Assembly: GCF_009914755.1 (NCBI RefSeq)
Contig: NC_060934.1
Direction: 5' to 3' (one strand)
Length of the DNA: 64,000 bases
DNA from: the human T2T-CHM13v2.0 reference genome, Homo sapiens
Shown: positions 1 to 64,000 of the stretch, in pieces
How the letters are laid out: each line of letters begins with the position of its first letter
How positions within the stretch are numbered: position 1 is the stretch's first letter
Translations under genes and position numbers: made by a program
The notes under the pieces: model-generated
What the model was told of the DNA's origin: nothing
What the model saw: the letters and a program-made list of their open reading frames with translations, nothing else
Database searches by the model: none

Positions 1-344
1 AAAAAAATATGACTTGGAAAAAAAAAACCCTCTCATTTCACCTCTAGAAGGAAATGAAGACACCTTCCGACCAGTCCTGCATGTTCAACTCTCTGGGACA
101 ATCCTAGAATCAGATGTTAACCAAATAGCCCCCAAATACATGAAAAATGTTTAAAATGTTGAAAATGGAAAAGGATGAGACTGCTTTGGAATACAATTTG
201 GGTTTATTCATTAACCAAAAGAAAGATGCATTTGTATTGATTATGCATCTACCCCAGACTGAAAAACACAGATGTAGAGGACTAGTTCTTAGCTGTAAGG
301 CACCTCATTACTAATGCTGCATGATGGAGGTTTTACTATTGGGC

Positions 345-688
345 AGAGGAGTGAAAGCGTGTGTTGTGAGAAAGTGGGTTTGAAGTCTATGCCCAACAAC
401 TCCTAAGATGCTAACCTTGGAGAAATTACAAAATTCTTCAAATTTCAGTTTGTCTATAGAATGAGGATGCTAACAACTATACAATACATAGCCTCAAGAG
501 ACCAGGGGCCTGGGCTTTATATTAGCTTATTTCCAGGTTTAATCCTGGTTCCTTCCTTTATTTCAACGGTGTGATATTGGACAAATAGCTAGGCTCTCTG
601 GACCTCAGTTGTTTTCTTCTACAAATGCGGTTATTAATTTAAAAGGGTTTATAAGGATGAAGTAAGATAACATGCACATACAATTAAG
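345..688 (+). mobile_element. Two MIR SINE relics
   Basis: MIR core motifs: 'ccttggagaaattac...ttcagtttgtctatagaatgaggat' and 'tgtgatattggacaaatag...ctctctggacctcagttgttttcttctacaaatgcgg'. Boundaries approximate. Confidence 0.65.
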
Positions 689-858
689 GCTGGGCCCAGC
701 ACAGTGGCTGACACCTGTAATCCCAGCATTTTGGGAGGCCGAGATGGGAGGATCACAATATAGTGATTCCTGGGATCACTATATTGCCCAGGAACTTGAG
801 ACCATCCTGGGCAATATAGTGACACCTCGTGTCTGCAAAAAATAAAAAATAAATAAAT
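689..858 (+). mobile_element. Alu left monomer (FLAM/AluJ-like) with internal fold-back insertion
   Basis: 'ggctgggcccagcacagtggctgacacctgtaatcccagcattttgggaggccgag...accatcctgggcaatatagtgacacc' followed by an A-rich tail. Confidence 0.9.
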
Positions 859-2229
859 TGAGCCTGCTCAGCTCATATTATATGCTGAAAAATGTGTGCA
901 TCATTTATTGTTTATTGTCATCATTATGACCACTGCTACTGCTGCTACTATGTGAAACACCAAGTACGACGCCAGCCATAAAGTAGGAACTCAGTATAAG
1001 CTACTTCTTTCTCCCTACTTTATAATATGAAAGAATACTCATAAGGGTAATGATTATCCTTCCCCCCCCCATAGATAGGCATCTGCTCTTTGGCCATAAT
1101 GCAAATGTGGAATATTTATGGCTCTTTTTCACGAGCCCTGGGTGTAGCTGTGCTATTTCTTTCTCTTTAGCAGCTAATTTCAGAGTTTTAGTTGAATTAC
1201 TCAATGCACATTGCAGACAGCATGCCTTTCCTGGGTCAGTGATTTATACAGCTGATATACACAGAAGGAAAAGAGCTAAGGAGATGGCATGCCAATGTCC
1301 CTACTTTTTACATGGGAAATGTGTATTTTCAATTTAGAAACACCATGAAAGTCACTGGCCCCAGAGGCAGATACTATTTTTATCAAGAGAAGTTGGCCCC
1401 TCAAACTTTGTTTGCTAGCTGATTTTACTGCTCCGTGGGTCTCTTGTCTGGCTCCCCGCACTCCTTTCTGACTGGAAGTGAGATCTCGTTTCAGGGAAAT
1501 GCTTGGCTGGCGGGCAGGCAGGACACATTGTATAAAAAGCTAGTATCTGAAATTAAGATTTCAACCTGCTGTCCCAGCAGGAACTTCTTCCAAATTTTTC
1601 TTCCTAACCTTCAAACTAAATGAGAAACACCAAATTTTCTTTGAAAATAAAAGGTAAATAATGAAACATTTCCTTGGTTCTGATTAAAATGCACAGGCCA
1701 ATGCTTCCTTAACTTCCTTGTATGAGTGAGTCAAAGGATCTCAAAAAGAGGAGCTCAGATCACTTTCAAAGCACTTACCAGGGTAGAAGGGACTTCCCAT
1801 GTCACATGCTGTTGGTGGGAAAGAATGTGAAGGTCAAGTATTCCATGCTAACTTTGAGATACCATTGATTATACTCAGAGCCTCACGGGTGCCTACTACC
1901 ACTGAACAACACACCTCCTCCATATTATATTTGTGTTCCTGGAGTCAGGGATGTCTATTCTTTTTGCTTTCCTTCTACTTGAAAATGTTACAATGGACCC
2001 CATGTGACATGAATTATTTATCTAGAAAGAGGCAGTTCCATGGCAATTGTTAGAATTCCATGCCCAATTCTCTTTTTGATCCATTGCACCCGTTTTCTTG
2101 ATGACCTGTCAGGGCTGGCCATTCAACTCTAGGAGCTCACTAGTCTATGTAGGGACTGCTCTTGTTAGCACTCCTTGCCTGTCTTTCAACCTATCATCCA
2201 CAGATCCAGAATGAATTCAGAGACTCCCA

Positions 2230-2371
2230 GCTCAATGTCAAAACGAAATAGGACCCCACAGAGCAACAGATTTCATCCTCTCACTTTTTGATGAAGAATT
2301 GCTCAATGTCAGAACTAAATAGAACCCCGCAGATCAGTGGATTTTATCCTCTCACTTTTTGATGAAGAATC
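2230..2371 (+). repeat. Diverged tandem duplication, period 71 bp, 2 copies
   Basis: 'gctcaatgtca...atcctctcactttttgatgaagaat' starts at 2230 and again at 2301. Confidence 0.95.
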
Positions 2372-3524
2372 GAGTTGCATCTTAAGGAGATAAAGCAATT
2401 TATCCAGTCACCCAAGCAGCCTGTTGCAAAACTAGGACTAGAAAATCTCTGTTCATCATTCCAGACTGCCCTTCTTCCTAAGCTATGGGAATTTACTAAG
2501 CAGAAGTTTAGCTGGACACATTCTTCCTCTACAAGATTATAAATGGTCTATTCTCAAATAAACTGCAACTGTTAACTTGTTCATAGCAACTTAAGCATAT
2601 TAAAATATGATAATTTGTACCCACAGGCACATCTTCTATTTATAGGCAGATGACACATACACACCTATGCCAAAACTCTCCCTCTTGACTCAGGCTCACA
2701 TAATATTTTGTATACAAGACGATATTCCTCAATACTCAACCAGTACAGATTTAATATGTACCTCCTATATTCTCTGCAGTCTTCCAGGTACAGCAGAGAG
2801 TGGAGGAAAAAGAATTATTAGGACAGATTTAGAAAAATGAAGATGTGGAGGAAATTTGGAGGGAAGAAGTCTAAAGGCTTTGGTCTTCAAAGACATTCTG
2901 TATTCTCAAATGCCAATATCTGCTGATAGGCAGGTGGGAGGAAAGGCACACAGATTTTCTGTAAAGTCCTACTGAAGACAATGCTATCTCACATTGACCA
3001 GGTCAAGGGAAAATTCTTGATGCTTTAAGATGAAATATACTTTACTTTGCTTAAATAAGGACTCTGTATGTGCATTTAACTTGCTCTAAAGGAGCAGAGG
3101 AGCAAAGTCATTTGCAGTCAGAGAGCTAATAAAACCCCATACGACACCACTTTCTTTCTCAGCAGAATAACAGTGAAAAGTTAAAGATGATTATGACTTT
3201 TAGTCTGTGAGCCTTTCTGCTGACGGAGATCTTTTTCATGTATGTTTTACATTTAAATGGAATGATGAGTATCCTTAAAAAAATGTTATCTCTAGAATTA
3301 GATCCTTCTTGGTTCCATAAGGATGATTTGTGACCCAAAATTTGAAAAGAATTTTGATTTGGTTGTAAGAAGAGAAGCACATCTTGAAGTTATTTCAAAC
3401 TTTGTCAAACTTCTTTAATGAATAAAGTGCCATCTTTCATGCTTAGTTTCTTAGAATGTCATAAATCTATAACCTGAAGTTTCTAAAACACTTTCATTTT
3501 CCTGCTTAGAGAGGAAGGGAGGGC

Positions 3525-3670
3525 AAATATCATTACCTTCATGTTATACATGAAGAAACTAAACTTCAGAGAGGTTAGGTGACTTGCCTGAGGTTGTACA
3601 GCTAATAAGTGACAGAGTTAGATGAGAGTGAAGCCTTTGCTGATTTCATCTGATATTCTTTCTGTCACAC
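3525..3670 (-). mobile_element. MIR
   Basis: 'atgaagaaactaaacttcagagaggttaggtgacttgcctgaggttgtacagctaataagtgacagag' matches the MIR core. Confidence 0.8.
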
Positions 3671-5256
3671 TTTCATGCTTGAGAACTAGGAACAAGAAAG
3701 GGGAAAGTAACAAGAAAAAAGAAGGAATGAGACTAACGGATACTTCCTAGGGTATCCCAGCTTTCCAAAAAGTAAAACAGTTGGAAAAGAAAATCTACTC
3801 TGTTTTTATCTTTTAAAGCCCTCACAGTGTTATATAAAATGAAAAATTAATGAGCACCTGTAAAAGATTTCATTGCCCAGCTCTCTGAGGCCACAATTTA
3901 AAGTTAATGTTATTTTCTGTATTAATAGCTGCTCCCAATGATGTTTCCCTTTTAAGTTAATGCAGATGCCAGGTAATTTGGAAGAGACCAAATAGACCAG
4001 GAGGAGCAGCTCAGACTGCTCACTCAGCAGCCCTCTAATTTGAAAAGAGAGCTTCAGGAGTAGTTACTACCTTTGGGACCTTGTCTGGGGTTATTAGATG
4101 TACACAGGCTACTCCTTAAGAACAACATCCCCTGTTTCTTATCCTTCAGAAAAATTTGCAGCTCCTAGTAATTGTAGAATAGAATTCCATTATCACAGTA
4201 CTCCCACTGAGTTTCTCTTCCACTCTCCATTTTAAAAACATTTTCTTTAAACATGACTGTTTGTTCCAGCACTGATAAGGGAGTTGGGTGACACATTCTG
4301 CTCATAAAATGGCAATGATCCTCATCATGGTGATTTCGGATGAGGAATGGTTACTTCCTCAGTCGGAGACCCAAGCTTAATATTCAGAGACTTCCTCCAG
4401 ATTCTGCAAACTCTCCATGTTCTGTCTTTATGCTGGAAGAGCTGAAGCTTCAACTCACCCTTCTTGAATCTTCAACCTGACCTCCTCGAGGAAGGAAGAA
4501 CCTCCTAAAAGTTCCCAGGTTTATTGGTGATTTTTTCTTTCTTCTGGTCAGAGACATAATTATTTCTGTGACTAGGAAACAAGGACAATGTGTGGGTGTC
4601 TTTTCTGATACTGGCTTGAAGTTATTCTGATAAATTAGCCTAAATTAGAGTGGAATTCCTCAAGTGCAGTGAATCTTTTATGTTGAATTCATGCCAGGCT
4701 TTCGTATGACCCTGGCCCTTTCCTGTCAGTTTCTGGGTCTGCTTTTAGAGCACAACATTACAGGAAGTTAATGGACTGGTTGTAGAATTAATAGACTCTG
4801 AATGTTGCCAATAATATTTAAACTATATATATATAATACCCTATACACAATCTTTATATATATAATGTACATGAGCTACACTGCAAATACATACTAGTAT
4901 GTGACATGCTTTTAAAACATACACAGAAAGTGCAAACTAAAGACAAAATAACTATAAATAGAAGTTGTGTTTTCCTTGTACTTCAATAAGTAATTTAATT
5001 TCTTCCTTACCAGAGGTTTTAAAGCTCTCCTATGAGGCCACTGAGCTAACCAACGTGTTCTACCTGCCATGTTCTCTCTGGTGGCTCTGTCGGTTATGGA
5101 AAGAAGAGTAGTCTGAATGTATTTTCTTTGAATTATTCCTACTTGCATGTCACCTGGGAAGCAAAGTAAGCTGGGCACATGGGTGGTGAATGAGCCTCAT
5201 GTTCCCATGAGCCTTACCTGGATCATCAGGTAAGGAATACTGCAACTGAGACTTAC

Positions 5257-5341
5257 CTGTGTCTTCTCCTCAAAGACAAGTCTCAAATGAATGACAAAAG
5301 GTCTTGATTAAATTGCTATTATATCAAATCACTTTGAGCCA
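5257..5341 (-). ncRNA. Candidate 85-nt non-coding internal exon (lncRNA or UTR)
   Basis: Minus strand reads branch-like 'ttttaat', then 'tcctcttcttctattttcAG|tggctc', and ends 'acacag|GTAAGT' (consensus donor). Stop codons occur in all three frames. Confidence 0.5.
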
Positions 5342-5969
5342 CTGAAAATAGAAGAAGAGGAATTAAAATGCATTCTTCCCAACATTCCTTAGACTTAAAG
5401 ACTCAGGATTTAAGTGGAACCATAAAAGTCACGTTGCAGGTGCAAACACAGCGTCCTAAAGAGGTGACTTCACCCGCCCAAGTTGACATAGCCAGTCCCA
5501 GTGAGTGGAAGATCTAATGCTCAAATCCTGCTGTGCTCCTTCCTGCTCTAGGAGAATTTATATTTTAAGGTGGAGAAGTGTTGGATTCCCCAAACACAAA
5601 CAACCGCATTTTTCGTGTCTCCTTAATTTCTTCCTCTTCATGTCTTTCTTAAGGGAAATATATGTTGTAATAAAGTTTTGTGTATGTCATTCTTTTTTTT
5701 CTGACTTAGGATACTTTTAAAAACCATTTTATTATAAAATAAAACGTTGATACGGAAAATCATACAAAACAAATTTTGCTGTTGTTGTTTTCCCAAGAGG
5801 GACTTGGAGCCCTCTTTCCTGACCCTTCACAGGTGAGGTGTGCTTGTCCCTCTCTGCCCAGCCTCTCTCACAGGCTTGTCTGCCTTCTGCCAATTGATAC
5901 CGTAGTGTGGAAGCCAAATTGCAAGATTACTCTCTCCCCTCACTCCCTTCTGAATCCATGAATTCACCT

Positions 5970-7130
5970 ATTTGTAGATGCAAAGCTCTCAAACTGGGAC
6001 CTTCCTTTGCTGATTTCAATTGATTTTCTTTTCCTTTTTTTTCTAATTTTTGTTCCTTATTTCTCATATCTTTTGCTCTGCTTTCTGGAAGATTTTTTTA
6101 AACTTTATCATCCAGCTTGATGATGGGCTATTTTAATTTTATTTTTCAAAAAGTATTTATCACTGATTGTTTTTCTTTTACAGCATCCTTTGGTCATTTC
6201 ACGAATACCATATATTTTCCTCTTCCTCTCTGATGACAGGAATGTGTCTATTTCAAGTGTTCCTTGGTCCTTTGCAGATTCTCATTTTCCTGTGTGATCC
6301 TTTCCTCCTGCTGTTTGTTTTGGTCTGTCCCTTTCAGGCAGGAGACTTCACTCCGTGTCTAATGACCTTGCCTGTCTGTCCCGAGAATGGGACACTCTCA
6401 AACATGCTTGACTGAGCTCATGGTGGGAGGGGCTGAGTGTGCTGACAGGTTTCAATGTCAGGAGATAGGGTGACTGATCAAACAAATGTCAGATGTCATT
6501 ATCTGGAGACTGTTTTTCTGAGGTCTCAAGTTTCCTCAGAGCGAAAGCATCCAACTTGACTTGCTGCCAGCATTCTGGAAGCAGGACTAAGGAAGGTGTC
6601 TGAGGAGTCCAGCCTTCTACATGTAGGGTTTCACTCATCCCCTGCATCAGCCTGACTCTATCTGACAATCACGGTGTCTGGTGCCTTGAGACCTTGGATC
6701 ACCAGGAGAGTGTCCCTCGGGTTTTGTGTGGAAAGGGTATGTTGAGCCGGGTGGATGAAAAAAGGAGGAAGACAGCCATGTTGTAAGGCATCAGAAAAAC
6801 CAATTCCTCTTTCCACCAGCCCCCTACTTTGGCCTCATTTGCCTTCTAAACCCCTCACATTCCTGATACCTGTTGTTTCTGAGAGCTTTGTGTTCATTGA
6901 TTCTACAGGCGAATCAGCTCATCCTTGATGGCAAATTATGACTTGGGTCACAATTCCGTTCAGCTCAATCTGTTGTCATCTTTACTTCTCTTTCCCATGT
7001 CTAATATCTGTTAAAACTTCTCATCTGTAGCTGTCTCCTCCAATTCTCTTTCTGGTATGGTTAATGCCTTTTGGGTCTTGAAATAGAGATCAATGGGTGT
7101 GGTTACCTTTGCTATTTTTACTCTGAAATC
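5970..7130 (-). mobile_element. Old L1-related relic (HAL1/L1ME-like)
   Basis: T-rich antisense LINE-like sequence such as 'tttgctctgctttctggaagatttttttaaactttatcatccagc'. Family tentative. Confidence 0.5.
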
Positions 7131-8319
7131 TATGGAGTTCATTTGTCTTCTCAACATTAGGCAATATGTCCATCAAGTAACTTTAGTTGCGTGGTCAATT
7201 GTTCACCGTTGCTTAAAGTTTAAAAATAAAACCGTATTTGCACCAAAGCAGAGATAAACTTTAGTTAAGGCATCATTGGAGCCTTTACAAACACAGAACA
7301 TTTCTGCTTACTCAGGTAGCAATGATTTGAAACTGTTGAAGATATTTATCAATAATATCTATATACAATTTATTTTGGTACTTTCTGAAATTGTAAGGAA
7401 ATTTTGTTTAATTTAGGTATTCATTTGAAATTATAATACTTTAGATAAATCTTCATTTTAAAAGATATTTTCCTGAAATAGCTGCTTTGAAGTTTTAACA
7501 GCTTCATCTCTGAGTTACAACCACAATTTTACCTTTAGAAAGCATCCACTAGATTTAGTCAACCAAAATGTTATCTCACAGTCTTTGTTCAACGTGGGCA
7601 GATTGGGAAGTTTCTGTATTTTTAACATAAAGAAGCTACTGGTGACCTTTAATTCAAAGGTTAATTTTGAGTCTGCAAGTCTTTGTCATGTCTATACCCA
7701 AGTGAGGGTCATTTTCAGAGCAGGTAATAATAAGCTAAAAAATGCATTTCTTTTATTTTCTGTAAGGATTACAACATTAATTTTTTATGGTCAGAACAAA
7801 GGAGCTTGTTATTCAGCCTGGAGTCGGCTCTATTTTCCCCCTGGAAATATATAACTTCCTTTACACATGTCAAGACCAGCCCTGTTTGTGGACAATCTGT
7901 ACTCTGACAAGACTTTTATTGGCCTCCTAACACAGAAGAGAACTGTGCTTGGGCCTCCACTTTTCACTATTATTCATTTCTTGGGTTTGCTCATGAAAGT
8001 TCCAGTTAAAATGCAAATATATCAGTAACATTTTCAGCTACTTCTGTCTCAGGAAAATTAGTACAGCTGAGTTCACCAGGGCCTTAGGAGACTGGGACAG
8101 ATAAAATTTTAATGGGACCAAACCAAAGAAAATGATGGTACGTTAAACACTGCCTAGCGCTGCAGAGTTGAGAGGTAGAGAGCAAAAGGAACCTCCCAAA
8201 AGCTGAGAATGGAACTGGCTGCTGTAGTAGTGGTGAGCCATGTGCCTGGAAAAATTCAAGCAGAAGCTGCAGGAAATCTTGTGGTGACTCTGTAATAATA
8301 ATAGTGCCCCTAGTGACAT

Positions 8320-8530
8320 AGTGCAGTACTATTTTCAAATTGTTTTCAGATCCATTATTTCATTCATAATCCAATGAATCTTATGAAGAGAACAAGTTAC
8401 AACTGTTAAAGAAAGAAACTGGGTATCAGGGAATCTGTGCAATGGTCTCAAAGTCATACAATTAATGATCAATAGTGGAATCAGCATTAGCACCCAGTTT
8501 GCCTAACTCTAGTCTAGGGCTCTTCACTAA
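8320..8530 (-). mobile_element. MIR
   Basis: 'atttcattcataatcc...gaaactgggtatcaggg...aaagtcatacaattaatga...cccagtttgcctaactct'. Confidence 0.65.
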
Positions 8531-8668
8531 ACACTGTGTTTTTCCCCGATGATTCCCTGGACAGCAGTGGGAGTGACGCTGGCCTCTAAAGTCAGAAGTT
8601 ATAGTCTCAAGAGACCCAAAGCCAGTGTGAGATTTCCCTAAAGTCTTGTGTTTTATCTTTAAAAATAG

Positions 8669-9142
<474 letters not shown>

Positions 9143-9474
9143 TGACCATGGTTGTGTGGACTTGGCTGGGATTGCCTAGCCTTGATCTCGGCTGGGTTGG
9201 GTTCAGGTTTGCTGCAGAGGTCTTCTCATTCTCCCAAGACTGGCAGTGAACCAGGGCATGTTCTATGCATGGCAGATCAGAGGTGTGCAAGAAGAACAAG
9301 CAGAAACAGGCAATCCTCTTAAGGCAGCTGTCACCTCTACCCTTCTTCTGTTGGTTAAAGTACATCATAGAGCGAAGCCCAAATTCAGTGGGATGGGATG
9401 CATATTCAGCTTGCTTTACTGTACTGCAAAGTCTCATAGCAGAGGAAGTAAAAAACTGAAACAAGTAATCCAAT

Positions 9475-9897
9475 TGTATTAGTTTGTTCTCACACTGTTA
9501 CAAGGAAATACCTTAGACTTGAAACTGGGTAATTTATCAAGAAAAGAAGTTTAATTGGCTCATGATTCTGCAGGCTATACAGGAACCATAGTGGTTTCTG
9601 CTTCTGGGGAAGCATCAAGAAATTTACAACCATGGTGGTAGGCAAAGGAGAAGCAGGCACATCTTACATGGCTGGAGCAGAAGGAAGAGAGAGAGAGAAG
9701 GTGCTACACACTTTTAAACAACCAGATCTCACGAGAACTCACCCATTATAAAGTACCAAGGGAAGGGGGAATGGTGATAAGCCATTCATGAGAACTCCGC
9801 CCCCACAACCCAGTCATCTCCAACCAGGCCCCTCTTCCAACATTGGGGATTACAGTTCAGCGAGATTTGGGCAGGGACACAGATCCAAACCAGATCA
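9475..9897 (-). mobile_element. MST (MSTA/MSTB-like) solo LTR nested in the MLT1 provirus
   Basis: 'tgtattagtttgttctcacactg...gaaactgggtaatttat...ttaaacaaccagatctc...cagatccaaaccagatca'. Confidence 0.9.
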
Positions 9898-10584
9898 CTA
9901 GTAGACAGTGGCCTTCCCTCTTGACTGCAAACATTCACCCTGTGACCCACATGCAGAATACATTCACCTCCATGCTAAGACTCCAAAAAGTTTCATCTTA
10001 TCCCAAGAACAGGATCCAAGTCCTGAATCTCATGATTGACATTAGGTCCATATGTTGCTCTTCTTAATATGGGCTTTTAAACTAAAAAGGCAAGTTAACT
10101 GCTTATGCCCAATGCCCACACACCCATCACTGTGTACCTAATACGTAATAGTAAAAGAGGCAGAGATTAAATTTTGCAAAAACCCAAAACACTCCCATTT
10201 GAAAAGGTTAAGACTGGGAGGTACATAGCAGTCACTAGTCCACTGCAGTTCCAAAATCCACTGGACAAAGGTTGCCAGGGCATAGGTAAAAGAATATTCT
10301 TTGATTACATCTAGTTCTGATCCCCAGAAAGCAGCTCCCACCACACTGTTCTCCATGGCTCTTCACTCCACCCTACGAGAGAAGCTTCCTTTTCCATCCT
10401 CTTTCCCAGCTGCATCTTAAGAGGGCATTGGCAAATATGTCCTTCCTGGTGACTAAGAAGTTATCTCTGTCTATTCCTGCCTATATACTGTTGGTGTCCT
10501 ATAGGTCTTTTTACAGCCAAACAGTCACAGTCTCTTTCATTTAAAGCTGGCAGTACCTTGTCAATTTAACTATCTCAAAAGCTT

Positions 10585-11132
10585 TGATTTTTAATCCTTT
10601 GGGTATATACCCAGTAATGGGATTGCTGGGTCAAATGGTATAAAGGCACATGCATAAGTATGTTCATTGCAGCACTGTTTACAATAGCAAAAACTTGGAA
10701 CCAACCCAAATGCCCATTAATGATAGACTGAATAAAGAAAATGTGTCACATATACACCATGGAATACTATGCAGCCATAAAAAAGGATGAGTTCATGTCC
10801 TTTGCAGGGACATGGATGAAGCTGGAAACCGTCATTCTCAGCAAACTAACCCAGGAACAGAAAACAAACACCACATGTTCTCACTCATAAGTGGGAGTTG
10901 AACATTGAGAACACATGGACATAGGGAGGGGAACATCACACACTGGGGCCTGTCAGGGGTGGGGGGCAAGGGGAGGGAGAGCATTAGGACAAGTACCTAA
11001 TGCATGCGGGGCTTAAAACCGAGATGATGGGTTGATGGGTGCAGCAAACTACCATGGCACATCTATACCTATATAACAAACCTGCATGTTTGGCACATGT
11101 ATCCCAGAACTTAAAGTATTAAAAAAAAAAAA
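10585..11132 (+). mobile_element. L1PA 3' end, 5'-truncated, with a ~55-bp 5' inversion
   Basis: 10585-10640 is antisense L1 and 10641-11132 is sense ORF2 end/3'UTR with G-rich tract and poly(A). TSD aaaagc(t/c)ttga. Confidence 0.95.
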
Positions 11133-12525
11133 GCCTTGAATGTTTTCCATGTATTTGATTCCAGTCAGTTCTATGTGCCTAAGCCACAACCACCATTCTT
11201 TTGGGACATGGCTCTCTATAGACTAAAAGAAGTCCTTTGAGCTGAACAGGCTTCTAGGAGACTATACCTTCAATCTGTATAGAGGCACTTTTCCAGCTAA
11301 AACCTTCTCTTAGAGCCACTTTAATTCTTTCAGCCATCTTAAAAAGGGTACTAATACCAAGGTCTTGATTTTGTGCTTGTCCTGAGCTTGTATATTAATG
11401 ATATACAATGCCCTTTAGTAGACCTTTTCCTGACACAGTGTGTTTATGGCTACATCTTTGATTTAATAAGAAACACTTTCATATGTCAACTCTACATGTC
11501 CTAGAATTTCTGGACTCTCTTCTATTTGCACACTGGTCTTTTTGGAGTTCATCAGACTCTTGTAATACTTTGCCAGAGGAACTAACTCATTCTGCCAACC
11601 TTTTGCCTCAAAAGCTTCTCACCTGACACAAGTTGTTATGAATATTTTTCCATGTTCTGAGTTACCACAGAGGACAGACTTACCAAATGGCTTGACAATT
11701 ACCTAACATAGGTCCCTATTTTTTCCATTCTCCTATAATGGTTTCCTTAGTTCCTGTCAGTTGATCTCATCATCAACGCTGCATAGTAGAAGCACTACAG
11801 AGGCACTCCACTTCTAGGTACTGATTTCTGTATTAGTCGATATTCAATGCATAACAAGCAAAGTCAAAATCTCAATGGCTGAAACAAGTATGTGGTTTTC
11901 TTGGTTCTTTGGGTTTCCTTGGCTCCAGGTTGAGGTTGGATTCAAGTCTGCTGCATGTTTCCTTATTCTCCTTGGTCCAATGGCTTCCTTTCTTCTCATA
12001 AAGCCTTAGAGGAGAAGGTTGTCACTGTCATTCAGAACTTCCAACAAATTATCTGTAGGCTGCCCCTCTTGTATTGTCCAAAGCACATCACATGACTAAA
12101 CTCCAAATCGATGGATGCAGAAATTATGCTCTGACTATTCTACTGCCTTGTGCGTCCCATGGCAGAAAGAGGGGAAGAAGTGAGACAAATAACACAATTT
12201 ATAATGCATTTCAGAATGTATCTTCGTTCTAATATAATTGTTTAATGTATTGTTATCCCCAAAGCCTTCAAGTAAAGTTGATATCCCAGGATCATTCCAT
12301 GGTTTTGAATATTCCACACTCTACCAAGAGTCCCTCAGGAGTACATGTGGTCCAGTTTGAAAAGCAGGGATTCATAAAACTGTGCCTCGAGCATATTAGA
12401 GGGACAGGGACCTTTCAGGTCCCTTCTAGTAAGAATTCTCTGACTCTATGACCATGAATTGGAGACACTGAACGCAAACTTCATCCAATTTGCAATTTTG
12501 TGTTAGACTGGCCTGAATCAAATTA

Positions 12526-12855
12526 CAGTTGTCCCTCAGTTTCAGTGGGGAATTTGTTCCAGGATCCTCCAGTGAATACCAAAATCCACAGATGCTCAAG
12601 TCTCTGATATAAAATGGTGTAGTATTTGCATATAACCTATGCATGTCATCTGGTATACTTTAAATTATCTCTAGATTACTTACAATATCTAATGCAATAT
12701 AAATGCTATGTAAATAGTTATTACACTGTATTGGTTTAGTTGTATTATTTTTTATGACTGTACTGCTATTTTTTGTTGTTTTTTTATGAATTTTTTTGAT
12801 CCACAGTTGGTTGAGTCCACATACGTGGAACCTGTGAATACAGAAGGCCAACTCT
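12526..12855 (+). mobile_element. MER2 (TcMar-Tigger MITE)
   Basis: 'ta|cagttgtccctcag...gatgctcaagtctctgatataaaatggtgtagtatttgcatataacctatgca...gaaggccaactc|ta'. Confidence 0.85.
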
Positions 12856-13290
12856 ATGTCATGTCGCAAATGTGGCTTCCTGTGCTAATCCCTTTCTTTC
12901 TGCAACAAAATTATGAGGACTGAGAATGAATGTGAGAGAAAGTCTTCCTTTGAAAATATCTACAGACTGTTGCCTACACACGTTGTGCAGTGTACAATAC
13001 AAGAATGTAATGTCCTTTTACTCCTTAATTCATTCAACAAATATCTTCTGTGAATCTGTCATGCGTCAGAGTCAATGCTAGTGGCTAGGTATGTATGAAT
13101 ACAACGGTTAGCAAAGTGTAGTCTTGGGACCCTGAGTGCCCTGAGAAATTGTCAGGGGGCCTTCACAGACCAAGCTATTTCCACAAGAATACTTAAAAGT
13201 TCTTTGCGTTGCCCATTCTTTCATGATCACAGAGTGAACCCATCATCTGTTATGCCAGATGTTAAAAAGGTTTCCAAAAACGTAAAAAAG

Positions 13291-13630
<340 letters not shown>

Positions 13631-13802
13631 TCATTTTTATTTAAAAATATGGTACTTATGTTCATGTGTAATAATTTCATTATTTATTCACTTTAATTGA
13701 CAAAACTTATACATATTTATCATGTACAACTTGTTTTGAAAAAAGTATGCATCACAAAATGGCTAAATCAAATTAATGTATTCATTACCTCACATTCTTA
13801 TT

Positions 13803-13826
13803 TGTGTGTGTGTGTGTGTGTGTGTG
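13803..13826 (+). repeat. (TG)12 microsatellite
   Basis: Read directly from sequence. Confidence 0.95.
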
Positions 13827-14281
13827 GTAAGAATCCTTAAAATCTACTCTCTTAGCAATTTTTAAGAATTCAATATATTTTTATAACTACAGTCACTACG
13901 TTGTGCAATAGATCTCTTGAACGTATTCCTATCTAGCTGCAAGTCTGTATCCTTTGACCAACATCTTCCCAGCTCCTCTCATCTTATTGTTTTTTAAGTG
14001 AATTAATTAGTAAATAAACACTTTTAACTGTTCACAAAACCTCTCATTGTTATCTTGAAAATATTTTAAAGGTGGTTTGCAAACTTTTAAGTCGTAGGAT
14101 ACTTTACACTCTTAAAATGTTTGAGGATACCAAGGAGAGCTTTTGTTTATGTGGGTTCTCTCTATCAATATTTACCATAATGGAAATTTAAACTGTGAAT
14201 ATTTAAAAGTGTTTTTTTATTTTTATTTTTTTTTAAAAAAGCAGCGTGGATCCTTCTCATTCAGAACTTTCAACAAATTAT

Positions 14282-14715
14282 CTGTAGGCTGTCCAGCAGT
14301 ACCCACTCCCTTGCCATCTGTCGCAGGGGCTAGAAGCCTGAGAACTCCGTTTTCTAGAATCCTCTGCCAGGAGGGCTCCAGATTAGTTTCTGCCAATGAG
14401 AAGCATTCTCACAAAGTTTGGAAGACAGGCAGAAGCCAGATTGTTGCTCCGCGAGCAGGCGTCTGGGCTTTAGCAGATGTGGAATTTTTTTAGCACTTTA
14501 AGGCGTTCCTATAATGACTGGTTTCAGAGATTCATAAAACTATAATTATAACCAATAGTTTCCTGGGGTCTCTGAAATTTCCTGACCCTCTTAAAGCTAG
14601 TAGCAAATTTACATTTTTTCTCCTCCCACCCTTTCAACATTTCTTTAATCATTGAATTCTATGATTTATATCTCTTTCTGCTTAGAATAACTGGAGAGTT
14701 TATATATTTCTGAAC
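14282..14715. mobile_element. LTR33-like ERVL LTR
   Basis: 'gaagcctgagaactccgttttctagaatcctctgccagg...tttctgccaatgagaagca' resembles the LTR33/LTR16 motif. Confidence 0.55.
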
Positions 14716-15383
14716 CATCTTACTTTGTGGTTGGAGCATCAGAGAAAGACCAAACAAACAAATAAATATGCAAAATGCATACAAACCATGTGAAGTACAA
14801 GAGAAATAAAATTAGCATCATAATATAGGCCTCATTGTTAGGTTTTAAGATGTATTAAAACACACCCTAAGTATATGAGAACTATACAGTGTCAGCCTAT
14901 TTACTTACATTAATAATTATGTATCTGTTTTTGATTTTCTAAGAAAACATGTAGTTTGTTTTTCAAGTTTCAAGGCACCATAAAATAAAATCAGAAAATG
15001 ATATTGGGAAAATGACATTGACTTTTAAGAAATTAACACCAGTGTTCCTTGTCACAATGATTTGTGAATGTGCTATAAAATTTTACAGACTCTTACCATA
15101 TGGAAATGTTTTACACAGAAATTCTTGGCAACATGATTTAGAATCTCATTACGTAATACCTTGATATAAAACACCGATTTGCTGATGTGATTAATTAAAA
15201 GCACAATTTTCATTAATTTTTATTTTAATTTCTGAACATTTTTCTATTTCATTGACTCTTCTGGAAAACTCAGCATAATCTAAGTTATATGAAGCATAAC
15301 TTCCAACAGTTGGAACAGAAACTTCAGATTGCAACAACAAAACATATTGTACCTCAGCTTTGCAGAAATAAGCAACATTTACC

Positions 15384-15863
15384 ATTGAGGAGGAGGAGAA
15401 ATGTCTTTTCCTCACTCATCCTAGGTACATGGAGGAGGCTTCTATAACAGAAGACAGATGAATAAAAGAAAAAAGCACACAAATGTATTTAATGTAAGTT
15501 TTATGTGACGCAGGATACTTCATAAAGAAATGGAGACCCCAACATGTGTAAAACTATGTATTTTTTTATGTTAGCTTTGATAAAGAAGTGGATAGTCATG
15601 GAGAAGTATGAGGGACAAAGGGGTATGATCTAATGTTGATAAACTTGGGGAACTTAGCAAGGCCTGTGTGTTCAGATTCTCCTTGGCCTCTCTGTAACAT
15701 TCCTTCCCTCTGAATATAGAGCAGGTCACCTGTCACATGAGAGTCTTTAAGATGGAGGATCAGAGAGACTTTTTGCTTCTGTGGTTTTCTTAAGTCCTTC
15801 GGATTAAAATACTCAATATTCCAAGGTGCCATATTTTGGGGTATCAGTTCCTGTACCCCCATT
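15384..15863 (-). mobile_element. MER34/MER39-family ERV1 solo LTR
   Basis: Reverse-complement start 'tgggggtacaggaactgataccccaaaatatggcaccttggaatattgagtattttaa'. Confidence 0.75.
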
Positions 15864-17539
15864 ACTTTTAATTAGGGATTTTTATTTAGGAAGACTATGT
15901 GGTATCATAGAAAGACATTTGATGTCAGAACTACCTTCAAATAACTGTAAGTTACTTAACAGAGTAGTTTACATCCCCTTAGTTCTACAGACCTGAGAAG
16001 ATAAGAGTTTAGGTTTATGGGAGGCTAATTCTACTGCACACACTAGTGACTGCACATTGCTTCATCTTTTTGAGCCTCTTTTCTAGTCAGAAAAAAAGAG
16101 GTGACCATTCTTACCTGCTAAGACTTTAGCAAGGATTAAACCAAGAAATGAATGGCAAGTGCCTTGGTCAGATCTAGCACAAAGTACACACCAAAGAACA
16201 GTACTATTCTCACATGTCCCACTTAAAGGACATGGCTACAAGCTTTGGGAGAGAGTTGATCCTGTGTCCCCCTTTTTATGGTATCATATTTGATGAAGCT
16301 TATGAATGCTAAGGAGTTGGGTGTGTTGCAAAAGTATCTTCATTGGGATTAATTCATTGATTATAAGCAAGGCAGAGAGAGGAGGAGAACTATTTGATTA
16401 AATGTATTCTCTTCTAACCTCAAAGGTAAATCATGCAACATATATCCCAACCAAGCAAGGGCTAGAAAAAGCTGCACACACGTTAAGGGATTGGACTTTC
16501 AAGTTTCATCTTTCTATTTGTCAGTTCTGCTTAAATCTTTCCCTTTTCTACTTCTTTTCATGAAGGCCTCAAAAATCATTTTTGTCTCTTTTCAGCAAAA
16601 TAGTATCCTTCACCATTAAATTATTAATGTTAATAATCTTTTTTTAATGAGGTGGATTTTTATTCATGCTCAATCAAAAGCATCCACACCCTTCTCCTAA
16701 TTCAGTTTCTGTGGGTGCTCCTCCACTCTTCTAATGATTAGTCATATCTTTGGGTGCTGGGAGAGAAAAAGATTTTCTAAAATATATTTTAGGAAAGCAT
16801 GCACTTTGTTTTTTTCTGATTTTTTTCAAAGTAGGCATATCTGTTTAAAGTACCACTAGCTTTGCAAAAACATTAAATTACTATAGGAAGAGCAAAGAGT
16901 CATGAGCAAATAAAAATGTAAGGAACTGTGCTTTAATATTTTTAAATTGCTGCACTATGACATCTCTACAAAGGGTCCTAGTTAAAAAATAACTTGACTT
17001 ACTGTCTTAGGGGTTGGCAGCCAGAGAGGGAGGAAAGGGCTATAGATTAAGAAAGTGGGTTATAAGAGTATAGAATTTTAGAGGTAGAAAGAACGTTGGA
17101 GAACAACCTAATATCCCAAATCCTTCATTTTATGAGCGAGGGAATTGCAGGCAAGTGAGATAAAGTGACAATAGAACTTGGAACCTACCCTTTGAAAATA
17201 AAGAGTTACAAGTGACTTTGTCTACACATGCAAAGCCAAGTGTGAAATGGTGCCTTTCTGCTTAAATGACATTTAGAGCCAGGATTGTCAAATTCTGCAT
17301 CCATGTTGATTGGGTCATCAAACTAGTCGGGTATTTTCCTAATCTCTGCTAAAAGCCATGCTTTGCAAACCCAGTCTGTGGGTCTACAGCAAAATGCAGC
17401 TCAGGCCCTGCTCCCATGCAGCCACTTGAACAGCTTTTAGCATTGTACACTCGATTGTTCAGTTTTGTGCTGAGACACCATTTTCTTGCCATCCTGTTTC
17501 CATTGACTTCTCAGTTCTTTTTTCACGTAGCCCATCATG

Positions 17540-17960
17540 TACTGGCTAAGCACTCAGATATGCATAGCCCTGAGTTAAGTGGTTAGTGGGAACACGAAAG
17601 TACAAGCCAAGGTCCTGAAGGAGCTTATTCTCTAATTAAGAAATAAATGGATGCATGAAGAAGTGAGATCATAGATCCTGTATCTGCAAGTGTAATATAT
17701 TCAGTGCTGTGGTTCAGAAAAGGGAGTAATCTCTATACACCGCCCTGGATTTGAACTGGACTGTAAAATGGGGTAGGTTCTAGATATATGTTCATATGTT
17801 CAGATATCTACATAGATTCTATATCTAGATATTCATATATCTAGAACGTATCTATCCGCATTTCACGTATATGATATATCAGTATATCACAACCATGACG
17901 TACGATATAATTACATGAAGCAGACAGGGAATGGCATTCTAGGGAAGGCGATAACATGCA
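17540..17960. mobile_element. L2 relic interrupted by a ~130-bp TA-rich palindromic patch
   Basis: 'gtcctgaaggagcttattctctaa' and 'tttgaactggactgtaaaatggggtagg...ggaatggcattctagggaagg'. Confidence 0.6.
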
Positions 17961-19166
17961 CACATACTTTAAGTTGGTAATAAACACCCCATATCCCAGT
18001 GTCAGATAGGAAAATAATCTGTTGGGGGCAGGGGGATTCATGATAGGAAGTAGCTGGTTGGGTGTGTTTTAGGAGAACTTGACTACTAGGCTGAGTACAT
18101 TATCCCATTAAATATAGCAAGGCTGCTCATTACAAGCCTATGAGTAAGTCAACTTTTCATGGTGGAGAGTAGAGAACATAAATTGTCTTGCAATCCATTA
18201 ATATTATGACATGATTACCTGGTTGCCCCCCAAAACGCATCATTTTATGGGCTCTCTTCTGGTAAAATTACTTTTCTGACTCTGTAACACCATAAAAGAA
18301 TACTCCCCAAACCACAAAACTGAGACAACTAGAGTGCTTTGGATTTTGCTACCCATGTAGATTTATAAGTTTTCTTTTTATTGATAATTCATTGTGGAAA
18401 TTACTTTGGCAAATATGTATTCAGAAGTCCATTCAAAAAGGAAAAACTCACTAAGTGAAGAATCTAAAAAGTTAATACAGCTCACAGAGCAGCCAAGAAA
18501 TAGAAATAGAAATGGTGAGGCTTGAACTTCTAGCAAAGATATCAGTGTTTCACGTGATGGATCCAGAAGGAGATGCAATCCTTGCCTACCCCATTGCCAT
18601 CTTTTCAAAGTCAAGAATGAGACCCAAGAGTAACAGGAGAGGGATGGAGGCTGACAAAGGCAAAGCAGCAGAAAGGAATCATTTAGAATATGCTCATGTC
18701 CTGATTTGAGGTTGAAGACCCCCCAGGATAAGAAGTGTTCTGCATGAGATATGTTTATTTGGCAAACAAGAAAGGCCAGAACAGGGCCATCATTTCTTTT
18801 TTTTTTTTTTTTTTGGAAGCCCTCGTGATGGGATAAGAAGGAACGCATCCCAGCCAAAGGTCTAGAAGGAAGCTTCAAGGTCAGGCCCTGATTTGACACA
18901 GGGCCCCTAACACTGTCAAAGTGGCATGCCTGTTGGCCCCTACAAATGCACGAGGAGAGTTTCTGTGTTGTGACAGAGTCACACTATTTATCCTCCTTCA
19001 CTGAGCTTGCAACTCTAGGAGGGACACAAATGGAGTGTGAGGGTGGCAGGAGGAAGAAAGGCCACCCTTAACCAGCCAGATAAACTGAACCAACACTGCG
19101 GGACAATGGAATAAGTGATACCACCGCCAGTTTTACTTTCTTTTTCTTTGCTTATATGTCATTTAA

Positions 19167-19556
<390 letters not shown>

Positions 19557-19638
19557 TGACTAAACAGCAAGTCTTGAGGACTTTCATGGTCTTCTCTCCT
19601 CTCTTGTTCTAGGCTATTGCTTAGTCCCCTCATCCTAA

Positions 19639-20083
<445 letters not shown>

Positions 20084-20857
20084 CTGTAGTCCACCTTTTG
20101 TAAGAGATGTGAATTGGGATGAGTCTTCCCGGTGTGCCTAAGTCTCAGCTCAGGCTCCTAAACATTCAAGAGAACAGAGAAACTGTCCTGAGGTTACAGG
20201 CCTTCGCATTTCTCCTGATGCAGTGGATGGGATAGCAAGTACCAAGGCTTAGCGACTACTCTAGCTTGTGAGCAGATCTGGGGATCCCTAGAGGGAAAGA
20301 GGAGAATGTGAATGATTTAGAGTCGTCTTTGGTCTAACCTGGTCATGACTGTGCTGTGTTCCTGACCTGGCTTAGAAAAACCCTCCCATTGACAAGCCTT
20401 TCTTGGTTTCTACACCATAAGTTGATGACTATTGAAGCTGAACATGACCTCAATGGTCTTTTAGTTGGCATATTACACTTGGGTTGGGGTGTGGATATGT
20501 GGGAGTTTGAGGGATGGGGATTAGGTAGCTGAGGACCAGGGACATCTGATGTAGTGGAAATCTCCTTTGTGCTGATTTTAGGTCTCAGGACAGTCCCACA
20601 GCCCAACACCACCTTATCCATGGGACTATCGTGATCGTTGGGTTCTCCGGATGGAGTCCTAACATCGCCCTTTTAAGCAGTTGCCCTTTCTTTCTACTAC
20701 CCAGGTCAAGCTTTGGAGAAATGGGACAGAAAGTCAAGGAGAGTTTTAACTTTAAACTCAGCAGCCTTTTTTGAAGGTGTCGCTGTGGAAGCCAAGATCA
20801 TGTCTGGGATTGACCCTAAGGTTGATGGAAGGTTTCTGAGCATAGTTCAGCATCATC

Positions 20858-20871
20858 CCACCAGGGGGCAG
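20858..20871 (+). promoter_or_regulatory. CTCF core motif
   Basis: CCACCAGGGGGCAG matches CCASYAGRKGGCRS at every position, in apparently non-repeat sequence. Confidence 0.6.
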
Positions 20872-21655
20872 TAGGAAGCTGTGTGCACAAACCATTTCAT
20901 CTTGACCAAAGTCAAATCCGAACCATACAACTTTTCTGTCCTTGAACCGGAGCTTCATTAAAACCCTTGGGCAACATTTCAAACTTTAAAACTGTAGAAA
21001 CTTTTAGTGAATATGGAAGCATTGTTAAGCGTAGGTTGGATTTTCTCTTCATAACCAATACAGGATTCAATTTTGCTGGGAGCATGTCATCATTTATTTT
21101 CTTGTCTGAAATGGCTGTTTTTCACTGGTTTCAAGATCTGAAATATGAATGCATTATTTACAATTATGTAATACCCTTACCCTGAGCTGTAAAATAAAAA
21201 TTAAAAAAACTTGCTTTTCCGTGTCTTTTAAAGTGTTGCCTCCAATCCATGTTATTAAAATTTAAAAGAGCCCAAGAGCAGCATTGGTAATAGCAGAGAA
21301 CAGATTCACACTCAGATTCATTTTTGTTTAGCACTTGCCGTGTGCCAAGCATTGCCCTGGGAACTAGGAGTACAGGGGTGGCTCTGTTCCTCGGGGAGAT
21401 CATGGTCTCCTGGAAGATCCTACAAAATAACAGAAGACCAAGTCCCCTGTGCTCTGGAGTAATTAGAATGCTGCTCTTAGCTTTTAGGCAAAAAGCTAAT
21501 CAAATTGGTAAATGGGAAAAAGAAACACAATAGAATCCTTTCTGGAAAAACCACTGCTTAGGAAACCTGACATGTTCATAATTGCAGGATTTGGGGTAAA
21601 AACCCCTCAAAGCAAATTTCCTACTTTATCAATTCCATTACAGCCAATTATGGCC

Positions 21656-21692
21656 TGTGTGTGTGTGTGTGTGTGTGTGTGAGTGTGTGTGT
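21656..21692 (+). repeat. Interrupted (TG)n microsatellite
   Basis: Read directly from sequence. Confidence 0.95.
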
Positions 21693-22059
21693 TGTGTCTA
21701 TATATAACGAAATTAGGGCAAATGGCTTCCTCATTATTAAGAGAGCATTTTTCCTTCCTACTTGAGTTTTCATTATTTCCTAAGTAATATTTTCTCAGTG
21801 CAATTTTGCAAATGTAAGATACCCGGGAATAGATACAGGTTGAAGCGGCAATCCAGGGACTGTCTCATAAAAGCATTGAGAAGTTTGGAAGCACATTAAG
21901 TTTTTAGATTGAAACAGCAAAAAAATAATGTCACTGTGTTATGAACCAGGTGCTGCCTGCCTGCCTGATGTGTCTTGATTCTAATTAGTTAAACAGTAAA
22001 AATGGAGCCCTTATTTTTTTGGCAAGGTTAAGCGTATGGCTGAACATGCTCAGCACAGG

Positions 22060-22230
22060 ACAGTGATTTGCAAACTCTGAATCCTGGTCCCCAGTCTATT
22101 CTTGACTTTGGGAAAGTCACTTCGCCTCTTGTTTCTTATTTCTCTTGAGTAAAATGGAAGCCATGAAACAGTCCATCTCACTGGGGTACCGTGATGAATG
22201 TCACAGATGATGGAAATATGCTTTGCAAAT
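22060..22230 (+). mobile_element. MIR
   Basis: 'tgactttgggaaagtcacttcgcctcttgtttcttatttctcttgagtaaaatgg'. Confidence 0.7.
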
Positions 22231-24446
22231 TCAAACTGGGGTTGAAATGTTGGTGCTAGCCCATAGCAAAGAGGTATGTGTCTGGTTTCATAGAGAAGCA
22301 ACTCCCCTGCCTCCCTTTTTTGCCCACTTCTAGCCTCTGCATATGCCTAGAAGCACCAAGATCATTATTCAGCCATTTTTGCCCTTAAACAAACCAAATG
22401 CAGTCATTTCAAAGATATTCAGAAAGCATCTTGCCTTTATGCTCTTCAGGAAGCAGGAACCATGAAAATCAAGTTATTGTAGTTGTGCTTATGCGCCTTC
22501 TTGCCTCGGATTGACAGGGAAGGTATTGCATTTGGGGACCATAACCGCAAAATGGATTTGTGATATAGGAAGGAGACAATTTCTCCATGTGGAAAGGGGA
22601 GCACTGGGCCGGTAATTCCTTGTGGTGAGTTTTTCTTCCCTAGACAGCAAACACAACGGCAGAAACTGTTATTTTCTTTTTTACTGTGTATCCAACACCT
22701 GTCACAGTGCCTGGTACACCGTAGCCCTACAGTAAATGTTCGCTGAAAGAATGTTGAGAAAAAAAATCCACTGTTTCACTTGAAACTGCTAATTGTCATA
22801 CCAAAGTACTTGAAAACTGCATTTTCCATGAAGATCCTAAGTCATAAAACAACCATGAAATAATTGGAACTAATACTAATCCATTCATGTCTAAATTTAT
22901 GTACAAAATTATAAAATTTTAATATATTTTAAAAGGCTTTTTTAAAAATGAACTTTAACTTTGATCTTTATTGTTTTTAGTAGATTTTTCTATAAGCCTG
23001 AATTCCCACAGTTCAAAAGAATGAAGAGAGATGCTAGTTTACCCTTGTATTGCGGAAACTCCAACAATACTTAACTAGCTCACAGGGGAAAATGGGATTT
23101 CAGTCACATGGTTTTTATTCTTATTTACTCCTGAGCATCCCAGTATTTTAAAATGTAAAGGCATAAAGAGGAGATACAAATGCCTTCAAAACTCACTGTT
23201 ACTTCTTAGAAGCCCAGGATGACTTGAGAATTGAAAAACAGCACAGCTTCATGGTCTAACCTGTTTCGAAGGTGATTCCCAAGTCTCTTCTATGAATGCT
23301 TTGTACTGGGATTTCAACTGTTTGTGCTTTTAGTGTTTCTTAAGGAAGAAGCAGCCACATTTCATGATTCCTACCAACTTGCAGGAAGTTCTACTGTGAA
23401 AGAAGGATAAAAGAACTTAGTATTATTTTCAGGAGAAGGGTTACATTTTCCCACATTATCACATGTCCCCCCAAAAAGTATCATTGAAGGGAAAATTGAG
23501 GACTTCTTAAAAGAAAATAGAGTTTAAGGCCACTATGAAAAGAAATGCTTTATTTTTTTAATTGCTTGGGTCCATGTTCAATAAAGAGCTTCGCTAATCA
23601 TTTTTCCTAATTACTTTGGCTAACTCACATTTGATGGGAAAAATATATATTGTGGAAACTGCAGTGAAATGTAAGTTGTTCTCCCATGTAATTAGTTTGT
23701 TCTGGGAGCTTATTTTTATTACAAAAATAATTTGTGGTAGGTAGCTATAGGAAGACGCTCAGGCTGGAAGGTTTCAGGATAATATTTTCTATGTGAAACC
23801 TTCTCTACCATGAGAAGTCATTTTATTCCTTGGAATTCAAACATATACTTTACATCTAATTCTAGATAGAGAGATGTAACAGACCTGGGCCTTTCACTGT
23901 CTGGCAGCATTTTGGTGGCCTTCTATCCATGGAGGGAATTAAAGGCTTCAGGCATCAGGGCCCTGTATATTCTTTCAGAGAACCTATCTCTGGGGCCCTG
24001 TTTCCCTTTCTTACTTGTGTCTCCCTCTCAGTGCCAGTTCAGTTATATGGGAGGTGTAGGGAATGGTGGAGGTTGGAAGAAGGGCACAGCCATGCCTATA
24101 CCTGGAGTGATTTCTCCAGGGAACATTGACTGGTTTTGTTCATGGCTCCCTGAAGCCAGGAGGTATGGAGAAGGGGGCTTTCTTTTTTTTTTCCCCCCCA
24201 AAACTAATCTAACTGCCTGTTCTCTGAATCCCATTTATACCAACTCCCCAGGAATGTCCTCTCAACTATTTTCAATTTTACCCTCCGTTTGGCTCTTTCT
24301 CCTTTGCTTTCAAACATTAGTAAATTCACTTATATTTTTAAAAAGAAGAAAAAGAAAAAAAAAGACTTAACCTTAGCAAAGTCTTCAAACAAATATCCTT
24401 TACCTGGTGCCTTTATTTCTTTGTGTTCTCCTTCCTGACTTTTATG

Positions 24447-24849
24447 TACTTTGCAGTATGGCCCCATCCTAAAATATCTTTATTGTTAAGATTTTAACTC
24501 AATAAAAATCAAACCTCAATGCAGAAAAGAACCCCAAGAGGTTGTCTGGTCTGCATCCAAATCTTCAGGCATCAGTGGCCATGCACTTGCCCCAAGAGAA
24601 CAAATTTCCAGGACCCTGTTTCTCGTTCCTGCCTCTCTCTTGCTCTCAATGCTAATTCGAATACATGGGAGGCCAATGGAGAGCAAGCATTGCCCGACCT
24701 GGGGTGATTCCCCAATCTGCAGACAAGGCACAGGGGCCAACAGCCAGAGGACACTGTGTACTTCGATAAATCTTTTGGTGTTTTCTCATGCTCACCAATC
24801 TTTCTACCATGTTTGATACAGTTAAAAAGGCCAGTTCAATTTCCATGAC
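24447..24849. repeat. Left arm of a ~400-bp inverted duplication
   Basis: Its reverse complement aligns end to end with 26839-27240 (about 71 substitutions and 3 single-base indels by hand count). Confidence 0.97.
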
Positions 24850-25399
24850 ACTATATTCTGAATTTCATTCTGAACAACAGGGGAGAATTAGTTGGGGAAA
24901 CTGGGCACTTACAAAAGGTCTTACTGATTCTCTGGCTCAACAGAGAATTCTCATAAGCAGAGGGCCTTTGCATTGCATTGAAAATACTTTGATTCTGTGA
25001 GCAAAAACACAAGCATGGTTCGTATTGAGCATGGTTACTGATTTAAAAGCAATTCAAAGCTGAGTGTACACTCCAGATTTAATGTTTGGCTATGGTTTTT
25101 ATTTAGAAATATTTCAAGACAGAAAGAAGGCATTGTAAAAGTTACAGCACAACAGATGCAGACTAGATCTCTATCATTGGGATCGCTTTATATTAATATT
25201 TCTGAAAATAACTATCACTAAAAATAGCCATATACAGTTTTTTTCTGCTTTTCTTCTGGGCACTGTTACACAATTTATAAGAAAACAACTGCATTGCCTT
25301 TTAAAATCAGAATACAAATAAAGCGGTTTGCATGGTTGTATGTATATTTGGTGTTGCTGTTGGTTGCTTTGTTTAGTCTGTTGGTTGATTTGAATTAGG

Positions 25400-25870
25400 A
25401 AGATTCAAAAGAACAGGGTGAAACCTGTGTGTTTGCCCCAGGGAGGGTGCCTCATTGCAAGAATCAGGACCTGGGATAGGAGACAGAGAACTCACTGACT
25501 CTTGAGTAGCTGGAGGCAGTGTTGGACCCTGGCAGCACCAAGTAGGCACTGACAATTAAGGAGCAGGAGCAATGTGGCCAGGGAACCACCACTGCCATCT
25601 CTTGCCACAAGCCACTCTCACACTGCTGCCACTGCTACTTCTACCCTTCGCGTCATCTTGAGTCCTTCCCTCAGGGTTTAGAGTAGAGCCCACATCACCT
25701 ACCTGGACACTGGTGGCCAGGGATGGTGCAGAGATGGGGAAGGCGGAGGGAAACGTCTGAGAAGGGTCTTACCCTTTCCACTTAGATTAAGGGATGAGGG
25801 GGTAGATTCGCTGACATGGCAGAGAATTTCCCAATAATGCGAAGGAGTTTTGAATGGTGGACTCTCCCGC
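25400..25870. mobile_element. Old MaLR-like LTR (MLT1L/M/N-like), tentative
   Basis: GC-richer segment with 'ggaaccaccactgcc...gccactgctacttc...cacatcacctacctggacactggtggccaggga'. Confidence 0.4.
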
Positions 25871-25975
25871 AATATTCAGTATAGAAGGGGAAATGTCTTA
25901 GAACACTCTGACTAATAAAAATATCATGTGCCCTCTATTGATTTATTAAGATTACTATAGTGATCCCTCCCAAGT

Positions 25976-26250
25976 GATTCCAGCATTTTGGGAGGCCAAG
26001 GCGAGAGGATCGCTTGAGCCCAGGAATTTGAGACCAGACTAGACAACATAGCAAGGCCCTGTCTCTACTAAAAATTAAAAAAAATAATAATAACTGGGGA
26101 TGTTGGCACAAGTCTGTAGTCCCAGCTACTCAGGAGGCTGAGTGGGAGGATCACTTGAGCCCAGGAGTTTGAGCTTACAGTGAGCTGTGATTGCACCACT
26201 GCAGTCCAGCCTGGGTGATAGAGTAAGACCCTATCTAACAAACAAGCAAA
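25976..26250 (+). mobile_element. AluJ, 5'-truncated
   Basis: 'ggatcgcttgagcccaggaatttgagacc...gggaggatcacttgagcccaggagtttgag'. Confidence 0.92.
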
Positions 26251-26365
26251 TGATTACAGTAAACCTCATAAAAGTGTTGGAAGCATGGTTCATATATTAT
26301 CATAATTTCTAGCATTGTATACTTTTAAAATCCAACTCAGTAAAAGTATACCTTTATATAACTAG

Positions 26366-26740
26366 CGATATGGTTTGGTTGTGTCCCCACCCAAATCTCA
26401 TCTTGAATTATAGTTCTCATAATCCCCACGTGTCGTAGGAGGAAGCAGTGGGAGGTAATTGAATCATGGGGGGCAGTTACCCTCATGCTGTTCTAGTAAT
26501 AGTGAGTGATTTATCACAAGATCTGATGTTTTTATAAGGGGTTTTTCCCCATTTTGCTCGGCACTTCTCCTTGCTGCCACCATGTGAAGAAGGACAGGTT
26601 TGCTTCGCCTTCTGCCATAATTGTAAGTTTCCTGAGGCTTCTCCAGCCCTGCGGAAACGTGAGTCAATTAAACCTCTTTCCTTTATAAATTACCCAGTCT
26701 CTCGTATGTCCTTATAGCAGTATGAGAACAGACTAATGCA
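26366..26740 (+). mobile_element. THE1 (C/D-like) solo LTR
   Basis: 'gatatggtttggttgtgtccccacccaaatctcatcttgaat...gtgagtcaattaaacctctttcc...gactaatgca'. Confidence 0.93.
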
Positions 26741-26838
26741 ATTAACATCGGGCATTGAGTAACACAATGTGTATCTTGTAGGTCTGATGTCATTTCTGTG
26801 CCATGCAGTATCCTGGGGCACAAGTGGTGATCTGAACA

Positions 26839-27240
26839 GTCATGGAAATCCAACTGGCTTTTCAACTGTACCAAACACGCTGGAAAGATTGATGAGCATG
26901 AGAAAACACTGTCAGATTTATTCAAGTACACAGCTTCCTCTGGCTGTTGGATGCCGTGCCTTGTCTACAAATTGGGGCTTCACCCCAGGTCGAGCACTGC
27001 TCGCCCTCCGTGGGCCTCCTGTGTGTTCAAATGGGCACTGAGGGCAAGTGAGAGGCAGGAAAAAGAAACAGCATTCTGGAAATTGGTTATGTGGGGGAAA
27101 ATGTGTGGACTCTGATGGCCTGAACTTTTGAATGAAGACCAGATAATCTCTTGGAGTTCTTTAGTACATTGAGGTTTGATTTTGTTGAATTAAAACCTTA
27201 ACAATAAAGATATTGCAGAATGGGGCCAGACTGCAAAGTA
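26839..27240. repeat. Right arm of the ~400-bp inverted duplication
   Basis: See left arm; homologous pseudo-ORFs appear in the track (24652..24846 minus and 26769..27041 plus). Confidence 0.97.
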
Positions 27241-27241
27241 A

Positions 27242-27268
27242 ACACACACACACACACACACACACACA
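27242..27268 (+). repeat. (AC)13 microsatellite
   Basis: Read directly; abuts the outer end of the right inverted arm. Confidence 0.97.
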
Positions 27269-27459
27269 GCTGCTTTAATCGCCAATGTGAGTATATTTTA
27301 ATTGAAATGTTGCTCTACTTATAATTTAACTAATATGGCTCATCTTACATAATATAATCACTGTCTTTATGTAATAATTGGAGTTACTTATGTACTATTT
27401 TCCTGACCCCATTCATTCATACATCTGCCATGCTTCATATGCAAATGTCTGTCACAGAG

Positions 27460-28360
27460 CAGCCATTCGGTGAGTTCTTATTACATGAATGATCAAACTG
27501 AACTATGCGACAAATATTATTTCTGGTGTGAGAAACACAAAATGAGTAAGGCACAGGTCCTCCTCCAAAGAGTTCAGATTCTAGTGGATAAGATAGAAAG
27601 TAAACAAGTATTTAAGTGACATAAGATATGCTATAATAAGAGATACATGAAAATATTCTTAGCATTTATTGAGCCTTTACTGTATACCAGGGAGGTTACT
27701 ATATGGTTCACAGATAGTTATTTTATTAAGACAACTAAATGGCATGTGTGTATTTTTATTACCATCATTATCATTTCCATTTTATAGATGAGGAAACAGT
27801 CTTTGAGAGGTTAACTGATATAGAAAGTGGTGATTTGAATAGGAAGATTCAAAAGAATAGTATGAAGGCGGTGTTTGCACCAGAGAAAGTTCTTGATTGT
27901 AAGAAACAGAAGTTTGCCTGAGCGAGGGGAATGTCTAAACTCAAACCCTGAGCATCTCATCTGGAGGGCACACTCTTAGCCACTACTTCATGCCATACTT
28001 AAACAAGGAGGAGTTTGCTATGGTTTTCACAGAAGAAAGAGTGCTGCTCTGGTATCTTGCAGGCTGTGTAGGTGATTTTTTTTTCAGGCAGATACTGGAT
28101 ATTCCAGACAGAGGGTGTCACACACAGCAAAGCTGGGGTCATGAGAGAACATAGTTGAATAAGCAACTGCCAGTAGTTCAGCCGTGAGTTGGGCATTGGA
28201 TCCCTATGGGGTCTGTGATAGTAGATGAGGCTGGGAAAAGAAACCAAGAGGCAGGCAGCTGATGCCGACTGTGGTAAACAATCTCACGGGGCTCTCAGGG
28301 CTGTGGATATTATTCTCAGGAAGGTGAAGAGCCACGGAAGGAGGGGAGATGAGCAGATTT
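27460..28360. mobile_element. L2 and MIR relics
   Basis: 'tcctcctccaaagagttcagattctagtgg' (L2), 'ccattttatagatgaggaaacag' (MIR) and 'ggatattattctcaggaaggtgaagagccacggaagg' (L2). Confidence 0.6.
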
Positions 28361-28825
28361 GTGGCAATTGCCCTCAATCTCTTACCGCCTAATTCTCCTT
28401 ACAGCTGGTAACTAGCAACTTCTAGTCAGGGCCACAGTCACTTGTGGTTCTTTCCAATTCATTCTTAGTCTCCTCTCTCCACAGAGCTCAGGCATAGGTT
28501 GTCCAGGGCTGGGCCTGGGTCAGCTCCAAGTCTTAGGTCACACACTTTACTCAGATTGCCCCCACCTCTAACCACGGAGGCACTTTTAGAACATTCCAGA
28601 GAACTTGCCTCTCTCCTTCTTTACAAAAATTGCTCCTGCTGTTCCAGGCCTCCTCAGATGCCCAGTGGGTCCACCAGAGGCTCTGGCGGGGACCTCTGCT
28701 CCATCCGACTTCAGATGTTACCTTGCTTCACATTAAACCAGCAATCACTGGCAATTAAATGTATTATTTAATAAGGACAAAATTAACCCAAACCCCTCTC
28801 TTTTATATCCTTCAAATGCTATTTT

Positions 28826-29657
28826 TTAAATTTTATTTTGGTAGTTTTGGGGGTACAGGTGGTTTTTGGTTCCATGGATAAGTTTGTTAGTGGTGATTTC
28901 TGAGATTTTGGTGCACCTGTCACTCAAGCAGTGAACACTGTACCCAGTGTGTAGTCTTTCATCCCTCACCCCCCTCACACCCTTCCCCTTGAGTCCCCAA
29001 AGTTCATTATATCATTCTTATGCCTTCGCATTCTCATTGTTTAGCTCCGAAGTTATAAGTGAGAGCATATGCTACTTGATTTTCCATTCCTGAGTTACTT
29101 CACTTGGAATAATGGTGTCCAACTACATCCAGATTGCTGCAAATGCCATTATTTTGTTCTTATTTATGGCTGATTAGTATTCCATGGTGTATATATTCCA
29201 CATTTTCTTAATCCATTCACTAGGTGATGGGCACTTCTGGTGGTTCCACATCTCTACAATTGTGAATTGTGCTGCTATAAACATGTGCATGCAAGTGTTT
29301 TTTTGTTTTTTGTTTTTTGTTTTTTCATTTTGGGTAGATACCTAGTAGTAGGATTGCTGGATTGATTGGTAGATCTATCTTTAGTTCTTTAGGGAACCTA
29401 CACACCGTTTTCCATAGTAGTTGTACTAGTTTACATTCCCACTAGCAGCATAAAAGTGTCCCCTTTATACGACATCCACGCCAACATCTATTATTTTTTG
29501 ATTTTTTAATTATAGCTTAGCCATTCTTGCAGGAGTAAGGTGGTATCTCATTGTGGTTTTAATTTGCATTTCACTGATAATTAGTGATGTTGAGCTTTTT
29601 TTTATGTTTTTTGGCCATTTGTCTACCTTCTTTTGAGAATTGTCTGTTCACGTCCTT
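28826..29657 (-). mobile_element. L1PB-like 3' fragment
   Basis: 'ttttgggggtacaggtggtttttggttccatggataagtttgttagtggtgatttctgagattttggtgcacc'. TSD-like 'tccttcaaat..tattt' at 28808 and 29653. Confidence 0.9.
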
Positions 29658-30133
29658 CAAATAGTATTTCTTTAACTCTGAATATCATCAACTGTTTCAC
29701 ATTTGATGAAAATGCACCTTACTTTCTTGCATTTCTATCTATTGTATGCAGCCAAGTTGAATTTCTCAAATGAGAAAATCTGACTGGTTGCCAGGGCACC
29801 AGTGGAAGAAAGTCTTTTGCAAAAAGGGGTGGGTTTCACAACTGCTTTTCTCACAAATACTGCGCTATCACAGGATAACTCTGATGATTTAATGTGTCAC
29901 TTTGAATCACAGAATGTTTCTATAATTCTACTACTGTAGTAATTTGCAGTAGTCAAACAGGAAAATTGTGTTCATTCAGACTCAGTGGGTTTCATATTCC
30001 TATTGTTTCCAAAGTATTTTAATTTTTAAATAATTTGGAGTTTAACTGATTTGAAGTTCATATTTACTAAATAAACCCTCTCTTCCAAAGTCTTACGAAC
30101 TGGGTAGCAACATCCAAAATATTTCAGAGACCT

Positions 30134-30448
<315 letters not shown>

Positions 30449-30662
30449 GAGGGCTTTTTATTTTATTCAAAGACAAGATTTTTCAGGTTAAGCCAAGTGG
30501 TCTTGATATACTCATCTTTTTTTAAAAAAACCCACAGACTGATCACAAATGTTCTTATTCATTCATTATAACAAAATTCACTAAGAACTTCCACTTGGCC
30601 ATTTTTAGTAGTATAACTGGAATTACTCTATTTGTGTAAAAATAATAAAACTATATTTGGAA

Positions 30663-31586
30663 CTATATTCTAATATACTTTTCAATTACCTCCCCAATTA
30701 GTCTGAATTCTCCAGATTAGATTCTAGAGAATTTTGCTTACTACGAAGAGATCCAAGCAATGGATTATTATTGCTAATTACTTCTCAACAAGATCCAGTG
30801 ACCAGCAAATAACTCAAGGTGTATTTTCATGTCCTGTTGCAGTGCCCACACTGTGCATGCACAAATTGTCTGCCTTCTCATATACAACTTTCTCAGGGTG
30901 CTCTTTTCTTCTTCTCTCTCACATGCAGAAAGGGAAAAGAAGAGAGCAAAACTGTAGCCATTGAGGCAAAGATTTGGAGGAAGAAGAGCAGAAAAGATGA
31001 ATACAAATGTTTGGAACAGGGATAGAATTGGGCCAATCTAGTGGGAAGGAAGGGCTGTAAGCTGTGGAACCAGGAGTGACCAGAAGCCTTGTTTGGTGTC
31101 CTGGAGGACCAAAGTGGGAAGGTTCGACAACAGGACTCAAGGAAAAGAGATGGATGGTGGGAGCAGCTTAGAACTTTCTGTCCCAAAGAGTAAACTTATT
31201 CACATAGAATTGTGAACTATTACACGCACAGAAAAAGAGTAGCCATGGAGAGAATGGGCTACGGAGTTAGACTGACTGGGATTTGGGATCAGGCTTCTGC
31301 CACTTACAGCGTGATTTTGGACAATGTAACTAACCTTTAAAAGTGTTGGCTTATTCATTTGCAGGATTGGGCTAACAATGCCTAGCTGGCAGGACTGTCC
31401 TGAGGATAACATGAGATAATGTATGGGGAACAATGCTTGGCACTCAATGTAAGCTAGTTATTGTCTATATTATTTTATATACATTTTTCAATTACCTCCC
31501 CTAATTAGTTCAAATTCACCAGATTTGACCCTAGAGGACTTCACTACAGGGACAGTCAGGCAATTGATTACTATTACCATTATTCT
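30663..31586 (+). repeat. Dispersed direct repeat, ~120 bp x2 (30663-30785 and 31465-31586)
   Basis: 'ttttcaattacctcccc-aattagtctgaattctccagattagattctagag' vs 'ttttcaattacctcccctaattagttcaaattcaccagatttgaccctagag'. Confidence 0.9.
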
Positions 31587-31900
31587 AATAATAATTTGAA
31601 GCAATCAAACAGCTATGTTTATGTCATTGGGCAAAATAATCACTCCTTCACCTGGTCACTGGTTTATGTAAGTGGAAGGATCCCAGACTTTGAAGTCACA
31701 CTGACCTGGGTTCAAATCCTGAGTCTGCTACTCACCAGGAAAATAATTTTAAATCTGGAAACTCACTTTCCTTTATAGTAATGTGTGAGATCACTTCTAC
31801 CTTTCCAGAGAATTGTTATTACTAAAAGTGATAACAATGGATTTAGTGTGGTGCCTTGTTAGAGTGCCAGGTAGTTGGCACATTGTAGTGATATTCAATT
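31240..31900 (+). mobile_element. Two MIRs (~31240-31462 and ~31670-31900)
   Basis: 'ggagttagactgactgggatttgggatcaggcttctgccacttacagcgtgattttggac' and 'gacctgggttcaaatcctgagtctgctactcacc'. Confidence 0.75.
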
Positions 31901-34330
31901 TTCAGTATTTCACAGTTTTGTTGTCATTCAGTGGCCAGTGGAACTTAGTGTGGTGAATGGAGAAAATGTTGTTCTAAGTATTAGACAAAACAAGAACTCA
32001 GAGTAGGTAAGAATGTGTGCAAAGTTTTATGACGAAGTGGTCACAGAATCAACACTAGAACCTCGAATATAGATTAGCAGAGCTGGGACCCTATCCTCTA
32101 CTCATCAAGAACTTATAGCTTCATGTTGTTGGTAAAGAAACAGCCCAGAAATCAAATGGTTTCGCCAGGAACCTAGACTTCACCTGACATCAAGGCTACT
32201 CATCTCTCCTGTGTTATACGGTTTCAGTGGACCACTTTGATGCCCAAAAGAGCTTGAAAATAAAACTTTAAGTATGACAATATTCATAACTATTGAACTC
32301 AGCACAAGAAATAATTTAAATTGTATGGTCATAGCCAATATTTTAAAAGTATAATAGCATGAGTATTTCAGGGTGAAAACTCAACAAAATGTTTGTGATA
32401 TGTGTTAATTGAGGCATAGTTCACATTTTAATAGCCTGGCTACTAAATGATGGTCAAAACTCAATAATGTGTTTCTGACATAAGTGTGTTCAATTACCTT
32501 TTTCCATACTTTTATCCATCATTTTCCTTCTCCTTAAAATATGTTTCTCAGGATCCTAAGAGGAGTTTACAGAAACAAATTTCTATTGGGAAAAATACTG
32601 TTTTAACCAGTTGCCTTATTCTGTGAGCCCCCAGTTTTCTGGCATCAAGTAAATCACTATAGTTTCCCACAGCATAGAAATCTACCAAGTGCAGGGGGAG
32701 GTTGCAATGTCAAGTTCATTCTTCTGGGTCTCCTCAACAATCCCAAAACCCTCCTCCACAGAAGAGGTGCCTCTCAGCATCATCCATAATTTTGAAATCT
32801 TTAGGCTTCAAAATTCCATTTAGACAGAAACCTTTATGTTGGGCAATTCATGTTCACCAATGTTCCAGGCTCTCCTACCTGTCCTTACTCCCATGAGCAT
32901 GACCATGACCATGTCTTGTTTGGCATGGCTGAGGGAACCAGGCATCTCTGTGTAGCAGGCTCTTGGAGCGGCATAGCCACTGCAGCTGCACATCATCCTT
33001 AATAAAGGGATTAGAGATGCGAGTCTGCAATGGTTCAGCTTTTCATTCAGCCTCTCTGATTCTCAATTGGCCTCTCTTCATTTCCTTCCGCCCCCAACTA
33101 CCTAAGCCAACTCTTATTTTCATGGTTGACTTAGTCGAATGTGTTTACTTTCCTTTATAGCGTCCAACTAATGTTTTGGGGAAAATACTGGAAAACTGAA
33201 GTTAACTTGAACTCTAACTTTGGATAACTATAAAGCCCTGTGTGTAATTACAAAGCATCCTGAGCCAGGCTGTATATCATAGAGGTATTTTATTCTTCAG
33301 TTTTTTCTGCTTTTTTTTTTTTTTCTATCCACTTGAGTTTTAATTACTCAGCAGTTCTGCAGTGGGAACAATTCCATTATGACTTGTATTTTACAGACGG
33401 AGATCCTGGGGTCCTAAATTTGTGGCCGATTGCACTGTGTCCTGGAGACGGAGTGGAACCACAGCCCAGAGCCCCTGGGAATCATCCCTGAAAGACTGCA
33501 TTACTTCTCCATGGAGTCTTCCTCCTCCTGCTTATTTTCTTTTTGGGTAAGGTCTATCTTTTTATTAAATCATAAAATGAGCATCCATCATCTTGACAGT
33601 GAGTGAATTATGAGCTGTAGGCCTATCTATAAAACTTGGCTTCTGTTCATTCCCTCTCTGAGCTCAGTGGAACAAAATGTCCAAATTGAACCCTGCAATC
33701 TTCCCACAGGTATTTGTTCTGATATGTAGCTGCTTTATTTTTCAGTCATTCTTCCTTTGGTGTTGCGGACAGGGTTAGCACATATGTGTTATTTTTCAGA
33801 CCATGTATTAGATCCATTTATATGCCTGTCTTTGTGTTCAGACTCTGGCTCAAAGCCATGATAATGACTAAAGAATACGAAAATGCTCAGAGAACATGAA
33901 CTTTTTGGCAAAGGATAGAGGGAACGGTGTAGATACCTGATGACTGCCTGTGTCTATGGAGGGAATAGAATGAATCAGAAATAAGAGTTGTTTTTGGGTC
34001 AGTCCAACTATATGATCTTGATCAAAGTCAGGATCCCATAAAAGAGCAAAATTAATTTTCCAGTTTCATTGAGATCCCTTTGCTTTCCCCAAATCAGCCT
34101 ACATGAGTGGCCTTGAGTGTCTGGAATGGTGAGATGACCAATTAATCCCCAACTTTAGCATATTCATTCAGCCTAAATTCTGTTCATAAATCCACCAGTT
34201 CAATATTTTATGCTAATAAAAACTATTAACGTTTTTCATTTTCTCCCTTTACAAAGTTTTCATACAGCCCTCAACATTCTGCCTGCAAGATGTAAAATTT
34301 TGGTATTTAATCCATAGGAAGGTAGGAAAT

Positions 34331-34375
<45 letters not shown>
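34331..34375 (+). repeat. (TAGA)11 tetranucleotide STR
   Basis: Read directly from sequence. Confidence 0.98.
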
Positions 34376-35493
34376 TATTTATCTTGTCTCAATACCGTCT
34401 TCATTCAACTTGGTGTTTGGTTTAGTGAGCTGTATAAATCAGCACTCAGCCACATCACAGAGGGATAGAAGGGCCTTCGACATCATGGTCAGAGAATCAT
34501 TGTCAGGAAGCATTAAACTTAGCTTCCTCAATGTCAGAATGTTTGCACCAGCTCTGACACAGGAAGTTCGCTTAATGATGGCAAAAGTTCCCTGAGTGAC
34601 GGTAGAAAGTTTGCAAAATAGCTTCTGAATTCAAGCAACCAAAGAGGCTGTATCCCCTCCTTCTGTAAAGTGATATTGTTGGTAGAAAACCACCAGATGA
34701 AGGAGGGCATGCGGGTGCTGGATTTTGTGCAGCTAGAAAGCTGGTAGGTAGGTCCTGTTTAGTCTGTGCCAGAAGCCAAGCAAGCTTCAGAAAGGGAGTT
34801 CAGGAGTCCTCTCAGCTCCCGGTGATTTACCCTGACTTCCCTTTGTAAGCATATGGATTCTATTTTCTGCTGTCTCTATAAATACTGTTGTGACTGTCTC
34901 TGCCAAACCAGCTACCTTTCTCACCCCAGGGAGAAGCCAGGGATCAGACATTCCTACGCTACCGCCCCATTAGATGCTGCCGTAACACGAGGGAGCAGAC
35001 CTGGCAGTCAATATGATGTGTGTATTTGAATCTTTAAAGAGCTAGGCTAAACTTAGAGTCAGCAGACTACCATAAATAACCTGTGTTCCTCTCTCTTTGT
35101 GTGGTTTGCCCTGGAATGCCTTGCGCTTTAGCGTTGTACAAGCAGCAAGAGATCAAAGAGTCAACCTTTTATGGATGCATAGTTCATTACAAAGTCATCC
35201 GTGGGAGGAGACCCTGGCAAAAGCACTAATCATTCTCTCTTGTGACTGTTTTGTTGCCTGAATTGGGATTGGAGGGCACTAAAAGAACTTGCAACCACTT
35301 TAAATAATTTTAAAGAATAAAATAAAGCTGGAAATTCACTTTTAAAGGAGGGTTAAAACTTAACTGGCATCTTTTTTGGGTATAGAATGTGGTAGGAGGA
35401 AAGAGGAAGTAAAGGAATTGGCCCATTATCACATGGAATGTGGTTGGAGAAGAATAATAGAAGGCAGAACAGAATCCTGTGTAATTTACTTAC

Positions 35494-35610
35494 CCTTGGG
35501 TAAGCGTTAGAGAGAGCCTTTGATAAGCAGAGCAGAACATCGACAGGGATTTTTTTTTTTAAAGCCCAAACTAGATAATGTATTTGAAAAACAGGCTTTG
35601 AACTAGTTTG
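35494..35610 (-). ncRNA. Candidate 117-nt minus-strand exon
   Basis: Acceptor 'tttattctttatattctAG|caaac' and donor 'agg|GTAAGT'. Confidence 0.3.
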
Positions 35611-35699
35611 CTAGAATATAAAGAATAAATGTGTTTCAAATTATAGCACTAATGATGTTGCAAACCCAGGATTATGGATAATCACAATGCTACAAAACA

Positions 35700-35905
35700 A
35701 TAGCTACTATTTATTTGATGTCTGCTGCATGTCACATGCTGTGCAGTGTATGTGATATCTTTTCATCTCACAACCATGCATGGGGTTGACCTGTTGGTTA
35801 TCCCCACTTACACACAGGGAAATAGGACCCTGCAAAGTTGAAATGCTTAGCTCAAGGTCACACAGTCACTAAGTGGTAAGCCCAGGATTTGAACCGAGCT
35901 CTGGA
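35700..35905 (-). mobile_element. MIR
   Basis: 'cttagctcaaggtcacacagtcactaagtggtaagcccaggatttgaaccgag'. Confidence 0.8.
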
Positions 35906-37371
35906 AGGAAGTGGAAATGACTACCTCTTAGCCTGTAGTTAATATTTCTGGCTCTTGACACTTGTTCTAGTCTCTGCTGCAGGAGTTGTTGGAACTCTTT
36001 TGCTTTCTGAGCTTGGGAGATTCGCTCTCAAAGACTTACTCTGTGATTAAGACTTACTCTGTCTGAGCTGAATGTGTGTATCTGTATGGGGGCTCTGTCC
36101 TTGTGGTTGTCCATAGGCAGTCAGAATTAATTACTCATAAAACATTGCATAGATAAGACTTTTGATCTGGCATTTTGGAAGTTAGGGGTTGGATATCTTA
36201 TAAAAGAATGTCTGTTGCATACTTGATCAATTACAGTGATAGCTAAAGAAACATTTTCTCAAATGTATTATTTTAACAGGAATCATGTTCTAGCTTCCCA
36301 TCCTTTAGCTTACTTTAAGTTTCAGAAAACCTGGACTGTATGAACGCTTTTTAAAAAAAATGACAGGGTAAAATGCAAAAAAAAAAAGTCAATGATTACA
36401 GTCAATAAAGTCTCAATGGCTCTGTATCCCTGAGATCTTTTGTTCTTGTCACAGATAAAAACTGCATCACAGAAATGCCACAAGATCAAATGATTAAGAT
36501 GATTGGAAAACTACAATGCTCTATAAATATTACTTTCTTTCTGTTCTTCTCAGTGATACTACCTTTGTTCAACCCATCTCTTCCTGCTGTTTGAAAATAA
36601 AAAGTTTTTTGAAAGTCAGAAATAAAAGCAAATAACTGATCGATCCTTTTTTTTTTTTACCAATTTCATAGCAATTGAAAACATCATCCAAAATACTGTA
36701 GATCTTCCCCCCCTTCAAGTTTTCTTGAAAGATTTCACACGTGCAGTGTAAGAAATTGTGAGTCAGCCTTCTCCAATCCTGACTTTAAGAGTTGCAAAAA
36801 TCATCTGCCAGGGATCACATATGTTCTCGGTTCCATGAGAGGAAGAAAACACATTTGCTGGAAAAAAAAAAAAAAGGGAACTTTAAAACCAGTGGAGTTA
36901 GAATAAATACACTTGCATTCTGCTAACTTCTTTTCCTTTCCAGGGCCTGAAGGCTTTTCTGGCCCTGGACAGGAAGCAAGGCATCTGTCACCCCAAATAC
37001 TGCCTCTCCGGGATGGGGGTTCCAGCTGGTCATGGAAGGGAAGCAAAGGAAGTGCAGAATGACCAAAAGATGGGATTAGGATGCAGAAATAATAAATCTA
37101 CAGCAACTACTTTTTGAAGCCAAGACATCCAACAGCTATAAGTCCAATCTCTCCTTAAGACCTCACAACACTCCAATATGATTGGTAATAAACTTCAGTC
37201 TGCAGTTGAGACATGACTTTTAGCAGACTAAGGCACTTGGCTAAGGTCACATAGCTAGTGAGCCAGGTAGGGAAGAATACCAGAGCCTGTGAGTGTAGTA
37301 TTTCATGAGTAGCATTACCTATGGAACCTCCAGAACATTGGATAGGTATTTCCATCTAAGAAATTGTCTTC

Positions 37372-37670
37372 AGCCTGGTGCAGTGGCTCACACCTATAGT
37401 CCCAACATTTTGGGAGGCTGAGGCAGGAGGATCTCTTGAGGCCAGGAGTTTGAGACTTGCCTGGACAACATAGCGAGACCCCATCTTTACAAAAAAATTT
37501 AATAATTTACCAGACGTTGTGATGCCTACCTGTAGTCCCAGCTACTCAGGAGGCTGAGGTGGGAGGATCACTTGGGCCTAGGAGTTTGAGGTTGCAGTGA
37601 GCTGTGATCATGCCACTGCATTCCAGCCTGGGTGACAGAGTGAGATCTTGTCTTAAAATTAAATAAATAA
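37372..37670 (+). mobile_element. AluJ
   Basis: Full dimer with TSD 'aaattgtctt'. Confidence 0.95.
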
Positions 37671-39096
37671 AATTGTCTTTTTAAAAAAAAGCAGAGAAAG
37701 AGTCTCCTAACATCCTAAAGCAACAGCTTACTGGCAAGTACTAGTGCCTCCATGTTAACATTGCAGAAACCAGATTCAAACAAGTTGTGAGTTTCTCTTG
37801 AAGCAAAAGAAATCAATTACAGGGAAAATGGAACTCTCAACTTAACACTCAACTTAAGAAATTTAAAAGTCATTTCATGATGCTTTGCCCTTCTTCACCT
37901 CTCACTGAAACAGTTCTGTTCTTCAGTAATTGGTGTTGGGTTGTTCCCGTGGGTTGACAGTCAGCATGTTTTTATTTATTAAATGGTGTAAGTAAAAATT
38001 GATGTGGTGGAACAATCATGGCAGTCTCTGCCACAGAACAAAGGCTTTTTCCAAACCAGCATTTCCCCCATAACATCTGTGAAGATGTTTCATGTGGATT
38101 TTCCTTCCCCAATATCCAATGGCATTATTTCATGTTCAGATGGAAATGACAGTGACATTTCATTTGACCAAGGAAAAATAAAAGGAAAGAAAGAAACATT
38201 TCTACATTTAACAGAACCCAAAGGCAATTTGAAAAACACTTTGGAAGCTTATTTCCATTTTACGATCTAAAGCAGACCTAAGGTGTATCTGTAGACAGGT
38301 GGTGCTGGTTGCAGTTCTGCTGTGAGCCTTTATGAAAAGGATTATGTTGACTTTCTGAGAATATTTCAGGACTCAGCATCTCAAAGGACTCCAAAATGGT
38401 GGTTTTAAACTCCCATTGAAATGGGTCACAATATAAATCCTAAAGAGAAAACCAAGCCAGGTAAACCTAGGGTCTTGGCTCCACATCAAACCTCACAATT
38501 TGAAGCCCAGGTTATTCTTACAACTCTCTTAAGACCTCTAAGCCCATCCTCACTAGCCACAGCCTGGGGCTTCCTTGATCCTGCTAAAACTGAGCCAAGA
38601 AGCAAAAGCTCAGTGAGTGTCATTTTGCATAGAACTACTAAGCAGGATAAAGAGAAGCAGTAGGAAAGGAATTCCCCAGTCACAGAAAACTAGGGTGTCT
38701 GATTATAAGATAGTAGTCTCTTCCTTCAAGGCTGGTGGGTAAAATTCTCCCTTGTGCCTTTGAATGAGGGATTTCCCCTAAACACAATACTGAAGTTTGT
38801 ATTTAGTTGCTGGAACCCTGGAGACTGGGGACTTTTTTAAAAGGCAGAACTTTCAGAGGAAGCTGGAATATAATGCCTATTATAGTGAACTGTAACTTAG
38901 AAGTACCCTGTAGAGACAAGAGAAGTCAAGGTTGTTTCTTAACACAGCTTTAACAAAAAATGTAAACTTTGGTTGGATTAAGCTATTACTGATCTCATGC
39001 TTCTGTTGGTAGAAAATACACCTTTTTATAAACAGAACTATTTTGGGGAGGATGATAAATCACATCCTAACGCATAACATTTTTATGATTTAAAGA

Positions 39097-39734
39097 CAGT
39101 TGGTCCTCATTACATGTGGATTCTGTATCTGCAAATTCTAATACTCGCTAAAATGTATTTATAATCTTCAAATCAGTACTCATGGTACTTTTGCAGATAA
39201 GCACAGAGTGACAATAAATTTGAGTCACTCAAAGTACATTGTAAACAAGTGTCCCTTTCACGATCTATTTGGTGCCATATTTTTTTGCATTTTTATGCCT
39301 TTTGCATGTTCAGTGGTGATTTCACTGTTTAAAAATGGCGCCCCTAAGCAATGTACTGAAGTACCGTCCAGTGTATCTAAGCACAAGAAGGCCAAGATGT
39401 GCCTTACAGAGAAAAAATACACTTGTTAGACAAGCTTCGTTTGGGCATGAGTTATAGTGTTTTTGGCCATGATTCAATGTTAATAAATCAAAATATATAT
39501 ATTGAATATTTATGTTATTTCAATATACATCTATATATTAATTATATATTAAATAAGGTGTCTTTAAGCAGAAACACACATAAAAAAGGTTATGCATTAA
39601 TCAGTGGACAAAAGCCAAAGGCTTATAGGAACCAAGCCCCGTATTTCCTCTAGGAGCAATGATTCAGTATTTGCTAATTCAACATCCATGTCTGTGTTAT
39701 AGATCATAATTAGTGTGAATAACAGAATCAACTG
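39097..39734 (+). mobile_element. MER6A (TcMar-Tigger)
   Basis: Ends 'cagttggtcctcatta' and 'aataacagaatcaactg'; internal 'gtatttcctctaggagcaatgattcagtatttgctaattc'. Confidence 0.8.
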
Positions 39735-41429
39735 CATTTGATTGAAAGCTCTGTGCCATCTGGTTACTTGAGTGGCTCTATTATGTGCAGACATAGTCTC
39801 CAACTATCTTTAATGTGACTCAGAAATGTCCTGCTATATTCAGGATCAGGTTTCAGGTAAGTTAGGAGTTACATAGACTGGATGAGAATCCAAATAAAAT
39901 CTTACACCTGAGTCAAAGAATGGGACGCTGATTCTGGAGTGTGGTGAGAGAAGGGAAACTTGGCCATGCGCTATGGGGAGTGCCGCCATGAGGGGAGGGA
40001 AGGAGAGATATGGAAGAAGCTGAAGAGAGGAAACCAAAAGTAGAGGGAAAGATGTGTGTGCTCACAGTGACGCCAAGAGCCAGCACCTTAGACAGTGCTC
40101 TTAATTGTGGGATGTGTCACTGTCTGAGAATATTCAACATTACTCCTTCCACCAAAGTATGGAACAGGAAAATTAATGTGTGTACAATGTCATTTGTTAT
40201 ACTTTCTTGACAGGCAGTAGGTGAGATACCAACACATTCTGCAGAGCTTAATGACATCATTTTAATGTAAATTGAGCCTGTTTATTTGCTTTTCCTGTTT
40301 CATATAAGGTTATGACTCTGTCTCCTGGCTACCCAGAAAAGGCCATTTTGATTTTGGATAAATAGTATCTGTAGAAATGTGTTTTTAAATAAAGGGTACT
40401 TCATGCACTTAAGTTAATGGACTTTAATAATCTATTTAATACGCTCTGGCAAGAAAGATGTTTTTACTAGCTACCATTGGAGAAACTATGTGTTCTCATA
40501 TTCAGGCATAAGGTAATTTGTTTTACACGCAGAAAATAGAGTTTACAATTTGAAATAAACAAATCACTGCTTTAAACAGTGTAGGAGAGAGTACACTACT
40601 TCAAAAATAATTGCTTGTTTACATGCATTTGCTTGTTGGAAACAAAAGACTGAAATGAGAGCTCCTCTATCGTTAGTCTGTTATGTGAAAAAATGAGAAA
40701 GTGCATACAAGGACCCAAAGCAGCAGAGAGAATTTCCCATAATGCCATGTGGACATGATAAATTGTACCATTTTGCCAGTTAATGATATATTAGATCAAT
40801 ACAGCATCTAACTCGTGAGCTTCAGCTAGAAATCTCAAGTCTGATGGAAAACTATTTTTTAGTATCTTAAGAAAGTCTCAAAACTTTGGAAAAAATTAGT
40901 GTTTTTGAAATATGGCCAAGTTATATCTTCACACATGAAAAATGTACTATATTTTTCTAGGAGTTTGAAAATCATTTTGAGGGCTGAGAGTTTTTCTAAG
41001 CAGTGTTAAAACCACATTGAATTGCTGTTAAAGGGTAATAGTCATACCCTTTCATATTGTTTTGAGAATTAAACAGAATACAGCACATGGAACAAAAATT
41101 AATATAATATCTTCGATCAAAAATATAATTCTAAAATAATATTATTCAAAAATATAATAATATTCTTGGTAGAGTAAATGTTGGCCCTAAAAAAGCATGT
41201 AGTTATCAAAATTGTCCTAAACAAAATATCATTTTCTGTTGGCTGTCATTGCTACAACCATGCCACTCTTGGAAACTGATAGAACCAACAAAGTAAATGG
41301 CAAAAAGAAATGTTGAGGACAACAATAATGCTTTCCTGATTCCTCCAAATCATTTCCTATAAAGGGCTGTACAATGAGATTGCTTAGTCTACATGCCTAT
41401 CTGTTCCACTCATTGGTAATTAAAATGAA

Positions 41430-42062
41430 CTGCTATAACAAGGAACCTCAAAATATCAGTAGCTTAAAACAATGAAGATTTACTGTTGATGTGATCCTTC
41501 CATAAGAATCAGGTAGCTCTTCTTGGGGTCCCTCTTAAATAGTTTCTTCCATGTTGCAGCCTCCTCAGTCTTAGTAGAAGAGAAAGACTTTATAATGATT
41601 GTTAGGGAGGTTTATGACCAGGTCTAGAAATAGCAACATAAGGCCAGGCATGGTGGCTTATACCCATAATCCCAGCACTTTGGGAGGCCAAGGCAGGTGG
41701 ATCACCTGAGGTCAAGAGTTCAAGACCAGCCTGGCCAACGTGGTAAAACCGCATCTCTACTATAAATGCAGAACTTAGCAAGGCATGGTGGTGGGTGCCT
41801 GTAGTCCCAGCTACTCAGGAGGCTGAGCCAGGAGAATGTTTGAACCTAGGAGGCAGAGGTTGCAGTGAGCCAAGATTGTGCCACTACACTTCAGCCTGGG
41901 CCTCAGAGTGAGACTCTGACTCAAAAAAAAAAAAGAAAAAGAAAAAAGGAAAGAAAGAAAGAAAGAAATAGAAACGTAAAATCCACTTCCATTTTAAGAC
42001 CAGAACCTAGTCCTAAGGCCACAAAGTAACTTCAAAGTGTACTGGGATGTGCCCTCTTCCTG
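41430..42062 (-). mobile_element. Old MLT1-type LTR interrupted by an Alu
   Basis: 'actgctataacaaggaacctcaaaatatcagtagcttaaaacaa' and 'ccagaacctagtcctaaggccaca'. Confidence 0.6.
41642..41968 (+). mobile_element. AluSx-like with (GAAA)n tail
   Basis: Full dimer; TSD-like 'gaaatagcaacata' / 'gaaatagaaacgta'. Confidence 0.95.
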
Positions 42063-42426
42063 TTTGCGTAGGGTAAAAAAAAAAACCAGGATATGCTTTC
42101 TTGATTCTTCAAAGCAAGTAAAGGTTTAAACTTCCCAGTATGTTCAGTTTATTTCTTAACATGCCATTAAATGAGCTGAACAATTTACTGGAAGAGGAAA
42201 ATAAGGTACCATTTGACACCTTAATTTATGTATCTCAGCATGCATAGTTGAGGTTGGTGTTAAGCACAGCTAAAGTTCCAAGTCTCCTCTGAAGCTCCCC
42301 TGGTGATCTAACTGGGCTTTCTGGTGATGGTCTCCTCTAGGCTGCTATAGTAACATTTATCAAATATGTCTCTGTATTCTTTCTTTCTGTGTATTATGTC
42401 TGTTATCTTCCTGTTTAAAGAATTCA

Positions 42427-42732
42427 GTTCTTCTCTGCTTTGTGTAGCTACTTATTTCTTTGCTCAGTTCTTGTATTCTTATATTTATATTTTCAGCCTG
42501 GCTTCCTAGGGGTCATCCCTGTGTTTTCTCAGCTCAGTGATCAACCAGCGATTGGGCAGAGATTATATTCAAACACCTTTTATACAAAGTATACAAAGAA
42601 ACAGGAAAATCTACCCTGCAGCCTGTACTCAGAAAAAATAGTGTTCAATGAAACTAACTTACAGAGTCAGCCAGGTTGTTAGATTTAACAAAGATGTCAA
42701 CACAACTATTAAAATTATGTTTAAAGAATTCA
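42427..42732. other. Locally templated chimeric insertion: inverted copy of 46818-46968 plus direct copy of 47096-47243
   Basis: Both parts about 89-90% identical to the donor by hand alignment. Flanked by the direct repeat 'tgtttaaagaattca' (42412-42426 and 42718-42732). Confidence 0.9.
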
Positions 42733-42814
42733 AGCTAAGCTTCTTATGTTTAATAATATTATATAGTGTAGTATATTGTAGTATAGTATAATATTGTAAC
42801 TATAGTAATTAAGG

Positions 42815-43010
42815 ATGTGTGTTCTGGAGTCAGACTGCAAGGGTTTGGATCTTGTGTTCATTACTTACTTGCTTTTTACCTTACCTAGTTATTTAACCTC
42901 TTTCTGCCTCAGTTTCCTCATGTAAAAATAAGCATAGTAACTAAAGTACCAACCTCATACATTTATTTTAAGGATTGAACATGATAAAATATATAAAGCA
43001 CTAAAACTGG
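42815..43010 (+). mobile_element. MIR
   Basis: 'tctggagtcagactgcaagggtttgga...ttatttaacctctttctgcctcagtttcctcatgtaaaa'. Confidence 0.85.
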
Positions 43011-43194
43011 CAAGCATTTAAAAAAAACGTGCAGTGAGCCTTCAAGAGATGCTAAATATAATGAGTAATACAATATAGAACTATGATTTTATTTGCTTGA
43101 ATCTTCTATTGCTGGTAGCATTATAGACTTACCCATAGTAGGTCACAATAAATGTTTACTGAATGAAATCATGAATATTTTGTTTCGTTGGTTA

Positions 43195-43636
<442 letters not shown>

Positions 43637-44599
43637 TAATTAAGATGTAATATTTTTATTCAGAATGAAGAATCAATGTTAAATGCAAATAAACCTGAAA
43701 AAGTAACATACTGGCTTAAATTCACACTATAATTTTCCATTTAAACACAGTATACTCAACTTTAAGTGAAACACCTCCTGATACAACATACCTAAAAAGC
43801 TGGATAAAATTTAAAAATTTAATTTTATATGTATAACTGCACTGTTGCAAAAGTAGAGCTCCTGCAAAGGCCAGAAATTATATGAAAATGCAGTTCCACA
43901 GAAGCACAGCCACTTACCCTGGGGAGTTTACCTTTTGCTTGTGACCCAGACCTGGGTTCCAAAGGTCTCACCCAGGGGATTAAAAACAAAGCTTAAAGAC
44001 ATAGCAATGTGGAACAACATACATTGAAAGCAAGAAAGATTAGTGTAAGGACAAGTGCACATCTCATTCAGAGTTCATGGAGATAATTGCTTGCCTCACT
44101 GTTTAGGGAGAGCACAAAAAAGAAAATGTATTCCTTCAATATCTCCAACCACAACTCTACCAGGTTACCTTTGTAGCCCCCCAAAAAGTAAGATCCGAGT
44201 TTAAAGTGGCCTCAAGTTTGTAGTATCCCAGCTTCTTTCTGCTTTACAGAAGAAATACAAATTCTTTCTGGAAGAATGCACCTTAAACCCAAGCTTCATA
44301 TTAAAAAAAAAATTATAGGGAATATGTGCTCCCAAACAAAAAGTCACCAAACACAAAAAAGTGAGAACCCATTAGCAAAAGCCAAGAGAAACCACAAAGT
44401 GGAGAATTTCAGACATTGGAGTTATCAGACCTAGAATATGTAAGTTTGATCTCTAACATGCTCAAGGAGTTAAAAGCATATAGCAAGTATAGTAGAGTTA
44501 CATAACATTAAACAGTGAAATAATAACTGAAAGTAGGAACTACATTAATCATCGGATTAGACTTAGCTGAAGAGAGGATTTGTGAACTGAAAGAGCTTT

Positions 44600-44760
44600 T
44601 ATTAGGAGATATACCTAATGCTAAATGATGAGTTAATGGGTGCAGCACACCAACATGGCACATGTATACATATGTAACAAACCTGCACATTGTGCACATG
44701 TACCCTAAAACTTAAAGCATAATAATAAAAAATAATAATAATAAATAAATAAATAAAATT
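44600..44760 (+). mobile_element. Short young L1PA 3' end
   Basis: 'ttaggagatatacctaatgctaaatgatgagttaatgggtgcagcacaccaacatggcacatgtatac...taaaacttaaag' with an A-rich tail. Confidence 0.93.
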
Positions 44761-45699
44761 AAAAACAAGTAGCATATAGTAAGTATAGCCATTCTAGAAA
44801 ACCGTAGAGATATTCCTCAAAAAACTAAACTTAGAACTGCTATATGACCCAGCAATCCCACTACTGGGTATATATCCAAAGATAATGGAATCAATATGTC
44901 AAAGAGATAACTGCACTATCATGTTTATTGCAGCACTATTCACCATAGCCATAGCCATGACATGAAATCAAGCTAAGTGTCCATCAATGGATGAATGGCT
45001 AAAGAATATATGGTATATATACACTATTCTGCCTTCAAAGAGAAGAAAATCTTGTCATTTGCTACAACATGAATAAAGGAGGGCATTATGGCAAGTGAAA
45101 TAAACCTGGCACAGAAAGACAAATACTGTATGCTCTCAATTATGTGAAATCTAAAAAAATTGAACTCATAGAAGCAGAGAGTAGAATGGTGGCTACCAGG
45201 GGCAGGGGTTGAAGGAGCAGGGAGATGTCACTTAAAAGGTACAAAGTTTCAGTTAGACAGGAGAAATAAATTTTGGAGATTTGTTGTACAGCATGATGAC
45301 TATAATTAATGATAATGTGTGTAGTATACTTGAAAATCACTGAAAAAGTAGATTTTAAAATGTTCTCATCAGAAAAATGATAAGTAGGTGAGCTGATGGA
45401 TATGTTAATTTGCTTGATTTAATAATTCTGCTATGTATACATATATCAAAACATTGTTATATACCATAAATATATACAATTTGGCATTTGTCAATTTAAA
45501 CAAATAAATGATGAGACCTAACTCTCAATAAATAAATACATACATACTTAAGGAATGCAAAAAAAAATTTAAAAAATAAAATAAAAATAATTTAAAATGC
45601 CACTTAAAAAGACAGAGTGGAGGTAATTGTGAAAGAAGCATTTGAAGAAAAAGAAAATATAGTGGGGAAGATAGAACACATTTCAGATTGAAGATTTGG

Positions 45700-45917
45700 G
45701 GCAGGGGAGGGCAGACTTCTGTGAAAGATCAGATGGTAAATGTTTTAGGCTTAGGGGCCATAGAGTCTTGGAAATACTCAACTCTGAGGTTGCAGTGCAA
45801 AATCATCCATAAGTAGTAATGTAAATAAATGAGCCCGGCTACATTCTAAGAAGATTTTATTTCTACAATGGCAGCACACTACATTTGGCCCTTGGATGAT
45901 AGTTTGTTAAATCCTAG
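45700..45917 (+). mobile_element. MER58A (hAT-Charlie)
   Basis: 'aaagatcagatggtaaatgttttaggc...actcaactctg...gtaaataaatgagc...tttggcc...tagtttg'. Confidence 0.7.
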
Positions 45918-48900
45918 ACTAGGAAATCATAGAAAATCAGAGCAGAATAAAATTTGAGAAGAGAATGGATTATACCTCAATCAAGATAATCTAAAAAATA
46001 AAACAACTCTAAAAAGAAAAAAAGAAGAAGTACAATAATGGCTGAGAATTTTTCAGGAATAAGTAAAATAAATGATTCTCAGATTCAAGGACCCCCAAAA
46101 TTCAAAGTGAGATAAAATAAAAATAAATCCACATCAAGATACATTACTGTGAAACTGCATAACAAGAATGATAAAGAGAAGATCTTAAAAGTAGCCACAA
46201 AAGTCAGTAAATTCTTTCCCCCAAAATTATGTAGACACCAGACAAAATTGTCAAAAATAACCACATATGGTTCCAGAAATCAACCAAAGGCAAACAAAAA
46301 TTATGAAGCATTTATTTATGAAAAACTTCTAGAGCGTTGGGTGAGAATAGTAGTCCGTGACTTTCATTCCTGGGGCTACCCCCATCACCTAGCCATCAGC
46401 AGATGCATGGTTGATGCTGTAGTTTTACAAGAGGGAAGTTGGCTGTGAAAATCAGCAACTTAATTGTCAGAGGGGACTGATTTGATTTGGAATGAAAGGT
46501 AAAAACCACACTAAGTAGCATTGTCAGTAAAAGTAGCAAACTTGATAAGAAATGAATGAGTAAAATCTGCTGCTCATAAGCTTGAGGTTGTGGTCTCATT
46601 TGGGTGGGCAGTGGACAAGCAAGAAACTTAACGAAGAGATCTTGGAAGAAAGGGCTATATAAGCTTCACACAGCCATGGCTGATTGGGAAGCACGGGTGC
46701 CTTTCAGAGAGACCACAGAAAAGTGCAAGTCAAAGAAGAGGTGAAAATGCTCAAAGTTTTAACATGTTCCCCAATACACATATATACACACACTGAAAGT
46801 AGAAGCCTTATCGCTTGAGGTGTTTGAGTACAATCTGTGCACAATCATTGGTTGACCACTGAGCTGAGAAGACACAGGGATGATCCCTAGGAAGCCAGGC
46901 TGAAAAATATAAATATAAGAACACAAGGACTGAGCAAAAAATAAGTAGCTACACAAAGCAGAGGAGACAGACTCTACAGATTAATTCCTAGCAAGTTCCT
47001 AAAACAAAACAAAACAAAACAAAACAACAACCTTGGGGGAAAAAGTAAAGAGGCTGTATTTTATGATCTAACATGTTAGTTTTCAACAAAATGGAACAAA
47101 GTATGAAAAGAAACAGGAAAGTCTACCTGCAACCTATACTCAGAAAAAATAGTCGTCAATGAAGCTAATTTACAGAGTCAGCCAGGATGTTAAATTTAGC
47201 AATGATGTCAACACAACTACTGAAATTATGTTTAAAGAATTCAGGGAAAGAAATGTATAAAGAATTAAAGGAACATATGACTAGTAACAGCACAAGAGAT
47301 ACAAAATCTCAATAGATAAGTAGAAATTATTTTTAAATAATCAATTATGTATGTAGAAAATCCCAAAGAAGCAACAGTAACAAAAAATACTGGAATTAAT
47401 AAGCAACTATAGCAAGATTGTAGGATATGAGGTTAATATACAAAAGCCAATTGTTTTTCTGTATACCAGCAATCAACGATTGAAACTTTAAGTAAAAACA
47501 CAACACCATTTACATTAGCACCAAAAAAATCAATACTTTAGGTATAAATCTAACTAAATATACACATGATCTTTATCTGAAAAATTATAAACTCAAAAAG
47601 AAATCAAAGAAGATATAAATAAATGAAGAGAGATACATATTCATGGACAGGAAGACTCCATATTGTCAGAATGTCTGTTATTCCCAATTTTATCTACAGA
47701 TTCAGTGTAATACCAATGCAAATCCCTGCAAATTATTTTGTGGATATTGACAAACTGATCTAAAGTTTACATGAAAGGCAAAAGATACAAATAGCCAACA
47801 CAGTATGGAAGGGGAAGAATAAAGCTGGAGGAGTGATACTATCCAACTTCAGGACTTACTATACTTACTATAAAGCTATAGTAATCAAGACAGGGTGGTA
47901 TTTGTAAAAGAATAGATAAATAGACAGTGGAACAGAATGAACAGCCCAGAAATTGGCCGATACAAATATAGTCAACTGATCTCTGACAAAGGAACAAGAC
48001 AATTCAATGAAGAAAGATTAGCCTTTTCAACATCTGGACATCAATATACAAAAAAAAATATGAATCTAGACACAGTTCTGACACCTTTCACAAAATTAAC
48101 TCAACAGATCCTACACCTAAATGTAAAACCCAAAACTATAAAATTTCTAAAAGATAATATAGGAGAAAATCTTTTAATCATTTAAGATTTAATCTTAAAA
48201 GATTAAAATTATAAAATATACAACACAAAAGCAAGGACTCTGAAAGAAAAAAACTGACAAACTGGACTTTATTAAGATGAAAACTCCTGCTCTGTGAAAG
48301 ACACTGTCACTAGAATGAAAAGACAAGCCACACACTGGAAGAAATATTTGCAAAACACATATCTGATTTAAAAAAAACTTGCATGCAAAATATACAACGA
48401 ACACTTAAAACTCAGAAATTAAAAAAACCACACAACTCAATTTAAAAGTAAACAAAAGACCTAAACAGTCACTTCTCTAAAGAAGATATACAGATGGGAA
48501 ATATGCATATGAAATGATTCACAATACTATGTGTCATTAGGAAATTACACATTAAAACAACAAGATACAATTACCCACCTATTAGAATACCTAAAATAAA
48601 AAAATTTTAAAAAGGTGACAAACCAAATGCTAACAAAGATGTGGGGAAAGAGAAACTCATTCATTGCTGGAGAGAACACAAAATGGTCCAGCCACTTTTG
48701 AAGACAGTTTGGCAATTCCTTACCAAGTTAAACATCGACTTACTATATGATCCAGCAATCCCATTCCCAGGTATTTATCCAAATTAGTTGAAAACTTATG
48801 TCTACACAAACACCCACAAATAAATATTTATGGCAGGTTTTTTTCATGGTTGTCAAAATGTGGAAGGAGCCAAGATGTCCTTCAATAAATGAATGAATAA

Positions 48901-49556
48901 ACTGTAGTGCCTTCCTAAACGGGAATATTATGTAGTGATAAAAATCAAGCTATCAAGCCATGGAAAGACATGTAGGAAATTATGACTATCCCAAAAGATT
49001 CAAAAATAAAAGTATATGATAAAAGTCAACAATTATTCCTAGTCAAAACTTTTAACAGTCAGGAACTTAAGGATATATACTTGATCTGAAAAAAAAAAAA
49101 GGATATCTATAAAAAACCTACAGCAAATACTATAGCCAATGGTGAAATATTGAAGGAATTCTCTTTATAGTCAAGAACAAGACCCAACTGCTATCACCAT
49201 TTCCTTTCAGCATTCTACTAGTGAGCCTAGCCATCACAGTAAGACAAGAATAAGAAGCATAAGGATTAGAAAGAAACAAAACTGCCATTATTTACTACTT
49301 TTCTCTGAAAAATTCAAATGAGTCCATATATTATTAGAATTGGCAATTTAGTAAAATTCTTTCACGTAAAATCAAGCTGAAAGTTAACTTTCAATACCAA
49401 GTATAGTCAAACATGTGAAGAAACTGGAATTCTCACACTTTGACGAGGGAAGAGTAAAATTTTATAACCATTCTGGCAAACTGTTTGCCAGTATCTATTA
49501 AGCTAAATATATAATATATATAACCTATAACCAGCAGTTTTCCATCTATGTATACA

Positions 49557-49809
49557 CAGTTGACCCTTGAACAGTACAGGTTTGAATTGCACAGGTCCTC
49601 TTGTAAGTGGGCTTTTTTCAACCAAACATGGATAGAAAATACAGTATTCACTGGGTACAAAAGCTGTGTACTGGAAATACCAATTGGAGGACCTACTTTC
49701 GATATATATGCAATTTCTGTAGGGCCAACAGTGGGACTTAAGGATATGTGAATTTTGGTATATGTGGGAGTTCTGGAACCAATTTCCTGCATACACTGAG
49801 AGACAACTG
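49557..49809 (-). mobile_element. MER8 (Tigger2-related MITE)
   Basis: 'cagttgacccttgaacagtacaggtttgaattgcacaggtcc...ctggaaccaatttcc...actgagagacaactg'. Confidence 0.85.
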
Positions 49810-50279
49810 TAATCAATGAAAATAAGTGCTTATGTCCTTCAAAAGATATAAAATAATGTTCATAGTAACTTTAGTCATAATACAAAATAATGAAAACAGA
49901 ATAATCAAATTGTAATATTGTTATATAAATAAATACCACATAGCAATGAAAAAACACAAATACGTATGACAACATGGATGAATCCTGCAGACTCAATATT
50001 GTAAACAAAGAAGGCAGAGATTAAAAAGTTCATTCCATGCGATCCTATTTATATGAAGTAGAAAAAAAGGAAAAATTAATCTCTGTTGATGGAGATCAGA
50101 TTAGAGGTTCCAAGGTGAGGGGACGCAGTATTGACTCAGAAGGTAAATGCTAGAGCCTTCTGAGAGGCTGGACATAATCTATATTTTGGTCTGGGTGGTG
50201 GTTACACAGGTGTATACATGTGTAAAAATCAACCTCAATTTATTGTTTTTTAATTTTTAAATGTTAAAATCTCCTAAGT

Positions 50280-53200
50280 TTTATTTTAATCAGCTTTATT
50301 GAGCTATAATTTATAAATATTAATAATAAATTCACAAATGTTAAATATACAATTTTATAGGTTTTGATAAATACATGCAGTTTTGTAACCACCAGCATAA
50401 TGATGATATAAAGCATCCCCAACACACCAAAAATTTCCATTGTCCTCTTTTGCAGTCACTGTCCTTCATCCATCCTGGTCCTAAATAAATGGAATCATAA
50501 AGTTGGGTAGTCTTTTGTGTTTGATTTCTTTCCCTCATAACAATACTTTATCCAAGTTGTTTTGTTGATCAGAATTTTATTTTTTTATTTCTGAATAGTA
50601 TTATATGGGCATTATTTTTATCCACGCAGTAGTTGATAGATATTTGAGTTGCTTTTGATTTAAGGCTTTGTAAATATACCTATGATGAGTATTTGAGTAA
50701 TTCTACATGTGGATATAAATTTTAATTTTTCTTGAATAAAAACCTAGTTGTAGAATTGCTGGGTCATAAATAAATACATATCAAATTTTATAAGAAACTG
50801 CTAACCTGTTTAAAAGGTGGTTGTATCGTTTTGCATTTCTACCAGCAATGTATGAGAATTTCATTTGTTCCACATTCTCACCATAATTTGGTATTTTTAA
50901 TTTCAGCCATTCTAATAATGTTTTAATTTGCATATCCTTCATGAGCAATGATGTTGAGCATCTTTTCATGTGCTTATTTACAATCTGTAAATCTTCTTTG
51001 GTGAATTGACTTTTCAAATATTTTACTCATTTCTAATCAATTTATCTTCTTATGATTGATTTTTAAGAATTCTTTATATATTGCAGATGCAAGTCTGTTA
51101 TCAGAATATATTTTGGAAAATATGTCTCAATCTATTTCTTACCTATGCATTTCCTTACCTTTAACTTTTGAAGAGCTAATGTTTTTAATTGTGTAACAAT
51201 ACTTTCTTATTTTATGGTTCCCACTTTTTGTGTTCTAAGAAATCTCAGTGTAACCTAAAGTCACAAAATATTCTCCTGTGTTTTTCTCTAAAAGTTTGAA
51301 TCTTTTTAGGTCTTACATTTAGGTCTGTAATCAACTTGAATTAGATGCTTGTGTTTGGTCTGAGATAAGCATTGAGGCTCATGTTTTGCCTATAAAAAAT
51401 ATGCAACTATTCTAGTGTGATTTATTTTAAAGGTTATTTTCCTCATAAAATTTCCTTGGTACCTTCTTCAAAAATCAATTGACCACATATGTGTGGGTCT
51501 ATATCTGGAATTTCTACTGTGGCCCATTGATCTATATATCTCATCTTATTCCAAACATACTTTCTTGCCAATTGTAGCTGTATAAGATTTGAAATTATGA
51601 AGAGTTAGCTCTTCCACTTTCGTTCTTTCTTTTCAAAATTCTTTTGGCTATTTGAGGTCTTTACATTTTTATATAAATTTTAGAATCAGTTTGCTATTTT
51701 CTACATAAAATCTAGCTAAAATCTTAATTGAGATTACAATGAATCTACAGATGAATTGGGGGACATTTAAAAGCAAAACAATAAATAGTTTTCCAATTCA
51801 TGAACATGGTATGTCTCTCCATTTATTTGTGTCTTTCTTAATTTCCCTCAGCAAAGTTTTGAAGTTTCTAGTGTACAACTCTTGCACATATCTTGTTAAA
51901 CTTATCTCTAAGTATTTCACTTTTTTGGTACTATTCTAAATGGTAATTTTGAATTTTAGTTCCCAATTATTCTTTACTAAAATACAGAAATACAATTAGT
52001 CTTATATATTTACCTCATCTTCCGTGACCTTACTAAACTTACTTACTGCTCCTAGTAGCTTTATGGTAGATTATTTTGGATTTTTCTACATAGACAATAA
52101 CGTTATTTATAAATGACAATAGTTGTAACTTTCTCTTTCTAATTGGAATGCATTTTATTTCATTTTCTTGCTTTATCGTACCAGCTAAAGCCATCAGTAA
52201 AATGCTGAATAGAAATGGTAAGGGGAAATGTAGTACCTTTTTTCAAATGTTAGAGCAACTTTACATTTCTGGGATATATTCTACTTGGTCTACTTGTATT
52301 ATCCTTTTTATATAGTGCCAGTTTCAAGTTGCTAATATTTTCTTAGAGACTTTTACATGTATGTTCATGATAACTTTTAATCTGTAGTTTTATTTTCTTA
52401 TAATGTCATTTTCTGGTCTTGATATCATGATAATTCCGGCCTCAGACTGAGTTAGAAAGTATTCCCTCTGCTTCTATTTTCTGAGAGAGTATAAATAAAA
52501 TTTGTGTTATACTATTCTTAAATGTTTGGTAAAATTTACCAATAAAGCCATCTCAGCCTGGAGCTTTCATCTTGGTTAGATTTTTAATCAACTATTCAAT
52601 TTCTTTTGTAGATATAGGACTATTACCTATATCTTCTTGAATGAATTCCTGTAGCTTCTATCTTCAAAACAAGTTGTAAATTTTATATATGTTTTCAAAT
52701 TTATTGGTATAAAGCTATTCATAATTGTTTATTTATATGATTATATCCTCTCTTTCATTCCTGATATTCATAATCTGTGTGATTCTCCTTTTTTTCTCAG
52801 TTAGGCTGGCTTGAGTCTTATACATTGTATTGATTCTTGCCTGGAACTAGATTTTGGTTACATTGATTTTTTTTTCCATTGCTTTCTATTATCTATTTCA
52901 TTGATTTTTTTTTTTTTTTTTTTTTGCTCTTTATTACTTTTCTCCTTCTGCTTATTTTAGATTTATTTTTTCCAAGGTGGATGCTTAGATCATTGACTTG
53001 AGACTTTTCTTATTTTCTAGCATAAATAGTTATGGTATAAGCTATATAATATCATATAATGCTATAACCTTACCTTTAAGCATGCTTTAGTAACATCACT
53101 CAGATTTTTATGTCATTCTAATTTTCATTCACTTCAAAGTATTTTACAATTTTTCTTTTTTCATCTTTAACCCATAGGTTATTGAGATGTTTGTTGTTTA

Positions 53201-53620
53201 ACTTCCAAATATTTGGGGCTTTAAAAAATATCTTTCTGTTACTTATTTTTAATTTAATTCTGTTGTTATCAGAGAAAATATTCCATATATCTTCATAGTT
53301 CTGTGCAGCACCTCCTCTGACTGAAAATTATGCCTTTGCCTCTCTGAACTAGGAACTCTGTTTCCTCAACTCAGGGAGACTGCTGAGCTCTGTTTGGGTG
53401 TCCCCTCCCTGCACTATGACCTGGAAACTCTTCAGATGGTGACCTGGGGCATTCACTGGGCTTACCACATTTGTTTGTATTCTCTTAGCAATCACTGTCC
53501 TGTGCTATATATTGCGCAATATCTGAAAACTATTGTTTCATATATTTTGTCTGTTTTCCTGGCTGTTTAAACAAGAGGGGTAGTTCTGGTTCTTTTTGCT
53601 CTACCATTGCCAGAAACAAG
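50280..53620 (-). mobile_element. Old L1M on the minus strand, fragmented
   Basis: ORF2-like peptide 'FTKEDLQIVNKHMKRCSTSL' on the minus strand; 'ccaattcatgaacatggtatgtctctccatttattt'. Confidence 0.85.
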
Positions 53621-53649
53621 TCAAAAACTATTTAAAGTCATATTATGTT

Positions 53650-54930
53650 TCATCATATACCAACAAACAGAAAATGCAACTTTAAAATGATGCCATTTAC
53701 AGTTGCTGAAACAATATATCTAGGAACATATTTAACAAAGGATATACAATTTGTGGAATATTATAAAACATGCTAAAAACACATTATTTAATACCTAAAC
53801 AAATGGAAGAAAAATACCATGTTAATAGATAGGAAAACTCAATAGTGTAAAATTATTTACAGACAATAAAATATCAATGAAAATTTTAATAGGTTTTATT
53901 TCACATGGAACTTAATAAGATGTTTATAACATTTGTGTATAAGAACAAAGGACTAAGAATTCCCGGGAAACTCCTAAATAAGACCTATCGCCCAATCAGA
54001 AATCATGATTTATAATGAGTCAGATTTGCACAGTGTCTAATAGCACAATCTGGGTGAATAGATTGCCTGAGTTTCAAGTCTTGCTTAGGTACCTACAATC
54101 CATTTCTTTGAGCTCAATTTCTTCATCTATATAATAACAGTGCCCACTTTGCAAGGTAATGATGAGGAATACATGAGTTAACATGTGAAAAGTGCTTGGG
54201 ACAATGGCTGGCATATCATAAACATATATTTGCTATTTTTATTATCTAGCTCTAAATCATTAAGACAGCAAACATAGAGATGGACAAGTAGACAAACAAA
54301 ACATATTAAGAAACCCAGAAAAGAGTCCCACGAAAATGGAATTTTGGCAAAGCTGAGATTTCAGATCTATGGGAAAGGGTGGGTTATGGTGTGGGATGAT
54401 TGACCAATTGATTATCCATGAGGAAAAAATGAACACTAAAAACAAAATGTTCATCAGCTGTAGAATGTAATATATTCATTCATTATAATATATTCATGCC
54501 ATGCACAACCATAAAAAGTGAAAATGAATTACAGCATATCAGATACATACATACATAAATCTCAAAAAACATAATGCCAAGCCTAAAAAAAGTCACAGAA
54601 GAATAAATACAACTTACTTGATAACATTTATGTCGACTTTTTCAAAAGCATAACTAACAATATATTGATTAGAGATATATGCACATTTGTAAAAGTATGA
54701 AAGAACATAAAAGAATCATTCAAATTAAATCCAGGAAAGCTGTCACATCAGGGTCCAAGGAGCATGTGACCAATTGGAAGCACTTAGAAGATTTCAAAGA
54801 CTTCAAAGGGAAATGTATTATTGCTTAAGCTTGGCAATGGGTACATGTGTATTCTTTGCATTGTTTTTATCTTTACATTTTAGCACATATCCTCTTTATG
54901 TCTGCTGTATTTTAAATTTTTTATTTCAAA
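53650..54930 (+). mobile_element. L1ME-like fragments with a nested MIR (~54030-54240)
   Basis: 'aatacctaaacaaatggaagaaaaataccatgttaatagataggaaaactcaata'; MIR 'gagctcaatttcttcatctatata'. Confidence 0.7.
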
Positions 54931-56384
54931 ATCATCTGAGGAGTACCAAAAAAATCTGAATGACTATTATTGGTGCTATACCAATAGTTTTATGCTTCTG
55001 TAAATAAGTGTTATGTTGAATATTTTAAAATGTATCATTGTGAAATTAACTTCTTGCTTTAACCTAAAAAAATTCTGAGTTATAAATATCCCTGGACAAT
55101 TCTTTCCAGAAAGCAGGCTTTCAATGGGTTAGAATTAGGGGTCTCCTGAGGACATAAAAGAGATGTCCAGTAAGTGGGAAGAAATACAGGGAGCCAAGGG
55201 CTGTGCAATAACATTAGAACATAATGAAAAATAAATTTATACTTCACAGTTTTCCTAGCTGCCCATAAGTGGATAAATTTTTTTGTCTATGATTTTTTTA
55301 GGGAGAAAAATAATGTAATCATCCAAATAATCCTACCTTAGATTAGATGCATGATATCTCAAAAACAGACCTTAAGGACCTCATCTGGTTTTGTAAATTA
55401 AAACTGTCTGAAAGGAGGAGGAACATCAAACCTTTCTTTACAATGGACACTGCTCTATTTTTCTACATAAATATCTTCATTGCCTTGTTTTGTGAACATG
55501 AGCCTGCAGACATATGAGAGGTATAGACTATTCTCACACATCATGCCGTAAATTCTTCCTTTCATCTACTCTAAGGAGTATTCAGGGACTGGTGTGAGCT
55601 GCTTTTTGCTCATAAAAACAAGTGCAGGGTCCTCAGTGGATCTTTATTTACTCATTTAAAAAATATGGAACATTCTAGTTCAGGACCCTCTGTAATATAA
55701 TTCTGGGCAAATTTTGGAAAGGCCAGAGGATTTACTAGCAAGGATTCTGAAGCCAACTGGGGGAAATTTCTCCCCCATTTTAAGAAGGATTTACTACACC
55801 TCTCAAGAAAGAAGTAATCTCCAAGAAAAGTACAAAGCCAGGGCCAGAGAGCCAAGGAGCCAGAAGACAAGTTCTGAAAAGATCTTCTCAGAGTCTTTAT
55901 GAGACCATTTGATCTCTAGCCTTGCCCATGATGCGTAGAGTGGTTGTTTGCATTTGTCTTTGTTAAAGTGGGGAGAGAGAGAAGTTTTAAGTTCCCTCAC
56001 ACGGGCATGTAGTATCATCTCTGTATTGCAATGTGGCTGTGTGACAATGCAAGGGAACATGGTGGATCTGCTGGGCAGCCATGGTTAGGCCTCAGAGAGA
56101 AAACCTGGTCCCTCCTCTGATCGCAGAGTGACTCTGGCCATCTTAAACCTACCTTGTGAAAACACAGCTTGCATCTAGGCATTGCCCAGGCTACAGAAAG
56201 CTAGACAGAGAGAGAGTGGGCCATTATCTAACCCTCATTTCATAGGAAGTTCAAGCATCAATTACATGAAAATATGAATTCAAATAATTTATCATTGTGA
56301 TAAAATAGGCATAACATAAAATTCACCATTTTAAGCATTTTTAATTGTGCAGTTCTATGGCATTATGTGTATTCACATTGTCAT

Positions 56385-56746
56385 TGATATAGTTTCGCTC
56401 TGTGTCCTCGCCCAAATCTCATCTCAAATTTTAATCCCCAAGTGTCGAGGGAGGGTCTTGATGGTAGGTGACTGGATCATGGGGGTGGTTTCCCACTTGC
56501 TGTTCTCATGATAATGAGGGAGTTCTCATGAGATCTAATGGTTTAAAAGTGACGCTTCCCCCTTTGCTGCCTCTCTCCTGCCAACACGTAAGAAGTGCCT
56601 GGCTTCCTCTTCGCCTTCCACCATGACTGTAAGTTTCCTGAGGCCTCTTCAGCCATGTGCAACTGTGAGTCACTTAAACCTCTTTCCTTTATAAATTACT
56701 CAGTTTTGGGCAGTTCTTTGTAGCGGTGTGAAAAAGGACTAATACA
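56385..56746 (+). mobile_element. THE1D/MSTA-like solo LTR
   Basis: 'tgatatagtttcgctctgtgtcctcgcccaaatctcatctc...ggactaataca'. Confidence 0.9.
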
Positions 56747-57464
56747 GATGTGCAACTATAATCACCATCTGTCTCTGGAACTTTTTGGTCTTCCTCAACC
56801 TGAACTCTGTACTCATTAAACACGAACTCCTCATTTCCCCTTCCCCAGTGCCTGATAGCCACCATCCTACTTTCTATCTGCATGAATTTGGCAACTCTAG
56901 GAACCTCACATAAGTAGGATCATAAAATATTTGTCTGTTGGTGACTGCCTTTTTTCACATAGTATAATGTCCTCAAGGTTCATCTATATTGCAGCACATG
57001 TCAGAAGTTCCTGCCTTTTTAAGGCTAAAGAATATTCCATTTTATGTATATACCACACTTTATCCATCTATCATTGTTTCTTCATTTATCCATAGACATT
57101 AAGGTTGTTTCTACCTTTTGGATCTTGTTAATAATACTATTATGAGCATGGCTGTACAAATATCTGTTCGAATCTTTGCTTTCATTTTTTGGGGGGTATA
57201 TCCCGACAAATGGAATTGCTGCATTTTATGGTAATTCTAAGTTTAATTCTTTGAGGAACTACCATTGCATTTTCCACAGCGACTATCCTGTTTTATATTC
57301 CCACCCACAGTGCACAAGGGCTTCAACTTTTTCACATTCCCACCAACACTTACTTTCTATTGTTTCTGTTTTTTGTTTTTTTCATAGCATCCACTCTCAT
57401 GAATGTAGAGCCTCATTGTGCTTTTGAGTTGCATTTCTCTAATGATTAGTGACGCTGAGCATTC

Positions 57465-57777
<313 letters not shown>

Positions 57778-58402
57778 TGAGCTTATTGGCCTTAAATAAT
57801 TTTTAAAGCTGTGCAATTTCACATTCAAAAAGCCATTTCTTAATTTCACTGTTTGTGTGTGTGTGTGGGTGTGTCAATTCTTTATCACTTATGTGTAAAA
57901 TTTATGTGGTTTGAGTAAAGAGGGAAAATGGAAAAGGAATCTTTAAACACATTAAACTTGATGATCACATGATTTTCAAAATCTTTAATGGACTCACTTT
58001 CTCCTTACTCAAGCTCCATCAAAAGTTAATTAAATATGTAGAATTTTCCTAGAAGCTAAGCACATTCTTAGGTTTATTCAGTTTTGCTCATGATTTTGCA
58101 TACTTCCCACTGCCATTAAATCAGAGCATTGGAAACTACAAAGGATTTCTATAGGTAGCTCAGAAAAAACAGCAAATGTGCATTGAATTACATGTCATCC
58201 CACATTTTCACAAGTACCTACAATTTATGAATAACCTCTTCTTTTTTTAATATTTGGCTTTCAGTAACCAGAAAAATTCAATATGTTGAATGCTTTATAA
58301 TAACTAAGAAGTTGAAGAAGAAAACTTGAAATTATACCAATGAAATCCCATTACCCTTGTAAGTTACAGTCAAAGAATTAATAAGCCCATCTGATTGCCT
58401 AA

Positions 58403-58699
<297 letters not shown>

Positions 58700-59707
58700 T
58701 CTTCATGAGTTTTGTCTGTTTGTTTTCCTCCTCAGAACTATGTAAGTCTCATTAGAATCCTTTAAAGAGAGACAGGAGCCTCGCTTGCATTTCAAAGTAA
58801 GTAAGAGGTCATGCCCACTAGAGTCACAAGTATGTAAAGCCTCAGGGATAAATCTGAATATATATTACTGTTATTACTAATTAGTCATAAGAATAACTTT
58901 TAAGTCACCCAGCGCTTTGGGGTTGTTGTGCTTTAATGCTTTAGATTATACGTTCAATAATATCTCTGGAGACCACCCTAATAAGAAATAGCTTATTTTT
59001 ACCTCAGGATTCTACTCTCAAATATAAAATTTTAACTTGCACTGAGAGCCAAGATAATTCTTAAAATGGCACGTGGAAAAACTGTGACTACAAAACTCCA
59101 GCCTCCATCACAACCTGGCTGTCTAACACATTTTTGTACAACTTTTCAAACTGCTTCTAAATCCACTGTTGGTTCAGATAAGTCGTTCAGCCTTCTATGT
59201 AAGGGAGTATTTTGCAATAAAAACCCAAAAAAGTTCCTCTTGGCACTGACAATTTTATAACATAATGAAGCATGTCCTAAATAATTTTAAGATTCTTTTA
59301 CAATATAGAAGCACAGATGGGTGACATCATGGTATAAAGCAACTTTTACTGAAATAAAAAAATGCTTTTTAAAGGGTTCTTAGAAATTAGAGCTGTTAAA
59401 TCAAGAAATCTTTCTGTAGCATTTGACTATAAAATTGAGGAATCTAAACTTACAAGCCTTTGTCTTGAATCTAGGAAGCATGAAAAATCTTACAGGATAA
59501 ATGCAGACCACAAATTCAGTTATCCAAGCACTCAAACCATGCCTCTCTACATATGGCCACCTATATAAAGTCACTATCAGTGTAAAGTGGCAAAGCGTGG
59601 CATAATCCAAATAGCTAAAGGGGTGGACCTTGCTCCTGTTCCCACTGTGTTTTATAATTAAGTTAGAATCAATATTGGCTGTTCTTGGAGACCATCATGA
59701 CACTTAC

Positions 59708-59807
59708 CTCAAGTCCCTCAATGTGATATAATGTCCAAATAGCAGAGTGAGATAAATTTAAGAAATTATTCACATCTAGGTTTGGAACCAGAACAGAGTT
59801 CACCCAT
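59708..59807 (-). ncRNA. Candidate 100-nt minus-strand exon, possibly MIR-derived
   Basis: Acceptor 'ttttgcctccctttgtgtctAG|atggg' and donor 'gag|GTAAGT'. Confidence 0.35.
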
Positions 59808-59908
59808 CTAGACACAAAGGGAGGCAAAATATCCATATAGCAGGTATTGGTCAAGGAAACAGGAATCAGAATACTATGCATACATGGTTTTAACTGGCTG
59901 CTACTGAA

Positions 59909-60115
59909 CAGGTGTCAACAAAGTACTACCAAATCTGTCCAGCCACCTGTTTTTACAAACAAAGTTTTATTGGAACACAGCCTTGCCCATTCACTGGCAT
60001 TTTGTCTATGGCTATTTTTACACTCCAGTGGTGACACTGAATAGTTGAACAGAGGCCATACAGTTCAAAAAGCTGAAAATATTTACTGTTTGGCTCGTTA
60101 CAGAAAAAGTTTGCT
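59909..60115 (-). mobile_element. MER58A
   Basis: 'ccacctgtttttacaaacaaagttttattggaacacagcc...aaagctgaaaatatttactgtttggc...acagaaaaagtttgc'. Confidence 0.88.
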
Positions 60116-60440
60116 ATAGAACATTCTGCTAGGATATCAAGGCAATCTTAAGGAAGGACCAAGTAAAAAAACTGGATTAAGCCAGGATGAAGTAGGACAT
60201 TGGTATTTTATAGCCATTAAAATTATTACCTTTAATTCATATGCATTCTTACAATTGTCAAAGTGCTTTCGTATTCATTATCCCACTTGATTGTTGGAAG
60301 AACCCTGTAATATAAACAGCGTAGTTGCCACAACACCTTTTTCAAAGTGATTTGGCCCTGAGAGGTGAAGTGTTTTCTCCTGGATTACATAACAAGTGGG
60401 GGTCTTCTGGCACCGTGAGCTTAGAAGCCAAACAAAGCTA

Positions 60441-60744
60441 GCCAGGTGCTGTGGCTTACACCTGTAATCCCAGCACTTTGGGAGCCCAAGGTGGGGTGGA
60501 TTGCTTGAGCCCAGGAGTTCCAGACCAGCCTGGGCAACATGGCAAAATCCCAACTCTACAAAAAATACAAAAAAAATTAGCCAGGCATGGTGGCACATGC
60601 CTGTGGTCCCAGCTACTCAAGAAGCTGAGGTGGGAGGATCACCTGAGCACAGGAGGTTGAGGCTGCAGTGAGCCATGAGCACACCACTGCATTCCAGCCT
60701 GGGCAATAAGATGAGACCCTGTCTCAAAAAAAAAAAAAAAAAAA
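60441..60744 (+). mobile_element. AluJ
   Basis: Full dimer with poly(A); TSD-like 'tagaagccaaacaaagct' / 'tagaagtcagacaaagct'. Confidence 0.95.
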
Positions 60745-61239
60745 GTAGAAGTCAGACAAAGCTTACCAAGCTACCAGGTTGTTTGTCTTGACATCTGGCC
60801 AGAAAGCAAGATCAGGAGGCGGGGCAAAGGTGAAAAGTTCAAGAAGCCCAGCAGACACTGTGCTCTGGCACCTTACACCTCAGGAGAAGACGCAGACATC
60901 CTGGAGCGTGTTTCCCCACTGACCTTTGCAGAGGCTTGCTGGCTGCACACAGGAAGCTGTTCTGCTCACATCCTCCAGGCTGCTGCCTTCCCATCTGCTC
61001 TTCAACACAGGATGTTGTTCTCCCAGATCAGAGCTGCTGGATTCCCATGACACGACGCTCATGCACACATCCTATCTGGGGATGCTTTGCAGCCACCCAA
61101 GTGCAGTGCATTTTGGGGTCTGGCACACAGCATCCAAGATGACAGAGGCACTCTTCCCAGGTCACCGCTGTGACTGAACAGCCAGTCTGTGTTCACACTC
61201 AGTGTTTGTGTGGATTGCGGCCAGACTTTTTGCTTTGTC

Positions 61240-61480
61240 GAGAAGAGGGCAGATTCTAGGGCCAGACTGACTGAGTTCAATTCCCGCTCCTGTACTTAGT
61301 ATCCGTGAGATCTTGGGTGAGTTTCTGGGCCTCTGAGAGTTTCAGTTTGCTCATCTGTTAAATGGAGATAATAATGGTGTCTACCTTGTCAGGTCACCAT
61401 GAAGGATAAATGACTTAGGACAGTGTTGGGCATATAGTAAGTGTACAATAAATGCTAGCAATTGTTCTTAATGATCATTA
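61240..61480 (+). mobile_element. MIR, near full length
   Basis: 'ccagactgactgagttcaattcccgctcctgtacttag...tcagtttgctcatctgttaaatggagataataat'. Confidence 0.88.
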
Positions 61481-62634
61481 CTATCTCAAGGAGAGCTAGG
61501 GCCCTGCCACAGCCTGTAGCATTTTCTTCTTGGGAGGCAATTTTTTGTCTTGGGGTACCTGATGCCTTTATACCCTCAGTTGGATGTACACTGTCACCAA
61601 GATATTTGTTCACATCTTGAAGATTGGAAAGCAGATAGAACTTTGGAAAAAACACTCCATATCTGCAACACCAATGTGCTGATACACTGGGAAGAGACTA
61701 ATCTCTCCAGCTTCTGAGGCAGAGTGTAGCTTCAGGGCCGATTAGTATCACCAGCTCATGATGGAAACCCCAGTTAGACGCTGCACAGTGAGGTGGTCAC
61801 GTGAGGTTCTTCTTAGGGACTGTGAAGAAATGAGGCAGGGTATTCCCTTATACATGATCTCTATTTCCATGTTCAAAACTGCAAGAAAGTTTGTTTGAAG
61901 CCCATAGGAAGAATTTAGGTTAGCTACAAGAAAGAACTAGTAAACATGGAGATTTCATGTGCTGCCAAAAAAGCGAAGTTGGCTATGCCTTTGGGATTTG
62001 GAAAACAGAACAGAGTCAGAGAGGTGTGAGGCAGCTCAAAGCTAGGCATTGCTGAACCAGGAGAGCACAAGAGATCCTCAGAGCCAGCCCCCAGCTATGG
62101 ATGGAAGGAGCAGTCATGCATGAGCAACCACTGGTGTCAAATCCTGCCAGAAAACAGAAGTGCGCATTACCAGGTAGAGCTGCTCATTAGAGCCCAGGTG
62201 AAGGCCAGCGGAGCACAGGGTTACTGCAGGCTGTGGCCTCGAACCAGCCCCAGGGAGGAGATCCCCAACAGCTGCCTCCTTCACTGGGGTAGCCAAAGAT
62301 CATCCCTAAGCCAGGGCAGCTCAGGCAGTTACAAAAGCAGAATCCGGGAGCTTTAGCAAAGGTTCAGAAACCAGGAAGAGAGTTCATGGGAAGGGCTAGC
62401 CCCATATTTGGAATACGGTAGTGTTCTCTCTCTTTGATGAGGATTTACGTCAACAGAAAGGATTTCCAGACAGGTGTGGAGGCATCCAGTCACGAAACTA
62501 AATAGAGATATATGTGGGGAGGGGGTCAGGGAGGCCCAGAAGTACAATGAATAATTCAATAGTGATATCACTGAAGATGGTTCAGGAAGATGTTCTCATG
62601 CTGAAAAAGTCATGGCAGCTGCATTTGGAACAGG

Positions 62635-63049
62635 GTATTTGTCCATTTGCATTGCTATAAAGGAATACTTGAAACTGGGTAATTTATAAAGAAAAGACGT
62701 TTATTTGGCTCACAGTTCTGCAGGCTGTACATGAAGCATAGTGCCAGCATCTGCTCCTGGTGAGGCCTCCAGAAGCTTGCAATCGTGGCAGAAGGTGAAG
62801 GGGAGCCAGCAAGTGACAGGGCAAGAGAGAGAGCAAGAGAGAGACGGGAGGGCCCCGACCCTTTTTAAACAACCAGATCTCACGTGGACTAATAAAGTGA
62901 ACTAATAGAGTGAGAACGCACTCATTACCACGAGGACCGCAACAAGCCATTTATGAAGGATCCACCCCCATGACCCAAACACCTCCACTAGGCCCACCAT
63001 CAACATTGGAGGTTGAGACTTGGAAGGGACACACATCCAAACTAAATCA
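62635..63049 (-). mobile_element. MSTB-like solo LTR
   Basis: 'gtccatttgcattgctataaaggaatacttgaaactgggtaatttataaag...acacatccaaactaaatca'. Confidence 0.92.
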
Positions 63050-63313
63050 ACAGGGTAAGCACTTAGAATTTTTAAGCAGGGAGAAAACTTCCAGTCCTAT
63101 CCTTTCTGAATAGGCCAAAGGATGATCAGGCCAGTTCCAGAGGTGCTGACAGTGAAATCGTGAGACTCAGGGAGGAGATCCGTAGGGCCCTGGAGAGCAG
63201 AGGCTGTCACCAGCACATGCAGGAGGCTTGTTACAAAGTCTTAAGTAAAAGGCAAATGTCAAGGTTCAGTGTGTTGAATCCTGCTAGGATTAGGTCATTG
63301 TGGGGAGATACTA

Positions 63314-63676
<363 letters not shown>

Positions 63677-64000
63677 TGGAACATAGCCCACGAATTCAAA
63701 GTAAACCTCAGAGCAAACCTGATCAGCTGGTGAATGATCTCAGTATGGAAGTCTTAGGCTCTGGAGTAGATGGGCAAGTTGCCTGTTGATCACAGGAGAC
63801 AGATTGTCTATTCCAGATTAAAGCAGCATTCTTGGAATAAGCTTTATAGGTGTGTACTATTCCCAGAGTGAGACAGGGTTTGTTCTCTAGAAACTGGTCT
63901 TTTACCCTGAGATTACTCACAATTCAAACAATATCATTGTGATCTAATGGCTACTTCCTTATTTTTGGACTCAAACTAATGATAAAAATAACATAGACTC

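What the first reader, a model, noticed from the sequence alone, without database searches (positions are those of the whole stretch)
24447..27240. ~400-bp inverted duplication of apparently unique DNA: candidate long-hairpin dsRNA element
Seen: 24447-24849 and 26839-27240 are reverse complements about 2 kb apart. By hand count they are ~82% identical (about 71 substitutions) with only three 1-nt indels and sharp ends. Many mismatches are adjacent doublets to quadruplets (about 14 clusters) between perfect 10-18 bp runs, which would be symmetric internal loops in a duplex. Isolated transitions favour G-U pairs in a minus-strand RNA (about 18 vs 8; all transitions about 24 vs 17, a weak trend), matching the strand of the exon candidates. 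An AluJ and a THE1 LTR lie in the spacer and neither arm is interrupted. I do not recognise the arms as a TE. Inference: a maintained long stem acting as an ADAR/Staufen substrate, a hairpin small-RNA precursor or a splicing/back-splicing bridge. Alternatives are paired enhancers, arms homogenised by gene conversion, or two copies of a low-copy LTR (the left arm read on the minus strand has TG...AATAAA...CA, but no clear TSD).
Basis: partly seen in the sequence, partly recalled or inferred. Interest (0 to 1): 0.85.

Follow-up and report, generated by a model that had tools for sequence, protein, structure and literature searches.

The report
Old non-transposon inverted duplication, KIAA1217 intron
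Two 400-base stretches in an intron of the human gene KIAA1217 are reverse-complement copies found nowhere else in the genome; they would fold into a long RNA hairpin, but nothing shows the pairing is preserved for a purpose.

Summary
Arms 24447-24849 and 26839-27240 align over 404 columns with 71 substitutions and three 1-nt indels (82.3% identity).

They are not a multicopy transposon of matching age. Whole-genome DNA searches with each arm, and two 27-mers allowing 3 mismatches, find only these two places. Control repeats give 7,812-10,553 candidates and 193 pattern hits. An older partial third copy lies 330 bp upstream, at 23938-24115, so the locus duplicated locally more than once. An ancient, highly diverged TE origin of the progenitor is not excluded.

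RNA from either strand is predicted to pair the arms (about 350 bp, -523/-560 kcal/mol).

Nothing indicates that the stem is maintained:
- Mismatch clustering is not significant (P=0.086).
- Identity is even along the arms (P=0.60).
- The G-U bias is not significant overall (24 vs 16, P=0.27).
- No annotated exon lies between the arms.

Conservation, editing and small RNAs could not be tested here.

Best reading: a neutral relic of a local inverted duplication, about 0.10 substitutions per site per arm. It would be a passive intronic dsRNA like an inverted Alu pair. Interest is low to moderate.

The parts
24447..24849 (+). Left arm (A1) of the inverted duplication, 403 nt
   Evidence: 82.3% identical to the reverse complement of 26839-27240. 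Apart from the other arm it has no match in the whole genome.
26839..27240 (-). Right arm (A2), 402 nt, reverse complement of the left arm
   Evidence: With A' as outgroup it carries more derived changes than the left arm: 21 vs 9 in 157 columns, P=0.043.
24850..26838 (.). Spacer of 1,989 nt. It consists of unique DNA (24850-25973), an Alu (about 25974-26250), short unique pieces, and a THE1-like LTR (26367-26740).
   Evidence: Stretch 24850-25950 has no other genome match except an 82-nt local one. None of the stop-free frames taken from the spacer has a Pfam match (15 frames tested across arms, A' region and spacer).
23938..24115 (+). A': an older, partial third copy in direct orientation to the left arm. 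It matches arm positions 109-267.
   Evidence: nhmmer E 4.1e-14, 46.3 bits. It is 67.5% identical to the left arm and 60% to the right arm over 157 columns. As a query it finds only itself in the genome.
24869..24876 (+). TCTGAACA, first copy of an 8-nt direct repeat, 20 nt inside the spacer from the left arm
   Evidence: The same 8-mer abuts the right arm. Empirical P is 0.001 for an abutting 8-mer and 0.025 for any shared 8-mer between the two 40-nt inner flanks. This was noticed post hoc.
26831..26838 (+). TCTGAACA, second copy, directly abutting the inner end of the right arm
27242..27267 (+). (AC)13 microsatellite, one base beyond the outer end of the right arm. It hides any target-site duplication on that side.

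Best explanation
This is a locus-specific inverted duplication of about 400 bp of low-copy intronic DNA. It is not a pair of independent insertions of a repeat family. It arose once, roughly at the time THE1-type elements were active, and has since drifted neutrally to 82% identity. That is a K2P distance of 0.204, or about 0.10 substitutions per site per arm. At a recalled neutral rate of 2.2e-9 per site per year this gives about 45 million years; the date is an inference.

The same sequence had already been duplicated locally before, giving the partial copy A'. The region therefore made local copies repeatedly.

Both arms lie in one intron of KIAA1217, which is on the + strand. Every pre-mRNA therefore carries both arms and should fold them into an imperfect duplex of about 350 bp with a 2-kb loop. 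Such a duplex would be expected to behave like an intronic inverted Alu pair: bound and promiscuously A-to-I edited in the nucleus, then removed with the intron, with no dedicated function.

Shown here: the duplication, its near-uniqueness in the genome, the third copy, the predicted pairing, and the absence of any statistical sign of maintained pairing. Inferred: neutrality, the date, and editing.
For: Only the two arms are found in the 3.1-Gb assembly:
- DNA search with each arm gave 2 of 2 first-look candidates.
- Two 27-mers allowing 3 mismatches gave 2 places each, with 0 in the reversed controls.
- A gapped 27-nt pattern matched 1 place, the left arm.

Controls with the same tool:
- The THE1-like LTR gave 10,553 candidates.
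- An older repeat at about 80% identity gave 7,812 candidates.
- A 27-mer from a MIR-like stretch gave 193 places, with 0 in the reversed control.

A' lies 330 bp from the left arm (E 4.1e-14). That closeness is hard to get by chance from a rare family and argues for local duplication.

There is no transposon signature: no significant target-site duplication around either arm or around the whole unit, and no Pfam match in 15 stop-free frames of the arms, the A' region and the spacer.

The substitution pattern looks neutral:
- Mismatches are spread as in random placement (P=0.086).
- The longest perfect run is 18, against a random mean of 23.
- Identity is even across eight bins (P=0.60).
- Transitions to transversions are 40:31, and 7 substitutions are explainable as CpG decay.
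- G-U asymmetry is 24 vs 16, P=0.27.

Pairing potential:
- Cofolding gives -523 kcal/mol (+ RNA) and -560 kcal/mol (- RNA), with 347 and 351 inter-arm pairs.
- Two inverted Alu pairs in the window give -315 and -336 kcal/mol, with 212 and 227 pairs.
- The MFE fold of the full 2,894 nt keeps 347 (+) and 350 (-) arm-to-arm pairs.

Passages read in PMC12695637 state that intronic dsRNA clusters are edited mainly by nuclear ADAR1 p110 and are non-immunogenic because they are spliced out.
Against: - Neutrality is argued from absence of signal in only two sequences. Compensatory changes are invisible without orthologues, and none were available.
- Isolated transitions favour G-U in a minus-strand RNA, 19 vs 7 (P=0.029, uncorrected, post hoc).
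- The right arm has more derived changes than the left, 21 vs 9 (P=0.043). A strict clock does not predict this.
- The genome DNA search misses matches at about 71% identity over 110 nt. The A' query did not recover the left arm.
- Single-sequence nhmmer found 0 MIR copies in 200 kb.
- The MIR 27-mer control found only 193 places for what I recall as a family of several hundred thousand copies. An ancient, strongly diverged TE family of modest copy number could therefore be the ultimate source of the progenitor.
- One weak nhmmer hit in neighbouring DNA (L028:4847-4997, E 0.007, 10.9 bits) is unexplained. The three-sequence profile does not recover it.
- No Dfam or RepeatMasker check was possible.
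Confidence: 0.6

Rival explanations
1. A selected long-hairpin RNA element. The stem would be kept paired because it serves as a dedicated ADAR or Staufen substrate, a small-RNA precursor, or a structural element that affects KIAA1217 splicing.
For: - A very stable predicted stem in both strands that survives in the fold of the full 2.9 kb.
- The DNA is not a common repeat.
- Isolated transitions are biased to G-U in minus-strand RNA, 19 vs 7, P=0.029.
- Neither arm is interrupted by the two retroelement insertions.
- Chen et al. 2017 (PMC5398296; abstract and sections 6 and 12 read, passages found in 8, 13 and 15) argue that some expressed, stable inverted duplicates are functional.
Against: - 18% mismatch is what neutral decay of a THE1-age duplicate would give.
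- Mismatch clustering and run lengths match random placement, and identity is uniform along the arms.
- The overall G-U bias is not significant, P=0.27.
- Two insertions both missing the arms has probability about 0.39 by length (my arithmetic from the coordinates).
- No annotated exon lies between the arms, so they cannot bracket a back-spliced exon (hub annotation).
- The arms are intronic, so cytoplasmic sensors or Staufen would not normally see them (PMC12695637 passages).
- Mammalian Dicer handles long dsRNA poorly (abstracts of PMC11239679 and PMC6391682 as shown in the listing).
- The longest uninterrupted helices are only 19 bp.
Confidence: 0.08
2. The arms are the two termini of one mobile element that never amplified or whose relatives are lost. 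They could be long terminal inverted repeats of a DNA transposon or foldback element, or the two LTRs of a single provirus with one LTR later inverted.
For: - Both ends of the homology are sharp.
- The left arm extended to 24445-24850 reads TG...CA, with AATAAA 32 nt before the end on the minus strand.
- Both outer ends start with TA, which is compatible with a TA target-site duplication.
- If the 8-nt direct repeat TCTGAACA marks a later insertion, the original unit was a compact 833-bp palindrome with a 27-nt loop, like a foldback or MITE-type element.
Against: - There is no other copy in the genome at detectable similarity.
- No significant target-site duplication was found for either arm or for the unit, and the right outer flank is a microsatellite.
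- No transposase, gag, pol or env relic appears in 15 frames.
- The right arm has AG where an LTR should have TG.
- With only two copies, sharp ends are expected of any duplication.
- A' is a partial internal fragment in direct orientation, which a terminal-repeat model does not predict.
Confidence: 0.14
3. The duplication is much older than 82% identity suggests, and the arms have been partly homogenised by gene conversion. Under this reading the arms could be, for example, two copies of an ancient, now unrecognisable repeat.
For: - A', at 60-67% identity, shows that much older paralogy exists at the locus.
- The tools cannot see MIR-age families of modest size.
- The left arm is closer to A' than the right arm is, 21 vs 9, which could reflect conversion between A' and the left arm.
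Against: - Identity is even along the arms, with no long identical tract. The longest perfect run is 18 nt, and heterogeneity across bins has P=0.60. Recent conversion would leave identical tracts.
- Two 27-mers gave no further genomic hit, whereas a MIR 27-mer gave 193.
- nhmmer found no convincing extra copy in 264 kb.
Confidence: 0.1

Closest known systems
Intronic inverted Alu pairs (IRAlus), the main human ADAR substrates
   Same: Two reverse-complementary arms a few hundred nt long, about 2 kb apart in the same intron and transcript. Complementarity is imperfect at about 80%. The predicted duplex is at least as stable as two inverted Alu pairs in this window. The expected fate is nuclear editing and removal with the intron (PMC12695637 passages).
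   Different: The arms are not SINEs or any detectable multicopy repeat. The pair arose by one local duplication, not two retrotranspositions. The arms are longer (403 nt). Editing was not tested here.
Inverted duplicates in non-repetitive DNA, catalogued with Inverted Repeats Finder (Chen et al. 2017, PMC5398296)
   Same: The definition is the same: two reverse-complementary copies separated by a spacer, in DNA not masked as repeat. The paper raises the same open question of neutral by-product versus functional hairpin.
   Different: That catalogue capped spacers at 1,000 nt and analysed intergenic cases. The 80th percentile of arm length was 36 nt. This pair is intronic, has 403-nt arms and a 1,989-nt spacer, so it sits in the far tail and would not have been listed under those settings.
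Hairpin-RNA (hpRNA / endo-siRNA) loci of Drosophila and mouse oocytes. The original reports are recalled, not read here.
   Same: A long inverted repeat of non-transposon sequence that can be transcribed into a single long hairpin.
   Different: Those hairpins yield mapped small RNAs and usually have targets elsewhere in the genome. Here the arms match nothing else in the genome, so there is no trans target. The stem is 18% mismatched with helices of 19 bp at most. No small-RNA data were available.
Solo-LTR pairs, or long-TIR / foldback DNA transposons
   Same: Arm length of about 400 bp, sharp ends, TG...CA and AATAAA in the left arm, and TA at both outer ends.
   Different: No family, no target-site duplication and no coding relic. 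The right arm lacks the TG.

Membership tests
Multicopy transposable element (any LTR, SINE, LINE or DNA family of similar age) | Other copies in the genome at a divergence comparable to that between the arms | tested here: not met
   Each arm finds only the two arms, 2 of 2 candidates. Two 27-mers with up to 3 mismatches find only the arms. Controls gave 10,553 and 7,812 candidates and 193 pattern hits.
Ancient (MIR/L2-age) transposable element as source of the progenitor | Weak but significant similarity to many dispersed copies, or to a Dfam consensus | tested here: inconclusive
   nhmmer with the arm profile over 264 kb gave no convincing hit beyond A'. The best was E 0.007, and the three-sequence profile did not reproduce it. 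The same method found 0 MIRs in 200 kb, and the DNA search missed a match of 71% identity over 110 nt. No Dfam library is available.
LTR of an endogenous retrovirus | TG...CA termini on each copy | tested here: inconclusive
   The left arm extended to 24445-24850 has TG...CA. The right arm has AG at the corresponding 5' end and runs into (AC)13 at the 3' end.
LTR of an endogenous retrovirus | 4-6 bp target-site duplication flanking each solo LTR | tested here: not met
   The left arm has none. The right arm has AACA/AACA, with shuffle P=0.16, and the second copy is part of the microsatellite.
LTR of an endogenous retrovirus / DNA transposon | Relics of gag, pol, env or transposase between or near the terminal repeats | tested here: not met
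   Pfam scan of 15 stop-free frames (50-166 aa) from the arms, the A' region and the spacer. There was no match below E 0.1, and two matches at E 0.13-0.16 were far under their cut-offs.
DNA transposon with terminal inverted repeats | Target-site duplication outside the two outer ends | tested here: inconclusive
   The best candidate was CTTTTAT/CTTTAAT beyond the microsatellite, shuffle P=0.24. TA is present at both ends but lies inside the aligned arms. The (AC)13 masks the right flank.
ADAR-substrate intronic dsRNA (IRAlu-like) | Inverted complementary arms in one transcript that are predicted to pair | tested here: met
   Both arms lie in one KIAA1217 intron (hub annotation). There are 347 arm-to-arm pairs in the MFE of the full 2,894-nt + strand RNA. 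Cofolding gives -523 kcal/mol.
ADAR-substrate intronic dsRNA (IRAlu-like) | Clusters of A-to-I editing in both arms | not testable with these tools
   No RNA-seq or REDIportal access. The only paper holding both KIAA1217 and A-to-I reports 325 sites gene-wide without positions.
Hairpin small-RNA precursor (hpRNA / endo-siRNA / miRNA) | Small RNAs mapping to the stem, or a match to a known RNA family | tested here: inconclusive
   Rfam at E<=1 gives no family centred on the arms. The only overlap is a SCARNA7-like hit of 24.5 bits (threshold 65) at 27227-27366, which covers 14 nt of the right arm plus the microsatellite. Small-RNA data are not available.
Back-splicing (circRNA) bridge | Complementary arms lie in the two introns that flank the circularised exon(s) | tested here: not met
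   The hub's RefSeq table lists no exon between 24849 and 26839. The only exon in the window is at 33397-33546, downstream of both arms.

The most novel reading that the evidence does not exclude
The pair is a primate-era, non-transposon long hairpin kept under selection in the KIAA1217 pre-mRNA, or in an antisense transcript as the isolated-transition G-U bias would suggest. It would act as a dedicated dsRNA element: an editing or dsRNA-binding-protein platform, or a small-RNA source. That would make it a human counterpart of the hpRNA loci of flies and mouse oocytes. My evidence does not exclude this because orthologues, editing data and small-RNA data could not be examined.
Probability: 0.07. 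Interest if true: 0.6.

Novelty: new member of a known kind. Interest (0 to 1): 0.25.

Why it matters
Nearly all long dsRNA known in human transcripts comes from inverted Alus or other repeats. A 400-bp hairpin made of non-repeat DNA is a cleaner object. Reads map to it uniquely, so editing, dsRNA-binding or small-RNA processing can be measured on it without multi-mapping problems. Its two arms also give an internal clock for a local inverted duplication.

If the 8-nt direct repeat at the inner flanks is real, the locus would also be a natural example of a near-perfect palindrome that survived because DNA was inserted at its centre.

As it stands it is most likely one more neutral structural relic, and it should not be counted as a functional element.

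Tried and rejected
- **Earlier scan notes.** A second call failed on a missing field and was not repeated.
- **Covariance-model search of the genome.** I built a sequence-only model of the three copies. This genome does not accept such a search. I used patterns instead, which the error message names as allowed.
- **Gapped 27-nt pattern from blocks conserved in all three copies, 3 mismatches.** It matched only the left arm, because the other two copies differ by indels. It is therefore a weak test.
- **Sampling more of the genome for nhmmer.** 200 kb was obtained. The nhmmer test covers only 264 kb. By its own controls it sees THE1-age and L1-age families (8 and 14 hits) but not MIR-age ones (0 hits).
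- **Weak hit L028:4847-4997 (E 0.007).** The alignment is gappy. It was not recovered with the three-sequence profile at E<=10. Reversed-sequence decoys reached only 2.8 bits. The stretch is itself unique in the genome except its last 60 nt or so. I treat it as probably chance, but it is unresolved.
- **Retrocopy model.** One arm would be an L1-mediated copy of a polyadenylated transcript of the other. The AATAAA lies 32 nt before the end, and (AC)13 could be a decayed tail. I rejected this for lack of any flanking target-site duplication.
- **Larger duplicated unit.** This would be the arm plus the 82-127-nt B repeat (25384-25510 / 27829-27956). I rejected it because B is in direct orientation on the wrong side, and the DNA between arm and B is not homologous.
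- **Simple fold-back priming at the loop centre.** The four innermost pairs of the putative 27-nt loop are complementary, but only 2 of the outer 9 are. The arms therefore did not originally run through to the centre.
- **Protein-coding relic in the arms.** One frame is open for 87 and 94 codons in both arms, but there is no Pfam support.
- **Literature.** KIAA1217 with 'inverted repeat' gave 0 papers. KIAA1217 with 'A-to-I' gave 1 paper, with gene-wide counts only.
Full report
**The observation**

The inverted repeat is there, at the stated coordinates. The repeat finder reports four collinear inverted segments that together tile 24447-24849 against 26839-27240. blastn joins them into one 404-column alignment at 81.7% identity, E 4.9e-108.

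A global alignment gives 401 aligned columns, 71 substitutions (40 transitions, 31 transversions), three single-base indels and 82.3% identity. The K2P distance is 0.204.

**Is it a repeat family?**

The window's own 3.1-Gb assembly could be searched. Each arm as a DNA query returns only the two arms; the first look found 2 candidates and both were scored.

The same tool was checked with two controls:
- The THE1-like LTR in the spacer gave 10,553 candidates.
- An older repeat at 29031-29400, whose best matches are only 79-82% identical, gave 7,812 candidates.

A family whose members differ from each other about as much as the two arms do would therefore have been seen.

Two 27-nt stretches, one from each arm, were searched with up to three mismatches. 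Each hits only the two arms, with none in the reversed-pattern control. A 27-mer from a MIR-like stretch of the window hits 193 places.

There are clear limits to this:
- The DNA search did not recover a 71%/110-nt match that I know exists.
- Single-sequence nhmmer found no MIR in 200 kb.
- The 193 MIR hits are a tiny share of what I recall as a family of several hundred thousand copies.

I can therefore exclude a family of THE1 age or L1 age, and a very abundant ancient family. I cannot exclude that the progenitor was a copy of a modest-sized, MIR-age family. Dfam is the missing test.

**A third copy**

A profile of the two arms finds a further, older homologue at 23938-24115. It lies 330 bp upstream of the left arm, in direct orientation, and covers arm positions 109-267 (E 4.1e-14; alignment). 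Over 157 shared columns it is 67.5% identical to the left arm and 60% to the right arm, while the arms are 78% identical to each other there.

Nothing else in the 64-kb window comes close; the next best hit has E 0.83. A copy this near is very unlikely for an independent insertion of a rare family, and abundant families are disfavoured by the tests above. I therefore read it as an earlier local duplication.

Using it as outgroup, the right arm carries 21 derived changes against 9 in the left arm (P=0.043). This is a mild asymmetry that I cannot explain with confidence. Possible causes are an error-prone copying event, conversion between A' and the left arm, or chance.

**No transposon hallmarks**

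A scan for direct repeats around the left arm, the right arm (with and without the adjoining microsatellite) and the whole unit gives nothing better than shuffled flanks; the lowest P is 0.16. Fifteen stop-free frames from the arms, the A' region and the spacer have no Pfam match.

The left arm does read TG...AATAAA...CA on the minus strand if extended to 24445-24850. The right arm has AG at the corresponding start and runs into (AC)13 at its end.

**Does the pattern of differences say 'maintained stem'?**

It does not.
- The 74 differing columns form 56 runs. Random placement gives 60.6 +/- 3.0, so P(<=56) = 0.086.
- The longest perfect run, 18, is shorter than the random mean of 23.
- Identity across eight bins ranges from 74% to 90% without significant heterogeneity, P=0.60. 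There is therefore no conversion tract and no protected core.
- Transitions that would be G-U in minus-strand RNA number 24, against 16 for plus-strand RNA (P=0.27).
- Only the subset of isolated transitions (19 vs 7) reaches P=0.029. That subset was chosen after looking at the data.

With two sequences and no orthologues, compensatory changes cannot be seen. This is absence of evidence, not proof of neutrality.

**Pairing potential**

This is real, but it follows trivially from the complementarity. The arms cofold at -523 kcal/mol as plus-strand RNA and -560 kcal/mol as minus-strand RNA, with 347 and 351 inter-arm pairs. Two inverted Alu pairs from the same window give -315 and -336 kcal/mol, with 212 and 227 pairs. 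In the minimum-free-energy fold of the whole 2,894-nt region the arms still pair with each other, 347 pairs on the + strand and 350 on the - strand. The longest uninterrupted helices are 19 bp.

**Context**

According to the hub's RefSeq table the region is intronic in KIAA1217 (+ strand). No exon lies between the arms; the only exon in the window is at 33397-33546. The arms therefore cannot bracket a back-spliced exon. As an intronic duplex they should be edited in the nucleus and discarded. Passages read in PMC12695637 describe exactly this for intronic dsRNA clusters.

Mammalian Dicer's poor use of long dsRNA makes a somatic small-RNA role unlikely. This rests on abstracts of PMC11239679 and PMC6391682, seen in the listing.

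Rfam finds nothing centred in the arms.

**A possible footprint of origin**

The 8-mer TCTGAACA abuts the inner end of the right arm (26831-26838). It recurs 20 nt from the inner end of the left arm (24869-24876). These are two of only three plus-strand copies in the 64 kb.

In 4,000 random pairs of 40-nt stretches at the same spacing, the last 8 nt of one was found in the other in 0.1% of cases. Any shared 8-mer occurred in 2.5%.

If this is a target-site duplication, then 24877-26830 was inserted into a palindrome whose loop was only 27 nt. That stretch would have been about 1.3 kb before the Alu and THE1 arrived. Long palindromes with short loops are unstable (recalled knowledge), and a central insertion would have stabilised this one.

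Three points count against leaning on this:
- It was noticed post hoc.
- The insert has no terminal inverted repeats and no other genomic copy.
- The 27-nt loop is complementary only at its four central pairs.

I rate it about one in four. An orthologous empty site would settle it.

**Comparison with what is known**

Functionally the closest thing is an intronic inverted Alu pair. As a sequence class it belongs to the 'inverted duplicates in non-repetitive DNA' catalogued by Chen et al. 2017. That study found 4.3 million in human, with an 80th-percentile arm length of 36 nt and spacers capped at 1 kb. This pair is an unusually long member and lies outside that catalogue's spacer limit and its intergenic focus.

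It fails the tested defining features of an LTR pair, a TIR transposon and a circRNA bridge. Membership of the hpRNA/endo-siRNA class cannot be tested here. I found no paper linking KIAA1217 to an inverted repeat.

**Verdict**

- 'Unique, not a common TE' is confirmed within stated limits.
- 'Maintained hairpin' is not supported, but it has not been tested where it matters: orthologues, editing and small RNAs.
- Most likely (0.6) this is a neutral relic of a local inverted duplication, about 0.10 substitutions per site per arm old, that passively forms an intronic dsRNA.
- Interest is 0.25, and it is a new member of a known kind.

Noticed in passing
window 23938-24115: An older partial paralogue (A') of the arm sequence, direct with respect to the left arm. 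It is 60-67% identical and has a roughly 21-nt insertion relative to the arms. The right arm is significantly further from it than the left arm is (21 vs 9 derived changes).
   Followed up: yes
window 25384-25510 and 27829-27956: A second local repeat (B) in direct orientation, 78% identical over 82 nt and extendable to about 127 nt. One copy lies in the spacer and one lies 590 nt beyond the right arm. The outer copy directly follows a stretch at 27660-27815 that I recognise from memory as MIR-like, so B may be a MIR tail. It was not found elsewhere in the genome by the DNA search.
   Followed up: partly
window 24869-24876 and 26831-26838: An 8-nt direct repeat, TCTGAACA, at the inner flanks of the two arms. 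One copy abuts the right arm (empirical P about 0.001). It may be the target-site duplication of an insertion that split a short-loop palindrome.
   Followed up: partly
window 27242-27267: An (AC)13 microsatellite, one base beyond the outer end of the right arm. It hides the flank that would show a target-site duplication.
   Followed up: yes
L028:4847-4997 (G000 C10:24232847-24232997): A weak, gappy nhmmer match to arm positions 182-342 (E 0.007, 10.9 bits), about 212 kb downstream in the same gene. A three-sequence profile does not reproduce it, and the stretch is itself unique in the genome. It is probably chance.
   Followed up: partly
window 27227-27366 (-): An Rfam SCARNA7-like hit of 24.5 bits (threshold 65, E 0.006) spanning the microsatellite and AT-rich flank. 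I take it for noise.
   Followed up: no
window 26158-26217 (-) and 26002-26062 (+): Sub-threshold Rfam hits to mir-3135 and mir-1285 inside the spacer Alu. I recall both as Alu-derived miRNA families, so the hits reflect the Alu and not a miRNA gene.
   Followed up: no
window 24572-24835 (-) and 26831-27115 (+): The same reading frame is free of stops for 87 and 94 codons in the two arms, and several other frames of the arms are also long and open. None has a Pfam match. I did not compute any substitution-ratio test.
   Followed up: partly
window 24341-24365: A purine-rich A tract (AAAAAGAAGAAAAAGAAAAAAAAAG) between A' and the left arm. It may be the tail of an old retroposed element on the + strand.
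   Followed up: no
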